Positions 1 through 64,000 of a stretch of 64,000 nucleotides of DNA are shown piece after piece (the first letter of the stretch is position 1; the number at the start of each line of letters is the position of its first letter). The notes under the pieces were generated by a model. It was given only the letters and a program-made list of their open reading frames with translations, was not told where the DNA came from and searched no databases. The stretch comes from an uncultured Candidatus Saccharibacteria bacterium (GTDB taxonomy: Bacteria > Patescibacteriota > WWE3 > UBA101185 > UBA10185), in assembly GCA_964396025.1 (NCBI GenBank), contig CAYNBT010000002.1:37030-101029 (forward strand), given 5' to 3'. The position numbers and the translations under genes were made by a program.

Positions 1-386
1 GAGGTAAGCTGGGGCTGGATTGGTTACAGAGCGTTCCAGAGAATCTTCATTTACCCATTGATTACGCTAGAGACAATCTGGACATTGGACCTCTAACCAC
101 TAATAAATACACAGAATTTGTTCAGCAGGCTCGCACTATTGTATGGGCTGGACCTCTAGGTAAGTTCGAAGATCCCGAATTCGCCGTTAGCACTGTTACT
201 GTAGCAAAAGCTGTTGTAGCAAGTAACGCTTACTGTGTTGCTGGCGGCGGTGATACAATATCTGCTCTTGAGCTTGCAGGAGTGCTAAGAGATTTTGACT
301 TTGTTTCCACAGGTGGTGGAGCCATGCTGGAATTTTTGGTTAAAGGAACCTTGCCCGGATTGGAAGCGCTTGAATATTATGGCTAA
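1..386 (+). CDS. pgk: Phosphoglycerate kinase, C-terminal fragment (the 5' part lies outside the window).
   Basis: The frame ending at TAA 384-386 translates to ...AGGGDTISALELAGVLRDFDFVSTGGGAMLEFLVKGTLPGLEAL, which is the conserved PGK C-terminal hinge and ATP-domain motif. It is followed by tpiA-type glycolytic context. Confidence 0.8.
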   Translation, partial: GKLGLDWLQSVPENLHLPIDYARDNLDIGPLTTNKYTEFVQQARTIVWAGPLGKFEDPEFAVSTVTVAKAVVASNAYCVAGGGDTISALELAGVLRDFDFVSTGGGAMLEFLVKGTLPGLEALEYYG

Positions 387-645
387 AATTTTAAAAATTT
401 CATTTCCAAATAAATGTAACGGGTGTGAACTGTGCGTGTTAGCTATTCAAAGACAATTTAATCGCACTGGGCTGGATGGTTCCTTGATAAGGATTTTTAG
501 AAAAAAAGAAGAAGACGGCATCACTTATGCCATTGAAATGGATCCTAGTATCAACAATTACGATGTAGCCAGCATAGTTAAGTCTTGCCCAACAGGCGTA
601 TTTGAAATTACAGAGGAATTAAATGAAGAACAACTTCTTAATTAA
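379..645 (+). CDS. Small single-cluster [4Fe-4S] ferredoxin-like protein, 88 aa.
   Basis: An internal ATG at 379 within the 295..645 ORF gives MAKILKIS.... The protein has a CNGCELC motif (CxxCxxC) plus a distal SCP cysteine, the classic four-Cys ferredoxin pattern. It overlaps the pgk stop by 8 nt. Confidence 0.5.
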   Translation: MAKILKISFPNKCNGCELCVLAIQRQFNRTGLDGSLIRIFRKKEEDGITYAIEMDPSINNYDVASIVKSCPTGVFEITEELNEEQLLN

Positions 646-1531
646 GCAGGTACTAATCATAGATCTAGCGAAAAAAGAGTACGCAGTTAAATCCTATGAT
701 GAATTGTACAAATACATTGGCGGAGTAGGTTTGGGTCTTAAACTGTTATCTCAGTACCAGACCGAGGACCCTATTATCTATTCGGTTGGGCCATTAAATG
801 GATTTTTTCCTTATGCTTCAAAAACGTCCGTAGTTCTTAGATCTGACGGTGTGATTGAGGATTTGTATTTGGGAGGGTCTTTATCTTTTAGGTTGAAGTT
901 TTCCGGTATAGATTCTGTTGTGATTAAGGGCGTCTCAAAAGAACCCGTTATTTTGGATATAAGAGGCGATACTGTAAATATCCTTCCTGCAGATGCGGAT
1001 TTGCAAAGTCTTGGTTTACCCGGAAAGCGTAGTGTTCTGGCGTTTGGGGCTTCCAACGATGATGCTAGCTTTAGTTTGGCCGGAAAACTTGTATCTTATG
1101 ACAAATCCAAGCTCTATTTAGATAGATACTTTACATCTCACGAAAAACTTTTGGAGCGAAAATTCCTAGAAAAGAATATCATGGGTATTGTATTTACAGG
1201 GAGCGTTACATTTCCCATAAAAGATACAGAAAAATATGCAGAGATTTTTAGCGCTCTATTGATGCGTTCAAAAGAAGTGTCTATTGCAAAATCTGATGCT
1301 CCGTCGTGTTCAGGCTGTCCTTTGGGTTGCGCTAAGTCTCGTGAAGGTGAGATTGGAGGCAATCTTTTGGCCCACTGCATGGTTTCGTGCTCTTTTGCTC
1401 AAGCAATTTATTCGGATGTAAATACAGTCTTTTCTTGTTTGAATGTTTTGGGGTACGATTACACTCATGAGGATATTGAAAACGCACCGTTGTATATTTC
1501 GCAAGTTCTAAAGGAGATTGATGGGAAATAG
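623..1531 (+). CDS. Aldehyde:ferredoxin oxidoreductase (AOR) family protein, truncated. It covers the N-terminal domain and the start of domain 2, including a CxxCxxxC motif.
   Basis: The sequence KYIGGVGLGLKLL...SVGPLNGFFPYASKTSVV...LKFSGIDSVVIKGVSKEPVILDI matches the AFOR_N domain pattern. CSGCPLGC lies at about residues 229-236. The ORF ends at 302 aa, whereas canonical AORs are about 600 aa. Confidence 0.55.
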   Translation: MKNNFLIKQVLIIDLAKKEYAVKSYDELYKYIGGVGLGLKLLSQYQTEDPIIYSVGPLNGFFPYASKTSVVLRSDGVIEDLYLGGSLSFRLKFSGIDSVVIKGVSKEPVILDIRGDTVNILPADADLQSLGLPGKRSVLAFGASNDDASFSLAGKLVSYDKSKLYLDRYFTSHEKLLERKFLEKNIMGIVFTGSVTFPIKDTEKYAEIFSALLMRSKEVSIAKSDAPSCSGCPLGCAKSREGEIGGNLLAHCMVSCSFAQAIYSDVNTVFSCLNVLGYDYTHEDIENAPLYISQVLKEIDGK

Positions 1532-2198
1532 ATACATTATTGCTAATTGGAAACAGAATCTTAACGCCGCTGAGATATGTGTGTGGTTTCAAAAGTTTGC
1601 TAAGTTACTTGATGGTCATAAAGTGCCGGCATACTTGAATATTTTGATTGCACCAACTTTTGTTCATCTCGCGCTAGTAAATGATTTAGCAAAAGATTTT
1701 GAAAATTTATTCTGCACAGCCCAAAACGTTTCCCTTTTTGATAATGGAGCGCATACAGGTCAAGTAGGTGCTCAGCAACTTACGGACTACTGTTCAAAAG
1801 GAATTGTTGGGCATAGTGAGACCGGAGATTCCGCAGAACAAAGTTTGCAAAAGATATCACTACTCTTGAATCATGGTATACAGCCCTTTCTATGCTTCAC
1901 TAGCTTTTCTTTTGTTGATAATCACAAAGATGTTACACAAATTCCTCTAATTTGGGAGGATCCTGCTAACATCTCGGTAAAAGGGGAATATCGTTCCAGA
2001 AGTTCGCAAGAAATAAAACAGCACTGTGTTGAATTTAAAGACCACCATCCAAAAGCAACCTTACTTTATGGTGGTTCTGTGAATAGACAAAACACTGGTG
2101 ATTTAGGTAATATTGCTGAGCTAGATGGTGTGATAGTTGGCAATGCTAGCCTTGATCCAGAGCACTTTTTTGAAATAGTTAAATCTTTTGAATTATGA
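1521..2198 (+). CDS. tpiA: Triosephosphate isomerase.
   Basis: The protein has the IANWKQN, GAQNVS and GAHTGQV...GHSE TIM signatures. The AAGGAG at 1511-1516 favours the ATG at 1521 over the TTG at 1518. Confidence 0.85.
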   Translation: MGNRYIIANWKQNLNAAEICVWFQKFAKLLDGHKVPAYLNILIAPTFVHLALVNDLAKDFENLFCTAQNVSLFDNGAHTGQVGAQQLTDYCSKGIVGHSETGDSAEQSLQKISLLLNHGIQPFLCFTSFSFVDNHKDVTQIPLIWEDPANISVKGEYRSRSSQEIKQHCVEFKDHHPKATLLYGGSVNRQNTGDLGNIAELDGVIVGNASLDPEHFFEIVKSFEL

Positions 2199-3274
2199 AA
2201 TATATCGATTTGAACAAATCTGTTGTGCAAAAGCAACAGGCCAAAGCCTCATTATCGCAGCAAGCTCAGTCTGGCCAAAACAAGAAACGTATGGTTATAT
2301 TTTTTGCTGTGATCATGATTCTGGTAGGTTTTTTCTTCTTTTCCGGCGGTAGTTTAGCTGCGTTGTTTGATCCAGTATCAATTGTGGGAAATGCAGCAAC
2401 TACCAAGCTTAAAGAGACTGATGGGCGAACAAACATTCTGATCTTGGGTTCGGATAAGAGATCTGTAGGATCCGTAACCTCTGTTCTAACCGACACCATA
2501 CTTGTTGCCTCCATAGGCCGTGTCGAAGGAAATGTTGTTTTGCTTTCGCTGCCACGAGATTTATGGGTAAAAACAGAAGATGGTTATCAGTCCAAAATAA
2601 ACGCAGTTTATGCAAATGGTGGAGGTGACAGTATAAGCAAGGTTGCAGAAGATGTACTAGGTGTGCCCATTCACTATTACGCTGTGGTAAACTTTGAGAT
2701 TTTTAAGAAGGTTATTGATATCCTGGGTGGGGTTGAGGTTACTGTTGACCACGCCTTTGTTGATTACAGTTATCCAGTGGAAGGTAAAGAAAATGCGCCG
2801 GAATCTGAACGTTATGAAATCGTAAAGTTTTCTCAAGGCAAGCAGCAGATGAACGGTGAAGTAGCATTAAAATTTGTGCGTTCCCGAAAAGGTGATAATG
2901 GTGAGGGTACTGATTTTGCACGTTCTCGCCGTCAGCAAAAAGTCATTATGGCGATTAAAGACAAGGCGTTGTCTCTAGAGACTCTAATCGACCCAACTAA
3001 GCTAAAAAACCTCTATGACACCTACTATAAAAATGTAGACACCAATCTGGACTTTTCCACGTTACAAGGATTTTACTTTTTATCCAAAAAGATAAATTTT
3101 GAGCAAGTTCGCTCAATAGTTTTAGATGATCGTAGCGCCTCTGTTGAAGGGGGTTTGCTATATGCACCTGAAGATAGAACCCTGTACGGTGGGGCGTATG
3201 TGTTAATTCCTAAATCAGGAAATTTTGCTCAGCTCCATGCTTATGTACAAAGATATATCTTTGGCGAATTATGA
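2195..3274 (+). CDS. LCP family (LytR-CpsA-Psr) cell-envelope phosphotransferase.
   Basis: An N-terminal TM segment is followed by TNILILGSDKR...TDTILVASI...LLSLPRDLWV...NAVYANGG, the LCP domain motifs. Its ATG overlaps the tpiA stop as ATGA. Confidence 0.8.
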   Translation: MKYIDLNKSVVQKQQAKASLSQQAQSGQNKKRMVIFFAVIMILVGFFFFSGGSLAALFDPVSIVGNAATTKLKETDGRTNILILGSDKRSVGSVTSVLTDTILVASIGRVEGNVVLLSLPRDLWVKTEDGYQSKINAVYANGGGDSISKVAEDVLGVPIHYYAVVNFEIFKKVIDILGGVEVTVDHAFVDYSYPVEGKENAPESERYEIVKFSQGKQQMNGEVALKFVRSRKGDNGEGTDFARSRRQQKVIMAIKDKALSLETLIDPTKLKNLYDTYYKNVDTNLDFSTLQGFYFLSKKINFEQVRSIVLDDRSASVEGGLLYAPEDRTLYGGAYVLIPKSGNFAQLHAYVQRYIFGEL

Positions 3275-3963
3275 TTTTTATTCTCCATGGTGATAATTCC
3301 GTCTTTTTAAGAGATTTAGTTTTTAAACTTCAAACCAAACTTTTTGCTGAATCACGTATCGAAAGAGACATTTCTGTAATTTCTCCTGCACAGCTGTCTG
3401 TTTTAGTCTCTTCTTTTGATATTTTTAGCGCGGCACCGTTTATAGTTTTAGATATCACTAAGGCTGGCTCCGGAGATAAAAGCGCATATGTCGATGCTGT
3501 TAGAGCTATGCCCGCAGAAACCAACCTGATTTTACTCAGTCATAAGCTATTACCTAAGAATAGCATTTGGTTTAAAAACTTTGAGAATGCCAAAATCTTT
3601 GAAAGTAACGTCGCCCCCGATTCTAGTGTATTTAAGTTTTTGGATCAGCTTTTCGTACAGAATAGATCAGTGTCTTACGAAGAGCTGCATAAGCTTTTGG
3701 TAGAAGGACAGGATCCATTCTATATTTTTTCTATGCTACTTTATTCCCTTAGAAACATTGCTGGGGTTAAGTTTGGAGCACCCACGTTTGCAAAACTGCA
3801 GCCGTTTATGCGTTCAAAATTTGAGCGACAGGCGAATAAATTCTCAGAAGAAACACTTAGGTCTTTTTACCTTTATTTTGCTGATCTAGACAGAAAGGTT
3901 AAGTTAGGTCAAATTAATTCAGATACTATGCTCACTCTAGCAGTGGAGAAAGTTTTGGCATAA
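3271..3963 (+). CDS. Putative DNA polymerase III delta subunit (HolA-like), short form.
   Basis: The N-terminus MIFILHGDNSVFL resembles the delta-subunit start (LYGEE..L). The size and helical C-terminal part are consistent. The match is weak. Its start overlaps the LCP stop as ATGA. Confidence 0.35.
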   Translation: MIFILHGDNSVFLRDLVFKLQTKLFAESRIERDISVISPAQLSVLVSSFDIFSAAPFIVLDITKAGSGDKSAYVDAVRAMPAETNLILLSHKLLPKNSIWFKNFENAKIFESNVAPDSSVFKFLDQLFVQNRSVSYEELHKLLVEGQDPFYIFSMLLYSLRNIAGVKFGAPTFAKLQPFMRSKFERQANKFSEETLRSFYLYFADLDRKVKLGQINSDTMLTLAVEKVLA

Positions 3964-3965
3964 CT

Positions 3966-4688
3966 ATGACTCAAAGAATTTACATCAAAGATGAATCATT
4001 TGACCCTATATTTAAGCAAAGAAACGCGTCTTTTTTGTTGAAATCCCGCATTCTACCTTTAAGTTCTATATTACTTGGTGTTGTTATTCTTATCACCCAA
4101 ATTATTGTGCCGCTTGTGTTCTTTGAAACCTCAGAAAACATTTCCAAGCCTGTGCGATCCACTATGCTTGGAATTGCTTCGGGGTTTGGCGATTTTTCGT
4201 TTAATGAGCTTGAAGATTCCTCTTCAACGTTGGAAGGTAATTCCAATGTTCCAGATAAATTCTATCTTTCTATACCAAAGTTAAAGATAGATAGGGCAGT
4301 CGTTGATACAAATTCCAAATCACTAAGCCCTGACGATGTTATTGGGCACTATATTGGTTCTGCATTGCCTGATGCTCCGGGAAACATGTTTTTGTATGGT
4401 CACTCTGTTTTACCCGTGTTTTACAATCCCAAGAATTACAAAACCATATTTTCTACACTAAATAAATTGCAGGATGGTGATGTTATCACTATTGAGTACA
4501 ATAACAAAAAATACACCTATAAAGTGGATTCTGTTGAAATTTTAAAAACCTCCGAAGTTAAACCTTTAGGTCAAGTAAGCCCAAGATATCTTAATGAATC
4601 TACAATAACTATTATGACTTGTTGGCCTCCGGGGACTAAGAGTAAAAGATTACAAGTTGTTGGTACTCAGATTAATCCAACTTTTTGA
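3966..4688 (+). CDS. Sortase (transpeptidase).
   Basis: An N-terminal TM anchor is followed by the catalytic motifs LYGHS (His), TIMTCWPPG (TLxTC Cys) and a downstream Arg (SKRLQV). Confidence 0.75.
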   Translation: MTQRIYIKDESFDPIFKQRNASFLLKSRILPLSSILLGVVILITQIIVPLVFFETSENISKPVRSTMLGIASGFGDFSFNELEDSSSTLEGNSNVPDKFYLSIPKLKIDRAVVDTNSKSLSPDDVIGHYIGSALPDAPGNMFLYGHSVLPVFYNPKNYKTIFSTLNKLQDGDVITIEYNNKKYTYKVDSVEILKTSEVKPLGQVSPRYLNESTITIMTCWPPGTKSKRLQVVGTQINPTF

Positions 4689-5088
4689 TAACACGTTCTT
4701 CAAAAGAGCTAAGAGCTAATTTTCTGGGACCTTTACCTACCGCAAAAGCGCCAAAGGCTAGCAAAGCTGTAGAAGTAAACAGTGCGTAGGTGATTCCGGC
4801 AGTTCCTGTGTCAGGTACTGCTGTGGTAGTTTGGGTAGTCTCGGTAGAATCTGCTCCTGCCAAGACCACTGGTAGTGCGTTAACTGCTGATTCTTTGGAG
4901 ATATCCTCAAACACGCTGGGCTTAGAATCTGTTTGAGCAAGTTGATTTGCTGATTCTAAGTCATCTTCTATATTCACATTGCTTGTTGAATCTGTGATTA
5001 GATAGTACAACGAGCTAAAAATAACCAATGCTAAAGATAGGGTGATTACGAAAGTTTTGAATCCATTTTTTGCTTGATACGAGTTCAT
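4672..5088 (-). CDS. Small surface protein carrying a C-terminal sortase sorting signal (VPDTG, hydrophobic segment, basic tail).
   Basis: An N-terminal signal/TM segment is followed by a low-complexity Ser/Thr/Glu-rich region. Then come AVPDTG, TAGITYALFTSTALLAFGAFAV and GKGPRK, the tripartite cell-wall sorting signal. The gene is convergent with the sortase and overlaps its 3' end. Confidence 0.55.
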   Translation of the reverse strand: MNSYQAKNGFKTFVITLSLALVIFSSLYYLITDSTSNVNIEDDLESANQLAQTDSKPSVFEDISKESAVNALPVVLAGADSTETTQTTTAVPDTGTAGITYALFTSTALLAFGAFAVGKGPRKLALSSFEERVIKKLD

Positions 5089-5101
5089 AGGCAGGCTTTA
5101 T

Positions 5102-5272
5102 TTATTCTTTACTTAAACTATTTATAAATTCTACATCAATTGTAGCATCTATCAATACATTGTTTTCAAGTACTTTTTTTTCAGGCGCATTTTGTTTGAT
5201 TTCATTGTTTGCCGCAGCCCAAAGTAAACAAGTCAAAATTATGCTAAAAATGATTAAAATAAAGTTTTTCAT
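5102..5272 (-). CDS. Unannotated small secreted protein of 56 aa (MKNFILIIFSIILTCLLWAAANNEIKQ...SLSKE), translationally coupled to the upstream PilO-like gene.
   Basis: I translated the minus strand by hand. The ATG at 5272-5270 overlaps the TGA stop of ORF 5269..5832 as ATGA. There is an N-terminal signal-peptide-like hydrophobic segment. The ORF is below the 60-aa cutoff of the ORF track. Confidence 0.45.
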   Translation of the reverse strand: MKNFILIIFSIILTCLLWAAANNEIKQNAPEKKVLENNVLIDATIDVEFINSLSKE

Positions 5273-5832
5273 ATTGGTTTGTAAAAAATCATAAGCTCCA
5301 AGTCAATCTCAACAAGACCATCTTCAGTAGGAGTAATCACTACAGACTTAATGATACTGGGCCTTTTTTGATTCTCGATGCTTTTTACAAGATTTGCGGC
5401 ATTCTCCCATGTTCCTGTCAATGTTGCGTCAATGTTTGCATTATGCGTGCTTTTGTCTGCTAGAACATTCCATGTATCAACAATATACCCTTGATTTGCG
5501 GCTTGAGTAACAAAATCAATCAAGTAATCCTGCTCCTGCAAATTATTTGGCATGTATTGGTTAAATTGTTCTATGGCAGTCAAATTCTTATTATAAGTTT
5601 CTAGTAATGTTGAATGTAGTCTAAGTTTTGCTCGTTTGGACATAAGTACCTTGGAAAGCTCGGCTTCGTATTTACGATTTTCCAAGTAGTTACCTAAATG
5701 AGTCCTGGCGCCGAAAGCTACAAACAAGATGATACACAGACCTATCAAGCTTATGTACATTATCATTTCACGTTCCGGTTCTAGTTGAATACGTCTTGTA
5801 TATTCTGATTCTAGTTTTTTAATAAAGCTCAT
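5269..5832 (-). CDS. PilO-like type IV pilus inner-membrane assembly protein.
   Basis: It has a short cytoplasmic N-terminus, a single TM segment (MIMYISLIGLCIILFVAFGA), a coiled-coil segment and a C-terminal domain of about 90 aa. Size and topology match PilO. It lies directly downstream of the PilN-like gene. Confidence 0.35.
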   Translation of the reverse strand: MSFIKKLESEYTRRIQLEPEREMIMYISLIGLCIILFVAFGARTHLGNYLENRKYEAELSKVLMSKRAKLRLHSTLLETYNKNLTAIEQFNQYMPNNLQEQDYLIDFVTQAANQGYIVDTWNVLADKSTHNANIDATLTGTWENAANLVKSIENQKRPSIIKSVVITPTEDGLVEIDLELMIFYKPI

Positions 5833-6386
5833 TTGAATGTTATTATCATTTCGGAATTATATAAATTTTGCCCAGAGATAAGGTTTACCTGATCCAGATA
5901 CACTTCATTAACAGTGTTGTTCTTTAGCATGGAGTCAATAAAGAAAGATATGGCTAATGCGTTTTGTGTCTCAACGCTGACTGCCACTTCATTGAGATTC
6001 GAGCTATTCAGTCCTAGTAGTTTAAATTCAGCATTAGCTTGTTTTAAGATTAGATCGATTTTTGCGCTATGGGCGTTGCTCTTGGTTCGAGTTTGTAGTT
6101 CCTTGTAATATGCAATTCGTTCGATAAGATTGTGTACTTTTGCTTCGTCAAACCCCTTTTGTTTGTAAAGTTTCTCTATTGATTCAATTCCTTCAAGAGT
6201 TCTACGGATGTTCTGATTTGAACGAAATTCCAAGAAAAGAATTAAAAGGAATATGGTTTCGATAGCGATTATAGTTATTTTTGTGACTAATATGAGTTTT
6301 GAGCGTACACGCAGGGCAACGGGAGCTGTATAGTAACTGCTATTTAGTAAATTTAGGTTTTGATTGTTTGGTTGGTTTTGTTCCAT
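5829..6386 (-). CDS. PilN-like type IV pilus inner-membrane assembly protein. The start is uncertain: the ATG at 6386, or the ORF-track start at 6407.
   Basis: The N-terminal NLNLLNSS resembles the PilN INLLP motif. A single TM segment, a coiled-coil region and a periplasmic domain follow. Its stop overlaps the next start as ATGA. It overlaps the rpsT 3' end by at least 47 nt. Confidence 0.4.
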   Translation of the reverse strand: MEQNQPNNQNLNLLNSSYYTAPVALRVRSKLILVTKITIIAIETIFLLILFLEFRSNQNIRRTLEGIESIEKLYKQKGFDEAKVHNLIERIAYYKELQTRTKSNAHSAKIDLILKQANAEFKLLGLNSSNLNEVAVSVETQNALAISFFIDSMLKNNTVNEVYLDQVNLISGQNLYNSEMIITFK

Positions 6387-6648
6387 GGGCAGCAATCTTC
6401 TTTGCAAATCTTGCTTTCATTCTACTAGCTTTGTTTTTGTGAATCACCTTTTCTTTTGACGCCTTGTCTAGTGCTTTTTGCAGCAAAGATTGTTCCTTCA
6501 TCATATCACCTAACGCACCTTTTTTGGATTCTAATAGATCAAGGAGTGCTTTTGTAGCTGCCTTAATTCTCCTTCTCCAGAAAAGGTTGTGATCTCGTTT
6601 TACTTTTGATTGTCGTTCTGCTTTTGCAGCAGATCTTGTATTTGGCAT
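6340..6648 (-). CDS. rpsT: 30S ribosomal protein S20.
   Basis: MPNTRSAAKAERQSKVKRDHN...IHKNKASRMKA matches the S20 family (E. coli MANIKSAKKRA...IHKNKAARHK). It carries a Lys-rich C-terminal extension. Confidence 0.85.
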   Translation of the reverse strand: MPNTRSAAKAERQSKVKRDHNLFWRRRIKAATKALLDLLESKKGALGDMMKEQSLLQKALDKASKEKVIHKNKASRMKARFAKKIAAHGTKPTKQSKPKFTK

Positions 6649-6695
6649 AAGACGCACGTATGATACCATATGATTTCAAGAATTGAAAACACTTT

Positions 6696-8345
6696 ATGGT
6701 GGCATCCGCAATAAAAACTAGCAAAAAATTTCTTTTTAGCACTCAGAATACTATCATTTCGGCAGCTTTTATCATAGCGGTTACTTATGCTGCATCGGCC
6801 TTTTTGGGCTTGGTACGGGCTAGAATGCTTGCTCATTATTTTGGTGCTACAGACGTGTTAGGGGTCTTTTATACCGCAGACAGAATCCCTAGCCTCATTT
6901 ATTCCGTACTTGTTGCAGGTACTTTATCTACAATTTTTATTCCTGTTTTTACCGAAACGTTAAAGAAAGACAAAGAAGCAGCATGGGAAGTGGCGTCCTC
7001 CATACTCATGTTTTGCCTAGCTGTTTTCCTTATTATTTCCCTGTTCCTGTTCGTATACGCCGGTAAAGTTATAGCAGGTTTGTCTTTGGGTAAATTTACT
7101 TCAGAAGAAGTTTTATTAGGCAGCAGTCTACTAAGAATCATGCTTATTGCCCAAGTAATCCTGGTTGTTAGCAGTTTCTTTTCAAGTGTTTTGCAATCGT
7201 TAAGATTTTTTCTGATACCCGCACTCTCACCTGTTTTTTACAACTTGGGCATGATTCTTGGTCTAGTTTACTTTTATAAATCGTATGGTATCTACGCACC
7301 GGCTTTGGGGGTTGTCCTAGGTGCGTTACTCCATCTGTTTATTCAACTACCTTTGTTACGCAAAGTTAATTTTCGTTTTAGGTTTGTACCAAACTTATTC
7401 TCAACATATATCAAAGATTACACAGGGCTTTTTTTGCCCAGAATTTTAGGTTCTTTGTTGGTCCAGGTATCCTTTGTTATCAGCAACTCTTTGGCAATTT
7501 TAGTCTCTACATCATCAGTCGTGATATTTAAGTTTGCCAATCAACTGGAGGCGTTTCCCGTATTGTTGTTTGGTTCATCGATAGCTGCTGCTGCATTGCC
7601 TACTCTTTCTTTTGAATCAGGAGAAAAAGATAAGGAGAAATTTAAAAATACCTTTGTTACATCCTTGCATCAAATGTTGTTTCTGGTAATTCCTGCGAGC
7701 GTAATATTTTTAGTTTTGAGGGTGCCTGTGATTCGTTTAATTTATGGAGTAGCGAACTTTTCTTGGGATGCAACTATTCAAACATCTTACACCTTGGCTT
7801 TCTTTAGTCTTTCTATGTTTTCGCAGAGCTCACTGTACCTTTTGAATAGGGCTTTCTTCGCCCTTAAAGATACGGCTACACCACTAAAGATCAATGCCTT
7901 AAGTGTGTTGTTTGGTTCTGCAACCGCATTCGTGCTCGTTAAGTATTTTGAATTGGGTGTGTGGTCACTTGCGTTTGCGTATTCTCTAGCCTCTATCGCT
8001 GAATTTTTTGTGCTCACATATCTTTTAGATAAGAAAGTTGGAGGATTTGGGTATGATAGCTTGGTGAAACCATTTGTTAAAATCAGCTATGCCGCGGTTT
8101 TTATGGGAATGTCTTTGTATTTACCCATGAAGTTCTTAGATATTGCGGTTTTTGATACCACCAAAACATTAAGTTTACTGATGCTTACTGTGATCGCCGG
8201 CATTGCTGGTATGATATCCTACTTGCTATTTACATGGTTGTTAAAAGTTGAGGAGATAGCATTGTTGTATAAACTGTTAGGAAAGTTGAGTATTAGACCA
8301 GCCATTCAAAATCATCCACCTACTTCAGCTAGTGAACAGGCCTAA
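6696..8345 (+). CDS. murJ: Lipid II flippase MurJ (MviN).
   Basis: This is a polytopic membrane protein. The N-terminal LGLVRARMLAHYFGATDVLGVFYTADRIPSLIYSVLVAGTLSTIFIPVF matches the MurJ signature. Confidence 0.85.
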   Translation: MVASAIKTSKKFLFSTQNTIISAAFIIAVTYAASAFLGLVRARMLAHYFGATDVLGVFYTADRIPSLIYSVLVAGTLSTIFIPVFTETLKKDKEAAWEVASSILMFCLAVFLIISLFLFVYAGKVIAGLSLGKFTSEEVLLGSSLLRIMLIAQVILVVSSFFSSVLQSLRFFLIPALSPVFYNLGMILGLVYFYKSYGIYAPALGVVLGALLHLFIQLPLLRKVNFRFRFVPNLFSTYIKDYTGLFLPRILGSLLVQVSFVISNSLAILVSTSSVVIFKFANQLEAFPVLLFGSSIAAAALPTLSFESGEKDKEKFKNTFVTSLHQMLFLVIPASVIFLVLRVPVIRLIYGVANFSWDATIQTSYTLAFFSLSMFSQSSLYLLNRAFFALKDTATPLKINALSVLFGSATAFVLVKYFELGVWSLAFAYSLASIAEFFVLTYLLDKKVGGFGYDSLVKPFVKISYAAVFMGMSLYLPMKFLDIAVFDTTKTLSLLMLTVIAGIAGMISYLLFTWLLKVEEIALLYKLLGKLSIRPAIQNHPPTSASEQA

Positions 8346-8384
8346 TTGCTGTCAGAATCTTCATTCTGATGTTAAAATCCCGCT

Positions 8385-10199
8385 ATGTCATTTGTGTGTG
8401 ATAAAAACAAAATTAGAAATTTTTGCATAATAGCCCATATTGATCATGGAAAATCCACTTTAGCAGACAGATTTTTGGAGCTTACCCATACTGTAGAAAA
8501 ACGTAAGTTGGTATCACAGCAGTTAGATAGTATGGAGTTGGAGAGAGAACGTGGTATCACAATAAAACTTAAGGCAGTTCGCATGGCGTATGAGCATAAT
8601 CACGAACACTATCAATTAAATCTCATTGATACTCCGGGCCATGTTGATTTTTCGTATGAGGTTTCACGTTCTTTGGCTGCCTGTGAAGGCGCAATTCTGG
8701 TGGTGGACGCTAGCCAAGGTATTGAAGCCCAGACAGTATCCAACGTGTACAAAGCAATGGAAGCCAATCTAACAATAATCCCCGTTTTGAACAAAGTGGA
8801 TCTTCCAAATGCGAATGTTGAACATGTAACAAGAGATGTGGTTAAGACATTTGGTTTTAAGGAAGAAGAAATTTTGCAAGTATCGGCCAAGACCGGACTC
8901 GGTTTGGAAGCCCTGTTCCAGGCAGTTATTGAACGTATACCTGCTCCGGATGGTATTACTGAAGCGCCCCTCAGAGCACTGATCTTTGATACATACTACG
9001 ATGATTTCTTAGGCGTTGTTGCCATGGTAAAAATTGAAGACGGAAGTATCAAGCATAAAGACGTATTAGCACGAGAAAAAATTAAATTTTTGGCCACACA
9101 AGCGATTTCGGTACCAGAGGAAATTGGCATTTTGATTCCTACTCGCTCAAAAATCCCTGAACTCAGTGCTGGTGAAGTTGGTTACATTGCTACTGGTCTC
9201 AAAGACATTCATAAAGTCAAGGTTGGGGACACAATCTCATTTGCAAAAGACTCTGTAGAAGCCCTACATGGATACAAAGAAGTAAAGCCTTTTGTGTTTG
9301 TATCCATTTATCCTATTGATACAGCAAAGTTTCCGGATTTACGCGAAGCGCTTGAAAAACTTTCTTTGTCGGATTCCTCGCTAGCTTTTGAGCCTGAAAG
9401 CAGTTCGGCTTTAGGTTTTGGCTTCAGATGTGGGTTTTTGGGATTACTTCACGCAGACATTGTTCAAGAACGTTTGGAGCGAGAGTACGACTTGGACCTG
9501 ATCTCAACTACACCTACAGTTGAATATAAAGTGTACCTAACGGATGGTTCGGTAGTTCCTATCAAGACAGCGTCTGCGCTTCCGGAAGTAACCAAAATCG
9601 ATGAAGTGCATGAACCATGGATTTTGCTTCATATTGTTACCCCTGCTACATACACCGGTGGAATCATAACTTTGTGCGAAAAAAGACGAGGCGAGCTCAA
9701 AAAGATGGAGTATCCAACCGAAGACAAAGTAATATTTTCTTACGAAATTCCTCTTTCGGAACTGATTCACAACTTTTTTGACGAATTGAAAACAATTTCT
9801 TCGGGCTTTGCAAGCCTTGATTATGAGCTTTTGGAATACAGGAAAGCAGATGTGGTTAAATTGGATATTCTTGTTCATGGGGACGTAGTAGCGCCTCTTT
9901 CTCAAATTGTTTTAAAAGCTACTGCGGCTGAAACAGGCAAGAAGGTGTTGGCAAAACTCAAAGATACTATTCCAAAACAGCAGTTCAAAGTTGCATTGCA
10001 GGCTGCAATCGGTGGCAAGATTGTGGCTAGAGAAGATATATCAAGTGTTGGGAAAAACGTGCTTGCTAAGATGTCTGGGGGCCATAGAGAACGAAAGGAT
10101 AAGTTATTGGAGAAACAACGAAAAGGCAAAGAGCGCCTTAAGCGCGTAGGTAAAATAGACATTCCCCAAGACGCTTTTAGAGAAATTCTAAAAACTTAG
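8385..10199 (+). CDS. lepA: Elongation factor 4 (LepA).
   Basis: IRNFCIIAHIDHGKSTLADR... is the G-domain. The overall length and the C-terminal LepA-specific region fit. Confidence 0.9.
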   Translation: MSFVCDKNKIRNFCIIAHIDHGKSTLADRFLELTHTVEKRKLVSQQLDSMELERERGITIKLKAVRMAYEHNHEHYQLNLIDTPGHVDFSYEVSRSLAACEGAILVVDASQGIEAQTVSNVYKAMEANLTIIPVLNKVDLPNANVEHVTRDVVKTFGFKEEEILQVSAKTGLGLEALFQAVIERIPAPDGITEAPLRALIFDTYYDDFLGVVAMVKIEDGSIKHKDVLAREKIKFLATQAISVPEEIGILIPTRSKIPELSAGEVGYIATGLKDIHKVKVGDTISFAKDSVEALHGYKEVKPFVFVSIYPIDTAKFPDLREALEKLSLSDSSLAFEPESSSALGFGFRCGFLGLLHADIVQERLEREYDLDLISTTPTVEYKVYLTDGSVVPIKTASALPEVTKIDEVHEPWILLHIVTPATYTGGIITLCEKRRGELKKMEYPTEDKVIFSYEIPLSELIHNFFDELKTISSGFASLDYELLEYRKADVVKLDILVHGDVVAPLSQIVLKATAAETGKKVLAKLKDTIPKQQFKVALQAAIGGKIVAREDISSVGKNVLAKMSGGHRERKDKLLEKQRKGKERLKRVGKIDIPQDAFREILKT

Positions 10200-10202
10200 A
10201 TA

Positions 10203-10238
10203 TTGACACTTCTAGCACTCTTGGTATATTAGTGATAA
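10203..10238 (+). promoter_or_regulatory. Putative sigma-70 type promoter (-35 TTGACA 10203-10208, -10 TATATT 10225-10230) overlapping a CIRCE-like inverted repeat (cTAGCACTC-N9-tAGTGaTAA, 10212-10238) upstream of hrcA.
   Basis: I read these directly from the sequence. The CIRCE consensus is TTAGCACTC-N9-GAGTGCTAA, and this is an imperfect match. It sits immediately 5' of hrcA-grpE-dnaK-dnaJ. Confidence 0.55.
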
Positions 10239-10241
10239 CGT

Positions 10242-10964
10242 ATGCTAACCGACAGACAGATAGAGCTATTAGAAGCCATTATAAATGAATACTTAGATAC
10301 CTCGGAGCCTGTGGGTTCGAGTTCATTAGTGAAGAAATACAGGATCAAATGTTCTGCGGCCACAGTAAGGAATGAAATGGCGCGGCTATTTGATCAAGGC
10401 TTTTTGAATATGCTTCACACGTCTTCTGGTAGAGTACCTACATCCCGTGCTTACAGATTTTTTCTAGAAAAATTGGTGCACGAAGACGAAATGCCTGTTT
10501 TGCAAGAAGTAGCTATTAAACAGCGTCTTTGGAGTCATAGATATAATTTTGAGCATTTATTGCGTGAGGCTACCTTGGCCTTGGCAGATGTAACCAAGAT
10601 GTTGGTATTCGCTACGTCCGAAAATTCTTATGTTGTGCACGCTGGTGCTGTGCATGTGCTGGATTATGCCGAGTTTTGGGATATTGAAACAGCTAAGTCT
10701 GTTTTTCATCTTATGGACCGATATGAGCTTTTAGAACGCGTTTTTAATAAAATTCCCCACGGTGGGCGTGTGAAGGTTCTTATTGGAGATGAAATAGGCA
10801 ATGAGCATATGTCCAATTGCAGCGTAGCTTTTGCTGGGTATCAAGTGGGGAATAGGGTAGGTAACATAGGTATAATTGGGCCTTCTAGGATGCAGTATTC
10901 ATCTATATTACCGGCACTTAAATATACAACATCATTAGTGGAAGAACTTGGAGGCAGCTGGTAA
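10242..10964 (+). CDS. hrcA: Heat-inducible transcription repressor HrcA, short form of 240 aa.
   Basis: The N-terminal LTDRQIELLEAIINEYLDTSEPVGSSSL...SAATVRNEMARL winged-helix region is typical of HrcA. It is followed by grpE-dnaK-dnaJ. Confidence 0.8.
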   Translation: MLTDRQIELLEAIINEYLDTSEPVGSSSLVKKYRIKCSAATVRNEMARLFDQGFLNMLHTSSGRVPTSRAYRFFLEKLVHEDEMPVLQEVAIKQRLWSHRYNFEHLLREATLALADVTKMLVFATSENSYVVHAGAVHVLDYAEFWDIETAKSVFHLMDRYELLERVFNKIPHGGRVKVLIGDEIGNEHMSNCSVAFAGYQVGNRVGNIGIIGPSRMQYSSILPALKYTTSLVEELGGSW

Positions 10965-11413
10965 TGGATACGCAGGATATGGAGGTTTTGCAACAGCAGG
11001 TTGCCGATCTAGAAAATAATTGGAAGCGTGCCCTCGCAGACTATGCAAATCTTCAAAAAAGGATGTATGAGGAACGCAGTGATTTAGTGAAGTTTGCTAA
11101 TTCAAGTTTAATTGCCAAGATTCTCCCTGTTTTAGACAATCTGGAGCTTGTGCAAAAACATAGCAAAGATTTAGGGTTAGATATGATCATCAAAGATCTT
11201 AGGCAAACCTTACTAGAAGAAGGCGTAGAAGAAATTTTGGTTGAGGGAAAGGATTTTGATTCGTTTCTTATGGATGCAATAGATTCAGTAGAGGGCCCAA
11301 AAGACAAGATCATGGAAGTAGTTCAAAAAGGATATTTATTAAAAGGTAAAGTTTTAAGACCGGCTCGCGTAAAAGTTGGTCGAGGGGAAGAAACCCTCAA
11401 GGAGGAAAATTAA
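10964..11413 (+). CDS. grpE: Nucleotide exchange factor GrpE.
   Basis: A coiled-coil N-terminus is followed by the C-terminal beta domain ([16 protein letters not shown]...[14 protein letters not shown]). It sits in the chaperone operon. Its start overlaps the hrcA stop as TAATG. Confidence 0.85.
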
Positions 11414-11414
11414 T

Positions 11415-13307
11415 ATGGCAAAAATTATAGGAATAGATTTAGGTACAACAAATAGTGCAATGTCAGTAATGGAGGGGGGTCAGGTTAAGGTAATACCAAA
11501 CCACGAAGGTGCAAACACCACACCGTCTATTGTGACCATTGGAACAAATGAATTGGTTGGAGTGACTGCAAAAAGACAGCAAGTTGTAAATCCAAAAAAC
11601 ACAATCTTTAGCGTAAAGCGCTTAATGGGAAGGAGATATTCCGATCCAGAGGTACAGAAGGTGAAGAAAGATGTTCCCTACGCAGTTGTGGAAGGTCCCA
11701 ACGGTGTTGCATGCGTAGAGATAGATGGACGTGCTTACACCCCACAAGAAATCTCAGCAAAAATTCTAATAAAACTAAAACAAGACGCAGAAAAATATCT
11801 AGGCCAACCCGTTACCGAAGCCGTGATTACCGTTCCTGCGTACTTTGACGACTCTCAAAGAACGGCCACAAAAGAAGCTGGTAAAATTGCCGGCTTAGAG
11901 GTTAAGAGAATCATCAACGAACCTACTGCCGCAGCATTGGCTTATGGTTTAGACAAAAAACACAATCAAAAAATTGCAGTGTACGATTTGGGTGGTGGTA
12001 CCTTTGACGTTTCTATTTTGGAGATTGGCGAAGGCGTTTTTGAAGTAAAAGCAACTAATGGTGATACTCACCTTGGAGGTGATGATTTTGATCAAAAAAT
12101 TATAAATTGGATGATTGAGGAATTTAAGAAAGATCAAGGTGTTGATCTTTCTGCAGACAAGCAAGCATTGCAACGTCTTAAAGACGCTGGTGAGCGCGCT
12201 AAGATCGAACTTTCATCTGCAATGGAAACCGAAATAAGCATCCCTTTTATAACAGCTGATGCAACCGGCCCAAAGCATCTTAGCTACAAACTTACCAGAG
12301 CAAAACTAGAACAATTGGTGGAAGATTTGGTAAGACGCACTATTATTCCAATGGAAAATGCTCTTAAGGATGCAGGAATCTCCAAGTCTGATATTGCAGA
12401 AGTAATCATGGTTGGCGGAATGACTAGAATGCCTAAAGTGACCGAGGTTGTAAAAGACTTTTTTGGCAAGGAACCTCATAAAGGTGTTAACCCTGACGAA
12501 GTTGTGGCCATTGGAGCTGCTATTCAAGGTGGGGTTTTGGGTGGCGACGTAAAAGACGTTTTGCTTTTGGATGTTACTCCGCTAACTTTAGGACTTGAAA
12601 CACTTGGTGGTGTAAGCACGCCATTGATTAAACGAAATACTACAATACCTACCTCGGCATCTCAGGTGTTTAGTACAGCCGCAGATAACCAGACGAGTGT
12701 TGAGATTAATGTGTTGCAAGGAGAGCGCGAAATGGCTGGCGATAACAAATCACTTGGTAGATTTATATTGGACGGAATTCCTCCATCTCCTAGAGGCGTA
12801 CCTCAGGTTGAAGTTAAGTTTGATATTGATGCTAACGGGATCTTACATGTTTCTGCAAAAGATAAGGCTTCGGGTAAAGAACAAAAGATTACTATTCAGG
12901 GCGGTACAGGGCTAGACAAAGATCAAGTCGAAAAAATGGTCCGTGAAGCAGAATCTCACGCTGATGCTGACAAAAAGAAAAAGGCTGAAGTTGAAGCAAG
13001 AAACCTAGCAGACAATCTTTGCTATACGGGTGAAAAAGCTCTTAAGGAGGCGGGGGACAAGGTTCCTGCAGATCTTAAGGCCGATATTGAATCCAAAATC
13101 AAAGATGTTCGTGACAACCTACATACTGCATCTGTGGATGAATTAAAAACCAAGACACAGGTATTATCTGATGCGTTGCAAAAGATCGGCCAGTTAATGT
13201 ACGAACAGCCTCAAGCAGGACAAGCGGGTGGAACTGATTCCAGTAAGACTTCAGACGATAAAAAAGAAAATCCTAGTGAACCCGTTGAAGGTGAAGTTGT
13301 AGAATAG
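11415..13307 (+). CDS. dnaK: Chaperone DnaK (Hsp70).
   Basis: An internal ATG at 11415 gives [14 protein letters not shown].... Hsp70 signatures are present throughout ([20 protein letters not shown]-less C-terminus). Confidence 0.95.
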
Positions 13308-13316
13308 GAGCTTTTT

Positions 13317-14240
13317 ATGGCCTCCGAAAAAAACTACTACGATATCTTGGGAGTTTCTAAAACCGCCACACCTGACGAAATAAAAAAAGCCTATCGAAAT
13401 ATGGCTCGCGAACACCATCCTGACATGGTCAAGGATGGTGCAAAGCATACCGCCGAGCAGCGCTTTAAAGAGATAAATGAAGCCTACCAAGTTTTGAGTG
13501 ATCCAGAAAAGAAGCGTATGTACGATCAGTTTGGCAGCGCAGGACCTAATGCTGGCCCATCCGGATTTGGTGGTGGCGCAGGTGGTCAGTGGGGACCTTT
13601 TAGCTATTCATATACAACCCAAGGCAACAACGGCTTTGGTGATTTTGATCCATTTGATGTATTTGCTGAGGTTTTTGGGTCTCGTGGCTTTGGTGGAAGA
13701 GGCCGAGCTCCTCAAAAAGGAAAAAATCTTTACTACGAAATGCATTTGGAGTTTGTTGATGCGCTAAGAGGGTTTGAACGCGAGGTTCAAACCGAAAGCG
13801 GTAGGGTTAAAGTGAAGGTTCCCGCGGGAGTCAGAGATGGCACCGAAATGCGTTTTCCCGGAAAAGGTATGCCTGGACCAAACAATTTACCGGCAGGTGA
13901 TTTGTTTCTTACCTTTAGAGTTAGAATTCCAAGAGAGTTTCAGGTTTTGGGGAACAGCTTGGGTGTAGCTTTGGAGTTGCCATACGTTCAAGCCGTACTT
14001 GGGGATACTGTTGAAGTGCCCGTGGTGGATACTAGTTCTAAAAACGGCGTAGGTACAGCAAAGCTAAAGATTCCTGCTGGGACTCAGCATGGGGCCCAAT
14101 TTAGATTAAGAGGAAAAGGTTTGCCGATTGTAAATTCCTCGAGTACAGGTGATGTGATAGTTCAAGTTTTTATCACGATTCCAACTAAATTGTCTAGGGA
14201 ACAAAAAAAGCTTTTGGAAGAACTAAAAAAGCTGGATTAG
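13317..14240 (+). CDS. J-domain co-chaperone (DnaJ/CbpA-like, no Cys-rich zinc-finger region).
   Basis: The J domain YYDILGVSKTATPDEIKKAYRNMAREHHPD has the HPD motif. A Gly/Phe-rich linker and a C-terminal beta-sandwich substrate domain follow. No CxxCxGxG repeats are present. AGGAG lies upstream. Confidence 0.85.
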   Translation: MASEKNYYDILGVSKTATPDEIKKAYRNMAREHHPDMVKDGAKHTAEQRFKEINEAYQVLSDPEKKRMYDQFGSAGPNAGPSGFGGGAGGQWGPFSYSYTTQGNNGFGDFDPFDVFAEVFGSRGFGGRGRAPQKGKNLYYEMHLEFVDALRGFEREVQTESGRVKVKVPAGVRDGTEMRFPGKGMPGPNNLPAGDLFLTFRVRIPREFQVLGNSLGVALELPYVQAVLGDTVEVPVVDTSSKNGVGTAKLKIPAGTQHGAQFRLRGKGLPIVNSSSTGDVIVQVFITIPTKLSREQKKLLEELKKLD

Positions 14241-14269
14241 CATGTTCCCATACACCTCCAGCTTTCTAC

Positions 14270-14854
14270 TTATTTGTTCATATATTGATTTATCAATTCT
14301 ATTGTAACAATGTCCCCGGCTTTGGCAGGTACCCTAAACAAAGTGTTTTCAACCGTACCCATAATAAAACCTTCAATGATAAGTGTTCTGTAATCATAAG
14401 ATTCTGTGTCCGTACTGTAGGCTACACCAAAATCCTGCGTTCCCCAGAGAACCAACTTTCCTGTAGTTAGTGGTTTTAATAAACGCACAATTGCATAACT
14501 AGGGGAAGTTGGTGCGCTAAGAAGAGCTGCCTCACCGTCCAACAACACAGTTCCTGCGGCGCTGATAGTCATAAGATAAGTATGTTCCGGCTTTAGCTTG
14601 GGGAAACTAAAACCTCTGAGTTGATAGTACCCAAGAACACTCTTGTCCTTTGCTAGCGGTATAGTATAAATCATTCCCTGGGTTGTGTAGTCAACGGATT
14701 GGCCAACGAATGCAGGGGCGATTTCACCCGGTGTTGGAACATAGTTGATTGTGACTATTAGATCCTTCTTTGTGAGTTGCCATGTTACAACGCTGATTGT
14801 TAAGAGAATTGCCAGTATAAGACCTACCAAGATAACGTAACTAGTGTATTTCAC
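14270..14854 (-). CDS. Hypothetical membrane-anchored protein (N-terminal TM segment, beta-rich ectodomain).
   Basis: It is an ORF with an N-terminal hydrophobic anchor (VILVGLILAILLTISVV). I do not recognise a family. Confidence 0.4.
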   Translation of the reverse strand: MKYTSYVILVGLILAILLTISVVTWQLTKKDLIVTINYVPTPGEIAPAFVGQSVDYTTQGMIYTIPLAKDKSVLGYYQLRGFSFPKLKPEHTYLMTISAAGTVLLDGEAALLSAPTSPSYAIVRLLKPLTTGKLVLWGTQDFGVAYSTDTESYDYRTLIIEGFIMGTVENTLFRVPAKAGDIVTIELINQYMNK

Positions 14855-14925
14855 ATTTCACCTCTTCGTATAGATGTTTTGTGTGATATTAGGGGGTTAT
14901 ATAACGATTGTCAAATGCTATGAGT

Positions 14926-16176
14926 TTAACTAGCCGGTGTGTATATTGTTTGCAGTGCCTTGGCTGCTTTTCTGCGGATTTCTATTTCTTTTCTGTACTG
15001 TATGACTTCGTCACTTTTAATGTTTCCCTGAGAAATTTCATTTAGAGCTTCTTGAGTATATTCGTTAACGGTTAGTGGATTTCTCATTTGAAGCCCCTTG
15101 GGTGATGTTTCATAAACATTACCTCGGTCAAAATACAAGTCGTATGCGGCTTCCAACAGCAATCCTCTGTGGGCCTCCTGTCTTTGTGCCTCTATCTCAT
15201 CTTTGTTGGGCCAACGAAGTCTTTTGTCGTCTTTGGTTCTTATCATCAATGCTTCCGCTTCAGGACTATCTTCTTTAAAGAATTGAGGACCGTGCGATTC
15301 TAGCCTATCAAGTGCTGCAAGAACCTGTTCCTCTGTAGAGGGAATCATTCTCTTTGATCCTGCCACTTGTACCCATTCTTGTCGCGCTTCCCTATACTTC
15401 ATCATTGCTTCTTCTTGCTCTGGGCTTCTGGGCGCAGCCTTTTCCCCAGTAAGGTTCTGCATATGTAGTACTGCTCTTTCGTAAACATTGGGTAATTCTC
15501 GTTCCTTTTCTACTATTCTTGCTGCAAGTTTTCTTCCACGTTCCATGAGTTCGGGTAGTTCCGCCTTGCGTTCGTGCCATATTTGAAGTTGCTTTTCGTC
15601 TATTCCACGTTCCTGCAATCTTTTCAAGAGTGCAAGGTTCACAGCCGGTTGCAACTTTGCATGATGTTGCGTTGGGCCGCATAGCATTTCCCAGCCAGCG
15701 TCTAGATCCGCAAGTCTTAGTTCTCTTCCACTGAGGTCATCAACGAGCTCAGTGATATATCTGTTATCTCTCATACTGCGTAAATTATTTAGCTCAGGGC
15801 CAATTGTGAGTTCTTTTAGCGAATCTGTAGAAAGGGCAAAATACACATTGTCAGGCATATTTGCTCTTGTTTCTATTTGTGGTTGTCCTAGAAAAGCCCC
15901 GGCGTAAGCAATAATTTCTGGGGTGTTAGCAGGTACAAAAACGTTTTCGTGTGTAATTTCTTTCCAGTTTTTAACTACGTCCGCATATCCTTCTTTAAGG
16001 CTGTTTAACTCTTCTGCCTTTTCCTTATTATTCTTGGGCCTGTTTGTCTCGTTTGTCGATTCTTCGTAACTGTCCGTTTTCTTGCCTTCTGCCCACTCTT
16101 TGGCATTACTCACACTACCTATCTTATATCCTTCAGTATGAATATCTACATGCCCAGCTTCTGCAAATGGTGCCAT
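14926..16176 (-). CDS. Hypothetical soluble protein of 416 aa, rich in charged residues, with locally higher GC.
   Basis: It is a long ORF with no TM segment or signal peptide. A long alternate-frame ORF (15392..15682) signals higher GC here than in neighbouring genes. I do not recognise a family. Confidence 0.45.
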   Translation of the reverse strand: MAPFAEAGHVDIHTEGYKIGSVSNAKEWAEGKKTDSYEESTNETNRPKNNKEKAEELNSLKEGYADVVKNWKEITHENVFVPANTPEIIAYAGAFLGQPQIETRANMPDNVYFALSTDSLKELTIGPELNNLRSMRDNRYITELVDDLSGRELRLADLDAGWEMLCGPTQHHAKLQPAVNLALLKRLQERGIDEKQLQIWHERKAELPELMERGRKLAARIVEKERELPNVYERAVLHMQNLTGEKAAPRSPEQEEAMMKYREARQEWVQVAGSKRMIPSTEEQVLAALDRLESHGPQFFKEDSPEAEALMIRTKDDKRLRWPNKDEIEAQRQEAHRGLLLEAAYDLYFDRGNVYETSPKGLQMRNPLTVNEYTQEALNEISQGNIKSDEVIQYRKEIEIRRKAAKALQTIYTPAS

Positions 16177-16261
16177 ACAGAAATTATAATCATTTGAAAT
16201 ATAAGTGTATATATGGTATTTTACATGTTGTTATACAGGTAGTATTATAAGTTTAGTATTT

Positions 16262-16288
16262 AGGTGGGGTTCCCCACCTTTTTATTTG
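16262..16288 (+). terminator. Intrinsic-terminator-like hairpin in the nusA 5' leader (AGGTGGGG-TT-CCCCACCT followed by TTTTTATTT), 18 nt upstream of the nusA ATG.
   Basis: The sequence shows a perfect 8-bp GC-rich inverted repeat followed by a U-tract. No plus-strand gene ends upstream of it, so it is not a simple 3' terminator. Confidence 0.5.
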
Positions 16289-16306
16289 AAAGGACATAGT
16301 TTTAAA

Positions 16307-17452
16307 ATGGCGTTAACAGAATTCAATTCTGCAATAAATCAGGTAGCAACCGAGCGGGGTATACCCGTAGAAAGTGTAATGGAAAGCATTAGGGTTGCTC
16401 TAGCTACAGCCTACAAAAGAGACTACGGTGGCGATATAAAGGATGTTGTTGTAGATCTTAATGAGGATACAGGTGAAGCTAGAATTTTAAAAGACGGTGA
16501 AGATGTTACCCCAGCAGGTTTTGGTAGAATCGCTGCCCAAACCGCTAAGCAGGTAATTTTGCAAAAAATAAGAGAGACAGAAAAAGATATAGTTACCAAC
16601 GAATACAAGTCTAAAATAGGCACAATCGTTACAGGGCATATCTTTAGGTCAGACAGCGGTGTTGTAGTTTTAGACTTAGGTAAGGCGCAAGGTGTGCTGC
16701 CTCAATCCGAGCAGGTTCAATCCGAACAATACAGAATAAACCAGAGACTTAAAGTTTTGGTAAAGGATGTAAGACAAACCACACGAGGTACAGAAATAAT
16801 AGTTTCTAGAGCTGATTCTGATTTTGTAAGAAGGTTGTTTGAGCAAGAAGTCCCAGAGATTGCTTCCGGTGTAGTTAGAATAGAAGCAATTGCCCGAGAA
16901 GCTGGTTCAAGAACTAAGATGTCGGTTTCTTCAAGTGACGAGAAGGTTGATCCGGTTGGAAGCTGTGTTGGACAAAAGGGTGTGAGAGTTCAATCCATCA
17001 TCTCCGAACTCTTTGGTGAGAAAATAGACATTGTTCCTTACTCATTTGTGGTAGATAAATTTATTGCCGCTAGCCTTTCTCCAGCCAAAGTTATTGATGT
17101 TGAACTTTTTCACGACGAAAAAAGAGCTCTTGTTACGGTTCCTGAGGATCAACAAAGCTTGGCAATTGGTAAAGAAGGTCAAAACGCCCGACTTGCTAAT
17201 AAGTTAACCAAGTGGAAAATAGATATTAAAGGTGCTCAAGGGTTTTTTGGTGAAACCACTACAACGTCTAAGAGCAGTGCCAAAGAAGCAGCAAGCGCTG
17301 TTGTTGGTATCTGGGATCAAGATATTAAAGATAAAGATATTAGGGATAATGATGCCAAACTAGCAAAACAAGCAGCAAAAGATGCTGCTAAGGAAGCTAT
17401 GCAGCAAGATCCAGTGGATTCTACATCAGATTCAGTCGACGAAAATGCCTAA
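16307..17452 (+). CDS. nusA: Transcription termination/antitermination factor NusA.
   Basis: An internal ATG at 16307 gives MALTEFNSAINQVATERGIPVESVMESIRVALATAYKR, the NusA N-terminal domain. S1 and KH domains follow (GVVRIEAIAREAGSRTKM...GQKGVRVQSIISEL). Confidence 0.9.
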   Translation: MALTEFNSAINQVATERGIPVESVMESIRVALATAYKRDYGGDIKDVVVDLNEDTGEARILKDGEDVTPAGFGRIAAQTAKQVILQKIRETEKDIVTNEYKSKIGTIVTGHIFRSDSGVVVLDLGKAQGVLPQSEQVQSEQYRINQRLKVLVKDVRQTTRGTEIIVSRADSDFVRRLFEQEVPEIASGVVRIEAIAREAGSRTKMSVSSSDEKVDPVGSCVGQKGVRVQSIISELFGEKIDIVPYSFVVDKFIAASLSPAKVIDVELFHDEKRALVTVPEDQQSLAIGKEGQNARLANKLTKWKIDIKGAQGFFGETTTTSKSSAKEAASAVVGIWDQDIKDKDIRDNDAKLAKQAAKDAAKEAMQQDPVDSTSDSVDENA

Positions 17453-17476
17453 ACCGAGACTGCAAATTATTGGAAT

Positions 17477-18970
17477 ATGTCTAAACATGATGATAAGAAG
17501 AAATCAGAATATTCTTTCCGCGCTCCAATTGTTACAGTCATGGGGCACGTTGATCATGGCAAAACGAGCATTTTAGACGCAATAAGAAAAACTAATATTC
17601 ATGAGAAAGAGTTTGGCGGGATTACGCAACATATTGGTGCTTATCAGATAATTTACAAAGATAATCCAATTACTTTTATAGATACACCGGGTCATGCAGC
17701 CTTTAGTCAGATGCGTTCCCGTGGCGGGAAAGCTGCTGACATTGTAGTATTGGTGGTAGCTGCTGATGATGGTGTTATGCCCCAGACTAAAGAGGCTATT
17801 GCGCATGCACATTCAGCAAATGTTCCCATTATTGTTGCTATAAATAAAACTGATCTTCCTGGTGCAGATCTTCAAAAAATCAAGCAGATGCTTTCACAAG
17901 AAAATGTTTTGGTTGAAGATTGGGGCGGCAAAATTGTTAGCGTAGAGGTTTCTGCCAAAACAGGAAAGAACATAAGCTTGCTTTTGGATTCTATTTTAGC
18001 GTTGGCAGAACAACTGGAGTTGAAATCACAGCCTAATGCAGACCTCGAGGCTCTAATAATTGAATCAAAACTGGATAAGAAGAAGGGTATTGTAGCCACG
18101 GCAATTGTAAAAACAGGCACTTTAAAAGTAGGCATGAGTGTTTACTCAGGTAACAGCAATGCTAAAGTTAGATCTTTGTTGAATGATCGTGGCGAATCCG
18201 TAAAGGAAGCTTTACCCTCAACCCCCGTGGAAGTAACCGGCTTTAAAGTTGTACCAAACGTAGGAGACCTTATTGTTGAAAAAGGTAGCGGTCTGGAAGA
18301 ACTTTCTACTTCAACCGATCGTATGGAGATTGTTGGCAAAGATACAAAAAAAGTTGTGGGAATTATCATTAAGGCCGATACCCAAGGGACCTTGGAAGCC
18401 ATAAAGGCAAGTTTAGCCCAAATTGTTACAACTTCTGCTGCAGCTACATTTTCACTTAAGTTCGTGTTATGCGCTACAGGGGATGTTTCTGATTCAGATG
18501 TATTGCTGGCTTCTACCACAGGAAGTGTGATTGTAGGATTCAATGTTGGGTCAGGGCCCTCCGTGAAAGACTTGGCTGAAATCAAGCATGTACCGTATAG
18601 AACGTACAAAACAATCTATGAACTTGTAGATGAGGTTTCCGATATGCTTGAGGGTGCAGCCTTTAATGAAGAATCTAAAGTTAAAGGTCGTGCAAGAGTT
18701 CTAAAAACATTCAAGCTACCTTCCGGTGATATTGTAATAGGCTGCTTGGTTATTGCAGGAGCCCTTAAGGTAGATAAGCGAGTTTCGATTTATGCAAAAG
18801 ATCCTGCAGATCTAACCCCGCACGATGTTCCTTTGTATACAGGTACTATAAAAACGCTAAAGATAAAGAAAGACGACGTTAATGTAGTAGGTAAAGACAA
18901 TGAGTGTGGTGTTTTCCTTAAGCCACAGTTTGAAGCAGCTGTTGAAGGTAACTTTTTAGAAATATTGTAA
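17477..18970 (+). CDS. infB: Translation initiation factor IF-2, short form starting at the G domain.
   Basis: [25 protein letters not shown]...DTPGHAAF...NKTD are the G-domain motifs. The C-terminal beta-barrels are present. It lies downstream of nusA. Confidence 0.9.
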
Positions 18971-19058
18971 GTATCGCGTAGTTTGACCCCATAGCACTAT
19001 CATGCTATAGTGCCCTGTTCCAAGAGCTTAGCTCTTTGGACAATCTTGCCCAAAAAAT

Positions 19059-19721
19059 ATGCAAATAGAAAGCTATAAAAAAGAGGATATTATAAAACTT
19101 ATTGAAGACGCCAAGCATATCGCTGTGGTGCCTTCAAAGATTGCCGGTACTGAGACATTTATTGCAGGTGTAGGGCTTTATCACATGTTAAAAGCGCTGA
19201 ATAAACAAGTGAAACTGCTTTATATCGGAAAAACTCCTGAAGAAGCTAAAAACCTGATTAACCACGACGAGGTGATTACAAATCACTCAAAGAGGGATTT
19301 AGTTATCACCGTGGATTACTCCGGAACGCATGCCGGTAATGTTCATTGGAAAAATAATCATGATGTTTTGGAATTTAGATTAGGGCCTATTCCCAGAGAT
19401 TTTGATACTTCCAAGGTCAAAGTAAAATTGGCAAGTTATGGTTTTGATTTAATATTTGTCTTGGGTAATCAATATCTGCCTGATTTGGGTTTAGTCTACT
19501 CCAACATAGAAGACGAGTTTAGATCTGCCAATATTGTGAATATCGATAACACCAAACGCAACACCCGCTTTGGTGTGGTGAACGTAATAGACGAGTCATG
19601 CGATACCTTAAGTTTATTGGTCTATAAGTATGCTGGTGAGTGGGGACTTTTACCAAACACAAAATCCGCACAGGCACTTTTGACCGGTATGACTGTAAAA
19701 GAAGACAAAATGGTGGCTTAG
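19059..19721 (+). CDS. Hypothetical protein, possibly a degenerate DHH-family (NrnA-like) fold.
   Basis: KHIAVVPSKIAGTETFIAGVGLYHMLKALNKQVKLLY resembles the DHH N-terminal region, but the catalytic His and Asp residues are absent. The position between infB and rpsO is like that of the nrnA/rbfA region in other bacteria. Confidence 0.25.
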   Translation: MQIESYKKEDIIKLIEDAKHIAVVPSKIAGTETFIAGVGLYHMLKALNKQVKLLYIGKTPEEAKNLINHDEVITNHSKRDLVITVDYSGTHAGNVHWKNNHDVLEFRLGPIPRDFDTSKVKVKLASYGFDLIFVLGNQYLPDLGLVYSNIEDEFRSANIVNIDNTKRNTRFGVVNVIDESCDTLSLLVYKYAGEWGLLPNTKSAQALLTGMTVKEDKMVA

Positions 19722-19753
19722 TTCAGGAGGGCTAATGAGTACATAAGTGAGGG

Positions 19754-19782
19754 TTGCCTTTTAACAAATTTACTGGTAAAAT
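19754..19782 (+). promoter_or_regulatory. Putative promoter for rpsO (-35 TTGCCT 19754-19759, 17-nt spacer, -10 TAAAAT 19777-19782).
   Basis: The hexamers and spacing were read from the sequence. It lies 12 nt upstream of the rpsO ATG region. Confidence 0.3.
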
Positions 19783-19793
19783 TCTGTACGGAA

Positions 19794-20063
19794 ATGGCGA
19801 TGCAAAAGGAAAAAAAGCAAAAAATAATAAAAGACTACAGGGTGCACGAAGGTGACACCGGCTCCCCTGAAGTTCAAATAGCTCTCCTAAGTGAGAAAAT
19901 TTCTCTTCTGACAGAACACCTTAAAGGCCACAAAAAGGATAATCACTCAAGAAGAGGATTACTTCAGATGGTAGGTAAGAGAAGAAGGTTATTAACCTAT
20001 CTGAAGAGAAAGAGTGAAGAAAGATACTCCGGTCTCATTGAAAAGCTCGATCTCTCCAAGTAA
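19794..20063 (+). CDS. rpsO: 30S ribosomal protein S15.
   Basis: [54 protein letters not shown] is the S15 signature. Confidence 0.9.
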
Positions 20064-20096
20064 TATCAATAGAGTAGTTTATTTAGTAAAAAATTT

Positions 20097-20191
20097 TGGT
20101 TGGCGTGGTTTGGTTAGGAATTGGAATAATGTACACTTAGGATTCCTAAGCGTGTGTCATTACACTTCTTAATCTCGAATTACTCCCAACC
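20097..20191 (+). promoter_or_regulatory. Structured rpsO-pnp intergenic leader. An outer GGTTGG/CCAACC pairing encloses a TTAGGAAT/ATTCCTAA hairpin and a GTGT/ACAC hairpin.
   Basis: The nested inverted repeats were read from the sequence. Their position matches the RNase III-processed autoregulatory pnp leader described in E. coli. Confidence 0.35.
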
Positions 20192-20205
20192 GTAGTAAGA
20201 AAAAA

Positions 20206-22413
20206 ATGAATAAAAAAGTAAAAAAAGAAATAATGTTTGCTGGTAGAAAGTTAGTACTTGAAACCGGCACAATGGCGTTGTCTGCAAACATGTCTATAAA
20301 GGCAAGTTATGGCGACACTGTTATGTTAGTTACGGCAGTTGCTGGAGGGCTCACCCCAGATATAGATTTTTTCCCTTTAATGGTGAACTATACAGAAAAG
20401 CTTTTTGCGAGTGGAACAATCAAATCTTCAAGATTTGTAAAAAGAGACGGTAGAAACACAGATGAAGCTATTATCACCCAGAGATTAGCTGACCATGCTA
20501 TACGCCCGCTTTTTCCTGCAGACTTTAGAAATGAGGTACAGGTGACGGGTTCCGTATTGTCTTTAGACGATGATGCCGATCCAGAAGTATTGTTTATGAA
20601 CGCAGTCTCTGCTTGTTTACATGCTTCCGATATTCCTTGGGGAGGTCCTGCTGTTTCTGCGCGGGTTGGATACATTAATGGAAACTACGTGTTGAATCCT
20701 TCTAGAAAGCAGTTACTTGAGGAATCAGAACTTGACTTAACTGTATCTTTTGCCGGTGACGACAAGAGGTTTTTGGCTGTGGAAGCTGAAATTGACATAT
20801 TACCTCAAGAAAAAGTTCTTGGCGCAATAGAATTTGCCAGGAACAACCTCGATGAACTTTTGAAATTTATCAAAGACTTTGCTGAAGAATTAAACCCAGG
20901 ACTTGCAAAACTTGAATATGATTCTTGTGCATTACCTGCAGATATGGTCAAAGATATAAATGAGTTTGCCAAAGCAAAAATGACCGCACTTATGAAAAAA
21001 GGCTTGGCAAAATCAGAGTTAAAAGTAGAACTTGGCGAAATGCTAGAAGAGATTCAAGCAAAGTTTGAAGGCAAATATAAAAAGACTGCTATGGCAGAGG
21101 CCTTTGCTGAGGTAGAAAAGCTTACGCTCCGAAACCTCATTCTTGATGAGAATTACAGAACCGATGGTCGTGGTATCAAAGACATTAGAAACTTGAGCTG
21201 CGAAATTGGTGTGTTACCTAGAACCCATGGAAGTGGCATGTTCACTCGTGGGGAAACACAGGTTTTAACAGTTGCCACACTTGGTTCTCCTTCCATGGCA
21301 TTGATTGTTCAAGATATGTATGGGGAAGGTACAAAGAGCTATATGCACTTTTACAATTCTCCTCCATATGCAGGTGGTGAAGTAGGAAAAATGGGTGGTT
21401 ATCCAAAAAACAGGGAAATCGGACACGGTATGTTGGCTGAGAAAGCCTTGAGGCCGGTATTGCCTTCCCAAAAGGAGTTCCCATACACCGTACTTTTGTC
21501 TTCAGAAGTACTTTCCTCAAGCGGCTCCACTTCTATGGCTGCAACTTGTGGTTCTACCTTGGCTTTGATGGATGCAGGCGTGCCTATAAAAGACATGGTT
21601 GGTGGAATTAGCGTAGGGTTGATTGTTAACGACGATATGACCCAGCATAAAATCTTGACTGATATTGCTTATATGGAAGACGCCTTTGGCTTTTTGGATT
21701 TCAAGATGACTGGAACAAAAAAGGGTGTAACTGCTATCCAATGTGATATGAAAGCAAAAGGAATTCCTATGGACTGGTTAGCAAAAATATTTGACGCCTC
21801 AACAGAAGCACGACTCAAGGTTTTAGCAACAATGGAAGCCTTAATCAGCAAACCAAAAGAAGAAGTTAGTCAGTTTGCTCCAAAAATGGTTACAACTATG
21901 ATAGAGCCTGATCAAATCGGAATGGTAATTGGCGCTGGAGGTAAAACCATCAAGCAAATCCAAGAAACCACTGGGGCAGAAATGACCATTGAACAAGATG
22001 GTATGGTTATTGCATCTTCTATTGATATAGAAAAGGCAAAAGCAGCTATTGAGTATGTTCAGAATATGTTTAGAGAAATTGAACCGGGGGAAGAGTTTGA
22101 AGGTAGAGTTGAAGAAATCGTAGATTTTGGTGCGTTTGTTGAGATACTTCCAGGTAAAACCGGTCTGCTGCATGTTAGCGAAATTGCTCACGAGTATGTT
22201 GCTCAAGTATCGGACTTCCTCAAAGAAGGTGACATTGTAAAGGTTAAAGTGCTTGATGTAGACCGAAGATCGGGCAAGATAAGTTTATCTAAAAAAGCTC
22301 TAGAACAAGCACCAGAAGGATCCGACGCACCGAGGGATAATGGACGCGGTCGTGATAGAGACTTTAGAGACAGAGGCGGTCGTCCGCAAAAAAGATTCGG
22401 TGGGCGAAAATAG
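20206..22413 (+). CDS. pnp: Polyribonucleotide nucleotidyltransferase (PNPase).
   Basis: Two RNase PH-like domains are followed by KH and S1 domains (GKTIKQIQETTG...; FEGRVEEIVDFGAFVEILPGKTGLLHVSEI) and an RG-rich tail. Confidence 0.95.
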   Translation: MNKKVKKEIMFAGRKLVLETGTMALSANMSIKASYGDTVMLVTAVAGGLTPDIDFFPLMVNYTEKLFASGTIKSSRFVKRDGRNTDEAIITQRLADHAIRPLFPADFRNEVQVTGSVLSLDDDADPEVLFMNAVSACLHASDIPWGGPAVSARVGYINGNYVLNPSRKQLLEESELDLTVSFAGDDKRFLAVEAEIDILPQEKVLGAIEFARNNLDELLKFIKDFAEELNPGLAKLEYDSCALPADMVKDINEFAKAKMTALMKKGLAKSELKVELGEMLEEIQAKFEGKYKKTAMAEAFAEVEKLTLRNLILDENYRTDGRGIKDIRNLSCEIGVLPRTHGSGMFTRGETQVLTVATLGSPSMALIVQDMYGEGTKSYMHFYNSPPYAGGEVGKMGGYPKNREIGHGMLAEKALRPVLPSQKEFPYTVLLSSEVLSSSGSTSMAATCGSTLALMDAGVPIKDMVGGISVGLIVNDDMTQHKILTDIAYMEDAFGFLDFKMTGTKKGVTAIQCDMKAKGIPMDWLAKIFDASTEARLKVLATMEALISKPKEEVSQFAPKMVTTMIEPDQIGMVIGAGGKTIKQIQETTGAEMTIEQDGMVIASSIDIEKAKAAIEYVQNMFREIEPGEEFEGRVEEIVDFGAFVEILPGKTGLLHVSEIAHEYVAQVSDFLKEGDIVKVKVLDVDRRSGKISLSKKALEQAPEGSDAPRDNGRGRDRDFRDRGGRPQKRFGGRK

Positions 22414-22429
22414 TGCTAAAATGAATTAG

Positions 22430-23422
22430 ATGCTCAAACGTACTTGCCCAAACTGTCTTGAAACATTGACCGATTTTGATAACTTCTTTTGTACCTATTG
22501 TGGTAAAAAGATTTCACCAGATCTGGTTTTGTCTCCGCCTGCTCTCAAGGTCAAAACTTACAAACTAAGTTATGTGACTTTGGGAAGTAGGATAAGGAAT
22601 ATGTTTCGTGCAAGGCGTAGTTCACGTGGTGCTGAGTCGAATTCACCCGCTTTCAAAGTTTTACCAAAAGACCAATTCGTTCACACTCGCATGACTTATG
22701 TTCTGTTCTATATTCTACTAGCGTTTGTGGTTGGTTTTGTCGGCATCTATGTCAAAACCAATTTCCTAGATTCATACAAAGAGAAAAAGACCCAAGAATC
22801 TCAGAAAGTTTTTGCTAACACTGTAGACTTGGGGCTTGATTTTGAATCTAATGTTTTTGGCTCCGACTTTATTACAGACTATATTCCTCAGCAAGCAATC
22901 TTTTATATGGAATCTCACGATTCACATGCCTTTGTTAGAGATTTGGTGGATGTGACCAACTTTAATCCAATCTTACTCAAAGGGACTTCAGAACTAGTTC
23001 ACAAACATTTTGTTGTCTTTGCCTATGAACTTAATAATCAAACCGAGTGGGGCTTTGTGTTTATACCAAAGGACGTAGAGGTCGTGAAGGCCCTTACAAA
23101 GGAATATAATTTACCAAAATGGCATTTCGCTGTGATCGAAGATAATCTCGTCGTTGCATCCTCTCCCGAGATTTTTGATATTATAAAGAACGCCAAGGCG
23201 AACTCTATTCCCAACGTTTCGCTAAATGCAAATTATTCCAAGAGTATAGGCAATGTGCAGCGAAGCGGCCAGATTTTGGTAATATTGCTTTCGAGGGAAA
23301 AAGCGCTAGAGGTCTTAAAGCGACTAGGTAGTGTAAACTTGCATCCATTTATGCAAAAGCAGGTTCAATACATTATTGACGCAGGTTTTAGCGAGTTTGT
23401 GGTAGATAACTTGAAAAGATAA
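22430..23422 (+). CDS. Hypothetical membrane protein with an N-terminal zinc-ribbon (CPNC...CTYC).
   Basis: It has a CxxC-X14-CxxC motif, one TM segment (YVLFYILLAFVVGFVGIYV) and a C-terminal domain of about 220 aa that I do not recognise. Confidence 0.4.
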   Translation: MLKRTCPNCLETLTDFDNFFCTYCGKKISPDLVLSPPALKVKTYKLSYVTLGSRIRNMFRARRSSRGAESNSPAFKVLPKDQFVHTRMTYVLFYILLAFVVGFVGIYVKTNFLDSYKEKKTQESQKVFANTVDLGLDFESNVFGSDFITDYIPQQAIFYMESHDSHAFVRDLVDVTNFNPILLKGTSELVHKHFVVFAYELNNQTEWGFVFIPKDVEVVKALTKEYNLPKWHFAVIEDNLVVASSPEIFDIIKNAKANSIPNVSLNANYSKSIGNVQRSGQILVILLSREKALEVLKRLGSVNLHPFMQKQVQYIIDAGFSEFVVDNLKR

Positions 23423-23425
23423 TAA

Positions 23426-24496
23426 ATGACTCAATCAAATAACACACAATTTTTATTTAAAGAATTGGAAGTACTTTCTAAAAAACTGGAAGGTGCTACC
23501 AAGATGCCTGATGACTTGAAAGAACGCGCTGGGCAGATGTTGGAGCGGCTTAATAGGTTGGCTGAAAGTGGTTCCTACAATGCTTCAATAGACACAATGT
23601 CTCGATATATAGAGACTATCACCTCAATTCCATGGGGAGTTACAACAGAAGACAAACTTGATCTAGCTTTGGCAAAAGAGCGTTTGGATGCAAATCATTA
23701 TGGTATGGAGACCGTAAAAGAAAGAATCATGGAATACTTGGCCACGGTGATATTACTTAAGCAGCGTGGGCAGGATGCTATTGCCAAGACACCAGTACTT
23801 TTGTTAGTAGGTTTGCAGGGCGTTGGAAAAACAACATTAGCAATCTCATTGGCAGAAGCTCTTGAACGTAAGTTTGTACGTGTGGCAATGGGTGCAATCG
23901 GATCTATTTTGGAAATTCGAGGTAGAAGTAAATCTTATGCCGAAGCAGAGCCGGGGCAGATCGTAAAAGGTTTAGTTAAAGCAGGAGTGATGAATCCGGT
24001 CATCTTACTTGATGAAATTGAGAAGGCAAGCGGTCAAGAAGGAATTCGTTCCGACATCATGGCAACATTACTTGAAATCCTTGATCCAAACCAGAATCAC
24101 GAATTTAGAGATCATTATGTGGATTATCCTGTGGATCTTTCTCAGGTGCTTTTTATTTGTAGTGCAAACAACACTGGTACGTTGTCCGCTGCTCTTATGG
24201 ACAGAATGGAAGTTGTGAAGATGCCTTCCTACACAGATGCTGAAAAAATCGTGATAGCTAGGGACTACGTCTTTCCAAAAGTGATTGAGAAGAGCGGGCT
24301 TAAGGATGAGGAGCTTCAAATTGATCCAAACCTATGGCCGGCTGTAGTGCGCCCGTTTGGTTATGATACTGGTATCAGAAGTCTAACTAGAACTTTAGAA
24401 TCAATTTGCCGAAAGGTAGCAAAGGAGCTTGTTGAAGGTAAGACAAAATCAGTTTATATAACAGCTGATAATCTTAAGTATTACCTCCCGCATTAA
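23426..24496 (+). CDS. Lon-type AAA+ ATPase module lacking both the N-terminal LAN domain and the C-terminal peptidase domain.
   Basis: SIPWGVTTEDKLDLALAKERLDANHYGMETVKERIMEYLA plus LLLVGLQGVGKTTLAISLAEALERKFVRVAMG...ILLDEIEK...LLEILDPNQNHEFRDHYVDYPVDLSQVLFICSANN closely follows the Lon ATPase domain consensus. The ORF stops after the AAA+ lid, and no S16 peptidase Ser-Lys dyad region follows. Confidence 0.7.
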   Translation: MTQSNNTQFLFKELEVLSKKLEGATKMPDDLKERAGQMLERLNRLAESGSYNASIDTMSRYIETITSIPWGVTTEDKLDLALAKERLDANHYGMETVKERIMEYLATVILLKQRGQDAIAKTPVLLLVGLQGVGKTTLAISLAEALERKFVRVAMGAIGSILEIRGRSKSYAEAEPGQIVKGLVKAGVMNPVILLDEIEKASGQEGIRSDIMATLLEILDPNQNHEFRDHYVDYPVDLSQVLFICSANNTGTLSAALMDRMEVVKMPSYTDAEKIVIARDYVFPKVIEKSGLKDEELQIDPNLWPAVVRPFGYDTGIRSLTRTLESICRKVAKELVEGKTKSVYITADNLKYYLPH

Positions 24497-24499
24497 CTT

Positions 24500-25024
24500 A
24501 TGGAATTTCCAACTACAAGTCAACTAAATGACATTAGAAAGAAGGGGTTTAGACCTGGTGTTGTATCTTGTATAGTGCACAATAAAATGCTTTTGCTTTT
24601 TTACAAAAGAGAGTATGGGGAATGGCAACTTCCTCAGGGCGGTATTGAAAACGGGGAAAGTATTGAAGATGCTGTAAATAGGGAAATGCTTGGTGAATTA
24701 GGAGCCAACTTAACCGCCAGTTTTCTTAAGCCCTATGAGCTCATAGGTGAAGATGAACTTGTATTTCCAAAACAACATCATGGAGTAAAAGAACTTAAGA
24801 CTGATGAAGGAGAAGACATATTAATGCAAGGCAAGAAATATTACTTTTGCGTTATCAACGTGCCCACAGAAGATGTTGCTATCACCGAAACCGAATTCGA
24901 TGACTACTTCTGGCTTCCGTTTGATCAAGCTTTGTACTTGGCTAATCAATCAAAGGCTGTGAATAAGAAGAAACTTGTTGTGAAGGTTATAACACTCTTA
25001 AAGGAGTTGGGATTTATAAATTAA
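24500..25024 (+). CDS. Nudix hydrolase.
   Basis: The Nudix box is GGIENGESIEDAVNREMLGELG (Gx5Ex7REuxEExGu). Confidence 0.8.
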   Translation: MEFPTTSQLNDIRKKGFRPGVVSCIVHNKMLLLFYKREYGEWQLPQGGIENGESIEDAVNREMLGELGANLTASFLKPYELIGEDELVFPKQHHGVKELKTDEGEDILMQGKKYYFCVINVPTEDVAITETEFDDYFWLPFDQALYLANQSKAVNKKKLVVKVITLLKELGFIN

Positions 25025-25027
25025 TCC

Positions 25028-25663
25028 ATGGACAAAAAGAATCAACTTGAGCAAATTACTGCAAACATCCGAAATTGTAAAAAATGTAGATTATGTGAGA
25101 CCGCAAAAAACGCAGTACCTGGAGAGGGTAATCTGGATGCTGAAATTGTTTTTATTGGAGAGGCCCCCGGAGCCACCGAAGATGAGACAGGGCGCCCTTT
25201 TGTGGGACGCGCCGGGAGGTTATTGGACAAGCTTTTGCAAGATATCAGTTTAACTAGAGCTGATGTGTGGATTGGGAATGTTATTAAGCACCGTCCTCCA
25301 GAAAACCGCGACCCCTTGCCCGACGAAATAACAGCGTGTATGCCTTATCTAACTATGCAATTGGCCTTGATAAAGCCAAAGCTTGTGGTAACTCTTGGAA
25401 GATACGCTATGAACTACTTTCATAAAGATGGAAAGATTTCTAGAGATCATGGGCACGCCATAAGGCAAGCCCAGTATAGTGTATATCCTTTGTATCACCC
25501 CGCGGCTGCTTTAAGGAATCCTAGTGTAGCAAGAGAATTAGTCACAGACTTTAGAAACATTCCAAAGGTTTTAGAGGATTTAAGAAACTCCTCTTACATT
25601 GTTGATTCTGATCCAACAACGCAAGAGTTTATAGATAAAGACCAGTTGGGTTTGGGTATTTAG
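25028..25663 (+). CDS. Uracil-DNA glycosylase, family 4 (Fe-S type).
   Basis: CKKCRLCE...GEGNLDAEIVFIGEAPGATEDETGRPFVGRAGRLLDKLL are the family 4 UDG motifs. Confidence 0.85.
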   Translation: MDKKNQLEQITANIRNCKKCRLCETAKNAVPGEGNLDAEIVFIGEAPGATEDETGRPFVGRAGRLLDKLLQDISLTRADVWIGNVIKHRPPENRDPLPDEITACMPYLTMQLALIKPKLVVTLGRYAMNYFHKDGKISRDHGHAIRQAQYSVYPLYHPAAALRNPSVARELVTDFRNIPKVLEDLRNSSYIVDSDPTTQEFIDKDQLGLGI

Positions 25664-25689
25664 GAAAAGAATGTTAAATTTAATGCGTT

Positions 25690-27396
25690 ATGAAATTTAT
25701 TACAGATAAGTTTATGTCGTTGGCACCTCAGCCACAACTGAAGATTATAAAACTAGGGAGTGATGTTGGCGCTACCAAAAACATGACTGTTTATGAGTGC
25801 GGCGACGATATCATTATTGTTGATTGCGGTATTGGATTCCCCGATTCTGATTTACCCGGTGTGGATGTGGTTATTCCCGATATTACCTATCTCTTGGAAA
25901 GAAAAGATCGCATAAGAGGCTTATTCGTTTCGCATGGTCATGAAGATCATTTTGGAGCAATACCTTACCTGATTGATCAACTCATGAACGTCACAATCTA
26001 TGCCAATGACCTGGTACAAGGATTTCTAAAGCTCCGTTTAGAGGATCGTGGCATCACCGAGGGAGTTAGTTTTGTACTGCTTAAAGCAGGTATGGAAGAT
26101 ATAAACTTAGGTAACTTCAAAATTTCTACCTTTAGAGTAAATCACTCTGTTCCTAATTCTTTAGGTTTCGCTATCAAAACGCCGCAAGGTGTGGTTTTGC
26201 ATATTGCCGATTATAAAATCGATTGGTCGCCGGTGCTTGATGAACCTATTGAACTAGATAAAATTGCAGAATATGGGGACAATGGTGTTTTATGTTTGCT
26301 TTCTGATTGTTTGGGCGTAACGCATGAGGGTTATTCCAAGTCAGAGCAAACCTTGGCTCCCACTCTTGATCTTTTGTTTGAAAAAGCAACGGGGAAGCAG
26401 ATATTTATAACTACGATTTCTTCTAACATTTCCAGAATGCATCAAGTCATTAGTTCTGCCATAAAAGTTGGGCGCAAAGTGGTTTATGTTGGTAGATCTA
26501 TTAAACAAAGTGCCGAAGTTGCAAAAGGTTTGGGATATCTTCCGTTTTCTGATGATGTGATTGTAGATTTGAGACACATAGATAATTATGATCCAAGCTC
26601 CTTGGTTGTAATCATAGCTGGTTGTTATGGTCAACAAGGATCTGCATTACATAGGCTTAGCCAAGGTGAGCATAAGCAATTCTCTTTAAATCAAGGCGAT
26701 TACGTGATATTTTCCGCAGATCCTGGTCCACCAAGCTCTTATGAACCTGTTGAAGCTGTTTTGCATTATCTTACTGTTGCAGGTGCTGAGGTGATTTATA
26801 GTCAAATTCAAGAGAACTTGCATGTCTCTGGTCACGGTATGCGCGGTGACTTACAAACCGTTTCTGCACTTACCAAGGCCAAATACTATATTCCTATTGG
26901 TGGAACAGCGGCTAAGATGCGTGCTTATGCACACATGGTAGAGGAGTTTGGTGTTAAGAGAGAAAATGTTTACGAACTGTTGGAAGGTGAAACTGTAATC
27001 TTCGAAGATGGGAATGCACGAATGGGAGAAAAAGTAGAAGTTGAGCAGATTTACATTGATAGTGGAGGCATGGATAAGGTCGGTACGGTTGTGATCAAAG
27101 ACCGCGAGCGTCTTTCTGATGACGGGGTTTTTGTAGTAGTTGTGCCAATCAACAAAGAAAAAAATCAAATTATGGGTGGTACTGAGGTCATAACACGCGG
27201 ATTCATTTATGTTAAAGAAAATAAATCATTGGTAGGAAGATCTAAAGATGTTGTGAACAAACTTTTGGACAAGCACAAAGGTGAAGATATCGACTGGGGC
27301 GTGATAAGGCCAAAGGTGGAGAAAGAGATAGAAAAGTTCTTGCAAAAAGAAACAGGCAGAAAGCCGCTGGTGATTGTCTCATCAATTCATGTTTAG
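25690..27396 (+). CDS. rnj: Ribonuclease J (metallo-beta-lactamase/beta-CASP RNase).
   Basis: It has the motif VSHGHEDHFGAIPYL and a beta-CASP region. Its length of about 568 aa is typical of RNase J. Confidence 0.85.
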   Translation: MKFITDKFMSLAPQPQLKIIKLGSDVGATKNMTVYECGDDIIIVDCGIGFPDSDLPGVDVVIPDITYLLERKDRIRGLFVSHGHEDHFGAIPYLIDQLMNVTIYANDLVQGFLKLRLEDRGITEGVSFVLLKAGMEDINLGNFKISTFRVNHSVPNSLGFAIKTPQGVVLHIADYKIDWSPVLDEPIELDKIAEYGDNGVLCLLSDCLGVTHEGYSKSEQTLAPTLDLLFEKATGKQIFITTISSNISRMHQVISSAIKVGRKVVYVGRSIKQSAEVAKGLGYLPFSDDVIVDLRHIDNYDPSSLVVIIAGCYGQQGSALHRLSQGEHKQFSLNQGDYVIFSADPGPPSSYEPVEAVLHYLTVAGAEVIYSQIQENLHVSGHGMRGDLQTVSALTKAKYYIPIGGTAAKMRAYAHMVEEFGVKRENVYELLEGETVIFEDGNARMGEKVEVEQIYIDSGGMDKVGTVVIKDRERLSDDGVFVVVVPINKEKNQIMGGTEVITRGFIYVKENKSLVGRSKDVVNKLLDKHKGEDIDWGVIRPKVEKEIEKFLQKETGRKPLVIVSSIHV

Positions 27397-27462
27397 CTGC
27401 GGTAGCTTCGAAACAAAGTCTCGTGCAGGAAAACAGTACTAATATTTGTTATCATATCTTCA

Positions 27463-29733
27463 ATGTCCAAATCAAAACGGGGTAGAAAGAGGTCAATAAA
27501 ACTCAAAATCAAGCCGGGAGCTTTGACATCAATTTTTTCGGTATTGTTGGTTATACTTGCAGGTTTGAGCTTTATTTCGTTTTTTGCTCCTGACTATAGC
27601 CTCAATCAAAATATTCAATCTGTATTACGGGGTGCATTCGGGTTTTCTTCAATTCTAATTCCGCCAATTCTAGCAATTTGGGGTATGCTCTATATCAAGT
27701 CATTAAAACTGCCTTTTGTAGAAGTTCGTATTCTTTTTGGACTTATAGGGGCACTCGTAAGCTTGGCTGGCCTATTCCACATTTTTTATTCACCAGATAA
27801 TGCGTTAAATATGGCTCAAGAAGGTGTTGGTGGGGGAATTGTTGGTTATCAACTCGCTCAACTTCTTTCAAACACCGTAAGTAAGTATGGCGGTTTTTTG
27901 GTGCTTCTAGGAACTTTGATGGTTTCTGCAATATTTTTGTTTGATCTTTCCTTTGACGAGTTTTTTGGTCGAGTTAATGAGTTGCGTGAAAAACTTTCCT
28001 TTAGGAAGAGTGGATCTTCTTATGCAGAAAAGAAGCATTCCGAAATGGATGTTCATATTTCTTCTGGGCTTGATCTGGGGTTAGATAATGAGGATGCTGA
28101 AGATAATGAGCCTGCACATCACAGCACTAAAAAGAAACATTTTGAGGCAGAACCTGTAATTGAAGTTATTCCCACTATGGCAGAACCCCAGAATGTACCC
28201 GCAATGGCTGACATGCCTAAGGGCAAAGGTGCTGGATTTAACTCACTGTCGCAGCCGGGACTACCCTATTCAGACAAAGTATGGGAGCTGCCACCTTTGG
28301 AACTACTGCAGGAATCATCAAATGCTCCAATAGATCGCGGTGATGTAAAAGCTCGGGCTAAAATAATTGAAGACACACTACGTTCTTTTGGTGTTGTTGT
28401 AAGGGTGCGAGATATTGACTATGGTCCAACAGTGACTCGTTATGCTCTAGAAGCCGATTCCGGAACTAAAATCACTAAAATCTCTAGTTTGCAGTATGAC
28501 TTAGCTCTGTCGTTGGCTTCGCCTACGGGTTCAGTTAGAATAGAGGCTCCAATTCCGGGCAAGTCCTTAATAGGTATTGAGGTTCCAAATAACACCCGTG
28601 TACCAGTTTCTTTTAAGGATGTTTTTGTCTCAGATGCAATGCGAGGTGTTAAGTCCAAACTGGGCATAGTACTAGGTAAAGATGTTGGAGGGCAAACTCT
28701 AGTTTACGATATAGGTAAGATGCCTCACTTGCTCGTGGCAGGAGCTACAGGTTCAGGTAAATCCGTATTTTTACATTCTTTGATGTTTTCGTTGTTGTAT
28801 CGCTGCAGCCCTAATGAATGCAAGTTTATTTTGGTTGATCCTAAGAGAGTGGAGTTGATCCATTATGGAGATATACCGCACTTGTACACACCGGTGGTTA
28901 CAGATATAGAAAAAGCCGCGTCCGTGTTCAAATGGGCAGTAGCTGAGATGGAAAGAAGATACAAGCTTTTTGAGAGTGCCAAAGCAAGAAATATAGAAAG
29001 CTACAATGAGAAATCTGGCTTTCAAGCCTTGCCGTACATTATGATCATTGTAGATGAGTTAGGCGAAATTATGGTGGCGGACCCAGCCTCAGTGGAGAAA
29101 TCTATCATTAGGATAGCTCAGTTAGCAAGGGCTACAGGTATTCATCTTGTACTCACTACCCAACGACCTTCTACAAATGTGGTGACGGGATTGATAAAAG
29201 CTAACATCCCTTGTAGGATTGCCTTCAACGTAACGTCAAACATTGATTCCCGTGTCATTATAGACCAACCTGGCGCAGAAAAATTGATGGGCAAAGGTGA
29301 TATGTTGTTTGTGCCGCCTGATGTTTCCAAGCCTGTGCGCGTGCAAGGTGCTATGGTAACTGATGCTGAAATAGCTAAGCTGGTAAATTATCTAAAGAGT
29401 TTTGGTGTTGGTCCTGACTATGCCGCCGATATTCTTACCCAGGGGCCAGAGAAAGATAAAAGTATCTCGGCTGGTGGAGATTCAACAGACGATTTATTCA
29501 ATGAGGCCGTTGAAATTGTAGTCTCAGCTAACAAAGCATCTGCCTCGCTTTTGCAAAGGAGATTGTCGGTTGGGTATGCTAGAGCTGCTCGAATTTTGGA
29601 CGAACTCGAAGCAAAAAATATCATCGGACCCGCAAAGGGGAGCAAACCCAGGGAAATCTTAGTTCCTGGTGGTGCATCAGGACCTATTGATGATATAACT
29701 TCTGATGAGGATTATGCTGAGGAAGTATTTTAG
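27463..29733 (+). CDS. ftsK: DNA translocase FtsK/SpoIIIE.
   Basis: N-terminal TM segments and a linker are followed by the motor domain (HLLVAGATGSGKSVFLHSLMFSLLYR...IIVDELGE...TQRPS) and a C-terminal gamma winged-helix domain. Confidence 0.9.
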   Translation: MSKSKRGRKRSIKLKIKPGALTSIFSVLLVILAGLSFISFFAPDYSLNQNIQSVLRGAFGFSSILIPPILAIWGMLYIKSLKLPFVEVRILFGLIGALVSLAGLFHIFYSPDNALNMAQEGVGGGIVGYQLAQLLSNTVSKYGGFLVLLGTLMVSAIFLFDLSFDEFFGRVNELREKLSFRKSGSSYAEKKHSEMDVHISSGLDLGLDNEDAEDNEPAHHSTKKKHFEAEPVIEVIPTMAEPQNVPAMADMPKGKGAGFNSLSQPGLPYSDKVWELPPLELLQESSNAPIDRGDVKARAKIIEDTLRSFGVVVRVRDIDYGPTVTRYALEADSGTKITKISSLQYDLALSLASPTGSVRIEAPIPGKSLIGIEVPNNTRVPVSFKDVFVSDAMRGVKSKLGIVLGKDVGGQTLVYDIGKMPHLLVAGATGSGKSVFLHSLMFSLLYRCSPNECKFILVDPKRVELIHYGDIPHLYTPVVTDIEKAASVFKWAVAEMERRYKLFESAKARNIESYNEKSGFQALPYIMIIVDELGEIMVADPASVEKSIIRIAQLARATGIHLVLTTQRPSTNVVTGLIKANIPCRIAFNVTSNIDSRVIIDQPGAEKLMGKGDMLFVPPDVSKPVRVQGAMVTDAEIAKLVNYLKSFGVGPDYAADILTQGPEKDKSISAGGDSTDDLFNEAVEIVVSANKASASLLQRRLSVGYARAARILDELEAKNIIGPAKGSKPREILVPGGASGPIDDITSDEDYAEEVF

Positions 29734-29761
29734 TCTCCTTCAACCTTAAGCTAACCATAAT

Positions 29762-30466
29762 ATGAAAAGTGTTGGACAGATCTTATATTCGCAAAGAAAA
29801 GCAAAGAAGTGGAGTTTGGATGACGTTAACAAATTCATCAAAATTCATCCAAAGTATCTTAAAGCCCTAGAATCTGGTGATACTACTGTATTTAAAGATA
29901 AGATACATGCCCTTGGCTTTTTACGAAACTATGCTGATTTTCTTGAGTTGGATGTAACAACCGTGCTAGCGCTTTGGCGCAGAGAATTTGGAGGCGAGTT
30001 CGGCCTTGCGGGGTTTGTTCCACTAAAAAATGTTCGCTACAAAAGATTAACTTTTTCTCCAGCACAAGGTTTTTTTGTTATAGCAGTTGCGTTGATTGTT
30101 GGTTTTTTCACATACGTCTTTTATCAGTACAAGACTTATTCTGACCTACCTGTATTTGATATTTACTCCCCTACAAACGATCTGATAACTTCAAAGGATG
30201 TGATAAATATACAAGGTCGTATAGACTTTGGCGCCAGTGTTATGGTCAATAATCAAAACATACCATTGAGCAAGAATGGTATCTTTGCTACAACAGTAAA
30301 ACTCAATCCAGGACTCAACGTTTTTTCATTTACTTCTTACAACAGAGAAGGGAAAAAGGCAGAAGTTATCCGAACGGTTATTTATCGACCTGTTACTTCA
30401 GGAACCATAGAAGAAGCTCGTGCAGTTACGGAATCTTCTGAGTCTAGTACCAATAGGCTTGACTGA
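29762..30466 (+). CDS. RodZ-like cytoskeleton protein (XRE-type HTH, TM segment, C-terminal domain).
   Basis: VGQILYSQRKAKKWSLDDVNKFIKIHPKYLKALESGD...GFLRNYADFLELD is the RodZ N-terminal pattern. A single TM segment follows (FFVIAVALIVGFFTYVF). Confidence 0.65.
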   Translation: MKSVGQILYSQRKAKKWSLDDVNKFIKIHPKYLKALESGDTTVFKDKIHALGFLRNYADFLELDVTTVLALWRREFGGEFGLAGFVPLKNVRYKRLTFSPAQGFFVIAVALIVGFFTYVFYQYKTYSDLPVFDIYSPTNDLITSKDVINIQGRIDFGASVMVNNQNIPLSKNGIFATTVKLNPGLNVFSFTSYNREGKKAEVIRTVIYRPVTSGTIEEARAVTESSESSTNRLD

Positions 30467-30565
30467 TTTTTTTGAGAATGCAATACTGAATTTAGTATTT
30501 TTATACATCTGCCCAAACTTGTATAGATCACTTGATCTGTTTGTGTTTGTAGCAATGTAAATTCA

Positions 30566-30829
30566 TTGGATATACAGGTTGTAATCGTAATCATACTTTC
30601 TCTTTTGACCATCAATTTGTTAGTGGTTGGTGTCTATGTGGTATTGGTGCTTAGAGATGTTCGTCAAACGGTCAAACGCGTTAACTCTGTTTTGGAAACT
30701 GTAGATACTTTCAGCTCTTCTCTTTCAAGTCCCATTTCTACCATCATTACTGTAACCAGTGCTTTATCTGAAGGCATTAAAGCGTTCAAAAACTTAAAAA
30801 ATTTGAGAGATGACAATAGCGATGTGTGA
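30566..30829 (+). CDS. DUF948-like small membrane protein.
   Basis: An N-terminal TM segment is followed by a helical region (VLVLRDVRQTVKRVNSVLETVDTF). It is paired with a YtxH-like gene, as in Firmicutes. Confidence 0.45.
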   Translation: MDIQVVIVIILSLLTINLLVVGVYVVLVLRDVRQTVKRVNSVLETVDTFSSSLSSPISTIITVTSALSEGIKAFKNLKNLRDDNSDV

Positions 30830-31106
30830 TAACAAACATCATTCGCCACATTCTGGTGGATTTACGACTGGCATGCTTTTTGGTGCAATACTTGGTATAG
30901 CAGCAGGGGTCTTATTGGCACCTGCAAAGGGTGAAGACACGCGTAAGAAACTTCAAAGTGCCAAAGAAGATTATGCTAAAAAAGCATCTGATACTGTTGA
31001 GCAAATACAGCAGCTGTTTGCTGAAGATCAGTTAGTTGAAGGTGCTGAGAAATCAGCCAAATCCTCCAAGAAAAGAAAGCTCTTTAAGGGAGCAAGAAAA
31101 TCCTAA
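30810..31106 (+). CDS. YtxH-like protein. The start is uncertain: 30810, 30822 or 30873.
   Basis: GMLFGAILGIAAGVLLAPAKGEDTRKKL matches the YtxH N-terminal motif. The C-terminal helix is Lys-rich. Confidence 0.5.
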   Translation: MTIAMCDNKHHSPHSGGFTTGMLFGAILGIAAGVLLAPAKGEDTRKKLQSAKEDYAKKASDTVEQIQQLFAEDQLVEGAEKSAKSSKKRKLFKGARKS

Positions 31107-31181
31107 AGTTAGCATAATATGGTGGATTAAGTGTTGCTGCGAGTATAGTGGTTTATTCACGTATGGTATAAAATACTAACT

Positions 31182-31646
31182 ATGGATACAAATGCACAAA
31201 ATACATCTGATCCTAATATTCAGCCTAATTCGCCTGATTTAAGTTTTCAACCAAGCGCTTCGGTATCCGGCGAAAGTGGGGTTCATGTTGAGATCCCTGT
31301 TGTTGCACCTATCTCAGTTGAGCATACTCCCGAGCCTGTTGTAGAGCAGCCTGTAGAACAGACTGTAGAACAACCTGTAGAGTTGGCGCCAGAAGTTTAT
31401 AAAACTCCTGAAACTGTTGAAACTATATCACCCGCCCCAACGGTTGTTTTGAGTGAAGACCCTCTTGCCGAAAACGTTGTACCGCTGCCAAAAGCTATGC
31501 CTGTTGTTGAATCAATTGTAGACAAGAGAACTAATCATGAATCACTTGCAAAGGTAAAACCCAATGCCGACCCTGTAACTCTTGATGCAGATAAGAACGA
31601 AGAAGAGTTTATTGCTGGAGTGGAAATTGCCCATGAACATAAATAG
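31182..31646 (+). CDS. Acidic Pro/Val/Glu-rich repeat protein (VEQP/VEQT repeats), predicted to be disordered.
   Basis: Tandem repeats of about 12 nt, (c/a)ctgtagaaca(g/a), at about 31334-31383 encode PVVEQPVEQTVEQPVE. No TM segment is present. The 3' end overlaps the start of the downstream ATPase. Confidence 0.5.
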   Translation: MDTNAQNTSDPNIQPNSPDLSFQPSASVSGESGVHVEIPVVAPISVEHTPEPVVEQPVEQTVEQPVELAPEVYKTPETVETISPAPTVVLSEDPLAENVVPLPKAMPVVESIVDKRTNHESLAKVKPNADPVTLDADKNEEEFIAGVEIAHEHK

Positions 31647-34065
31647 CTCGATCAACACTATTATGTGGCTTTGGATAGCAGGTTTGGTTGCGCTGATGAT
31701 TGGGACTATTGTTTTCAAATATTACATTGGTAAAAAAAGAAGAGAGTATGAAGCTTCAAACCAATTTAAGCTCACATTCTTACAAATAAAACTTCCTCCT
31801 CAAAACGAGATCGAGATAAAAGCCGCCGAGCATATGTTTTCCAGTTTTATGGGGTTTAAGAAATCATTTTGGGATACACTCAAGACTGGGCAACATAGGA
31901 TTTCATTTGAAATTGTTTCAAAAGTCGAAGGTATTGCTTTCTATGTTGTGGTCCCCGATGATATTGCACTACATGTTGAAAAGCAGATAAACGCAGCTTA
32001 TCCAACTGCCGAAATTGATATTATCGATCCAGAAGAAATCTGGGATCGTGGTGCACATACAGCAATCATGGAGCTTGGACTTTCGGGTCCGGATTATTAT
32101 CCGATCAAGAACCATGAGGACATTGGTGGTGACGCACTTAGTGCTATCACCAGTTCCATGAGCAAGCTGGGTCCAGATGATGTGCTTACGGTGCAATTTC
32201 TTGTAAAGCCAGCTTCAGAGAATTGGCGTAAATCTGGTAAGAGCTATATTGGTAAAATCAAAAACCGTGCAAACGATCCGAACAAACAGGTCAATATTGA
32301 TACAGCTCATTTGGAGGGTGTAGAAAAGAAAATTTCAAAACCCGGTTTTGATACTGTGATAAGGGTAGTTTCAATCTCTAGTGATAAGTTTACCTCTGAT
32401 GCCCATCTCAGAGCCCTAGAGACAGCATTTGAACAGTTCACTGATGTAAATTACAACAGGTTTGTGGCCAAGCGTCTCAAATCATCAAAAAAATTTATTG
32501 ATGACTTTATTCACAGAAGAATGCGCGCTGTTGAATGGTTTATCCCGCTGTTTGATATCTCCTTGAAAAAGAATACTTCTGTCTTGAATATCTCTGAAAT
32601 GGCCACTGTGTTTCATTTTCCAAACAAAAACATCCAAACCCCAAATATTATCTGGCTTGGTGCTAGAAAGGCACCTGCACCTGCGAATGTACCAAAAGAG
32701 GGGATATTGCTTGGGCAGAATCAATACCGTGGTACTGTCACACCGGTACACATGAAAGACGGGGATCGCCGTAGGCACATGTATATTATAGGGCAAACCG
32801 GTACAGGAAAATCAGAATTTTTGAAAGCTCTGGTCCTTCAGGACATCAAAGCGGGTAAAGGTGTAGCGCTTATTGACCCTCACGGTAGTGATATAGATGA
32901 TATTTTGCAAAGAATTCCTGAGGAACGTAAAGACGATGTGATCTTGTTTGATGTTTCCGATACACAGCGGCCGTTAGGTCTAAACATACTTGAATGGCAA
33001 ACTGAGGAACAAAAGAATATGTTGATCAACGCTTTTATTGGTTTGTTGTACAAGCTATATGACCCAAATCGCCAAGGAATTATTGGACCAAAGCTTGAAC
33101 GTGCTGTTAGAAACATTATGCTTACAGCGATGGTAGATAGAGAGGCTACATTGGTTGATGTATTACGTTTATTGATTGATAACGAGTATTCCAAAAAATT
33201 CTTGCCTTTGGTAAAAGATCCTTTGGTAAAACGTTATTGGACTGATGAGGTTGCCAAAACCAGCGACTTCCACAAGAGCGAAACCATGGGCTACTTTGTT
33301 TCAAAGTTTGATAGGTTTATCACCGAAAGCACCATGCGCAATATTCTGGGTCAGCCAAAATCGGCATTGGACTTCTCCAAAATTATGGCAGAGAAAAAGA
33401 TCTTCCTTGCCGATTTATCCAAAGGGAAAATTGGTGAAGAAAATGCCACGTTCTTGGGTTTGATCATTGTTCCAAGGATTTTGATGGCTGCTCTGCAGCG
33501 TGCTACGTTACTAGGTCAGGGAATTCAATTCCCTGATTTTTACCTGTATGTAGATGAGTTCCAAAACTTTGCTACGCCCGATTTTGCCACAATCTTATCT
33601 GAAGCTAGAAAATATAAACTTAACTTGATAGTAGCCAACCAGTTTATTGCGCAACTTTCTGATGAGATCAAAACAGCAATTTTTGGTAACGTGGGAACTA
33701 TGGCTTCGTTCCGAATTGGTATAGATGATTCAGAATATTTGGCCACGCAGTTTTCGCCGATTTTTGAGGCCAATGACTTGATCAACAATCCTATGGGAAG
33801 TGCTTGTGTAAGATTGTTGATAGATGGGCACCCATCAATTCCATTTTCAATGCAAGTGCCTTGGGATAAAGAGCGTAATGACCTTTCTCTTATATACGGT
33901 GAGTTTTCAAAAAATCAAAACATTGGACAAGAAATACGTCAGCGTTCTAGAATGACTTATGGTCGCCCAGTTGCCGAAGTGGAAGAGTTTATAAACAAGC
34001 GTGCCGGTTTTGACGAGCCGCCCATACAAGCTCCTCCTCAACTGAAAAGGGAGATCAGGTTTTAA
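31633..34065 (+). CDS. Membrane-anchored FtsK/HerA-superfamily ATPase resembling a type IV coupling protein (VirD4/TraG/TcpA-like). A VirB4-like ATPase is the alternative.
   Basis: An N-terminal TM segment (IMWLWIAGLVALMIGTIVF) is followed by a domain of about 330 aa and then Walker A HMYIIGQTGTGKS...ALIDPHG. The Walker B and C-terminal motif FYLYVDEFQNFATPDF...ARKYKLNLIVANQFIAQL...FGNVGTMASFRIGIDDSEYLA is typical of T4CP and VirB4 proteins. The ATG at 31633 lies inside the tail of the upstream ORF. Confidence 0.55.
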   Translation: MNINSSINTIMWLWIAGLVALMIGTIVFKYYIGKKRREYEASNQFKLTFLQIKLPPQNEIEIKAAEHMFSSFMGFKKSFWDTLKTGQHRISFEIVSKVEGIAFYVVVPDDIALHVEKQINAAYPTAEIDIIDPEEIWDRGAHTAIMELGLSGPDYYPIKNHEDIGGDALSAITSSMSKLGPDDVLTVQFLVKPASENWRKSGKSYIGKIKNRANDPNKQVNIDTAHLEGVEKKISKPGFDTVIRVVSISSDKFTSDAHLRALETAFEQFTDVNYNRFVAKRLKSSKKFIDDFIHRRMRAVEWFIPLFDISLKKNTSVLNISEMATVFHFPNKNIQTPNIIWLGARKAPAPANVPKEGILLGQNQYRGTVTPVHMKDGDRRRHMYIIGQTGTGKSEFLKALVLQDIKAGKGVALIDPHGSDIDDILQRIPEERKDDVILFDVSDTQRPLGLNILEWQTEEQKNMLINAFIGLLYKLYDPNRQGIIGPKLERAVRNIMLTAMVDREATLVDVLRLLIDNEYSKKFLPLVKDPLVKRYWTDEVAKTSDFHKSETMGYFVSKFDRFITESTMRNILGQPKSALDFSKIMAEKKIFLADLSKGKIGEENATFLGLIIVPRILMAALQRATLLGQGIQFPDFYLYVDEFQNFATPDFATILSEARKYKLNLIVANQFIAQLSDEIKTAIFGNVGTMASFRIGIDDSEYLATQFSPIFEANDLINNPMGSACVRLLIDGHPSIPFSMQVPWDKERNDLSLIYGEFSKNQNIGQEIRQRSRMTYGRPVAEVEEFINKRAGFDEPPIQAPPQLKREIRF

Positions 34066-34088
34066 TATGAAAGTTTTTAACTAATACT

Positions 34089-37000
34089 ATGACTGCCCAA
34101 AATCGCCGAGATACACAACCTGATGAGCTAGCCACCCTGCGCGATGTACTTGAGACTACTGGCTCAGCCGAAACTAAGGCACGTGAAGCTGAAATTCTTA
34201 AAAAAAGCAATCCGGAAGACTTAGATATCACGGATTTGGTAAAGCGCACAGATGTAAGGCTCAAGACAGCTGCAGAAGAACTTAAGAAACTCGAAGGGGT
34301 CAATGCAGCAGAGTTTATTGCGGCATGCACAGATTTTAGCGATCACATTAAAAGTTTTAGACCACAAGAAAATGATGCAAACGACGTGGTATTGCTGGCA
34401 TTAGAAAATGCGGGTAGAGCTGAGGTAGTGTTTGACGAGGCATACAAAGGCACCATAAGAGAGATAGTTATGTTCGTCAACGAGTATGCTCCTCATGTTA
34501 GTGAACAAAATCCAAAGATAGGCTTTGCTTTACAAATGTATATGGAGGCAATGTCTGCCAATAATTCTTTTGCTGATTTAAACAACGAGCAGGAATTTAC
34601 GAATCAGTATGTAAGGCCGGCTTCAGAAAATAATCTCAGACTAAGTAAAGAAGAAGCGTCAAAACTTTTTCATGCTTTACACGATATTTCTCAAGTAAAT
34701 CCGATGCCTTTTAAAGATTTTGCCAATGAGAACAATTATGCACCGGGCAATACAGTAGAGCAGGATAAAGAAATTGCTGCAACAAAAGAGCACGAACGCT
34801 ATCAAAAATGGCTAAACTTGGTTGAGACCTTTGATTCATTTTTGCCTCAAGATCCCCTGCAAAACAAATGGGAAAAATACAATGAAATCCCCGGACCCGT
34901 GGAAAACCCATGGCTAAATTGGCAAGAAAAACATGCTGCCGATGGTGGTTTGATTGTGGACGTGAGCAAAGGTGCAGGGCCACTTGTAGAGGTTGAAAAG
35001 AGAAGCGGCTTTTTTGGAACTAAAAAAGGCTATGAAGCTGCAAAACCTGTTCAAAACGAAATCTTCCTCATGGAAAAACAGATAGCTGTGGTTGGGCAAG
35101 ACGGCAGAACTTACTTAAGAAAAGTTCAGTGCTCAAACGAAGTTTATTACAAAGTAGATTTAAAATACGACAAAGTCGGTGGCGTTGAGGCAGCCTACTA
35201 CAAACAAACGGGATTCTGCCATACAGGAATAAAGTCAGAAATAATTGGAGAATATGAACGAATGCAACAGTTACGTGCAGCTGTAGCGGTCGAGGGAGGT
35301 AATAAATACCAAGTTCCTCAACTGATTCAAGAAGAAGGGGATCCAGCGCCCAAAATGCAGGTAATCCTCATGGACAAGGAAACCTATCTAAAAGCGTTGA
35401 GTAATGTCACACTTGCCGTGAAATCATACGAGGGCCCTCCACCTCCAGAAGGTAACAATCCAAAAGCCATAGTTGATGCTTACTACGAGAAAAAGGCCCA
35501 GGCGGGCAGGAAGAAGTTCAGAGAGCAATTTGTAAACGAAATCGCTGGTGACGATTTGATGCCAGAGCGTGCCCATGTACAAGTCCGATCTGCTGTGGAG
35601 GCATACTTGGCCAGGTTAGAAACCGCAGAACCAAAAAATGAGACATTGATAAACTCAATAAAGGAATCCCAAGAGAATGTAAATGCCCATTACGAAGATA
35701 TTGGAAGAAACTACGGCAAACTAAACAGATACAACGATAAAGCCACACAGCGTGTCTTGGAGCGACGTGCTTTGGGACTTTCTACACTTACCGATCAGGA
35801 CGTTTATGATCACAGCCCTGCTTATATGGCCGAACTAAATGCTGCAAAGCAGGAAATTGCCAGCGAGTATTTTTACAAAAAGATAGTTTTGAATGATGTG
35901 GCTATGGAAGTGAAAAGGCTTGAAACTGTAGAACAGAGCAATCCGGAAGTACTCAATGATTATTTGGCTAATCTGGATCATAGAATTCAGTTGCGTGTTG
36001 AGGAAATGAAGCAAAATGCAGAGATCGATAAAACTGCTTCTTCTGCTGAGGCAGCGAGCAAATACATCACTGCAGATATGGATGCCATGTATGAGGCGAT
36101 TGCACGCCCTACGCATGATTTATCCGTAGAATTAAAAAGAGGCGAGAAGTTAGTAGCTAGAGCAAAGGACAAACATAAGATGGCTGTGGGAGATATGTAT
36201 GCCTATGCCACAATGTCTGGACTCTTGCCTCAGGATGTTTGGAATGCCGTGGAGTTAAATACTGCTCTTACTATTATAAGCGATCAGACAAATTGGGAAG
36301 TTGCATATCTTCCGGAACTAGTACTGCCTCCAACATCGCCTGATAGCTTGGATCCTGTATTTTTGACAAAGTTTGTGAATATTTACAATAGGAAACCTAC
36401 GCAGCAAGAGATGAATGCGTTTGCATACAATACAAACGTTAACGCTATTGACTCAAAAATTGCTAGAGCAAACGCAAGAGTTATGGAGGTTGAGCGTGTC
36501 CTAGATTATTTTGGTTCTTTGGAAAATGCCTCAGATGATATGTCCCAACAAGATGTTTATAACGCGATGGTCTCAGGTGCTACTCTTGATTTTGAGACCC
36601 GTTCTGTGGTTAAAGAAGCTGTTAAATTAAGATATGCAGACGACGAAGTACGTCAGAGTATTGCGGAGTCCTATCTATCGGCTGCCAAAATTGTTGAGGC
36701 TACGTCAGTACTCGTGGCTGCTAGAAACAAACGTGCTGTTGAAGGTAATTTCATACCTTCCGACTATATGGATGTTAATGGAAGTATTACTTCGGAAGGA
36801 GCTAGGATTTTTGCGGAAATGGAAGCTCTAAAAAAAGAACTATCCCCTGAGAGCGCTGCAAAGGTGATTGCTAATCTTGATAGCAACCGTAGGAAGAATG
36901 AACAAGGTCTTGAAGCTGTTGCGGTCGAAATTACCCCAGCTAGACTAGACACCTTACAAACCAGCTTAGAAGGAAACTTGGAGGCTGCACGAGCTCTAGC

Positions 37001-37454
37001 TGCTGAAAGTAAGTACGGTGCTCAGGTGCCTGAGGATGCATTTGACGCCCAAGCTCAATTTATAAAAGAGACCATTGATAATTTGCGCAATCAGCCTGCT
37101 TCTTCCGCACAGTCGGCGCAAGCTATTGTTGCATATAGAGCATTACACCGCATTAGTGGTGCACAGCAGGCCTTTCTAGATAGTTATGCCGATGCCACTG
37201 TAAATAAAGACGTTATGCGTGAGACAGCTTTGGCTGTGAATTATGTTACATCCGCTGCAGAAACCGCAGCAACATTCAATGCTGCGGTTCGCTTACCAGA
37301 CGACCTTATTCAGCTGGGACAGGAGCGGGGCATAGATGCTTCGTTTATTCTCCTCGCGAATGACACCTTTAGCTTGTCAACAGAAGTTCCGTACAATAGT
37401 GATGTAGTTATGGCTTATGCTGAGCAATTGCAGAATAATGCAGCCGCAGTATAG
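34089..37454 (+). CDS. Large hydrophilic hypothetical protein of 1121 aa, Ala/Glu-rich, with no TM segment or signal peptide.
   Basis: It is a long ORF with higher GC than its surroundings, shown by several long alternate-frame ORFs on the opposite strand. No motifs I recognise are present. It starts 23 nt after the ATPase gene. Confidence 0.6.
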   Translation: MTAQNRRDTQPDELATLRDVLETTGSAETKAREAEILKKSNPEDLDITDLVKRTDVRLKTAAEELKKLEGVNAAEFIAACTDFSDHIKSFRPQENDANDVVLLALENAGRAEVVFDEAYKGTIREIVMFVNEYAPHVSEQNPKIGFALQMYMEAMSANNSFADLNNEQEFTNQYVRPASENNLRLSKEEASKLFHALHDISQVNPMPFKDFANENNYAPGNTVEQDKEIAATKEHERYQKWLNLVETFDSFLPQDPLQNKWEKYNEIPGPVENPWLNWQEKHAADGGLIVDVSKGAGPLVEVEKRSGFFGTKKGYEAAKPVQNEIFLMEKQIAVVGQDGRTYLRKVQCSNEVYYKVDLKYDKVGGVEAAYYKQTGFCHTGIKSEIIGEYERMQQLRAAVAVEGGNKYQVPQLIQEEGDPAPKMQVILMDKETYLKALSNVTLAVKSYEGPPPPEGNNPKAIVDAYYEKKAQAGRKKFREQFVNEIAGDDLMPERAHVQVRSAVEAYLARLETAEPKNETLINSIKESQENVNAHYEDIGRNYGKLNRYNDKATQRVLERRALGLSTLTDQDVYDHSPAYMAELNAAKQEIASEYFYKKIVLNDVAMEVKRLETVEQSNPEVLNDYLANLDHRIQLRVEEMKQNAEIDKTASSAEAASKYITADMDAMYEAIARPTHDLSVELKRGEKLVARAKDKHKMAVGDMYAYATMSGLLPQDVWNAVELNTALTIISDQTNWEVAYLPELVLPPTSPDSLDPVFLTKFVNIYNRKPTQQEMNAFAYNTNVNAIDSKIARANARVMEVERVLDYFGSLENASDDMSQQDVYNAMVSGATLDFETRSVVKEAVKLRYADDEVRQSIAESYLSAAKIVEATSVLVAARNKRAVEGNFIPSDYMDVNGSITSEGARIFAEMEALKKELSPESAAKVIANLDSNRRKNEQGLEAVAVEITPARLDTLQTSLEGNLEAARALAAESKYGAQVPEDAFDAQAQFIKETIDNLRNQPASSAQSAQAIVAYRALHRISGAQQAFLDSYADATVNKDVMRETALAVNYVTSAAETAATFNAAVRLPDDLIQLGQERGIDASFILLANDTFSLSTEVPYNSDVVMAYAEQLQNNAAAV

Positions 37455-37464
37455 TGGTTAATTT

Positions 37465-39282
37465 TCACCTAAACACCAAATAAACCCTCTGAAGATCCTT
37501 ACCCAAAGATTTTTGCTTTTCTATCTTAACTTGCCCTAATTCTGACAAATTTTGAACGTGAGGTCCTCCACAGAATTCCTTGCTAAAAGCGTGTTCAAGG
37601 TTTTTTCCAATATAGTAGACTTTTACTTCGTCTCCGTACTTTTCGCCAAAAAAGTGCATAGCACCGGTTTTTTCCGCTTCGTCTTTACTCATGATTTCAA
37701 AGCCCACGTTGTGTTGTTCGGATATTTTTTCATTAATTAAGTTTTCCACGCGCAAAACTTCTTCGTCAGTGAGTTTCTCGTGATGAGAAAAGTCGAATCT
37801 AGCTCTTTCTCCTGTGATATTGCTGCCCATCTGTTTAACATGTTTGCCTAGAATTTCGCGTAATGCCCAATGCAACAAGTGTGTTGCTGTGTGGAATTTC
37901 ACTACTTGTTCGCTGTGATCTGCAAGACCACCTTTGAATTTTTGTTCTGCTCCTTGCCTTGATTGAGCTTGGTGAAGCTTAAACAGATTCTCAAATGATT
38001 TGTTAAGTTCTTTCAAATCTACAGCGATCTTTTTATCTCTTACATCTTCCAAAAACATTTCCATTGGATACCCTACGGATTGGAACAGATCAAAGGCTGC
38101 TTTGGAAAGTTCTTCCACACTCTCAGTTCCTTCGCGTAAAAACTTTTCTGCTTCTTTAGCTCCAAGGTTAAGCACTTTTCTGAACTTTTCTTCTTCTTGC
38201 GCAAATGTCTCTACAATATCCTTTTCTTTATGTTCAAGTTCCGGGTAGATCCATGAGAAATTTTTCACCACAGTGCTAACAAGGTTTACAGATACACCGC
38301 TTTCGATTCCTAGCTTTTTTCCTGTGCGAACCATTCTTCGCAGTATTCGGCGCAATACGTAGCCTTGATCTTTATTTGATGGTTTCACGCTGTCCATTGC
38401 CAAAAACGTAGCGGCTCGAATATGATCTGCCAGTATTCTCATGCATTTTGTTGATTCTTCGTTTTCGTGATATCTGAGATTACTTAGTTCTTGAATCTTT
38501 TCTATGATCGGCCAAAAATTATCTGTTTCAAAAATATCTCTTTTGTCTTGCACCGCAAGTGCGATTCGTTCCAAACCTCCACCAAAGTCTACATTGCGTT
38601 GGCTTAACTCTTCCCAGCTGGTTTCAGTTTTTTTGTATTGCATAAAAACGCTGTTACCAATTTCGAGATAATCTTTATCGTAAACTGCAGGATCTTTGCC
38701 CTCGCCTGATCCCTCCCCTAGATAATAAAAAACTTCGCTGTCTGGACCGCCAAGCTCACCAATGGCTTCGCCACGTTTCCACCAGTTGTCCTTTTTTCCG
38801 TAAGCATAGATTCTGGTTCCAACTTCAGCTTTGATTCCGTATTTAGCAAAAATATTTTTTAGAAGTTCGATGGATTCGGTGTCCTTTGGGGCATCTGAGT
38901 CGCCTTCAAAGACGGTGGCAAAAATGCGTTGAGGATCCAGCCCAAGCTTTTCTATAAAAAATTCATAGATCCAAGGTAATTGTTCTTTTTTAAAGTAGTC
39001 CCCTAAACTCCAGTTGCCAATCATATGAAAGGCGACTGTATGGTTGTAGTCCCCAACTTCTTCCAAATCATCAAATCGTAAGCAGCGTTGCACGTTTACA
39101 ATGCGGCTGCCAAGCGGATGTTTTTCGCCGGATAAATATGGGACCAAAGGGAACATTCCTGAGTTTACAAATAACAGGGTAGGGTCGTTTTCTGGAACTA
39201 GAGACACATTAGGTACGAGTTTGTGCCCTTTTGACTTCATAAAATCTAGATAGGTGTTTAGTATTTCTTTTGAACTTTTCAT
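37465..39282 (-). CDS. alaS: Alanine--tRNA ligase, truncated form with catalytic and editing domains but no C-Ala domain.
   Basis: The N-terminal LLFVNSGMFPL...RIVNVQRCLRFDDLEEVGDYNHTVAFHMIGNWSLGDYFK is the class II AlaRS core. The HTATHLLHWAL...FCGGPHV editing motifs are present. Confidence 0.85.
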   Translation of the reverse strand: MKSSKEILNTYLDFMKSKGHKLVPNVSLVPENDPTLLFVNSGMFPLVPYLSGEKHPLGSRIVNVQRCLRFDDLEEVGDYNHTVAFHMIGNWSLGDYFKKEQLPWIYEFFIEKLGLDPQRIFATVFEGDSDAPKDTESIELLKNIFAKYGIKAEVGTRIYAYGKKDNWWKRGEAIGELGGPDSEVFYYLGEGSGEGKDPAVYDKDYLEIGNSVFMQYKKTETSWEELSQRNVDFGGGLERIALAVQDKRDIFETDNFWPIIEKIQELSNLRYHENEESTKCMRILADHIRAATFLAMDSVKPSNKDQGYVLRRILRRMVRTGKKLGIESGVSVNLVSTVVKNFSWIYPELEHKEKDIVETFAQEEEKFRKVLNLGAKEAEKFLREGTESVEELSKAAFDLFQSVGYPMEMFLEDVRDKKIAVDLKELNKSFENLFKLHQAQSRQGAEQKFKGGLADHSEQVVKFHTATHLLHWALREILGKHVKQMGSNITGERARFDFSHHEKLTDEEVLRVENLINEKISEQHNVGFEIMSKDEAEKTGAMHFFGEKYGDEVKVYYIGKNLEHAFSKEFCGGPHVQNLSELGQVKIEKQKSLGKDLQRVYLVFR

Positions 39283-39316
39283 ATATATTTCGTTGCCTTA
39301 ACTAATTTAATTTAAA

Positions 39317-39524
39317 CAAAAAAACCTCATCTATGCACACTAATCATAGACTAATGTACAAGGACGAGGCTTCTGGTAGGAATCCCGTGGTACCACCTTG
39401 TTTCTTTTTGCAATTTCTTGCAAAAACTTTACGGCTGTTATGCAGCCCTTGTTAACGTGTAAGTTCACGGCACTGCTTTCGCAGGCTGCTCCCAGAGTAG
39501 CACTACATTCTGGTCAAACGCATT
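39317..39524 (-). promoter_or_regulatory. T-box-like riboswitch leader of alaS. The T-box sequence aaGGTGGTACCACGG lies at 39384-39397. A terminator hairpin with U-tract lies at 39317-39369. A candidate GCUA specifier lies at 39498-39501.
   Basis: Read on the minus strand, GGUGGUACC matches the T-box consensus AGGGUGGNACCGCG. Immediately 3' is the long hairpin GCCUCGUCCUUGUACAUUAGUC-UAU-GAUUAGUGUGCAUAGAUGAGG followed by UUUUUUU, ending about 35 nt before the alaS ATG. I have not verified the folds computationally. Confidence 0.5.
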
Positions 39525-39530
39525 TCAGGA

Positions 39531-39558
39531 ATTGTATCAATAAACGTTATATTGTCAA
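39531..39558 (-). promoter_or_regulatory. Putative promoter for the alaS leader (-35 TTGACA at 39553-39558, 16-nt spacer, -10 TACAAT at 39531-39536, minus strand).
   Basis: The hexamers were read on the minus strand, upstream of the T-box leader. Confidence 0.4.
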
Positions 39559-39611
39559 TATCGGCAAAAATGGATTTGTTTTTGCAGCGCGCATAAAATA
39601 TAATTTGTACA

Positions 39612-40829
39612 ATGTTTAAACTGCCATCTCTATTTAAGCAAGCAGATCCCAATCTTTTTTTAGCGGTTGATATAAGTTCATCTGCCATAAAATGTTACGC
39701 TCTAGAGGTTTTTGAAAACGAGTCAGGCCCATTTGTTGAAGTGATCAGTGTCTACAAAAAAAAGCTGGAACCTGGAATAGTTCGTGGCGGAGTTCTTATC
39801 GATATAGATGTGATCTCACAGCTTTTGGCAGAGTCTGTAACAGACATTACCCAAGATATTCAAAGGCCTGTGCGGCAAGCTATATTCGGCTTGAGTGGGG
39901 AGCTTTGCATTTCAAACGTTACAACAGTAAAAGCTACAAGGCATTCTCAAGACCCTGTTTCTCAGAAAGAAACAGAAGAAATTTACCAAAAGATGTTGGA
40001 AACCTCCCAAGAAAGTGCACAGGCTCAACTTTCCTATCTTACTGGAAACACAGATATGGATTTGGATTTGATTACGTCCTCCTTTGTTTATTCCAAACTT
40101 GACGGTAAAAGAGTAATAAAAACATTAGGTATGGATGGTGATGTTTTGGAAACAGCTCTTTTTACTTGTTTTACTCCAACATTTAATGTGAAGGCCCTTC
40201 AGCAAATTGCCAAAAAGGCTAGGTTAAAAATCTTATCCATAGGTTCGCTTATGTATACGCTAACAGAATCCCTTAAACATAAATTTGGCAGGCATTTTGA
40301 TGGTGTGCTTTTGGATATGGGTAGTGATTTAACTGATGTGGGGGTAGTATTTGGTGGTGGGTTGGTTTCTCAGAAAACCTTGCCTTTGGGTGGATATCAT
40401 TTTTCTCAAGAAATAAGCAGGAAAACTGGTTTAACTTATTTTGGGGCAGAGGAAAAGAAAAAACAGTACTCTTATTCAAATCTTACGGAAACAGAACTTG
40501 TGCCTGTGCAGGAAGGTATTGAGAAAGTTTCTGCACTTTGGGTGAGCGGACTAGAACTATTGTTTGGTGAATTTGTGGGTGTTAAAACATTTGCGTCGTC
40601 AGTTTATATCGCGGGTGGTGGGGCTGAATTGCCCGAAATGATTGATGTTTTATCCAGTCAGCCTTGGACCAAATCAATCCCATTTAAGTCGCCTCCTGAG
40701 TTTGCAAAACTTAGTATCGCTGACCTCGTTTTTGTGAAAGACACCACAGGTTTGTGCGATTCTCTAGAGGATATCATGCCTTTATCATTAAGCGTGATTT
40801 TTTTAAAAATGCAAGGAATGATTGAATAA
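39612..40829 (+). CDS. Actin-like ATPase of the FtsA/PilM family.
   Basis: The N-terminal LFLAVDISSSAIKCYALEV...GIVRGGVLIDIDVISQLLAES fits the FtsA/PilM pattern (GxDIGT.k..v; G.I.d). The protein is 405 aa. Confidence 0.5.
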   Translation: MFKLPSLFKQADPNLFLAVDISSSAIKCYALEVFENESGPFVEVISVYKKKLEPGIVRGGVLIDIDVISQLLAESVTDITQDIQRPVRQAIFGLSGELCISNVTTVKATRHSQDPVSQKETEEIYQKMLETSQESAQAQLSYLTGNTDMDLDLITSSFVYSKLDGKRVIKTLGMDGDVLETALFTCFTPTFNVKALQQIAKKARLKILSIGSLMYTLTESLKHKFGRHFDGVLLDMGSDLTDVGVVFGGGLVSQKTLPLGGYHFSQEISRKTGLTYFGAEEKKKQYSYSNLTETELVPVQEGIEKVSALWVSGLELLFGEFVGVKTFASSVYIAGGGAELPEMIDVLSSQPWTKSIPFKSPPEFAKLSIADLVFVKDTTGLCDSLEDIMPLSLSVIFLKMQGMIE

Positions 40830-42374
40830 ATGAAAAAACTTATCTTAGAAATTCATGATGATATTTTAAAAATTCTTGAGAAATTGGAAAATTCTCAAGA
40901 TACGGTTGTGGAGCTGGAAATACCCGAAGGCTCTGTTTTGTTTGATAACATCGTGAATCTAAAGGTTTTGCAAAAGGAGGCAGATAATTTGGGTAAATCG
41001 CTAAATTTCAAAACTTTAGATGAAAACGGCGCCGCGTTGATTGAAAGTATTTTATCTGGTACTCGCCCGCAAGACGAATTCGTATCTAGAGAGTTTACGC
41101 CTTCGCGCCATAGTATCACTCCCAAAGAGAGTGTTATCTCCAGACTAATTGGATCTCTCCCCAGCTTGCCTAAATTTAGCATGTTTTCTGGTGGTGGAAA
41201 TTTTAGTAAAGTGCTGCTAATTTTTGTAGTTTTGAGTTTGCTAGGTGGAATGGGTTATTTGCTGGTAACGCAGGTCCCGCAAGCATTTGTAAAGATCTCT
41301 GTTGATTCGCAGCCCTTGATTAAAAGTATTTCTATAAAAGTAGTTTTGGACAAGGCTACTTCTGCTAAAGAAAGAATATTGAATGGGAGGAAGGTAGAAG
41401 CTGTAGTGGCAGACACTGCGTCCATGGAGCCAACAGGAATCAAAATTGTGGGAGAAACTGCGTCAGGCAAGATCAAAATTTACAATTATACTGATCAAGA
41501 GAAAGAGTTTGGTAAAGGTACCGAAGTTTATTTTAATGAAGACGATTACGATTTAACGTATAAAACCAAAAGTTCTGTGGTTGTTCCTGCTGAAACCTTG
41601 AAAGAACCCGGTGTACCAGGCAGTCCCACAGTGCCCGGTGAGGCAACAGTGGATGTAGAAGCCACAGAGATTGGTGAAGATTCTAACATAGATAAGGGTA
41701 GTACGCTGACCTTTGACGATTACAAAAAATCTGAGGTAGTTGCGGCGGCAGACGCCGATTTTTCCGGCGGAGAAAGCTCTGAAGTAAAAGTAGTTGCAGA
41801 GGCAGACTTACTGAAACTTGAGGAAGAACTTCAAAAGAAACTTACTGAAAACAGCGAAAGCATCCTAAAAGCTAAGCAAGGCGTAAAGTACAAACTAATT
41901 GATGGATCAACCGCCACCTCCATTGTTTCCAAAAAGTTTTCGGCAGAACTCGACGACGAAACCGATACGTTAAATCTGGATATGGAAGTTAAAGCTTTTG
42001 GTTTGGCCTATTCTACAGATGAGTTGAATAAACTGCTAGACACTTTGGTTGATAGTTTCATTCCAGACGGATTTAAACTTTCTGCCAAAAACAAATCAAT
42101 CAGCGTTGAGATTTTAGGTAATTCAGATGATACTGTTCTATCTTCTTCTGAGGCTGATCTACAGGTAACTCTTAAGGCATATGTAGTGCCAGGTATAAAT
42201 GAACAAGAATTAAAAACTAAACTTAGAGGAAAAAAGTTGAATGATGCAAGAGATTTATTAAACAACATACAGAACATAAACAATTTTGAATTAAGTATTT
42301 CCCCAAATATCCCATTCTTTGGCAGAATGCCCGTATCCGAGGAGAATATAAGCCTTGAGATCAGCTTAAATTAA
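40830..42374 (+). CDS. Hypothetical bitopic membrane protein (cytoplasmic N-terminal domain of about 125 aa, one TM segment, extracytoplasmic domain of about 370 aa).
   Basis: The central TM segment is VLLIFVVLSLLGGMGYLLV. It is translationally adjacent to the FtsA/PilM-like gene, with a 1-nt gap. Confidence 0.4.
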   Translation: MKKLILEIHDDILKILEKLENSQDTVVELEIPEGSVLFDNIVNLKVLQKEADNLGKSLNFKTLDENGAALIESILSGTRPQDEFVSREFTPSRHSITPKESVISRLIGSLPSLPKFSMFSGGGNFSKVLLIFVVLSLLGGMGYLLVTQVPQAFVKISVDSQPLIKSISIKVVLDKATSAKERILNGRKVEAVVADTASMEPTGIKIVGETASGKIKIYNYTDQEKEFGKGTEVYFNEDDYDLTYKTKSSVVVPAETLKEPGVPGSPTVPGEATVDVEATEIGEDSNIDKGSTLTFDDYKKSEVVAAADADFSGGESSEVKVVAEADLLKLEEELQKKLTENSESILKAKQGVKYKLIDGSTATSIVSKKFSAELDDETDTLNLDMEVKAFGLAYSTDELNKLLDTLVDSFIPDGFKLSAKNKSISVEILGNSDDTVLSSSEADLQVTLKAYVVPGINEQELKTKLRGKKLNDARDLLNNIQNINNFELSISPNIPFFGRMPVSEENISLEISLN

Positions 42375-42376
42375 GC

Positions 42377-42808
42377 ATGAAAGCCACTTCATCAGCAAAA
42401 AGAGAACAAATTGCCTTGGGTATTGATTACGGCGAGACTAACATTGGCTTGGCTTTTGGTAGGGCTGGTTTAGTCACGCCCTTAAAGGTGGTTTCGGGCA
42501 AAAACTCTCATATTGCGGTGCAGGAGATTGCTAGGGTGGTGGTAGAGAATAAGGTAACACAACTTGTGTTTGGGTTACCTAAAAACTCTGATGGGCAGGA
42601 GACACCTCAGTGCCTAAAAGTTCGGCAGTTTGCCAAATTGTTAAGAGTCTATCTTAAACTCCCCACAGTTTTTGTAGATGAATATATGTCTACGCATGAA
42701 GCTTTAGGTGAGGCAATTGACTTGAATATTTCTATGAAAAGAAGAAAATCTTTAGATGACTTATCCGCCGCTATTATTTTAAAAAAATACTACAGAGAAA
42801 ACGCCTAG
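42377..42808 (+). CDS. yqgF: Putative pre-16S rRNA nuclease YqgF/RuvX (RNase H-like Holliday junction resolvase-like).
   Basis: IALGIDYGETNIGLAFG...TPL is the YqgF N-terminal motif. The length is 143 aa. Confidence 0.7.
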   Translation: MKATSSAKREQIALGIDYGETNIGLAFGRAGLVTPLKVVSGKNSHIAVQEIARVVVENKVTQLVFGLPKNSDGQETPQCLKVRQFAKLLRVYLKLPTVFVDEYMSTHEALGEAIDLNISMKRRKSLDDLSAAIILKKYYRENA

Positions 42809-43038
42809 CTTTTCTTGTGCTTCATCGTAACGTCTTTTGAATCGCAGAGCATACATTGAAAGTTATGCCCAGGTTTTAAACATGCCGGGCACATATACAT
42901 GTTGTCCTTAAAGATCAAATCGTTCTGGTTGCAGCTGTTACATAAAAAGACTACATCTTCTTGTGCAATCACTCCGCAATTGGGGCAAGTAAATATAACG
43001 CTACTTTCTGTTGAATTTGTAAGATTGTCGATGTCCAT
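42805..43038 (-). CDS. Small tandem zinc-ribbon protein with four CxxC pairs.
   Basis: The motifs are CPNC...CNSC...CPAC...CMLC across 77 aa. Confidence 0.45.
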   Translation of the reverse strand: MDIDNLTNSTESSVIFTCPNCGVIAQEDVVFLCNSCNQNDLIFKDNMYMCPACLKPGHNFQCMLCDSKDVTMKHKKS

Positions 43039-43098
43039 ATTTAGATACTATCACAAAAAAACTTTGCGTTAAACTTAATACTTTGATAACCTGAAAGT

Positions 43099-43266
43099 AT
43101 GATATTTTTATATCTATATCTTGGATTTGGTTTTATTTACGCTATCTATCTATACATTACTACTGTGGAGGAATGGTACAAAATTCCGGTGAACATGTTA
43201 TTTGGTCCTATTGTGTTTGTTTATCTAGCTATCATTACTGCATTAGGATTAAAAGTACCTAGGTAA
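43099..43266 (+). CDS. Possible unannotated small membrane protein of 55 aa (MIFLYLYLGFGFIYAIYLYITTVEEWYKIPVNMLFGPIVFVYLAIITALGLKVPR).
   Basis: It is a 56-codon open frame in AT-rich intergenic DNA that ends 3 nt before the HAD gene start. It has two hydrophobic segments. No strong RBS is present. Confidence 0.25.
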   Translation: MIFLYLYLGFGFIYAIYLYITTVEEWYKIPVNMLFGPIVFVYLAIITALGLKVPR

Positions 43267-43269
43267 TCT

Positions 43270-44028
43270 ATGTATAAACAATTTCTTATTGGTAAAAAAG
43301 CAGTTTGTTTTGATATGGATGGGACGTTTGTATATACGATTCCCCTTTGGAACGCAGCATTCTCAAGAGTACTTAGCGTGATGGGCGCATATAATGTGCC
43401 ACATGAAAAATACACAGGTTTTTCCTTGCAAGGTAAATGGAATACAATACTTTCTGACTTTGATATTTCATCAAAACTAAGTGCTGCGGAACTGACTTCG
43501 CACACAGAACAAGAATTCCTTCGCCTGTTGGAAATGACCGAAGATTTTGAACCCACAGCAGGGTTTTTTGAATTGGTCACGGATCTTAAAGCCAACAAAA
43601 AATTAAAGATTGTTTTGGCATCGAATGCGCCAAAATACATTGTTGATGCTGTTCTCAAAAAAGTCGAAGTCTCTGAGACCTTTGACCTTGTTGTAACTGG
43701 TAACGATGTTAAGTCTCCAAAACCCGATCCCGAGATATACAAACTTGTTATGTCCAAGCTAAGTATTTCAGCGAAAGAATTGCTTGTGTTCGAGGATTCT
43801 GTGCCCGGCGCGCAAGCCGCTGTTGCTGCAAAAGCAACTGTATTTGTAATTTGGGATGGGAATGTTTTAAAAACCAGCTATCCGGAAGAAGTACCACACT
43901 TTTTTCAAAGTTTTGACGGTTTAGCAGGTTCGTTTGACTACGACCTTACTGATCGTATGAACGACTACGCAGATAGATTAAAAACATATTGGGAATCCAA
44001 GGGTAAAAAGCCTGATGGAGGAAATTAG
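43270..44028 (+). CDS. HAD-superfamily hydrolase (beta-phosphoglucomutase/phosphatase-like).
   Basis: The motif I CFDMDGTFV (DxDGT) is present, with downstream motifs II to IV (ASNAP; K...GNDV; FEDS). Confidence 0.75.
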   Translation: MYKQFLIGKKAVCFDMDGTFVYTIPLWNAAFSRVLSVMGAYNVPHEKYTGFSLQGKWNTILSDFDISSKLSAAELTSHTEQEFLRLLEMTEDFEPTAGFFELVTDLKANKKLKIVLASNAPKYIVDAVLKKVEVSETFDLVVTGNDVKSPKPDPEIYKLVMSKLSISAKELLVFEDSVPGAQAAVAAKATVFVIWDGNVLKTSYPEEVPHFFQSFDGLAGSFDYDLTDRMNDYADRLKTYWESKGKKPDGGN

Positions 44029-44297
44029 ACGTTTGCAGGTACTTCAACAGTAGAGAACTGCAATGCAACCTCGTTGACGTTCGAGAATACAGGTCCCTTT
44101 TTGCACCACTTAACCATTTCCCACAGTTTGGTGTTTTCACCTTCAACAACGATTTCAATGTTTCCTTCATGGGTGTTAATTATTTTGTGTGTTAGTAAGC
44201 CAAGCCTTTTAGCCTGTATTTTAGCAAAGAACTTAAAGTGGAACTTTTGTAAATTGCCTTTGATATTTAGGTGTAGTTTCTTATTTTTTATCTCCAT
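44025..44297 (-). CDS. Acylphosphatase-like protein.
   Basis: IKGNLQKFHFKFFAKIQAKRLGLLTHKIINTHEGNIEIVVEGE...KGPVFSNVNEV fits the acylphosphatase fold signatures. AAAGG precedes the ATG at 44297. It overlaps the 3' end of the HAD gene by 4 nt. Confidence 0.55.
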   Translation of the reverse strand: MEIKNKKLHLNIKGNLQKFHFKFFAKIQAKRLGLLTHKIINTHEGNIEIVVEGENTKLWEMVKWCKKGPVFSNVNEVALQFSTVEVPANV

Positions 44298-44389
44298 ATA
44301 TGCCTTTCTGAACCACACAGCACTCTGGCGGAACAGGACAATATAACAGATGATTGACTATGTGTCAATAGCTATCTTTATGGTAAGAT

Positions 44390-44746
44390 TTGCTCCATAT
44401 GAACGCCGTTTTAAAGCCAGATATAACTTATGATGAGTTTTCCAAACTTGATGTTCGCGTTGGTTTAATAACAAATGCTGAACGTGTACAAGAATCCGAA
44501 AAACTACTTAAACTTTCAGTAGATTTTGGAGATTTCCAGAGAAACATTTTGACAGGTATGCAAAAGTGGTACTCCCCCGAGGATTTTATGGGAAAAAAGA
44601 CATTGTTTGTTGTAAATCTTGCATATAGAAAAATGGCTGGTCTAATTTCTGAGGGTATGCTGTTGTCTTTAGGCATTGATCACGCTAAAAAACCTATTCT
44701 TGTGTTTTTACCACCTGAGACCGAAGTTGGAGAGGGTTTGTCTTAA
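44390..44746 (+). CDS. tRNA-binding protein (CsaA/Trbp111-like OB-fold domain).
   Basis: VRVGLITNAERVQESEKLLKLSVDFGD...GKKTLFVVNLAYRKMAGLISEGMLLS matches the tRNA-binding (EMAP-like) domain. Confidence 0.65.
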   Translation: MLHMNAVLKPDITYDEFSKLDVRVGLITNAERVQESEKLLKLSVDFGDFQRNILTGMQKWYSPEDFMGKKTLFVVNLAYRKMAGLISEGMLLSLGIDHAKKPILVFLPPETEVGEGLS

Positions 44747-45933
44747 TGTCTACGTTTGTTCCCAAGAGATACTTAATCAAGACATTGGGGTGTCAGGCTA
44801 ATGAAGCAGACTCCAGCACTATGGCAGGGATTTTGGAAGCCTTGGGTTTTGAGAAAGCGGAAAGCTTTGATTCTACAGATGTTTTTATAGTAAACACCTG
44901 CTCTATTCGGCAAAAAAGCGAAGATAAGGCCTACGGTGTTGGAAAGTTGGTTAAGGCCAGCCTGGAAAAAAACGATAAAAAACCATTTATTATCATGGCG
45001 GGTTGTATGGTTGGCTCAGTAACAGGGGAACGTCAGAGATACAAATTCGACGAGCTTCGCAAAAAGACTCCATGGGTAGATGCATACATAAATCCATCCC
45101 AAGTAACAGAAATCCCAAACATTTTGTTCGAGCATAAATTACTTGATGAGTGGGCATTATCTAAGTTCGATTTTGCTTCAATCAATCCGGTACATAATTC
45201 CGCAAAACACGCCTTTGTGAATATTTCTTATGGTTGCGACAATTTCTGCACCTTCTGCGTGGTACCTTACGCACGCGGTCGGGAAATTTCGCGGACAAAG
45301 ACAGCTATTTTGACAGAGATTAACCACTTGATTAGGCGCGGATTTACAGAGTTTACTTTATGTGGCCAAAACGTAAATTCTTGGGGGTTAAATATGAGTG
45401 AAAAATTCGAAATTCGTGCGGGCGGGGATCAGAAGATTCCGTTTGCTGAGCTTTTGAGGGAGATTCATGACTTACCCCAAGTTACTAAAATAGACTTTTT
45501 GTCTTCAAATCCTTTTGATTTTACACAAGACTTGATAGAAACCCTAAGGTTGCCAAAAATCTCCAACTACTTACACATTGCCGTGCAGTCAGGAAATAAT
45601 GAAGTACTCAAAAGAATGAATAGGCGACATACCATAGAAGATTTTGTAGCACTTACTAGGCTTATCAAACAAGCCAAACCGTCTGTGGAATTTGGCACAG
45701 ATATAATTGTGGGATTTCCCGGTGAAACTCGAGAGCAATTTATGGATACAGTAGAACTTTTTAAAACGGTACCGTTCAATGTTGCATTTATTTCAATATA
45801 TTCTGCGAGAAAGGGTACTCCTGCAGAGAAATTTTTTGGCGACGATGTTAGTCTTACAGAAAAGCGTTGGCGTCATAGTTATCTCAATAGTATTTGGAAA
45901 GAAACAAAGCCAAAGGAAACGAACAACTTATGA
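44746..45933 (+). CDS. miaB: Radical-SAM methylthiotransferase (MiaB-like), lacking an obvious TRAM domain.
   Basis: The MTTase N-domain YLIKTLGCQANEADS is followed by the radical SAM motif CDNFCTFC. It overlaps the miaA start as ATGA. Confidence 0.7.
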   Translation: MSTFVPKRYLIKTLGCQANEADSSTMAGILEALGFEKAESFDSTDVFIVNTCSIRQKSEDKAYGVGKLVKASLEKNDKKPFIIMAGCMVGSVTGERQRYKFDELRKKTPWVDAYINPSQVTEIPNILFEHKLLDEWALSKFDFASINPVHNSAKHAFVNISYGCDNFCTFCVVPYARGREISRTKTAILTEINHLIRRGFTEFTLCGQNVNSWGLNMSEKFEIRAGGDQKIPFAELLREIHDLPQVTKIDFLSSNPFDFTQDLIETLRLPKISNYLHIAVQSGNNEVLKRMNRRHTIEDFVALTRLIKQAKPSVEFGTDIIVGFPGETREQFMDTVELFKTVPFNVAFISIYSARKGTPAEKFFGDDVSLTEKRWRHSYLNSIWKETKPKETNNL

Positions 45934-46874
45934 GTAAATCTCGCGTTGTTATCATCACTGGGCCTACCAGTACCGGAAAAACTTCTCTCGCGCTTAACCT
46001 TTGCCAAAAACTTAATGGTGTTATAGTTTCGGCTGATTCCCGTCAGATTTATAGAGATTTTGATATAGGTACAGGTAAGGTACCGGTTGATTCGGTACAG
46101 ACACATTCAATAAAAAAAGCCACTGATACCTGGCTAGTTGATGGTGTCACTATTTGGGGTTACGATCTTGTTGGTGCAAGGCAGGAATTTTCTGCATATG
46201 ATTACAAAAACTTTGCTGCCTCAACTGTGAATATTCTTAGCAAGAAGTATCCGTATGTGTTTATTGTAGGTGGTACCGGGTTCTATCTGGATGTCCTGAC
46301 TAATAGGATCACGCTTGCTGGAGTTTCGCCAGACCCTCAACTGCGTGAGGAATTATCTAAGCTTACAGTTGCTGAACTTGTAGAAAAGTTGGGGCATTTA
46401 AATCATGAAACTCTAAAAAGAATCGACAAGGCCAATCCGGCTAGGTTGATTAGGGCAATAGAGCTAAATCAGCCGCAACACAATTCTTTACATAGATCCT
46501 CTGTAGATACTGCAGTGAATTTACCAGAAGTTGAATTTACTTGGTTGGGGTTGACTTCCAGTAGGGATTCTTTGTACAAGCGTGTGGACACGTGGGCTCA
46601 AGAAATAATCACGCATGGATTGTTGGATGAGGTTCATCACTTGCTTTCACTTGGTTTGGAAGATACTAGGCCTATGCAAGGAATAGTGTACAAAACGGTG
46701 TTAGAACATTTGAAAGATAAGATTACTATTGAGGAGATGCTAAGCCGGATCCAATTTGATTTGCATTCCTATATAAGACGTCAGCAAACCTGGTTCAAAC
46801 GCAACAAGAACATAAACTGGCTTGATATTGCTAGCACAAACCTTAGCAAAAATGCCTTAGATCTTGTATTATAA
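45930..46874 (+). CDS. miaA: tRNA dimethylallyltransferase.
   Basis: An internal ATG at 45930 gives MSKSRVVIITGPTSTGKTSLALNL...IVSADSRQIYRDFDIGTGK, which is the MiaA signature. Confidence 0.85.
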   Translation: MSKSRVVIITGPTSTGKTSLALNLCQKLNGVIVSADSRQIYRDFDIGTGKVPVDSVQTHSIKKATDTWLVDGVTIWGYDLVGARQEFSAYDYKNFAASTVNILSKKYPYVFIVGGTGFYLDVLTNRITLAGVSPDPQLREELSKLTVAELVEKLGHLNHETLKRIDKANPARLIRAIELNQPQHNSLHRSSVDTAVNLPEVEFTWLGLTSSRDSLYKRVDTWAQEIITHGLLDEVHHLLSLGLEDTRPMQGIVYKTVLEHLKDKITIEEMLSRIQFDLHSYIRRQQTWFKRNKNINWLDIASTNLSKNALDLVL

Positions 46875-46883
46875 AGTCACTAT

Positions 46884-47891
46884 ATGGATAAAGAAATTGT
46901 AGTATCAATCAAGACAGTACTTTTTACCGTTGCTCTATTTATCGCACTCTTTGTTGTTGTAAAACTCGGACCGATTTTGGCACTACTCCTTATTGCTGCT
47001 TTGTTCGTACTGGCATTGGAGCCTTCTGTACAATTTTTAATGCGGCAGACATTGTTTGATCGCCCAATTCCTCGAGCTATCGCTGTTCCTGTAGCGTTCA
47101 CCGTGGCCGTCATCATAATTTTGCTTGTATTGACCGTGGGTCTACCTCCTGTGATAACGCAAGCCCAAACATTAATAGCAGGTTTATTGTCGGCTTCTGG
47201 TAGAATTCCTGGCCTAGAAACCACAAGTATAACCAAAGTCTTTGAATTGATTTCCACAGTGGCACCAAACTTTTCGGAGATTTCAGGGAATGTGGTTGCG
47301 GTTACTGTCTCATTTTTTTCCAATATTCTCACAGTAGTTAGCGTGCTTATTATTGCTTTATACATGTCTATGGATTGGGAGAACATCAAGCATCGTTTCT
47401 TTAATGCGTTGCCTACAGAGGCTCAACCGGAAGTAAGAAGTGTCCTTGCTGAAATCGAAGTAAGTGTTGGCCACTGGTTCAGAGGGCAAATTACCCTGAT
47501 GGTTTTGGTGGGGTTAGCAAGTTTTATTGGTCTTTTGATCTTAGGAATAGATTACCCTCTGGCCTTAGGATTAATCTCGGGTTTGTTAGAGATAGTTCCA
47601 ATGTTAGGACCGCTAGTTTCTGCAGTCCTTGCGGCCGTAGTTGGTTTTTCTATTTCGCCTCTCAAAGGTTTAGCGGCAGTGGCACTGTTTATATTGATTC
47701 AGCAGCTAGAGAACAATATTTTAGTACCAAAGGTTATGCAAAAGGTTTCCGGATTTAGCCCTCTTGTAATTCTTTTAGCGCTTTTGGTGGGAAGTAACTT
47801 CTTTGGAGTTGTTGGCGCTATTGTGGCCGTTCCGGTCACTATGATTCTATTCATAGTTGTAAAACATCTTATAGCTCATTCGTATAAGTAA
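46884..47891 (+). CDS. AI-2E family transporter (PerM/UPF0118).
   Basis: It is a polytopic membrane protein with the conserved C-terminal region LEIVPMLGPL...ILIQQLENNILVPKVM. Confidence 0.75.
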   Translation: MDKEIVVSIKTVLFTVALFIALFVVVKLGPILALLLIAALFVLALEPSVQFLMRQTLFDRPIPRAIAVPVAFTVAVIIILLVLTVGLPPVITQAQTLIAGLLSASGRIPGLETTSITKVFELISTVAPNFSEISGNVVAVTVSFFSNILTVVSVLIIALYMSMDWENIKHRFFNALPTEAQPEVRSVLAEIEVSVGHWFRGQITLMVLVGLASFIGLLILGIDYPLALGLISGLLEIVPMLGPLVSAVLAAVVGFSISPLKGLAAVALFILIQQLENNILVPKVMQKVSGFSPLVILLALLVGSNFFGVVGAIVAVPVTMILFIVVKHLIAHSYK

Positions 47892-47945
47892 CCGTTGACT
47901 CACTCCTTTGTTTGTCTTTAGTGCCATTGGAACAGCTATTTTTTT

Positions 47946-48276
47946 GGAAACAATAAGCCAGATTCTGTTGGGCACCTAAGTGCTTGGCGATCATCTATCT
48001 ATGCTCCGTCCTTACACCTTGCCGAGCCGGCTCAAGCGGTGAGTTCGCGGATTGCTGCGAGTAGGATTGCCCGTTTCATCCGTTGTTCGTGCCTTGCGGT
48101 TTAGAACATCGGTCGTCCCTGTTGCTCTCAAAGAATGTTGATTCATTCTCTGTTTCTTTAAGCTTTCGCCAAAGAACACTAGCAGTTACCTGTCGGAGGT
48201 TGCCCTCCGTCCTCTTGCTCTATGCAGTCTGGACTTTCCTCCCAGCCATTTCTGACTGAGCGATCACCCTGTTTCC
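47946..48276 (-). ncRNA. rnpB: RNase P RNA (bacterial type, compact, about 331 nt).
   Basis: Read on the minus strand, P1 is GGAAACA...UGUUUCC. The P4 5' strand GGGAGGAAAGUCCAGAC, then CAUAGAGCAAG, AGGUAAC, AACAGAGAAUGAAUC, GGAUGAAACGGG, and the P4 3' strand ACAGAAUCUGGCUUAU all parallel E. coli M1 RNA conserved regions. This is a 455-nt ORF-free region with raised GC. Confidence 0.88.
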
Positions 48277-48282
48277 ACCAGC

Positions 48283-48291
48283 ATTATAGCA
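48283..48291 (-). promoter_or_regulatory. Extended -10 promoter (TGcTATAAT) placed to start rnpB at the P1 guanosine.
   Basis: On the minus strand TGCTATAAT is followed by 6 nt and then GGAAACA. Confidence 0.45.
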
Positions 48292-48346
48292 CTTTCAAGC
48301 TGCTCACTCTGATGAATTAACTTAGCCGCTATGTTAATATACTCAC

Positions 48347-49423
48347 ATGACTGACTTAGATCCTGCAAAGTTTCATATACTTAATGCAGCTCAAAAACGC
48401 CTACTTTTAATTGCTTTGGTTTTTTTTACGTTCGTAGGACTCCCTATTTTCAGTTTTCTTTATTACTCTGTTGCAATAAATCGCCCGGCGCAAACCATAG
48501 ATGATTCAAGTTTTACGATTGATTCGGGTATGAGCCTAGAAGAAATCTCAAAAGGTTTGTACAGGCAAGACCTGATAAACTCTGAATTTATGTTTAAACT
48601 GTATTTGGTGCTGTCTGGATCTCATACGAAAATACAGGCTGGCGTTTATAAGATTCCGGCCGGTGCGAGTGCAGTTTTCTTAGCAGATCTTTTCAAACAT
48701 GGAACTAATGACAAACCTATAACCTTTTTAGAAGGTTGGCGACTTGAGGAGTTTGCTCTTGAGGCTGCAGAAAATCTCGAGAAAGTGGATTTCGAGAATT
48801 TTATACGAATAGCACGACCTTATGAGGGGTATCTGTTTCCAGATACATACAACATCAGTGCATCAATTGATGAAAGTGAGTTGGTTGAATTGTTGCGAAA
48901 CAACTTCAGCAATAAAACAGAAGATCTTCTCACAGAAACTAATCTTCAAAAAGCAGGTTTATCCAAGGAGCAAGCTGTAATCCTAGCCTCTATTGTAGAA
49001 AGAGAAGTTCATGCTAAGTCAGATCGCCCTATTGTTGCGGGAATATTAATTAAACGTTTGAAAAATGATGAATTATTGGGAGCGGATGCTACAACACAAT
49101 ACGCTGTTGATACAAGTAGAATTTGCCCTGCAGTGACTTCCATTGCTCTGTGCATACCTTCTAAAGAACAGGTTGAAACCGTAGATTTTTGGCCGGTAGT
49201 ATTGTATCAAGCAGATTTGGACAGTGAGAGCCCTTACAATACGCGCAAGTTAGTTGGTTTGCCCCCACTTCCTATATCAAATCCAGGATTTGATGCCTTG
49301 GAGTCGGTTGTAAATCACAAGATCACTGACTTTAATTTCTACCTAACAGATAGCAAGGGAATTACACACTACGCAAGAACTTTAGCTGAACACAACTCCA
49401 ATGTTGCTACATATCTTCGCTGA
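48347..49423 (+). CDS. mltG: Endolytic murein transglycosylase MltG (YceG family).
   Basis: An N-terminal TM segment is followed by the YceG domain (FTIDSGMSLEEISKGL...GVYKIPAGASA...ITFLEGWRLEEFA...YEGYLFPDTY). Confidence 0.8.
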   Translation: MTDLDPAKFHILNAAQKRLLLIALVFFTFVGLPIFSFLYYSVAINRPAQTIDDSSFTIDSGMSLEEISKGLYRQDLINSEFMFKLYLVLSGSHTKIQAGVYKIPAGASAVFLADLFKHGTNDKPITFLEGWRLEEFALEAAENLEKVDFENFIRIARPYEGYLFPDTYNISASIDESELVELLRNNFSNKTEDLLTETNLQKAGLSKEQAVILASIVEREVHAKSDRPIVAGILIKRLKNDELLGADATTQYAVDTSRICPAVTSIALCIPSKEQVETVDFWPVVLYQADLDSESPYNTRKLVGLPPLPISNPGFDALESVVNHKITDFNFYLTDSKGITHYARTLAEHNSNVATYLR

Positions 49424-49856
49424 GCAGATTGTTGGAATTCACAAGTTCTTCAGAGAGTTTAATACCAAACAACTCCAACAACCCCTCATCTACCATGATA
49501 GGCTTGTTGAGTCTTACGGCAAGCGCCACTGCATCAGAAAGTCTTACATCAACAGATCTTATATCTGTACAATGCTGAATCTTTATACTTGAGTGAAATA
49601 TCCCATCAGTGAAACCTGTGATAACAGTACTAAGTATTTCTGCATGAAAAAGTTCCAAAATCTTACTCAACGCATCGTGTATTTGAGGTCTTTTTGCTGG
49701 AAAGCCCTGTTGCGATATGGTGATAATCTGAGCAGAAACAGAGTCAATCTCTAGAGGAAGTAATATGCTAGACTCCTTATCCAGAAGATACAGCGTAAAT
49801 GTTTCGTCCTTTGAATTTTTATTAGAGATAATTGCCTTTACTTCCAGATTTTTCAT
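49407..49856 (-). CDS. Bifunctional nuclease domain (DUF151/BFN) protein.
   Basis: LYLLDKESSILLPLEIDSVSAQII...RPQIHDAL...IRSVDVRLSDAVALAVRLNKPIMVDE fits the BFN domain. Confidence 0.65.
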   Translation of the reverse strand: MKNLEVKAIISNKNSKDETFTLYLLDKESSILLPLEIDSVSAQIITISQQGFPAKRPQIHDALSKILELFHAEILSTVITGFTDGIFHSSIKIQHCTDIRSVDVRLSDAVALAVRLNKPIMVDEGLLELFGIKLSEELVNSNNLLSEDM

Positions 49857-49946
49857 ATCTTAAAGTTTGGCAGGAGAGTACTGCGACTATAGTATTAAAA
49901 ACTATGTTTTGCAAGATTAAATCAGCTCGCCTATAATAGCAGTGTT

Positions 49947-50387
49947 ATGTTAAATCTGCTCAAGGACATGAACTCCAAAGCCGATTCCTACTACGCGGGC
50001 TTAAAAGAAGAAAAAAAGTCTCACTACTTTTACATGTTCCTTTTTGGAACTTTTATATGTTTTATACTCTTTGGTTTGGTATTGGGCTACTTAACTGGTC
50101 CACAGCTCAATGATGAAGATATGAATCAGCCGGCTTTTAATCAACCAGAAGAAAAGTATTATGAAGGTAGAATATCCTATGTTGACCCCATGCGTTATCC
50201 AGGTCAAAATGTCTCATATATCTTAGTCGATCCTAATGGAAAGTTACTGTTTTTGCTTAAAGCTCAGGATCAAAAGCTTGTTGTAGCCGAAGGTCATTGG
50301 GGCAAATTGTACGGGGATATTTCCAAGTCACCTACAGGAGAAGATATACTTACAGTTGAAAGGGTTGTACTGAAGCAATCAAACTAA
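49947..50387 (+). CDS. Hypothetical membrane-anchored protein.
   Basis: It is an ORF with an N-terminal TM segment (FYMFLFGTFICFILFGLVLGYL) and lies immediately upstream of ftsE. Confidence 0.4.
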   Translation: MLNLLKDMNSKADSYYAGLKEEKKSHYFYMFLFGTFICFILFGLVLGYLTGPQLNDEDMNQPAFNQPEEKYYEGRISYVDPMRYPGQNVSYILVDPNGKLLFLLKAQDQKLVVAEGHWGKLYGDISKSPTGEDILTVERVVLKQSN

Positions 50388-50388
50388 T

Positions 50389-51075
50389 ATGAGTCAAATC
50401 AACTTTAATCAAGTTAGCAAAGAGTATGCCAACAGTGTAAAAGCACTAGATGGTGTTTCTTTTACTGTTGAACCAGGCGAGTTTATTTTTTTGATCGGAC
50501 CGTCTGGCGCAGGAAAATCCACTCTCATTAAAATGCTTATCAGAGAAGAGGTGCCTTCTGATGGAGTTGTCCTTCTTAACGATCAAAATGTAGCTGACGT
50601 ACCTTTAAGTGCTATACCGGATCTTCGTCGCAGAGTGGGCGTTGTGTTTCAGGATTTCAAAGTTTTAAAATCAAAGAGTGTTTTTGAAAATGTGGCAATC
50701 GCTCTAGATGTTGTAGATACGCCAGATGTGGAGATAAAGGAGATAGTACCTAACGTTCTAAATCTCGTGGGACTTTTTGACAAAATGGAAAGCTTCCCTT
50801 CACAACTTTCCGGGGGAGAATTGCAGCGACTTTCCATTGCGCGTGCATTTGCACATGAGCCAGACATTTTGGTTGCAGATGAACCTACCGGGATGATTGA
50901 TCCGCTTGCGACTTTGGAGGTTTTAGATATTCTGGAGAAAATAAATGCCTTGGGTACAACTGTTTTAATGTCCACACATGATCAGCATATTGTAGACAGA
51001 ATGAAAAAACGAGTTATTAAATTGGAAAAAGGGCAGTTGGTTTGGGACAAACAAGGAGGAAAATATCATGGATAA
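50389..51075 (+). CDS. ftsE: Cell division ATP-binding protein FtsE.
   Basis: It has an ABC ATPase with Walker A GPSGAGKST, signature LSGGELQR and Walker B ILVADEP. It is followed by ftsX. Confidence 0.85.
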   Translation: MSQINFNQVSKEYANSVKALDGVSFTVEPGEFIFLIGPSGAGKSTLIKMLIREEVPSDGVVLLNDQNVADVPLSAIPDLRRRVGVVFQDFKVLKSKSVFENVAIALDVVDTPDVEIKEIVPNVLNLVGLFDKMESFPSQLSGGELQRLSIARAFAHEPDILVADEPTGMIDPLATLEVLDILEKINALGTTVLMSTHDQHIVDRMKKRVIKLEKGQLVWDKQGGKYHG

Positions 51076-51961
51076 AGTGTTAAAGAATATTTCCATACTT
51101 CTGAAAAGAGAAAGATTGTTAGTAGTTACAAATATCTTGGTTATCACTCTCACATTCCTTATAATGGGATCCTTTATAACCATTTTTACCCTAACTCAAA
51201 CAGTACTGCGTAGACTTGAAGATCAAGCTCAGATTACGGTCTTTTTTAAAGACGACTTTCCCGCGAAGAATATATTGGCATTACAAAATAGTCTCAAAAA
51301 AGATGAACGTGTACTCGATGTTACTTATGTTTCAAAAGAGGCTGCGTTTAAAATTTTTACTGACTTAAACAAAAATGAACCAGTTCTACTAGAATCCCTA
51401 ACAGCAAGTATCTTGCCTGCTAGTTTGGAAATCAGAGCCACAAAGGTAGGGGATTTGGCTGCCCTTGCAGGCGAATTGGGAAAAAAGGATGGCGTGGAAG
51501 AGGTAAAATTCTTTAGAGATGTTATCGAGAATTTTCGACGAATAGGTTTGGTGATAAATATTGTAGGTGCTGTTTTGGTTGTGGCTTTTTTGATTATTTC
51601 TTTTGCGGTTATCACTGTGGCATTAAGGATGACCATTAATTCTAAGGGCACAGAGTTAGAAATTCTAAAGTTGGTGGGGGCCTCCGATAACTATGTACAG
51701 TATCCGTTGATAGTGCAGGGAGTTTTCTATTGTTTAGTATCTTCTGTTTTGGCTACTATAATTCTAGTACCTTCTCTATTAGTTCTGCTTTCGTCTTCTG
51801 CTATTGCGGATTCAGGACTGGTCATGTTCAGTTTTGTCCCGGGTCTAAAAATCAATGTTTATGTGTACATCGCTTTGCTTTTTGTACTCCTAAACCTAGT
51901 TGGTATAATCCTAGGCTATTTTGGCAGTAAGAACGCCATTAAAAAGTATCTTAAATACTAG
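51068..51961 (+). CDS. ftsX: Cell division permease-like protein FtsX.
   Basis: It has four TM segments and a large first extracytoplasmic loop. It overlaps the ftsE stop by 8 nt. Confidence 0.8.
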   Translation: MDKVLKNISILLKRERLLVVTNILVITLTFLIMGSFITIFTLTQTVLRRLEDQAQITVFFKDDFPAKNILALQNSLKKDERVLDVTYVSKEAAFKIFTDLNKNEPVLLESLTASILPASLEIRATKVGDLAALAGELGKKDGVEEVKFFRDVIENFRRIGLVINIVGAVLVVAFLIISFAVITVALRMTINSKGTELEILKLVGASDNYVQYPLIVQGVFYCLVSSVLATIILVPSLLVLLSSSAIADSGLVMFSFVPGLKINVYVYIALLFVLLNLVGIILGYFGSKNAIKKYLKY

Positions 51962-51969
51962 TTACATTT

Positions 51970-53184
51970 ATGAGATTAAGGACAGTAATCGTATTTTCAC
52001 TAATAACCTTAGTTGTCTTTTCTGCAGCTCCTGCGGTGTTGGCGCATTACATGCCCTTTGGTGGTACAGAAGAAGATACTCCAGCACCTGATGAGGAATT
52101 GGAAAGCAAAATCGAAGATTTACAAGAAAAGATAGAAGAATATGAAAAGAAGATTGGAAAACTGGAAAAGCAGGAACAGAGCCTTTCAAAAGATATTGAA
52201 TACGCCAACAGTCAGATTAGCATTTTGGAATTAAAAGTTCAGTCTGTGCTAGCCCAAATTGAGCAAAAAACCTCACAAATAGGTAGATTAGGTAATGACA
52301 TTGAAAAACTTAGGAATCGTATTGAACGCCTAGGAGAATCAATTGATTACCAGCAGGACGTTTTGTCTGAACGCATGCGTACACGCTACAAAGTATACGA
52401 TAGTTCGCCTCTAGTAGTTCTTTTGGGAGGTACTACACTCAACAATTTGGTGCAAAAAACCAAATATCTAAAATCAATGGAAATTCAAGACACAAAATTG
52501 GTAAAAGAAATGAAAAGGACAAAAGAAGATTTTAGTCTTCAAAAAACCTTGTTTGAGCAAAAAAAGGCTCAAGCGGAAGATCTGAAGGCACAGATCGAGC
52601 AAGAAAAAAACAACTTAGTAAGTTATCAGAATGAACTTGAGCGCCAAAAGAAGGATAAGGAAGAATTACTTAGAAAAACCGAGAATGACGAAAACAAATA
52701 TCAGCAGCTTCTTGCTCAAGTAAAGTCAGAGCTAGCTGCCTTGCAACTTGCCATTGATTTGCCTTCCGGTGATGGCGAAGAGGTTGAGGAAGGGGATGTA
52801 ATTGGTTTCATGGGTAATACAGGGTGTTCTTCAGGACCACATTTGCACTTTGGGTATGTTAAAGATGGCCGTTCTAGGGATCCTCTTCCTGAGTTAAATA
52901 AAGGTAATCTGAAGTGGCCGGTTTCCAACTGGCAAATAACACAATACTTTGGTGAAAACTACTCCTTTTATATGAACAATTTTGGAATTCCCGGGCACGA
53001 CGCACTGGACATTGTGAGCAGTTCTCAATGGTCAGGTGCACCGGTGAAAGCAGCTAAGGATGGGGTGCTGTATTATGCACAGGATGCCAAAGTTTACTGC
53101 CCTGGGCTAAACAACTCCATCGGTAAGGGAGCGATTATTGATCACGGAGACAATGAGCGAACAATCTATTGGCATCTTCAGTAA
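51970..53184 (+). CDS. Coiled-coil M23 (LytM) peptidase whose catalytic motifs are in permuted order (EnvC/PcsB-like partner of FtsEX).
   Basis: A signal/TM segment and about 240 aa of coiled-coil are followed by GFMGNTGCSSGPHLHFG (the HxH segment) BEFORE GIPGHDALDIV...AAKDGVLYY...IIDHGDNERTIYWHLQ (the HxxxD segment). The protein then ends. This is the reverse of the canonical M23 order. Confidence 0.7.
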   Translation: MRLRTVIVFSLITLVVFSAAPAVLAHYMPFGGTEEDTPAPDEELESKIEDLQEKIEEYEKKIGKLEKQEQSLSKDIEYANSQISILELKVQSVLAQIEQKTSQIGRLGNDIEKLRNRIERLGESIDYQQDVLSERMRTRYKVYDSSPLVVLLGGTTLNNLVQKTKYLKSMEIQDTKLVKEMKRTKEDFSLQKTLFEQKKAQAEDLKAQIEQEKNNLVSYQNELERQKKDKEELLRKTENDENKYQQLLAQVKSELAALQLAIDLPSGDGEEVEEGDVIGFMGNTGCSSGPHLHFGYVKDGRSRDPLPELNKGNLKWPVSNWQITQYFGENYSFYMNNFGIPGHDALDIVSSSQWSGAPVKAAKDGVLYYAQDAKVYCPGLNNSIGKGAIIDHGDNERTIYWHLQ

Positions 53185-53245
53185 TTCTATTTCTGTTAGA
53201 AACTTAGCCCTTTATCTTACTCTGCAGGAAGTATAGATTCCGAGT

Positions 53246-53728
53246 ATGTGCAACAAAATAATACAAACAGTAGTGATGTTTGTGGTTTTTATACGCGTGT
53301 TTTTGAATTGTCCTGAAGTGGATGCTAAGGAATCAACTCCTTCCGTCAAGTTGGAAACACACTTGTTGGGCGAATCAAGGGAAGTTAATCTACTTTTAGA
53401 TTCAGAGGATTCGTTTAGAGTACGTCCAAATGCTACAGTGGGAGGCATGCAGGTATGGGATTCTAGAATGCAGCGCTGGGTAGAAAATGTCGGTTTGTGG
53501 TCACAGTTGCCTCAAGTTTCGGGCAGCATCAAAATGCGTTTTAGCAAATCAGGCTTTCCAAAAAAGATTTTCAATCTAATTTTCCAAGATCCTATTACAG
53601 CTAAACTTTATTATTCCCCTCAGTACACGGTTTGGAGTGCCTACTATGTACAAAATTATCTGAGTTCGTTAAACAGTAACCTAGATGAGCAAAACGAATC
53701 TTCGGCTAGTAAAGTATGGGGATGGTAG
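53246..53728 (+). CDS. Hypothetical secreted protein.
   Basis: It has an N-terminal signal-like hydrophobic segment (IIQTVVMFVVFIRVFL). I do not recognise a family. Confidence 0.4.
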   Translation: MCNKIIQTVVMFVVFIRVFLNCPEVDAKESTPSVKLETHLLGESREVNLLLDSEDSFRVRPNATVGGMQVWDSRMQRWVENVGLWSQLPQVSGSIKMRFSKSGFPKKIFNLIFQDPITAKLYYSPQYTVWSAYYVQNYLSSLNSNLDEQNESSASKVWGW

Positions 53729-53737
53729 AATTGGTGG

Positions 53738-54109
53738 ATGCAGGTTTTAAAAAGATGGCTTCCATCTATACTAATGTGCACACTTATTTTTGTGTCTTCA
53801 TCCTTGCCCGGTGCCTCTGTGTCCGGAAACGGAGATGTAGATTACTCAGCTCACAAATTTGCGCATACAGTAGTGTTTTCTCTGTTATGCTTCACTTTCT
53901 ACAGGGCCACCAAAAACCCTGCAGGTGCAGCTGCTTTAACATCCTTGTATGGGGTTTTGGATGAGTTTCATCAGACGTTTGTCTTGACACGATCAGGTAA
54001 TATAATTGATGTAGCTGTGGATACGTCCGCAGCAGTTGTAACTGCCGTTGTTTTATGGAAATACTTTCACTTTCTGCCGAACAAACTCAAGATTTGGCTA
54101 AACGAATAG
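53738..54109 (+). CDS. VanZ-like membrane protein.
   Basis: FAHTVVFSLLCFTFYRA...YGVLDEFHQTFVLTRSGNIIDVAVDT is the VanZ family signature. Confidence 0.6.
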   Translation: MQVLKRWLPSILMCTLIFVSSSLPGASVSGNGDVDYSAHKFAHTVVFSLLCFTFYRATKNPAGAAALTSLYGVLDEFHQTFVLTRSGNIIDVAVDTSAAVVTAVVLWKYFHFLPNKLKIWLNE

Positions 54110-54498
54110 CTTCTAGGCTGGTTCCGGGCGATGTTTTGGCGTTATATGGGGATCTAGGGGCTGGTAAAACCACTTTTACTAACTTCTTAGTGCAGGGTTT
54201 GAATATAAACGCAAGAGTTCAGAGTCCGACCTTTGTAATTGCGCGTTGCTATCAAGGGAACGGTATGAATGGGATTTGTAAGGTACATCATGCGGATTTA
54301 TATAGACTAGCTAATGAAGTGGAACTTGCTGATTTGGGCATACACGAGCTTTTTGGCGAGTCAGATTCTATACTCGTGGTAGAGTGGCCCGAGTTTCTTG
54401 AGCAACAACTGCCTGCAAATACAATAAAAATTAGATTTACACTTTTGGAAGATGGAAACCGAAAAATATATGTGGAAAATACAAATAGATTCAACTAA
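54055..54498 (+). CDS. tsaE: tRNA threonylcarbamoyladenosine biosynthesis protein TsaE.
   Basis: LYGDLGAGKTTFTNFL...SPTFVIARCY...HADLYRL...VVEWPE are the TsaE motifs. The N-terminus overlaps the 3' end of vanZ by 55 nt. Confidence 0.75.
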   Translation: MEILSLSAEQTQDLAKRIASRLVPGDVLALYGDLGAGKTTFTNFLVQGLNINARVQSPTFVIARCYQGNGMNGICKVHHADLYRLANEVELADLGIHELFGESDSILVVEWPEFLEQQLPANTIKIRFTLLEDGNRKIYVENTNRFN

Positions 54499-54811
54499 AA
54501 GACGTGAGGCGATCGTTGCTCTTTTTAAGGTTACAGGCGGTATAGAAACGTTGGTGGCTTCCAAGGAGGGTGATCTAGATATTGTATCTGCAATCAAGGA
54601 ACTCCTTACAGAGAATAATCTGAAGTTAGCTGATGTTTCTGAAGTTAAGCCTGTTTTGGGTCCTGGCTCATACACCGGTCTCAGAAATGGCGTAACAGTT
54701 GCTAACACGCTTAGTTGGGCATTAGGAAAAAAAGAGTTGAAAGATTTGGACGTTCCTTTGTATGGATCAGAACCCAATATAAGTGAACGCAAGGAAAAAT
54801 CTCTAAATTAA
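54470..54811 (+). CDS. tsaB: TsaB-like protein, N-terminal domain only (about 114 aa).
   Basis: MWKIQIDSTKRREAIVAL...GPGSYTGLRNGVTVANTLSWAL matches the TsaB N-terminal domain. The C-terminal half is absent. Confidence 0.55.
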   Translation: MWKIQIDSTKRREAIVALFKVTGGIETLVASKEGDLDIVSAIKELLTENNLKLADVSEVKPVLGPGSYTGLRNGVTVANTLSWALGKKELKDLDVPLYGSEPNISERKEKSLN

Positions 54812-54858
54812 AGCAATTAACCCTAGAACCCTTTGCCTGCTAGTTGTAAAATACACAT

Positions 54859-55938
54859 ATGAAAATTCTTGTCACTGGAGCAGCAGGTTTTATTGCCAGT
54901 TATGTTAGCCGTAAATTGCTGTGGCGTGGGGATGAGGTTGTAGGCATAGATAACTTTAGTGATTACTATGGACGGGATTGTAAAGAATTCAATGTAGATC
55001 TAACCAGACTAGCGGCAGGGTTATCCCCTGAAACATATAGCAATGAGCTCATTTCTCCAGTTTATACTGCGTTAGTAAAGTATTATCCCGAGGCTACCCG
55101 CGTAGCTCAATCAAACTTTGTTTTTGAGGAAGTGGACATAACAAACTATCCTTTACTGGAACAATTGTTTGCTTTGCACCAGTTTGACGCCGTTATCCAC
55201 TTGGGTGCTATGGCCGGAGTTCCGTATTCAACAAAAAATCCACTTCTTTATACAAATGTGAATGTGCAAGGAACCACTAACCTTTTAGATCTGTGTGTAA
55301 AGCATGGCGTTAAAAAGTTTATCTTTGGCTCCTCGTCCTCGGTGTATGGAAATCGCGACGACAAGAAAGTTGAAGAATCTGACGATGTCTCGCGTGCTGT
55401 TTCTGTGTATGGGGCTTCCAAAGTAGCTGGGGAAGTGATTAGCCACGCTTTTACTTCGGTGTTTGATCTTGCGGTTACGGTCATTAGAATCTTTGGTCCG
55501 ATCTATGGTCCACTGCAACGTCCTTATGGCATGATTCACCAGCGCGCAATTAATTATGTACATAACAACAAAGAGCTAACCATTTATGGAAAAAAAGGTC
55601 TTGAGACAGCAAAGGACAGTACATATATCGACGATGAGGTGAATGGTATTTTGTTAGCACTTGATGCGGATTTTAAATTTGAAGTATTCAATATTGGAAC
55701 CTCTAACCCTCTGCCTATAAGTGTTTGGCTTGATGCAATACAAAAGGCATATGGAAAACCCGTTCCTTACAAAATTGTTGATGCGGACAAAGCAGACGTG
55801 GTTTCAAGCGCAAATATAAGCAAAGCTCAGCGTATGCTAAATTACAATCCACAAATGGACATGTATGAAGGCGTAAGGCGCCAAGTAGAAATTTTCAAGC
55901 TAATGCCCCTGTGGTATCAGCAGATGACTAATGTCTAA
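54859..55938 (+). CDS. NAD-dependent nucleotide-sugar epimerase/dehydratase (SDR family).
   Basis: It has MKILVTGAAGFIASYV (GxxGxxG), a YxxxK region (YGASKVAGE) and an insertion near the N-terminus. Confidence 0.75.
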   Translation: MKILVTGAAGFIASYVSRKLLWRGDEVVGIDNFSDYYGRDCKEFNVDLTRLAAGLSPETYSNELISPVYTALVKYYPEATRVAQSNFVFEEVDITNYPLLEQLFALHQFDAVIHLGAMAGVPYSTKNPLLYTNVNVQGTTNLLDLCVKHGVKKFIFGSSSSVYGNRDDKKVEESDDVSRAVSVYGASKVAGEVISHAFTSVFDLAVTVIRIFGPIYGPLQRPYGMIHQRAINYVHNNKELTIYGKKGLETAKDSTYIDDEVNGILLALDADFKFEVFNIGTSNPLPISVWLDAIQKAYGKPVPYKIVDADKADVVSSANISKAQRMLNYNPQMDMYEGVRRQVEIFKLMPLWYQQMTNV

Positions 55939-55944
55939 AAACAT

Positions 55945-56913
55945 ATGGAACACAAGAAACTAATTTCAATCGTAATTCCTTGCTATAACGAGGAGAAAAA
56001 TATCAACAGAACATTAGATGATTTGCTGGTATTGGCTAAAAACTCCAGATCTTATGATTTTGAAATAATTGCTGTAAACGATGGTAGTAAAGATGGGACA
56101 TGGGGCGTGATAAAAAGTTATGCGGCGAGAGAAAATATGGTGCGGGGTATAAATCTTATGACAAACTTTGGGCAAAGCGCTGCGTATCAAGCGGGATTTG
56201 ATTTGTCTAAAGGCGATTTTGTGATTACGGTTTCGGCAGATTTAGAAATACCTCTAGAAAATATTCATAAGGTTATAGATAAACTGGAAGAAGGTTACGA
56301 TTTTGTAAACACCAACAGAAGCGGCCGTTGGAATGAGGAAAAAGCTGCAAGACAGGTCAAAAGCGGATTAGCAAATAAACTGATTGCAAAGATTTCGGGA
56401 GTGCAAATGCTTGATCGTGGTTCTGGGATGAAAGGTTTTACCAGAGTTATCGTGGAAAACCTCAATTTCTATGGCGAAATGCACAGGTTTATTCCCGATT
56501 ATGCTTCTGTGTTTGGCGCAAAAATGACGGAATTTGATGTGGAATTTAAAGATCGCGATTTTGGGGTTTCGGCTTACTCCGGACACAAACGCACGATCAA
56601 AGTACTACTTGATCTAATGACTTTGGCGTTTATGATCTACTTTGCCAAGAAACCTTTTTACATGATGCCCGGTAGATTGTTTGGTTTTACGGGTGCTGTA
56701 ATTTCAGGAGTAGGGGGTTTGGCAGGATTTTATCTTTTTGTGCTAAAGGTTTTGGGATACAGCATCGGCAACAGGCCCTTACTGATTGCCTCGGCACTCA
56801 TGATTATTGTGGGTATCCAATCAATCATGTTTGGTATGCTTGGCGAACTTATGATGCGGACCTATTTTGAGAGTTCAGGTCGTAAACCATACAGCACTAG
56901 AGAACAGGTATAG
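55945..56913 (+). CDS. GT2 family polyprenyl-phosphate glycosyltransferase (GtrB/ArnC-like).
   Basis: ISIVIPCYNEEKNI...AVNDGSKDGT is the GT-A fold signature. Two C-terminal TM helices are present. Confidence 0.75.
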   Translation: MEHKKLISIVIPCYNEEKNINRTLDDLLVLAKNSRSYDFEIIAVNDGSKDGTWGVIKSYAARENMVRGINLMTNFGQSAAYQAGFDLSKGDFVITVSADLEIPLENIHKVIDKLEEGYDFVNTNRSGRWNEEKAARQVKSGLANKLIAKISGVQMLDRGSGMKGFTRVIVENLNFYGEMHRFIPDYASVFGAKMTEFDVEFKDRDFGVSAYSGHKRTIKVLLDLMTLAFMIYFAKKPFYMMPGRLFGFTGAVISGVGGLAGFYLFVLKVLGYSIGNRPLLIASALMIIVGIQSIMFGMLGELMMRTYFESSGRKPYSTREQV

Positions 56914-56986
56914 TCGCATTTGCAAATTTAGCACCTATAGTATACGATCACATTAGAATTCACTTTAACCCTTAAGGAGGGTGTCT

Positions 56987-57430
56987 ATGTGTTATCAAGC
57001 TGAGTTTGTGATTACGGTACGTCCGATTAATGATCCCTTTAGATTTGCTTTTAGACAAAGTATACCATCCGATGTTTTTGATTTAATGACCTGTCCTGCG
57101 CATCTTTACCCTCATCTTTTTGTTCATGGTTTAGCTGTGCATGAAGATAGTGTTGATATTATTTTTCACTGCGCTTGTGGGGCCATACAAACGCTAGCGA
57201 TAGTAAATGTTGGTCATATTTACAGGCAGAACCAGCTCTCACTACACGCTAACGCACTTGCCGCTGGTTATACGTCCAAGGATGAGTATCCTCAATATAT
57301 ACTCGCAGAAATCCTTTTTGATATGATGCATTATATCAGGGCACAAGCGCGAATGGGTTATGCTATCAATGAGTATGCAAATGAGATAGGTAGACAAATC
57401 TATGAAGGGGCTGTTGAGCGTAAAAACTAA
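56987..57430 (+). CDS. Hypothetical protein.
   Basis: It is an ORF with a strong RBS (AAGGAGG at 56973-56979). I do not recognise a family. Confidence 0.4.
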   Translation: MCYQAEFVITVRPINDPFRFAFRQSIPSDVFDLMTCPAHLYPHLFVHGLAVHEDSVDIIFHCACGAIQTLAIVNVGHIYRQNQLSLHANALAAGYTSKDEYPQYILAEILFDMMHYIRAQARMGYAINEYANEIGRQIYEGAVERKN

Positions 57431-57473
57431 GAGTCAAAATATTTAGGGAAATTCCACAAAGAGTTTCCCTTTT

Positions 57474-58655
57474 TTATGGGCGCCAAATATGAAATCCGTC
57501 GCGCCAAGGTAATAAGTAACTGTAATAAAACAACCAAAACCCCCCCGCCACCAACAGAAAGGTAAGAAATGCCTTGATCTTTGACGATTGCAATGTGCTG
57601 GCATAAGAATATGTACCAAGCAAAAACACAGGTAAGAACCACATAAGGTATGTTCTATTCAACACCGGCGTAAACAAGTAAAAGCACAAAAACGTTATAG
57701 TAATCAATATGTATTCATCCTGTAATAATTCAAACACTTTGCCAGTACGCAAAAGAGACGCAAGCAGTATTAATAACACACTAAGTATGGGTCCGCTAAA
57801 CATTGCCAAGTAGGTATAAACCTTGAATGGGATTATCTGAAAAAGTTCAACATCATAAAAGTAACTAATATAAAACAAAAACGGTCTGCCCTGAATAAAT
57901 CTCTCTCCGTGAATCAAAACTGAGCCTTCCAAAAATGTTCTAATATCATAAAAAAACGGTGCACAAATCGCTAAGCCTGTGATAATTGCTGCCGCCAAAA
58001 AATGCTTGGGGTTTTTGCTTTTTAACAAGAGCACGGGTAGTGCAATAATAGGGAAGGTTTTTACAGACACTGCTATTGCAAAAAAAGTTCCGGAAACAAC
58101 ACTGTCCTTTTTTAATGTAACTAATGCTGCCAGCATAAAAAATATCGGAAGTGGGTCCATATACACATAATTTTGTTTGAAGTAAAAATATGGATTCCAA
58201 AACCAAATCCACAACGCAGCAAGTAGCACAGCATAATTCTTCTGATACAAAAGCTTGTACAGCAGAATGCCAACACCTATATCGGCAAGCAAAACTGGTA
58301 TTTTTTGTAAGAACACTGTAGGCACTTTTGTTAGCAGCGACAATATAATGGCAACGCTGTTTATGTACATCAGCATTGGAAGATATGCAAACCCGTGACT
58401 TCCGGGATCATTAGGATTGTTGAATGATTGCACTGTACGCTCATAAGGGTTTCGGCCCTCCAGTAGGTCGGTGGAGGCGTCTGTGTATGCTTCTATATCT
58501 TTTCCAATTTGGGAGAACATTGGAATTCTATCTGCAATTGCTATTAGGAAGATTATGCATAAAATACCGTTTTTGAAGAGTTTTAGGTACATGTCTTTTT
58601 TATTCTGCACCATATGAAAATACCACAAAGTAGTTAATTGGTATAATGTTCCCAT
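57474..58655 (-). CDS. GT-C fold membrane glycosyltransferase (DUF2029/GT87-like).
   Basis: It is a polytopic membrane protein with the early motif ADRIPMFSQIGKDIEAYTDASTDLLEGRNPY. It lies next to GT2 and epimerase genes. Confidence 0.5.
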   Translation of the reverse strand: MGTLYQLTTLWYFHMVQNKKDMYLKLFKNGILCIIFLIAIADRIPMFSQIGKDIEAYTDASTDLLEGRNPYERTVQSFNNPNDPGSHGFAYLPMLMYINSVAIILSLLTKVPTVFLQKIPVLLADIGVGILLYKLLYQKNYAVLLAALWIWFWNPYFYFKQNYVYMDPLPIFFMLAALVTLKKDSVVSGTFFAIAVSVKTFPIIALPVLLLKSKNPKHFLAAAIITGLAICAPFFYDIRTFLEGSVLIHGERFIQGRPFLFYISYFYDVELFQIIPFKVYTYLAMFSGPILSVLLILLASLLRTGKVFELLQDEYILITITFLCFYLFTPVLNRTYLMWFLPVFLLGTYSYASTLQSSKIKAFLTFLLVAGGFWLFYYSYLLPWRDGFHIWRP

Positions 58656-59931
58656 GCTGTCATCAAATATTAAGAATGCAGTTTTAGAAGGTAAGTTTAG
58701 AGTTACTCTGGATACAAGACTTCTGCAACATGGTGACTATTTTGCAGCCATAAAAGGCGAAAAGTTTGATGGTCATGATTTTATAGCTAAGGCTTTGGAG
58801 CTTGGTGCTGCTGGTGTTTTGGAAGAAGAAGAAATCTATCAGCTTTGTTCACTCAAGTTAAACAAGATTAAGCCAAAGATTGTAGCCGTTACAGGTTCAT
58901 CGGGCAAATCATCCACGGTTGCATTTGTGAGTTCTATTCTCTCAAAAAAATTTAAAGTAGCTGTGGGGAATCTTAATACAAAATTGGGATTAAGTACTAA
59001 TGTTCTTAACGACATGCCTCTAGCTTGTGACGTCTTCGTTGCAGAAATGGGTATGGATCAATACGGAGAAATTGCAAGAACTGCACGTATGTTTCCACCT
59101 GACATTGCTGTAATCACAACGATAAATGAAATGCATCTTGGAAACTTAGGATCTATGGAAAACATTGTTAAAACCAAGTTTGGTATAGTGGACGAACTCA
59201 AAGTAGGTGGCGCAGTGCTTCTAAATCATGCTAATGCACATTGTCTTGAGGAAGCAAAGAAATACCCAGACACGCGTATTTTATGGTTTGGTCCGGACAC
59301 TGCTGCTGATTTTAATTTTTCGAATATCTCGTTAGACCACACTAATATTTTGGGTGAGCACAACAAAATGAACTTGCTGGCGGCTATAGGTGTGGCAAAG
59401 ACCTTAGGAATGTCCAAAGACGAGATCATAGACGCGCTACCTGGCGTGACTTTGCCCAAGGGAAGATTAAACAAACTAGAAGGACATGCAGGAAGCACTA
59501 TCATTGATGACACCTATAACGCAGGTCCCGAATCCATGCATCAGGCACTTAAGGTTTTACACTCTTTTCCGGGACAAAGAAAAATAGCTATTTTGGGGGA
59601 TATGCTGGAGTTAGGAGAGCGAGAAGAATCTGCTCACAAGGCTGTGGCCAAGCAGCTAAGCGATGCAGGTGTTGACGTTCTTATCTGTTCTGGAATGTTA
59701 GCCAAGATCATTTTTGAAAATGCAGATGTTCACAATAAATATTGGATTGAAAACTCAACGAAATTTGACGAGTTCCAAAAATCCGTTGACTTAAATCTTG
59801 GAAAAAATGATGTGGTATTGGTAAAAGGCTCCCAAGGAGCCCGTATGGAAAAGATAGTGAGATTGCTTCTCAAGGATCCGAATGATGCCTGCAGGCTTTT
59901 GGTGCGTCAAGATAAACGATGGTTAAATTAA
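58654..59931 (+). CDS. murF: UDP-N-acetylmuramoyl-tripeptide--D-alanyl-D-alanine ligase.
   Basis: IVAVTGSSGKSST...NLNTKLGL matches the Mur ligase and MurF motifs. The C-terminal domain is present. Confidence 0.7.
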   Translation: MLSSNIKNAVLEGKFRVTLDTRLLQHGDYFAAIKGEKFDGHDFIAKALELGAAGVLEEEEIYQLCSLKLNKIKPKIVAVTGSSGKSSTVAFVSSILSKKFKVAVGNLNTKLGLSTNVLNDMPLACDVFVAEMGMDQYGEIARTARMFPPDIAVITTINEMHLGNLGSMENIVKTKFGIVDELKVGGAVLLNHANAHCLEEAKKYPDTRILWFGPDTAADFNFSNISLDHTNILGEHNKMNLLAAIGVAKTLGMSKDEIIDALPGVTLPKGRLNKLEGHAGSTIIDDTYNAGPESMHQALKVLHSFPGQRKIAILGDMLELGEREESAHKAVAKQLSDAGVDVLICSGMLAKIIFENADVHNKYWIENSTKFDEFQKSVDLNLGKNDVVLVKGSQGARMEKIVRLLLKDPNDACRLLVRQDKRWLN

Positions 59932-60788
59932 TCTAGTCTTGTTGTGTATACAAAGTGTGCGCGTCCGTTATCTTTTTCCGTTACGGCCTTCACAAAGACA
60001 TCTAAAGATAACTCGATCTGGTTTGCTTCGTAAGCAGGATCCAAGACCTTAACAATTCCTTTGCCCGCTCCTGTTACACATACTAGATGCGTGCTTATCT
60101 GCCAACCATGAGAATATTTAGTCCTTATAACATCTTCTAAATGTGGTAGTTTGTGCATGTTTACGGAGGCAATTATCATGCTGTTGCTACTAAGTGTGTG
60201 GAGGGCCTCGATCAGAGAACTCATAAATGCATCAGGTGTGTTAAAAAACATTGTATTCGCTTGTGTAGGTTGATCCGTTGCTTTGAGCTCGTGCAGGGTA
60301 GACATTAAACCCTTTGATTCCAGAAAGGCTCTGATTCCACGAGCATCAGACCCCCTGTCCAGCAAAAAAGTAGGCAGATACTCGGTGTTGTTTGGTTCCT
60401 TGAATGTTAGCGTGTAACGATCGTTCTGTTCTTTATCGCCGCCAAAACTTTCTACTATTTCCTTTGCCTTTGCTGCATCCTCCAACGGTTGGTTGCCTGA
60501 GAACATTACAGGCACTTCAAATAAATCACCCTTATGTTCCATTTGAGCTTGGATGAACGGTTTGGAGAATTTATTGAATTTTACAAACTCTTTTGTAACA
60601 GCCTCTGCGGAGATGTTGCTATGAGGGTCCAATTGCCACAAGGTTTGGGCAATGCAACACGGGCCGCAAGCGCTTTTGCTTAATGCTATAGGTAAGCTCA
60701 GTTTGAATTGATATGCAGATTTGGTGTTCATAAAGCGTTTGGCAGGATCTAATTTTATTCTATTTGGTTCCCAAACGCAAAGTTGCAA
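59928..60788 (-). CDS. C39-like (YvpB/Peptidase_C39_2-type) papain-fold cysteine peptidase homolog.
   Basis: A candidate catalytic Cys lies in CGPCCIAQTLWQL. A C-terminal His lies in HLVCVTGAGKGIVKVLDPA. This is the pattern of C39-like domains. Confidence 0.45.
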   Translation of the reverse strand: MQLCVWEPNRIKLDPAKRFMNTKSAYQFKLSLPIALSKSACGPCCIAQTLWQLDPHSNISAEAVTKEFVKFNKFSKPFIQAQMEHKGDLFEVPVMFSGNQPLEDAAKAKEIVESFGGDKEQNDRYTLTFKEPNNTEYLPTFLLDRGSDARGIRAFLESKGLMSTLHELKATDQPTQANTMFFNTPDAFMSSLIEALHTLSSNSMIIASVNMHKLPHLEDVIRTKYSHGWQISTHLVCVTGAGKGIVKVLDPAYEANQIELSLDVFVKAVTEKDNGRAHFVYTTRLD

Positions 60789-60834
60789 ATGGTAGGCGTT
60801 TTGTTATGATAAGAAAAATCTCAAGGAGGTTGAC

Positions 60835-61485
60835 ATGATTGACTCACCCAATTTTTACTCTCAGTTGTGGGCGTTTGAGGATCCTTTGTTGCGGCGCTTA
60901 ACTTGTGGTGTCACGTCTGCCGCTATGGTTATCTCTAGGTTAGGTAATCTCGGGGAATATGTGCTAGACAAGAATCTGGAAAGGTTTTTGGATTTGATTG
61001 TTAAGGGCCGTAAGACAACAAGGGAGATCCTGTGTCGTCCATTTACCTTGGCAGGGAATCAGGCGTTGATCCCAATTGCTTATGGTGATTTGCGCGATAA
61101 TGAGATTACCTCTGATGTTGTTGTGTTACCCCCGAACGCAGATCAGTATCTGCCTACTTACAGTCTGCGCTATGGGTACGATCATCGTTGTTCTGCATGG
61201 TTGTTCCAGCAATTTGGATTTCACGCAGGGCTGGTTACTGCAACATTTGATGAGGTTTATAGTATGTTTCGTACAGGCAAGTTGGCATATTTCTTGCCCT
61301 CTACTGTGTATGTGAACCCTGTTTCAGGTGGTATTGGATCTCATATAGTAGTGGTTGAGGAAGTTACACAGCGCGTGGTGTATACAGATCCGGTAAAAGT
61401 ATCTTATGCAGACGCTCGAACAACAATGCCGGCAGCTGGTTTTGCGGAAATTTACCGAGGCTATGGTACAGCTATCTATGCATAA
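60835..61485 (+). CDS. C39-like (YvpB/Peptidase_C39_2-type) cysteine peptidase homolog, paralogous to the divergent neighbour.
   Basis: LTCGVTSAAMVISRLG resembles CGPTSLAMVL. The C-terminal region is GGIGSHIVVVEEV...VYTDP. Confidence 0.5.
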   Translation: MIDSPNFYSQLWAFEDPLLRRLTCGVTSAAMVISRLGNLGEYVLDKNLERFLDLIVKGRKTTREILCRPFTLAGNQALIPIAYGDLRDNEITSDVVVLPPNADQYLPTYSLRYGYDHRCSAWLFQQFGFHAGLVTATFDEVYSMFRTGKLAYFLPSTVYVNPVSGGIGSHIVVVEEVTQRVVYTDPVKVSYADARTTMPAAGFAEIYRGYGTAIYA

Positions 61486-61502
61486 TACCAACCACCTCAC
61501 CT

Positions 61503-61535
61503 AACCCCAGTATCAAAGAGTCTGGGGTTATTTAC
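61503..61535. terminator. Hairpin (AACCCCAG-N11-CTGGGGTT) between convergent genes.
   Basis: It is a perfect 8-bp GC-rich inverted repeat. The flanking T-tract is weak. Confidence 0.4.
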
Positions 61536-61549
61536 CCTTAACATCGGTG

Positions 61550-62269
61550 TTAGTACTTTGCAAATTTTAACTCAAAACTATCCTCGTTTATTTCCAAGTA
61601 ATGCGCCAACCCAAAATTTACAAAACCCTCGTTAATAAACCTGTTTTCCAAATCCACTTCTGGATGATGGGTGTGTCCTGTTACCAAAATCTCTCCTTGT
61701 TTTAAGTGCTCAATTGCATATTTTTTTAGTTTTTTGTTTAGAATAGTTAGGAATGGTGAAGTGCTTGTTGTACCTATCAAACGCGCTTCAATAAAATATC
61801 TTAGTTTTTCAAAATGCACTGCTTTTTTGATATTCAATGCAAGTATATTGGGTCCTGCATTACCATAGAGAATCCTGTGCCCGTGCACAATGTAAAAAGT
61901 GTTAGATTCAGTTTGAATTTTGTATTGGTCAGTCTGTATTTTGCTAAACTGATTAACTCTGCTATCTGACCACCTAGCTTCATCATGATTTCCATAAATG
62001 TAAATTGCGTTTTTACTTAACATTAACGGGAACAACTTGTTCCATTCTGAATTGAAAAAGTCGTCAAAACTGTTGTGATAGTAACTCCACAAGTCTCCAT
62101 TGATTATCAACTGTTCGCACTGCGAAATGAGTTTTTGGAGGAATTCATATTTGGTCGGAACAAAACTAGGTAACAAGTGTAGATCGGACATAACAAGATA
62201 TTTCACGTTTACTATAATAGCACTGAATTTCAGCCAAGAAAAAACCTTGCTTTGACATCTCTGCGCCAT
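61550..62269 (-). CDS. Calcineurin-like metallophosphoesterase (LpxH/YfcE-like).
   Basis: The motifs are SDLHL, INGDLW, YGNHDE, VHGH and TGHTHHP. Confidence 0.7.
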   Translation of the reverse strand: MAQRCQSKVFSWLKFSAIIVNVKYLVMSDLHLLPSFVPTKYEFLQKLISQCEQLIINGDLWSYYHNSFDDFFNSEWNKLFPLMLSKNAIYIYGNHDEARWSDSRVNQFSKIQTDQYKIQTESNTFYIVHGHRILYGNAGPNILALNIKKAVHFEKLRYFIEARLIGTTSTSPFLTILNKKLKKYAIEHLKQGEILVTGHTHHPEVDLENRFINEGFVNFGLAHYLEINEDSFELKFAKY

Positions 62270-62304
62270 CCCCCTATAATCCAGAAAATCTTACGGAGGT
62301 TGCT

Positions 62305-62655
62305 ATGGCTATGCAGAATGATCGTTCCACGGGTTTTGAGCTGTACACTGGTAAAACATTGATGTATTACGTTGTGTATGTTGGCACTAGTGCGACGCAT
62401 GGACCGGTTTACTTGATTGGTGCGTCCACATATCCTGAGCTTAACCGTGCAATCCAGAGTTTTTCTCATGAAGAGTGTGTGGACTTAAGTTTGCATTTTA
62501 CTGATGGAATCCCTTTGCCTAAAGAGGTTTATCGTAATCCGGGGCGTTTGTATTTGGGAGAATGGGATCAATTGGCATTGCGAAGTGCGCTAGCTGACAT
62601 TCACAATCACGACCACCCTGTAAATGTTCTGCTGAGATGGCTACAGACGCTTTAG
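62305..62655 (+). CDS. Hypothetical small protein, paralog 1 of a tandem pair.
   Basis: GGAGG precedes the ATG. It shares a C-terminal motif with the next gene: LYLGEWDQLALRSALADIHNHDHPVNVLLRWLQ versus LYLGEWNPEKLQQGLAEDPEHPVNKLLALLE. Confidence 0.5.
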   Translation: MAMQNDRSTGFELYTGKTLMYYVVYVGTSATHGPVYLIGASTYPELNRAIQSFSHEECVDLSLHFTDGIPLPKEVYRNPGRLYLGEWDQLALRSALADIHNHDHPVNVLLRWLQTL

Positions 62656-62702
62656 ACGTGGTGTTTTGTATACATCTTGTAAAGATATGTAAGGAGGTTT
62701 CC

Positions 62703-63026
62703 ATGTTGCTATATGGGCTTGAGATTTGGCATTCGCCAAAATTTGGGTATCTTCACTTAGCTTACGATCCTACTAAAAAAGCAGGTCGTTTTGCGCCCAC
62801 ATATTTGGTCAACGGTGATGCTGAAGTACCGCTAAAGGATCCGGTTGATTTATCCGAACCACTCAAATATAGCCAAGACATTGTTGCAAGCGCTATTCCA
62901 AGTGGTTGGGGTAGTTTGTATCTGGGAGAATGGAATCCTGAGAAGTTACAGCAGGGGCTTGCTGAGGATCCGGAGCACCCTGTAAACAAATTGCTCGCTT
63001 TGTTAGAGACAGAGCCCACGGTCTAG
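62703..63026 (+). CDS. Hypothetical small protein, paralog 2 of the tandem pair.
   Basis: AAGGAGG at 62691-62697 precedes the ATG at 62703. Similarity to paralog 1 runs across the whole length. Confidence 0.5.
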   Translation: MLLYGLEIWHSPKFGYLHLAYDPTKKAGRFAPTYLVNGDAEVPLKDPVDLSEPLKYSQDIVASAIPSGWGSLYLGEWNPEKLQQGLAEDPEHPVNKLLALLETEPTV

Positions 63027-63043
63027 TGACTCTTTGAGGTTAT

Positions 63044-63085
63044 AAAAAGGCGTGTTATGAGAAATTCATCAACACGCCTTTATTC
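63044..63085. terminator. Bidirectional intrinsic terminator (AAAAAGGCGTGTT-N14-AACACGCCTTTATT) between convergent genes.
   Basis: It is an 11-bp perfect inverted repeat flanked by A-runs upstream and T-runs downstream. Confidence 0.65.
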
Positions 63086-63118
63086 AAGTATTTGAACTAC
63101 TTTTTATCTTTTACTCAT

Positions 63119-63511
63119 TTACATTTCAGTAGCGTAAAAAGTCCATACGTTTGTAGCGTCGTTCAGTTCCGGTACCAACTTATATCTAGCTTCGCCAATG
63201 TGTAAAATTGTATGCCTTTTTAGGAACAAAACCTGATAAGTGGACGTTACTTCAATGCGCAATTGAAACTCTTTGAGCAAGCGCGGTGCGTTGCAGGTAA
63301 CATACTGTTGTCCGCCTTTCTGGGTAGCGTGGATACTAGCTAAGTTGTGTGGAGTTTTTAACAAGATAGCTTGTGAAGGTAACACATTTTTTCTTGCATT
63401 TTGAACAACTGCGCTTACGGACAGACCTAGATTGGGATTTAATCTTTCGACCCAAGGTCCAACAACAGCGTCAACGAAATCCTGTACACTCAAATCATTG
63501 TGTATGGTCAT
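63119..63511 (-). CDS. Hypothetical protein of 130 aa.
   Basis: It is an ORF in an apparent operon with the two upstream minus-strand genes. Confidence 0.4.
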   Translation of the reverse strand: MTIHNDLSVQDFVDAVVGPWVERLNPNLGLSVSAVVQNARKNVLPSQAILLKTPHNLASIHATQKGGQQYVTCNAPRLLKEFQLRIEVTSTYQVLFLKRHTILHIGEARYKLVPELNDATNVWTFYATEM

Positions 63512-63532
63512 CTGGGTTTCTCCTTATCTTAT

Positions 63533-63778
63533 TTATACAAATTCTACTAGTGCAATGTTGTCGCACTGCAGTAACCACGGTGTTTCTTCTTGCCCTGCTT
63601 GAGGTGCAAAGGTTATCGCTAGCAGGGGAATGCCCTCAACAAATTTTGCGAATGGAGGATCAATTAAAATACCTACCAATGTATCTCCGCATAAGAGTGG
63701 CTGTTTAAACGTTAGCCTTACTGTGCGTGAAAGATCATGAGCACGCTTTAGCAACAGTTCAATGTCTGATTCGCTCAC
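63533..63778 (-). CDS. Hypothetical protein of about 82 aa, with its start reassigned to the GTG at 63778.
   Basis: AAGGAGG is followed 5 nt later by GTG AGC GAA (VSESDIELL...). The ORF-track start at 63838 is a TTG with no RBS. Confidence 0.35.
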   Translation of the reverse strand: MSESDIELLLKRAHDLSRTVRLTFKQPLLCGDTLVGILIDPPFAKFVEGIPLLAITFAPQAGQEETPWLLQCDNIALVEFV

Positions 63779-63819
63779 TTTTGCCTCCTTTTGTGTTTGC
63801 GGCATTATAGCATTGTGGG

Positions 63820-64000
63820 TTATAGGTTTTCTATCCAAGCCCGCAGAATCTTAACTGTTTTGTCTATGCTTTGAAGACTTACCCACTCGCCTGCGGTGTG
63901 ATTATCTTCCCCATAAGGTCCAAAGTTGATAACTGGGCAATCAAGTTGTTTGGCAAGAATGGCGGCATCGTTGTATCCGGCGAGTTTTGGATCCCCAAGC
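63820..64000 (-). CDS. M20-family metallopeptidase/deacylase (ArgE/DapE-like), C-terminal fragment continuing beyond the window.
   Basis: The minus-strand translation is LGDPKLAGYNDAAILAKQLDCPVINFGPYGEDNHTAGEWVSLQSIDKTVKILRAWIENL*, the typical M20 C-terminal motif (GG.tDa..l...giP.v.fGP.....H...E.v). Confidence 0.55.
   Translation of the reverse strand, partial: LGDPKLAGYNDAAILAKQLDCPVINFGPYGEDNHTAGEWVSLQSIDKTVKILRAWIENL

What the first reader, a model, noticed from the sequence alone, without database searches (positions are those of the whole stretch)
379..1531. Ferredoxin and a truncated AOR-family protein wedged between pgk and tpiA
The pgk stop, a four-Cys [4Fe-4S] ferredoxin, an AOR-family ORF and tpiA overlap by 8, 23 and about 11 nt, so they are co-transcribed inside the glycolytic operon. 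The AOR-like ORF keeps the AFOR N-terminal domain plus the CxxCxxxC cluster motif (CSGCPLGC) and stops at 302 aa, whereas tungsto/molybdopterin AORs are about 600 aa. The AOR family includes GAPOR (glyceraldehyde-3-phosphate:ferredoxin oxidoreductase), which bypasses GAPDH and PGK in some archaea. An AOR remnant with its ferredoxin exactly at the pgk/tpi junction suggests either a decayed GAPOR-like bypass or a new minimal redox protein.
Basis: partly seen in the sequence, partly recalled or inferred. Interest (0 to 1): 0.6.

Follow-up and report, generated by a model that had tools for sequence, protein, structure and literature searches.

The report
Pterin-less mini-AOR with partner ferredoxin
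Between two glycolysis genes of a WWE3 (candidate phyla radiation) bacterium sits a conserved pair of small iron-sulfur proteins: a one-cluster ferredoxin and a half-size relative of tungsten aldehyde oxidoreductases that lost its metal-cofactor domains by an internal deletion but kept its iron-sulfur site. It is a working gene of unknown role, not a dead one.

Summary

"Truncated" is the wrong word. Compared with 538-604-aa relatives, the protein has an internal deletion of about 168 residues (most of the pterin-binding domains 2 and 3) and lacks the last 55 or so residues. It keeps domain 1, the CxxCxxxC motif and the distal fourth cluster cysteine.

It is not a pseudogene. Intact 276-302-aa orthologs occur in 77 of 79 species-level WWE3/Patescibacteria genomes found. 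dN/dS is about 0.02-0.04. An upstream CxxCxxC ORF is always present (CP motif detected in 87/89 partners), and tpiA follows wherever the contig allows.

GAPDH and PGK are present, and GAPOR and AOR family models are missed by wide margins, so a GAPOR bypass is not supported.

Other WWE3 lineages carry 538-554-aa forms (with or without cluster cysteines) or 198-217-aa forms at the same locus, which looks like a stepwise reduction series.

The best reading is a pterin-free [4Fe-4S] protein working with its ferredoxin. The physiological role is unknown. This is a new variant of a known kind, of moderate interest.

The parts
3..386 (+). 3' end of pgk (phosphoglycerate kinase); the window starts inside the gene
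   Evidence: Pfam PGK 1.3e-28. Stop TAA at 384-386.
379..645 (+). 88-aa single-cluster ferredoxin-like protein (C13, C16, C19 ... C70-P71)
   Evidence: CxxCxxC...CP is invariant in 41 homologs. An upstream CxxCxxC ORF is present in 89/89 related loci. Fer4 hits are sub-threshold. The AF2 model has low confidence (pLDDT 52.6).
623..1531 (+). 302-aa 'mini-AOR': an AOR-family protein lacking most of domains 2 and 3
   Evidence: AFOR_N 3.9e-22. 414 homologs; the top 120 listed are all 276-308 aa. AF2 pLDDT 87.7; Foldseek best hit 1aor_A, E 8.5e-15.
647..1330 (+). Region collinear with residues 7-276 of the 538-aa WWE3 long form P0206 (AOR domain 1 through the CxxCxxxC loop). The Pfam AFOR_N match covers nt 647-997.
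   Evidence: tblastn, hmmsearch, PDB profile alignment to 1AOR residues 10-226.
1043..1108 (+). Lineage-variable insertion (residues ~141-162), absent from most orthologs
   Evidence: Alignment A1. pLDDT is below 50 at residues 147-156.
1307..1330 (+). CSGCPLGC: three [4Fe-4S] ligands (C229, C232, C236)
   Evidence: 100% conserved in 86 short and micro forms. Aligns to the CxxCxxxC of 1AOR residues 288-295.
1331..1366 (+). Deletion junction: 12 codons here stand where P0206 has 168 residues (277-444)
   Evidence: tblastn P0206 against the window. Profile alignment.
1367..1483 (+). Module derived from AOR domain 3. It contains the fourth cluster Cys (C256, nt 1388-1390) and the family signature YTHEDIE (nt 1460-1480).
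   Evidence: Profile positions 227-270 align to P0206 443-485 (E 1e-9) and to 604-aa P0213 487-528. C256 and H282 are 100% conserved.
1521..2198 (+). tpiA (triosephosphate isomerase), always the next gene after short forms
   Evidence: Pfam TIM 2.5e-33. Synteny holds in all loci that extend far enough. The ortholog in RAAC2_WWE3_1 is PDB 7R7M.
2195..4688 (+). lytR-cpsA-psr (2195-3274), holA-like (3271-3963) and sortase (3966-4688). These continue the same tightly packed gene string and are context only.

Best explanation
The two ORFs encode a conserved two-protein iron-sulfur module specific to WWE3 (Katanobacteria)-type Patescibacteria.

The 302-aa protein descends from a ferredoxin-linked AOR-family enzyme of about 540-550 aa that sat at this locus. 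An internal deletion removed the core of the tungsto/molybdopterin-binding domains 2 and 3. What remains is domain 1, the CxxCxxxC loop and the domain-3 helix that supplies the fourth cysteine, which together make a complete [4Fe-4S] site.

The protein therefore cannot oxidise aldehydes at a W/Mo centre. It most likely still binds one [4Fe-4S] cluster and exchanges electrons with the co-translated single-cluster ferredoxin, as AORs do with their ferredoxin or Fe-S subunits. The former pterin-facing surface, with invariant K67, E79/D80/Y82, GKRS 134-137, E243 and H282/E283, has probably been re-used for a new partner or ligand.

Shown: homology, the deletion architecture, retention of all four Cys, purifying selection, obligatory pairing with the ferredoxin, and the position upstream of tpiA.

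Inferred: cluster binding, electron transfer between the two proteins, and any link to lower glycolysis or to re-oxidation of PFOR-reduced ferredoxin.
For: - Homology: Pfam AFOR_N 3.9e-22. The profile matches FOR, AOR, WOR5 and BamB in the PDB at 1e-11 to 1e-9. The AF2 model (pLDDT 87.7) has 1AOR as best hit.
- Internal deletion: profile positions 7-199 align to AOR domain 1 and 204-217 to CxxCxxxC. Positions 227-270 align to residues 443-496 of 540-554-aa forms and to 487-528 of a 604-aa form, with C256 on the distal cluster Cys. At the DNA level, P0206 residues 7-276 map to nt 647-1330 and residues 445-483 to nt 1367-1483, in one frame.
- Conservation: 79 species-level loci were found, with intact 276-302-aa ORFs. 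81/81 short forms have CxxCxxxC plus the distal Cys. The four Cys are 100% conserved in 86 short and micro forms. dN/dS is 0.016-0.035 in the closest pairs, and median identity is 48.9%, compared with 50% for PGK and 38.6% for TIM.
- Partner: 89/89 loci have an upstream CxxCxxC ORF, and 74/89 show stop/start overlap.
- Loss of pterin chemistry: Pfam finds no AFOR_C. The Arg aligned with PfAOR Arg182 (a pterin-phosphate ligand, recalled from Chan et al. 1995) is Phe in short forms and in WWE3 long forms.
- Origin: in an NJ tree the short and micro forms make a clade in 100% of bootstraps. They nest beside cluster-bearing WWE3 long forms found at the same locus.
- Ferredoxin-linked metabolism: WWE3 genomes encode PFOR (PMC3812714).
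Against: - No experiment or model coordinates were available, so the Cys geometry around the cluster is unverified.
- Some same-locus relatives lack the cluster cysteines (long forms P0209, P0212 and P0314; micro form P0280) while the ferredoxin keeps its own. The AOR-side cluster is therefore not universally required, and the ferredoxin may have other partners.
- The ferredoxin assignment rests on the motif and on sub-threshold Fer4 hits. Its AF2 model is poor.
- Synteny is conserved for the whole neighbourhood within one phylum, and the gene string continues into lytR, holA and sortase. Gene position is therefore weak evidence for a glycolytic role.
- The many invariant polar residues hint at more than simple electron transfer.
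Confidence: 0.55

Rival explanations
1. It is a non-redox pseudo-enzyme. The AOR remnant would serve as a structural, scaffolding or regulatory partner, for example of TIM, PGK or the ferredoxin. Its cluster would be purely structural or act as an O2/redox sensor.
For: - Cluster-less long forms and one cluster-less micro form persist at the same locus.
- What all forms share is the N-terminal part of domain 1 (~95 residues in the micro forms).
- It is always translationally coupled to neighbouring genes.
Against: - All four cluster Cys are 100% conserved in the 86 short and micro forms analysed.
- The dedicated ferredoxin partner is always present with its cluster motif.
- There is no evidence of contact with TIM or PGK. 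In long-form lineages tpiA is not adjacent.
Confidence: 0.25
2. It is a new pterin-free Fe-S enzyme acting on a triose-phosphate-related substrate together with the ferredoxin, possibly also with the adjacent TIM. This would functionally replace or supplement a GAPOR-like step.
For: - The location next to gap, pgk and tpiA is invariant.
- Many residues are invariant and of catalytic type: K67, E79, D80, Y82, K135, E243, H282, E283.
- Domain-1 loops that contact pterin phosphates in AORs are retained.
Against: - All four Fe ligands are Cys, so there is no open iron site for substrate.
- No precedent exists for aldehyde oxidation by a bare [4Fe-4S] cluster.
- GAPDH and PGK are present.
- The ortholog of the adjacent TIM in RAAC2_WWE3_1 has a solved structure deposited as triosephosphate isomerase (PDB 7R7M).
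Confidence: 0.1
3. It is a functional GAPOR/AOR whose missing pterin domains are supplied in trans, or a minimal W/Mo enzyme.
For: AOR-family ancestry and a ferredoxin partner.
Against: - The deletion is internal. No AFOR_C remnant exists in the window.
- NCBIfam AOR scores 55.5 bits against 868, and GAPOR 12.1 against 1300.
- The residue equivalent to pterin-phosphate ligand Arg182 is Phe.
- CPR bacteria are generally held to lack pterin cofactor biosynthesis (recalled background, not tested here).
Confidence: 0.04
4. It is a decaying pseudogene: a frameshifted or truncated AOR on its way out.
For: It is half the usual length, and the host is a reduced CPR genome.
Against: The ORF is intact in 77/79 species-level genomes, with dN/dS of about 0.02-0.04 and invariant motifs. 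It is as conserved as PGK and more conserved than TIM.
Confidence: 0.01

Closest known systems
Tungsten/molybdenum aldehyde:ferredoxin oxidoreductase family (P. furiosus AOR 1AOR, FOR 1B25, WOR5 6X6U, BamB 4Z3W, AorB 8C0Z)
   Same: Homologous domain 1 (AFOR_N). The same CxxCxxxC plus distal Cys [4Fe-4S] site. A ferredoxin-type partner is encoded next door. These are the best fold and sequence matches.
   Different: About 168 residues of domains 2 and 3 are deleted internally and the C-terminal ~55 residues are missing. There is no AFOR_C match. The Arg182-equivalent pterin-phosphate ligand is replaced by Phe. Length is 302 aa against about 600 aa. It scores far below NCBIfam equivalog cut-offs.
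WWE3 long AOR-like proteins at the same locus (P0206, P0210, P0328, P0352; 538-554 aa)
   Same: Same locus (pgk - ferredoxin - AOR-like - lytR), same partner ferredoxin, same cluster cysteines and the H282-type motif. They are sister to the short clade in the NJ tree.
   Different: They keep AFOR_C, and no tpiA follows them. Even so, they already differ from the nearest ~580-aa bacterial AORs at many otherwise conserved Arg/His positions.
GAPOR (glyceraldehyde-3-phosphate:ferredoxin oxidoreductase, archaeal)
   Same: Same superfamily. A ferredoxin-linked enzyme of lower glycolysis.
   Different: The NCBIfam GAPOR_Arch model is not matched (12.1 bits against 1300). There are no pterin domains. 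GAPDH and PGK, which GAPOR would bypass, are present.
Fe-S (polyferredoxin) subunits of AOR complexes (WOR5 small subunit 6X6U_B, AorA, BamC) and monocluster ferredoxins
   Same: The small ORF has the CxxCxxC...CP pattern and sits directly upstream of the AOR-family gene. Its best PDB sequence match, which is not significant, is the WOR5 Fe-S subunit (E 0.16).
   Different: Only one cluster motif in 88 aa, against 3-4 clusters. Below Pfam Fer4 thresholds. The fold is not confirmed.

Membership tests
AOR family (W/Mo-bis-pyranopterin aldehyde:ferredoxin oxidoreductases) | N-terminal AFOR_N domain (domain 1) | tested here: met
   Pfam PF02730, 79.4 bits against a cut-off of 29.8. The profile aligns to 1AOR residues 10-226.
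AOR family (W/Mo-bis-pyranopterin aldehyde:ferredoxin oxidoreductases) | Domains 2 and 3 (AFOR_C), which hold the two pterins and the substrate channel | tested here: not met
   No PF01314 hit. 168 residues of the long form are replaced by 12 codons.
AOR family (W/Mo-bis-pyranopterin aldehyde:ferredoxin oxidoreductases) | [4Fe-4S] ligands: CxxCxxxC plus a distal Cys (Cys288/291/295/494 in PfAOR, numbering recalled) | tested here: met
   C229, C232, C236 and C256 are 100% conserved and align to the cluster Cys of long forms. Actual cluster binding was not tested.
AOR family (W/Mo-bis-pyranopterin aldehyde:ferredoxin oxidoreductases) | Pterin-phosphate ligands and active-site residues (e.g. Arg182, Asp338 motif, His448/Lys450; recalled from Chan et al. 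1995) | tested here: not met
   The Arg182 equivalent is Phe170. The regions holding the Asp338 motif and His448 lie inside the deletion. The Arg76 equivalent is kept as K67.
AOR family (W/Mo-bis-pyranopterin aldehyde:ferredoxin oxidoreductases) | Curated equivalog score (NCBIfam NF007354) | tested here: not met
   55.5 bits against a cut-off of 868.
AOR family (W/Mo-bis-pyranopterin aldehyde:ferredoxin oxidoreductases) | Bound W or Mo cofactor | not testable with these tools
   Needs metal analysis of purified protein.
GAPOR | Match to the GAPOR_Arch model (NF040818) | tested here: not met
   12.1 bits against 1300 for the window protein. WWE3 long forms score 17.9-29.5 bits.
GAPOR | Replaces GAPDH and PGK in the pathway | tested here: not met
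   pgk is in the window. GAPDH lies upstream of pgk in relatives.
Monocluster [4Fe-4S] ferredoxin (small ORF 379-645) | CxxCxxC ... CP ligand pattern | tested here: met
   C13, C16, C19 and C70-P71 are invariant in 41 homologs. The pattern is present in 87/89 loci.
Monocluster [4Fe-4S] ferredoxin (small ORF 379-645) | Pfam Fer4-type domain above the gathering score, and a ferredoxin fold | tested here: inconclusive
   Fer4 scores 19.1 bits against 21.1. The AF2 model has pLDDT 52.6, with a beta-alpha-beta-beta-alpha-alpha-beta element order.

The most novel reading that the evidence does not exclude
The ferredoxin and mini-AOR pair is a new pterin-free redox device tied to triose-phosphate metabolism. 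It could be an Fe-S-only enzyme, or a ferredoxin-dependent redox switch acting on or with the glycolytic enzymes it is co-translated with. It would have evolved from a tungsto-enzyme by deletion of the cofactor domains. The 550, 280 and 215-aa series in WWE3 would then record how a complex metalloenzyme is re-purposed during genome reduction.
Probability: 0.12. Interest if true: 0.8.

Novelty: new variant of a known kind. Interest (0 to 1): 0.45.

Why it matters
AOR-family proteins are defined by their tungsto- or molybdopterin centre. Here a whole bacterial phylum keeps, under strong purifying selection, a version that has discarded that centre and retains only domain 1, the [4Fe-4S] site and a dedicated ferredoxin.

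It is one of the few Fe-S or ferredoxin components encoded in these roughly 0.9-Mb genomes, and it sits in the core carbon-metabolism gene cluster. It is therefore likely to matter for how WWE3 bacteria handle reducing equivalents, for example from PFOR.

It also offers a natural deletion series (long with cluster, long without cluster, short, micro). This could be used to study how cofactor-dependent enzymes are minimised or re-purposed in reduced genomes.

Databases label these proteins only as 'AFOR N-terminal domain-containing' or hypothetical. I found no paper that analyses them.

Tried and rejected
- Hidden frameshifted pterin domains downstream: rejected. tblastn of the 538-aa long form against all 64 kb finds only the two in-frame segments inside 623-1531, and tpiA follows immediately.
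- Pseudogene: rejected.
- GAPOR identity: rejected.
- A ferredoxin:thioredoxin-reductase-like role, suggested by trx upstream of gap and a fifth conserved Cys (C272): not supported. C272 is absent from the divergent short clade (L080), the micro forms and the long forms.
- The unannotated 213-267-aa ORFs upstream of pgk in long-form loci as a relocated tpiA: rejected, no TIM match.
- The atypical loop 6 of the adjacent TIM as a sign of a non-TIM function: not pursued. The structure of the RAAC2_WWE3_1 ortholog is deposited in the PDB as triosephosphate isomerase (7R7M).
- AF2 of the ferredoxin: too low in confidence for fold search.
- Nine literature searches found no study of this family. Kantor et al. 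2013 only list 'a ferredoxin oxidoreductase-like protein' among WWE3 electron carriers.
- The promoter/terminator scan gave nothing above background for promoter-like sites and no intergenic space.
Full report
**1. What is in the sequence**

The window opens inside pgk (Pfam PGK 1.3e-28). Its stop codon is TAA at 384-386. An ATG at 379 opens an 88-aa ORF (379-645) with exactly four cysteines, in the pattern C13-x2-C16-x2-C19 ... C70-P71.

An ATG at 623 opens a 302-aa ORF (623-1531). Its residues 9-125 match Pfam AFOR_N at 3.9e-22, and the rest has no Pfam match. CSGCPLGC lies at residues 229-236. tpiA starts at ATG 1521 (Pfam TIM 2.5e-33).

The same overlapping gene string continues with lytR (2195-3274), a holA-like gene (3271-3963) and a sortase (3966-4688). 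The rest of the window holds housekeeping genes typical of a small CPR genome.

**2. It is a conserved gene, not a remnant**

A search of 5.8 billion proteins gave 414 homologs. The 120 best are all 276-308 aa, 48-60% identical and cover 97% of the query. The named ones come from candidate division WWE3 or Patescibacteria.

A scan of one genome per species found 79 loci, all WWE3/Patescibacteria, including the complete RAAC2_WWE3_1 chromosome. In 77 of them the ORF is intact (one is cut by a contig end and one is partial). All 81 short forms carry CxxCxxxC plus a downstream Cys.

In the closest pairs dN/dS is 0.016-0.035. The protein is as conserved as PGK and more conserved than TIM or HolA. 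Median identity to the window proteins is 48.9%, 50%, 38.6% and 35.9% respectively.

**3. The partner and the neighbourhood**

Every one of 89 loci with an AOR-like ORF has a small ORF with CxxCxxC directly upstream. In 87 of these the distal CP motif is also detected, and in 74 the stop and start overlap. The four Cys are invariant in 41 homologs.

The order fdx - AOR-like - tpiA - lytR holds in every short-form locus that extends far enough. The most common full pattern is trx - gap - pgk - fdx - AOR-like - tpiA - lytR (38 loci). About eleven loci have gap followed directly by fdx, with no pgk between them (gene calls).

GAPDH is therefore present, just upstream of the window's start. None is found inside the window.

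**4. Architecture: an internal deletion, not a truncation**

A profile of 33 family members was aligned to long AORs, with these results:
- Positions 7-199 align to AOR domain 1.
- Positions 204-217 align to the CxxCxxxC loop.
- Positions 227-270 align to residues 443-496 of 538-554-aa relatives (E 1e-9 for P0206) and to 487-528 of a 604-aa AOR. This places C256 on the distal cluster cysteine.

At the DNA level, P0206 residues 7-276 map to nt 647-1330 and residues 445-483 to nt 1367-1483 in the same frame. Twelve codons therefore stand where the long form has 168 residues. The last 55 or so residues of the long form are also absent. Nothing else in the 64 kb resembles an AOR.

The AF2 model is confident (pLDDT 87.7, pTM 0.89). 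Its only significant PDB matches are AOR-family structures, with 1AOR best at E 8.5e-15.

The protein thus keeps all four ligands of the AOR [4Fe-4S] cluster but lacks the domain cores that hold the two pterins. In addition, the arginine aligned with PfAOR Arg182 is Phe in short forms and in WWE3 long forms. Arg182 is a pterin-phosphate ligand, as I recall from Chan et al. 1995. The Arg76 equivalent is kept as K67.

**5. A reduction series at one locus**

Other WWE3 lineages carry different forms in the same position, each preceded by the same ferredoxin:
- Forms of 538-554 aa with AFOR_N plus AFOR_C and the cluster cysteines (P0206, P0210, P0328, P0352). The context is pgk - fdx - long - lytR, with no tpiA.
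- Forms of 549-551 aa that have lost all four cluster cysteines (P0209, P0212, P0314). Here pgk and tpiA are both absent from the locus.
- Micro forms of 198-217 aa that lack half of domain 1 but keep the cluster module and the DYTHEE motif (P0232, P0235). One member has no Cys motif (P0280).

The ferredoxin keeps its four Cys in all of these.

An NJ tree was built on 279 shared columns with 100 bootstraps:
- The WWE3 forms are monophyletic in 82% of replicates.
- Short plus micro forms make a clade in 100%.
- The cluster-bearing long forms are their sister group.
- The cluster-less long forms branch below that.

This is a distance tree, not a maximum-likelihood analysis.

Compared with the nearest ~580-aa bacterial AORs, even the WWE3 long forms have replaced many otherwise conserved Arg and His positions while keeping the cluster Cys at 98%. 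This suggests that canonical catalysis was lost before the deletion occurred.

**6. What it most likely does**

The shown facts point to a pterin-free Fe-S protein that works with a dedicated single-cluster ferredoxin. I take the most likely mechanism to be electron exchange between the ferredoxin cluster and the retained AOR-type cluster, as in AORs and their Fe-S partners. The exposed former pterin-facing surface has many invariant polar residues (K67, E79, D80, Y82, G134-K-R-S137, E243, H282, E283). It probably serves a new partner or ligand.

WWE3 genomes encode PFOR and little other recognised ferredoxin machinery (Kantor et al. 2013, PMC3812714). The small protein may therefore be the PFOR acceptor, with the mini-AOR as its downstream partner. 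This is inference only.

Several observations argue against a simple reading:
- The cluster-less relatives.
- The weak Pfam support for the ferredoxin, and its poor AF2 model.
- Synteny within a single phylum is not independent evidence of functional coupling.

Rival explanations, with rough weights:
- Non-redox pseudo-enzyme or sensor: 0.25.
- New Fe-S enzyme on a triose-phosphate-related substrate: 0.1.
- Cofactor-bearing GAPOR/AOR: 0.04.
- Pseudogene: 0.01.

**7. Comparison with known families**

It belongs to the AOR superfamily by descent. It fails the defining features of an AOR enzyme: no AFOR_C, missing pterin ligands, and 55.5 bits against the NCBIfam cut-off of 868. It also fails GAPOR (12.1 bits against 1300).

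The small ORF has a monocluster ferredoxin motif. Its best PDB sequence match is the WOR5 Fe-S subunit, but this is not significant (E 0.16).

**8. Novelty and score**

Databases call these proteins hypothetical or 'AFOR N-terminal domain-containing'. Nine full-text searches found no analysis of them.

I rate it a new variant of a known kind, with interest 0.45. It is a clear and phylum-wide case of a tungsto-enzyme scaffold stripped to its Fe-S module and kept under selection. Its function is unknown and no long-standing question hinges on it.

Noticed in passing
window 1521-2198 (loop at about nt 1962-2000): The TIM encoded after the mini-AOR has 'WEDPANISVKGEY' where canonical TIMs have the loop-6 lid 'EPxWAIGTG'. 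76 of 78 WWE3 loci share 'WEDPxNISxxGxY'. PDB 7R7M chain A (216 aa, deposited as triosephosphate isomerase) is 100% identical to the ortholog in RAAC2_WWE3_1, whose gene starts at the stop codon of the mini-AOR. This TIM type is therefore already structurally characterised.
   Followed up: partly
L083-L087 (P0314, P0212, P0209); L088, L092, L093 (P0206, P0328, P0352): Other WWE3 lineages carry 538-554-aa AOR-like proteins at the same locus. Some have all four cluster Cys and some have none. None is followed by tpiA. The cluster-less ones sit in loci that also lack pgk.
   Followed up: partly
L089, L090, L091 (P0235, P0232); P0280: 'Micro' forms of 198-217 aa keep about 95 residues of domain 1 plus the cluster module and the DYTHEE motif. 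They sit in the same pgk - fdx - X (- tpiA) context. P0280 lacks the Cys motif.
   Followed up: partly
L001:4784-5752, L003:4787-5755, L090:4584-5618: PGK in WWE3 relatives is only 319-344 aa. The Pfam PGK model has 379 positions and matches in three stretches. This is noticeably shorter than typical bacterial PGK.
   Followed up: no
L022, L023, L039, L041, L042, L066, L068, L078, L080-L082: In about eleven species gap is followed directly by fdx - mini-AOR - tpiA, with no pgk in between. Whether pgk lies elsewhere in these genomes is unknown.
   Followed up: no
relatives, e.g. L003:3414-3677, L001:2469-2732: A thioredoxin gene sits immediately upstream of gap in most WWE3 loci. No link to the mini-AOR could be supported.
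   Followed up: partly
window 31582-37454: There are two large adjacent ORFs: 827 aa with a weak HerA/DUF87 ATPase match, and 1121 aa with no Pfam match. Further ORFs without Pfam hits lie at 14926-16176 (-), 22430-23422 and 40830-42374.
   Followed up: no
window 1043-1108: The window's mini-AOR has a roughly 22-residue insertion (FGASNDDASFSLAGKLVSYDKS). Only a few relatives share it, and the AF2 model predicts it as disordered.
   Followed up: no

Follow-up and report, generated by a model that had tools for sequence, protein, structure and literature searches.

A conserved chromosomal locus of candidate division WWE3 encodes a predicted membrane-anchored ATPase of the VirB4/VirD4 lineage

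Canonical coupling proteins (T4CPs) contain two transmembrane (TM) helices and lack a VirB4-like N-terminal domain. In the R388 system, the N-domain of VirB4 docks on VirB3/VirB8. To our knowledge, no coupling protein has been recognised inside the T4SS clusters of the Patescibacteria, which depend on other cells, even though the T4SS is essential in the only species studied by genetics. In a survey of 2,918 Patescibacteria genomes, 5,713 VirD4-like T4CP homologues were identified, 148 of which were located near virB4, while the most common relaxase was MOB_C and 39 relaxases were located near a t4cp (PMC12102498). Thousands of T4CP homologues far from virB4 are already known in this way, and they have been counted but not characterised. 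A T4CP homologue in Southlakia epibionticum was reported to be non-essential and the T4SS essential (PMC12102498), which sits uneasily with an obligatory role in the T4SS for the ATPase described here, with the reservation that the homologue may not belong to the DUF8128 family discussed below.

The window, a 64-kb stretch, consists of housekeeping DNA from the genome of an ultra-small bacterium of the Patescibacteria (candidate division WWE3). It contains adjacent genes for a small acidic protein, an ATPase and a large acidic protein, followed by a convergent alaS gene (Table 1), and the three ORFs, their overlap, motifs and spacings are all as given in a preliminary description of the sequence. 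The third gene starts 23 nt after the ATPase gene, with no obvious Shine-Dalgarno sequence, and ends 10 nt from the alaS stop. Two start codons are more likely for the ATPase than the first TTG: TTG 31627, which has a GGAG 7 nt upstream and yields a protein of 812 aa identical to the database protein P0001, or ATG 31633, which yields 810 aa. Either start overlaps the stop of the small gene (31646) by 14-20 nt. The translational overlap noted in the preliminary description is retained in all 10 WWE3 relatives examined, where an ORF of 97-302 aa at the same position overlaps the ATPase start. Consistent with that description, the ATPase is placed away from any T4SS genes: the 26 window proteins scanned, all of the largest ORFs among them, include no VirB4, VirB6, relaxase or integrase.

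Table 1. Positions of the genes, domains and motifs in the window (aa positions of motifs in 810-aa numbering)
Feature	Position	Strand	Details or basis
Small acidic protein ORF	31182-31646	+	154 aa
Tandem repeat coding for (P)VEQ units	31340-31381	+	12 nt x 3.5; TRF
Conserved C-terminal module of the small protein (IVDKRTNHE...ADKNEEEFIAGVEIAHEHK)	31515-31643	+	Alignment of 9 WWE3 orthologs
ATPase ORF	31582-34065	+	827 aa counted from first TTG
DUF8128-DUF87-TraG-D_C ATPase	31627-34065	+	812 aa from TTG 31627 (or 810 from ATG 31633)
Single N-terminal transmembrane helix	31645-31731	+	Hydropathy; AF2 model
N-domain, Pfam DUF8128, VirB4 N-terminal-domain-like alpha/beta fold	31765-32622	+	
P-loop motor domain, VirB4/VirD4/HerA branch	32695-33867	+	
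Walker A GQTGTGKS	32791-32814	+	aa 387-394
All-alpha insertion in motor domain	33004-33390	+	
Walker B FYLYVDEF	33538-33561	+	aa 636-643
Large acidic protein ORF	34089-37454	+	1121 aa
Conserved core of the large-protein family, aa 82-649	34332-36035	+	hmmsearch alignment extent; alignment
alaS, convergent	37465-39282	-	ORF list

Hydropathy reveals one hydrophobic helix in the ATPase (aa 5-33, 810-aa numbering), and the AF2 model (pLDDT 88.3) contains a single long helix at aa 3-42. The membrane anchor and the additional N-domain of roughly 300 aa that had been proposed earlier are thereby borne out, but the N-domain is not an unrecognised one: it is annotated as Pfam DUF8128 and has a fold similar to the VirB4 N-terminal domain. 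The protein is laid out like the DUF8128-DUF87 family, whose members of ~800 aa carry PF26449 as the N-domain and then PF01935, to which PF12696 may be added. PF26449 was taken from precomputed annotation, where it is assigned to P0001 (100% identical) and to all 120 homologues among those listed. The QFIAQL and FGNVGTM motifs are located at aa 670-675 and aa 684-690 (810-aa numbering), respectively. The database contains more than 5,700 homologues, and members of the family are annotated by NCBI as T4CP-type; a literature search for "DUF8128" retrieved no paper.

Like the T4CPs (VirD4/TrwB/TraD/DotL), the ATPase contains an N-terminal membrane anchor, a nucleotide-binding motor domain with Walker A and B motifs and an inserted all-alpha domain, and a TraG-D_C region, and T4CPs are also its best matches in the NCBIfam and PDB sequence searches. 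Among the Pfam models, DUF87 (29.4 bits, cut-off 23.2) and TraG-D_C (PF12696; 24.9 bits, cut-off 22) pass, while TrwB_AAD_bind (PF10412) falls just under its cut-off (20.1 vs 20.5) and T4SS-DNA_transf (PF02534) has no match to the ATPase. The leading NCBIfam matches are SXT_TraD (1e-10) and the VirD4-like CD1115 family (9e-10, aa 374-712), but their scores (40.5 vs a cut-off of 366, and 37.9 vs 250), like those of every T4CP equivalog model, are far under the cut-offs. The sole secretion- or translocase-type ATPases retrieved from the PDB at E<=0.01 were the T4CPs DotL (8e-7) and TrwB (6e-5). Besides these subthreshold models, several features count against a firm T4CP assignment. The ATPase has one TM helix instead of two and an extra VirB4-like N-domain of ~290 aa, its gene sits on the chromosome away from any relaxase or T4SS genes, its neighbours in the window and in ~160 Patescibacteria loci are housekeeping genes, and the fold scores do not separate VirB4, VirD4 and HerA.

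The ATPase differs from HerA in that it lacks the HAS-barrel, the N-domain being alpha/beta and VirB4-like, and no NurA, Sir2, DUF4297-type or similar partner was found nearby. The PADLOC matches to HerA are weak and confined to the Walker A region. It differs from FtsK in that the FtsK_SpoIIIE model scores below its cut-off and the gamma (KOPS-binding) domain is absent; a genuine and complete FtsK, including the gamma domain, is encoded 2 kb upstream. The placement in the VirD4/VirB4 lineage and not with FtsK is upheld. A closer affinity to HerA or FtsK had been named in advance as evidence against this placement. The best Pfam E-value formally belongs to DUF87 ("HerA central"), whereas the NCBIfam and PDB sequence searches and the plasmid context favour the T4CPs, and a HAS-barrel is absent.

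Bacillus plasmids and SPO1-like phages carry full-length relatives of the ATPase, which are named "DUF87" ATPases (including SPO1 gp27.4 and phage G gp156). These proteins belong to the same family and contain both the N-domain and the motor. The similarity extends across aa 66-742 in BLASTP (6e-40), and the family profile matches the Bacillus-plasmid proteins end to end (E 7e-63 and 2e-57), although the identity is only about 21-26%. The AAA_10 VirB4 of the same Bacillus plasmid is not detected by the profile (E 0.3), and the homologue and the plasmid's own VirB4 coexist as distinct proteins. A Replic_Relax (PF13814) protein, which represents the MOB_C relaxase class (PMC5357655), directly follows the homologue in a B. 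licheniformis plasmid and in phage SPO1, and on the Bacillus plasmids the homologue and the relaxase stand together at the start of a conjugation cluster. Since these homologues adjoin a MOB_C nickase and are distinct from the plasmid VirB4, their context supports a role in DNA coupling. The partners nevertheless differ, with a nickase on the mobile elements and a small, probably disordered protein on the core chromosome in the Patescibacteria.

The ATPase family is very large and present across the Patescibacteria, in WWE3, many Microgenomates lineages, Dojka-, Doudna- and Berkelbacteria. The dN/dS ratio of 0.011 indicates very strong purifying selection on the ATPase. In WWE3 relatives with an ATPase identity of about 60-65%, the gene order is shared, with RNase J, FtsK, a RodZ-like protein, a small TM protein, YtxH and the small protein upstream of the ATPase, and an FtsA/PilM-like protein, a 514-aa protein and RuvX downstream. 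The preliminary description suggested a recent insertion, a suggestion refuted by this synteny and by a native GC3 content (0.368 in the large gene, 0.371 in alaS and 0.388 in the ATPase gene), which together indicate an old, conserved chromosomal locus. The constant unit in the 10 WWE3 loci is the pair of the small protein and the ATPase. The trio is conserved as a unit in a WWE3 subclade only, since the large-protein family is missing from four of the 10 loci. Neither the 64-kb window nor the flanking regions of ~160 related loci contain a relaxase, VirB4, VirB6 or VirB8. A scan of metagenome_contigs retrieved no close WWE3 relatives, the best hit having 54% identity, and so added nothing on the large protein.

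The small protein is acidic and Pro-rich (net charge -20), probably disordered, and without a match in Pfam, NCBIfam, PADLOC or PHROG. The (P)VEQ repeat after which it was first described is present, but the ortholog in L002, the nearest relative identified (97% identity in the ATPase), lacks it, and the repeat is a strain-specific expansion within the disordered region. The conserved part is instead a C-terminal module of ~43 aa. An HMM of this module detects the held-out ORF directly upstream of the ATPase in L006 (E 1.3e-11) and has no match beyond WWE3. The dN/dS ratio of the small protein is 0.18 (vs L002). Of 78 loci, about three quarters have a small ORF on the same strand directly 5' of the ATPase, and in the WWE3 loci the small protein is, by its sequence and position, a constant partner of the ATPase.

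The 1121-aa protein is acidic and Ala/Glu-rich, with a net charge of -51 and no TM segment. The higher GC content previously noted for its gene is real (0.430 vs 0.402) but trivial, as the excess sits in codon position 1 and reflects the Ala/Glu content. The protein was described as an orphan, yet positional counterparts of 737-1227 aa are present in L001, L002/L003, L004, L165 and L168, and the family is found in six of the 10 WWE3 loci. A profile of three counterparts detects the 1121-aa protein with 34 bits, while the controls (600 shuffles, reversed sequences and other ORFs) reach at most 8 bits, which assigns it to a hyperdivergent family restricted to part of WWE3. The C-terminal ~450 aa are variable or missing in the relatives, and the dN/dS ratio is 0.085. 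No match was found in any family library searched, and no signal, TM segment, toxin or adhesin domain was recognised; the earlier idea of a translocated effector is not upheld. In a database of 5.8 billion proteins, a single-sequence search retrieved only the query itself and one protein with 85% identity. A profile of six sequences retrieved the same two and missed its own input members, indicating that the word filter misses this family. The large-protein profile had no members beyond the six WWE3 loci among all ORFs in ~170 loci, and no homology was detectable between the large proteins of WWE3 and Microgenomates. As a candidate MOB_C relaxase the protein was rejected (hhalign probability 0.07%).

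The reading towards which we lean, with a little better than even confidence, is that of a vertically inherited WWE3 locus for a membrane-anchored, probably hexameric, coupling-type ATPase of the VirB4/VirD4 lineage with a flanking adaptor and an accessory protein. Behind its single TM helix, the DUF8128 domain would dock the ATPase at the membrane, as modelled on VirB4 in R388, and the motor with its all-alpha insertion and TraG-D_C region would act as a translocase. The ring would use ATP hydrolysis to pass on or thread its substrate, for which DNA is the most likely candidate. The small protein probably contacts the ATPase through its C-terminal module and may serve as an adaptor, a regulator or a substrate tail. 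A fast-evolving accessory confined to part of WWE3, the 1121-aa protein lies outside the conserved core of the locus and is a candidate cargo or cytoplasmic partner.

A housekeeping DNA or protein translocase unrelated to T4SS, serving segregation, division, envelope biogenesis or DNA uptake, seems unlikely, although the core chromosomal position between FtsK, RodZ-like and YtxH genes and an FtsA/PilM-like gene in WWE3 would suit it, as would the extreme constraint on the ATPase. Furthermore, genes for a XerC/D-like recombinase and an FtsB-like protein are found only a few genes away from the ATPase in ~36 of ~80 GTDB loci, PBP and SpoIID-like genes are also close by, and exaptation was raised by the authors who found 148 of 5,713 T4CP homologues near virB4 (PMC12102498). 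However, gene neighbourhood is weak evidence in tiny, streamlined genomes, a complete FtsK is already encoded, and the only informative contexts outside the Patescibacteria are conjugation or nickase modules. We regard it as decidedly unlikely that the ATPase is a divergent second VirB4, similar to a VirB3-VirB4 fusion, that assembles or energises a Patescibacteria T4SS or pilus and is not a substrate receptor. The ATPase shares with VirB4 the order of a VirB4-type N-terminal domain and a C-terminal ATPase domain, but it differs from VirB4 (R388 TrwK; Thermoanaerobacter VirB4 C-domain) in lacking the signatures AAA_10 (PF12846; 13.7 bits vs a cut-off of 27.5), TIGR00929 (17.7 vs 643) and CagE_TrbE_VirB (PF03135; no match to the ATPase). 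VirB3, VirB6 and VirB8 neighbours are absent, the T4CP-type annotation by NCBI points elsewhere, and the plasmid VirB4, which coexists with a homologue, escapes the family profile.

By analogy with EssC/EccC-LXG/Esx, the ATPase could also drive a self-contained system for the export or handling of the fast-evolving proteins encoded with it, with the large protein as cargo and the small protein as chaperone or signal carrier. This is very improbable, given that the ATPase is strongly conserved also in the four of 10 WWE3 loci without the large protein, that this protein has no signal, TM segment or recognisable toxin or adhesin domain and no detectable homology to those of Microgenomates, and that no gene for a membrane channel is placed alongside. 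A broader proposal, which we consider quite improbable, is that the DUF8128 ATPases constitute a phylum-wide chromosomal hybrid of a VirB4 N-domain and a T4CP motor, detached from conjugation and running a minimal translocation module of its own with a small disordered protein as adaptor, to which several lineages would add a large, hypervariable cargo protein encoded alongside. If so, episymbiotic bacteria would possess an export or handling system that has not been described before.

The coupling-type reading provides concrete hypotheses for the tractable Saccharibacteria, based on the VirB4-like N-domain, a family shared with MOB_C-paired ATPases and a constant small partner. N-domain docking, DNA as substrate and adaptor binding through the C-terminal module are all testable, and the architecture of the ATPase bears on how VirB4 and VirD4 diverged.

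Scans of the sequence for promoters and terminators gave signals at or near background, a tRNA gene search for mobile-element boundaries found none, and no Rfam families were found in the search for ncRNAs. A defence system was rejected, as the PADLOC matches represent ATPase-core similarity only (mad8 7.7e-14; weak HerA and DndH), and neither flanking protein has a PADLOC match. The large ORF downstream of the ATPase in L077 is a tandem ATPase paralog and not a relative of the large protein, and the same probably holds for those in L150 and L151, as judged by their similar length and position only.

The ATPase locus is ancient and vertically inherited. The nearest relatives of the ATPase come from candidate division WWE3, and ten distinct WWE3 loci, some of which stop short of one end, share the gene order RNase J, FtsK, RodZ-like HTH_25 protein, small TM protein, YtxH, small protein and ATPase, followed by an FtsA/PilM-like protein, a protein of ~514 aa and RuvX. 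Since this order persists down to ~60% identity in the ATPase, the recent insertion proposed in the preliminary description is refuted. The gene content of the window is housekeeping only (MurJ, LepA, DnaK, NusA, IF-2, PNPase, RNase J, FtsK, AlaS, and also FtsA/PilM-like, MiaB, MiaA, MltG/YceG, M23/PcsB-like peptidase and Mur ligase genes), and searches for tRNAs and Rfam families across the window found none. The convergent alaS gene, whose stop lies 10 nt past that of the 1121-aa protein, follows the ATPase locus in either orientation, or is located elsewhere, in the WWE3 relatives. The higher GC content noted for the gene of the 1121-aa protein is real (0.430 vs 0.402), but it is located in codon position 1, because the protein is Ala/Glu-rich, and GC3 is unremarkable (0.368, at the level of alaS with 0.371; the ATPase is higher, 0.388).

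The three open reading frames lie at the positions first reported (see table). The ATPase probably starts at TTG 31627, since the resulting 812-aa product is identical to the database protein P0001 and GGAG is located 7 nt upstream; the alternative ATG 31633 gives 810 aa. Either start lies 14-20 nt within the small gene. A gap of 23 nt, with no clear Shine-Dalgarno sequence, separates the ATPase from the gene for the 1121-aa protein. In the WWE3 loci, the pair of TM and YtxH proteins always precedes the small protein and the ATPase and may share an operon with them, while the FtsA/PilM-like gene and its neighbor, followed by RuvX, are kept in the loci that reach that far.

Coordinates of features in the window and in homologous loci (L-numbers)
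Feature	Locus	Position	Strand	Remarks
416-aa ORF	window	14926-16176	-	no Pfam match; between DnaK region and NusA
TM protein and YtxH-domain protein	window	30566-31106	+	87 aa and 98 aa; 20-nt overlap
Small acidic protein	window	31182-31646	+	154 aa, ORF
PVEQ repeat	window	31340-31381		12-nt x 3.5 tandem repeat
ATPase	window	31582-34065	+	827 aa counted from first TTG, ORF
Big protein	window	34089-37454	+	1121 aa, ORF
AlaS	window	37465-39282	-	605 aa; tRNA-synt_2c and tRNA_SAD
FtsA/PilM-like actin-fold gene, then 514-aa protein	window	39612-42374	+	514-aa protein without Pfam match; zero gap
ATPase (DUF8128/DUF87), then Replic_Relax (MOB_C-type) nickase	L171 (phage SPO1)	2803-8313		
ATPase (DUF8128/DUF87), then Replic_Relax (MOB_C-type) nickase	L169	1-3560		
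Microgenomates large protein, first group	L008; L009; L016; L017; L037	7477-9465; 7592-9490; 7377-9479; 76-1779; 7336-9345		
Microgenomates large protein, second group	L011; L013; L015	8334-9461; 411-1556; 8147-9538		
~857-aa ORF after ATPase	L077; L150; L151	3587-6163; 3785-6358; 10430-13000		
XerC/D-like and FtsB-like neighbors of ATPase	L041; L035	12644-13507; 4311-4676		examples

The ATPase contains the single hydrophobic helix (aa 5-33), the Walker A motif GQTGTGKS and the QFIAQL and FGNVGTM motifs described previously, as well as the Walker B motif FYLYVDEF. The Pfam domains DUF87 (1e-6) and TraG-D_C (2e-5) pass the cut-off, TrwB_AAD_bind is marginally under it, and FtsK_SpoIIIE and AAA_10 are also under theirs. 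The top NCBIfam matches are to TraD and the VirD4-like CD1115 family, all far under cut-off. Among the secretion- and translocase-type ATPases in the PDB sequences, the type IV coupling proteins (T4CPs) DotL and TrwB are the only ones to reach E<0.01; VirB4 was matched at 0.065, and HerA and FtsK were absent from the matches. The AlphaFold2 model (mean pLDDT 88.3) contains a long TM helix, an alpha/beta N-domain at about aa 45-330, and a RecA-type core that holds an all-alpha insertion of ~130 aa (458-586). The N-domain, previously considered unrecognised, is DUF8128, which has a VirB4-NTD-like fold and for which a literature search found no paper mentioning it. The ATPase thus has the architecture of VirB4 and a motor that resembles those of T4CPs.

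The ATPase has more than 5,700 matches among database proteins; the best 120 are ~800 aa long, show 57-70% identity and, according to precomputed domains, all contain PF26449 (DUF8128), mostly with PF01935 (DUF87) and often with PF12696 (TraG-D_C). At least ~600 matching stretches were found in GTDB genomes and at least ~600 in metagenomes. Among the GTDB matches listed, with lineages taken from record titles, identity is ~60% in WWE3, ~41-48% in Levy-, Gottesman-, Woese-, Davies-, Roizman-, Curtiss-, Collier- and Shapirobacteria, and 37-42% in Dojka-, Doudna- and Berkelbacteria. The N-domain alone matched 1,743 clusters (50% identity); among the full-length proteins listed, with lengths of about 700-1,700 aa, it is always N-terminal. 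Against L002, the closest relative found (97% identity in the ATPase), the ATPase has a dN/dS ratio of 0.011. RNase J is equally low, and both ratios are approximate since dS is saturated. In distant lineages with 38-40% ATPase identity, a second large ORF of ~857 aa directly follows the ATPase (gaps -4 to +15 nt); the one in L077 clusters with the ATPase family and is therefore a tandem paralog, while those in L150 and L151 were assigned by similar length and position only.

Homologs at 21-26% identity that cover both ATPase domains were identified with tblastn in 220 plasmid records (Bacillus, Streptomyces, Staphylococcus, haloarchaea, Sulfolobus) and 56 phage records, including phage G gp156, SPO1 gp27.4, CampHawk and CP-51. 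On a 65-kb B. subtilis plasmid, the homolog is located ahead of conjugal-transfer, TcpD-family and TcpE-family genes. The homolog on a 27.6-kb B. licheniformis plasmid is the first gene of a conjugation cluster and is followed by a Replic_Relax protein, while the AAA_10 VirB4 is a separate gene further along. On this plasmid, the family thus stands beside a nickase, in the place expected of a coupling protein. The WWE3 ATPase profile matches the Bacillus proteins over their whole length (7e-63 and 2e-57), and the VirB4 of the plasmid was not detected with it (E 0.3). The same pairing is seen in SPO1, where gp27.4 is followed by gp27.3, annotated as “replication initiation by nicking” and identified as Replic_Relax (PF13814; 2.9e-12), the MOB_C relaxase class (PMC5357655). 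These pairings are the best evidence for DNA handling by the ATPase family. The conserved two-gene module is thus found on a Bacillus plasmid (L169) as well as in SPO1-like Bacillus phages, where a gene for a partition protein is close by.

Of the 3,035 Patescibacteria genomes surveyed by Quinonero-Coronel et al. 2025 (PMC12102498), 2,417 encode VirB4, which clusters with VirB3, VirB6, VirB8 and pilins, mostly with no relaxase alongside. Of the 5,713 VirD4-like T4CP homologs that the survey identified across 2,918 genomes, just 148 lie near virB4. MOB_C was the commonest relaxase class (58 of 109), and 39 relaxases are close to a t4cp. Judging by the names that NCBI gives to family members, the ATPase in the window almost certainly belongs to this scattered set of homologs. 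The orphan coupling ATPase of the earlier classification is therefore an instance of a phenomenon already known. The t4cp homolog of Southlakia is non-essential, and exaptation could not be excluded (PMC12102498); the essential type IV secretion cluster of Southlakia is without a recognisable coupling protein (Wang et al. 2023, PMC10633639).

The constant unit is the pair of the small protein and the ATPase. Each of the ten WWE3 loci has an ORF of 97-302 aa that runs 1-20 nt into the start of the ATPase (called genes), and at about three quarters of 78 GTDB loci a small ORF on the same strand lies immediately upstream of the ATPase. The WWE3 small proteins are acidic, Pro-rich and variable in length, and share only a C-terminal module of ~43 aa, which consists of (I/V)VD.R..HE, ~15 residues and ADeeEe.FI.gV..AH. 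An HMM of the module recovered the held-out ORF immediately upstream of the L006 ATPase (1.3e-11) and had no matches outside WWE3; the upstream ORFs in Microgenomates have a different C-terminal motif, sWrWLAEWCirrlK. The dN/dS ratio against L002 is 0.18, again approximate due to saturated dS. We infer that the small protein is an adaptor or regulator of the ATPase.

Database searches with the 1121-aa protein, as a single sequence or as a 6-sequence alignment, returned only itself and a relative with 85% identity. However, the word-filtered search with the alignment missed four of its own input members, all from public assemblies, and empty results are therefore uninformative for such low-identity families. 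Proteins of 737-1227 aa without Pfam domains occupy the same slot downstream of the ATPase in six of the ten WWE3 loci, and pairwise BLAST matches between them are marginal yet collinear. A profile of three members (L004, L165, L168) scores 34 bits with the protein in the window, 45 bits with L002 and 30 bits with L001, compared to at most 8 bits in controls (600 shuffles, reversed sequences and ~480 other ORFs). Judged from these scores, the protein belongs to a hyperdivergent family, with a core conserved at about aa 82-649 and a variable C-terminus, and is not an orphan. Its dN/dS ratio of 0.085 against L002, approximate since dS is saturated, indicates purifying selection. No TM segment, signal sequence or known domain was found in it. 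The protein is absent from L005, L007, L166 and L167, four of the ten WWE3 loci, and is therefore accessory; its suggested role as a giant effector is unsupported. It was also compared to MOB_C relaxases and is unrelated to them.

Gottesman- and Levy-type Microgenomates also have a trio, but in a gene order that differs from that in WWE3: a large, fast-evolving protein without Pfam domains (375-700 aa) is encoded upstream of the small protein and the ATPase, at a distance of 1-61 nt. The first group of these proteins has only the C-terminal ~60 aa in common (QWLLLAIIWYLAMIREQG, a basic stretch, and GVIFA..S). NrdJ, NrdR and cobalamin adenosyltransferase recur upstream at the Microgenomates ATPase loci.

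On balance, we lean towards a membrane-anchored, coupling-protein-type ring ATPase that would dock through its VirB4-like N-domain and probably handle DNA, while the small protein may bind it by the C-terminal module. The main interest lies in this N-domain, in the constant partner protein and in the link to ATPases that are encoded beside MOB_C nickases. A housekeeping translocase tied to division or segregation is an unlikely alternative, suggested by the neighbors FtsK, RodZ, FtsA-like, Xer and FtsB-like. In Microgenomates, the ATPase repeatedly has a XerC/D-like tyrosine recombinase (~287 aa) together with an FtsB-like coiled-coil protein within 1-3 genes, and such neighbors are seen at ~36 of ~80 GTDB loci.

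We consider a divergent VirB4-like assembly ATPase rather improbable, given the separate VirB4 on the B. licheniformis plasmid. The least probable reading, and a doubtful one, is that the locus forms an export module of its own for the large variable proteins encoded with the ATPase. The neighboring AlaS in the window is shorter than the alanyl-tRNA synthetases known from well-studied bacteria, and that of the WWE3 relative L165 is only 466 aa and consists of the catalytic domain alone.
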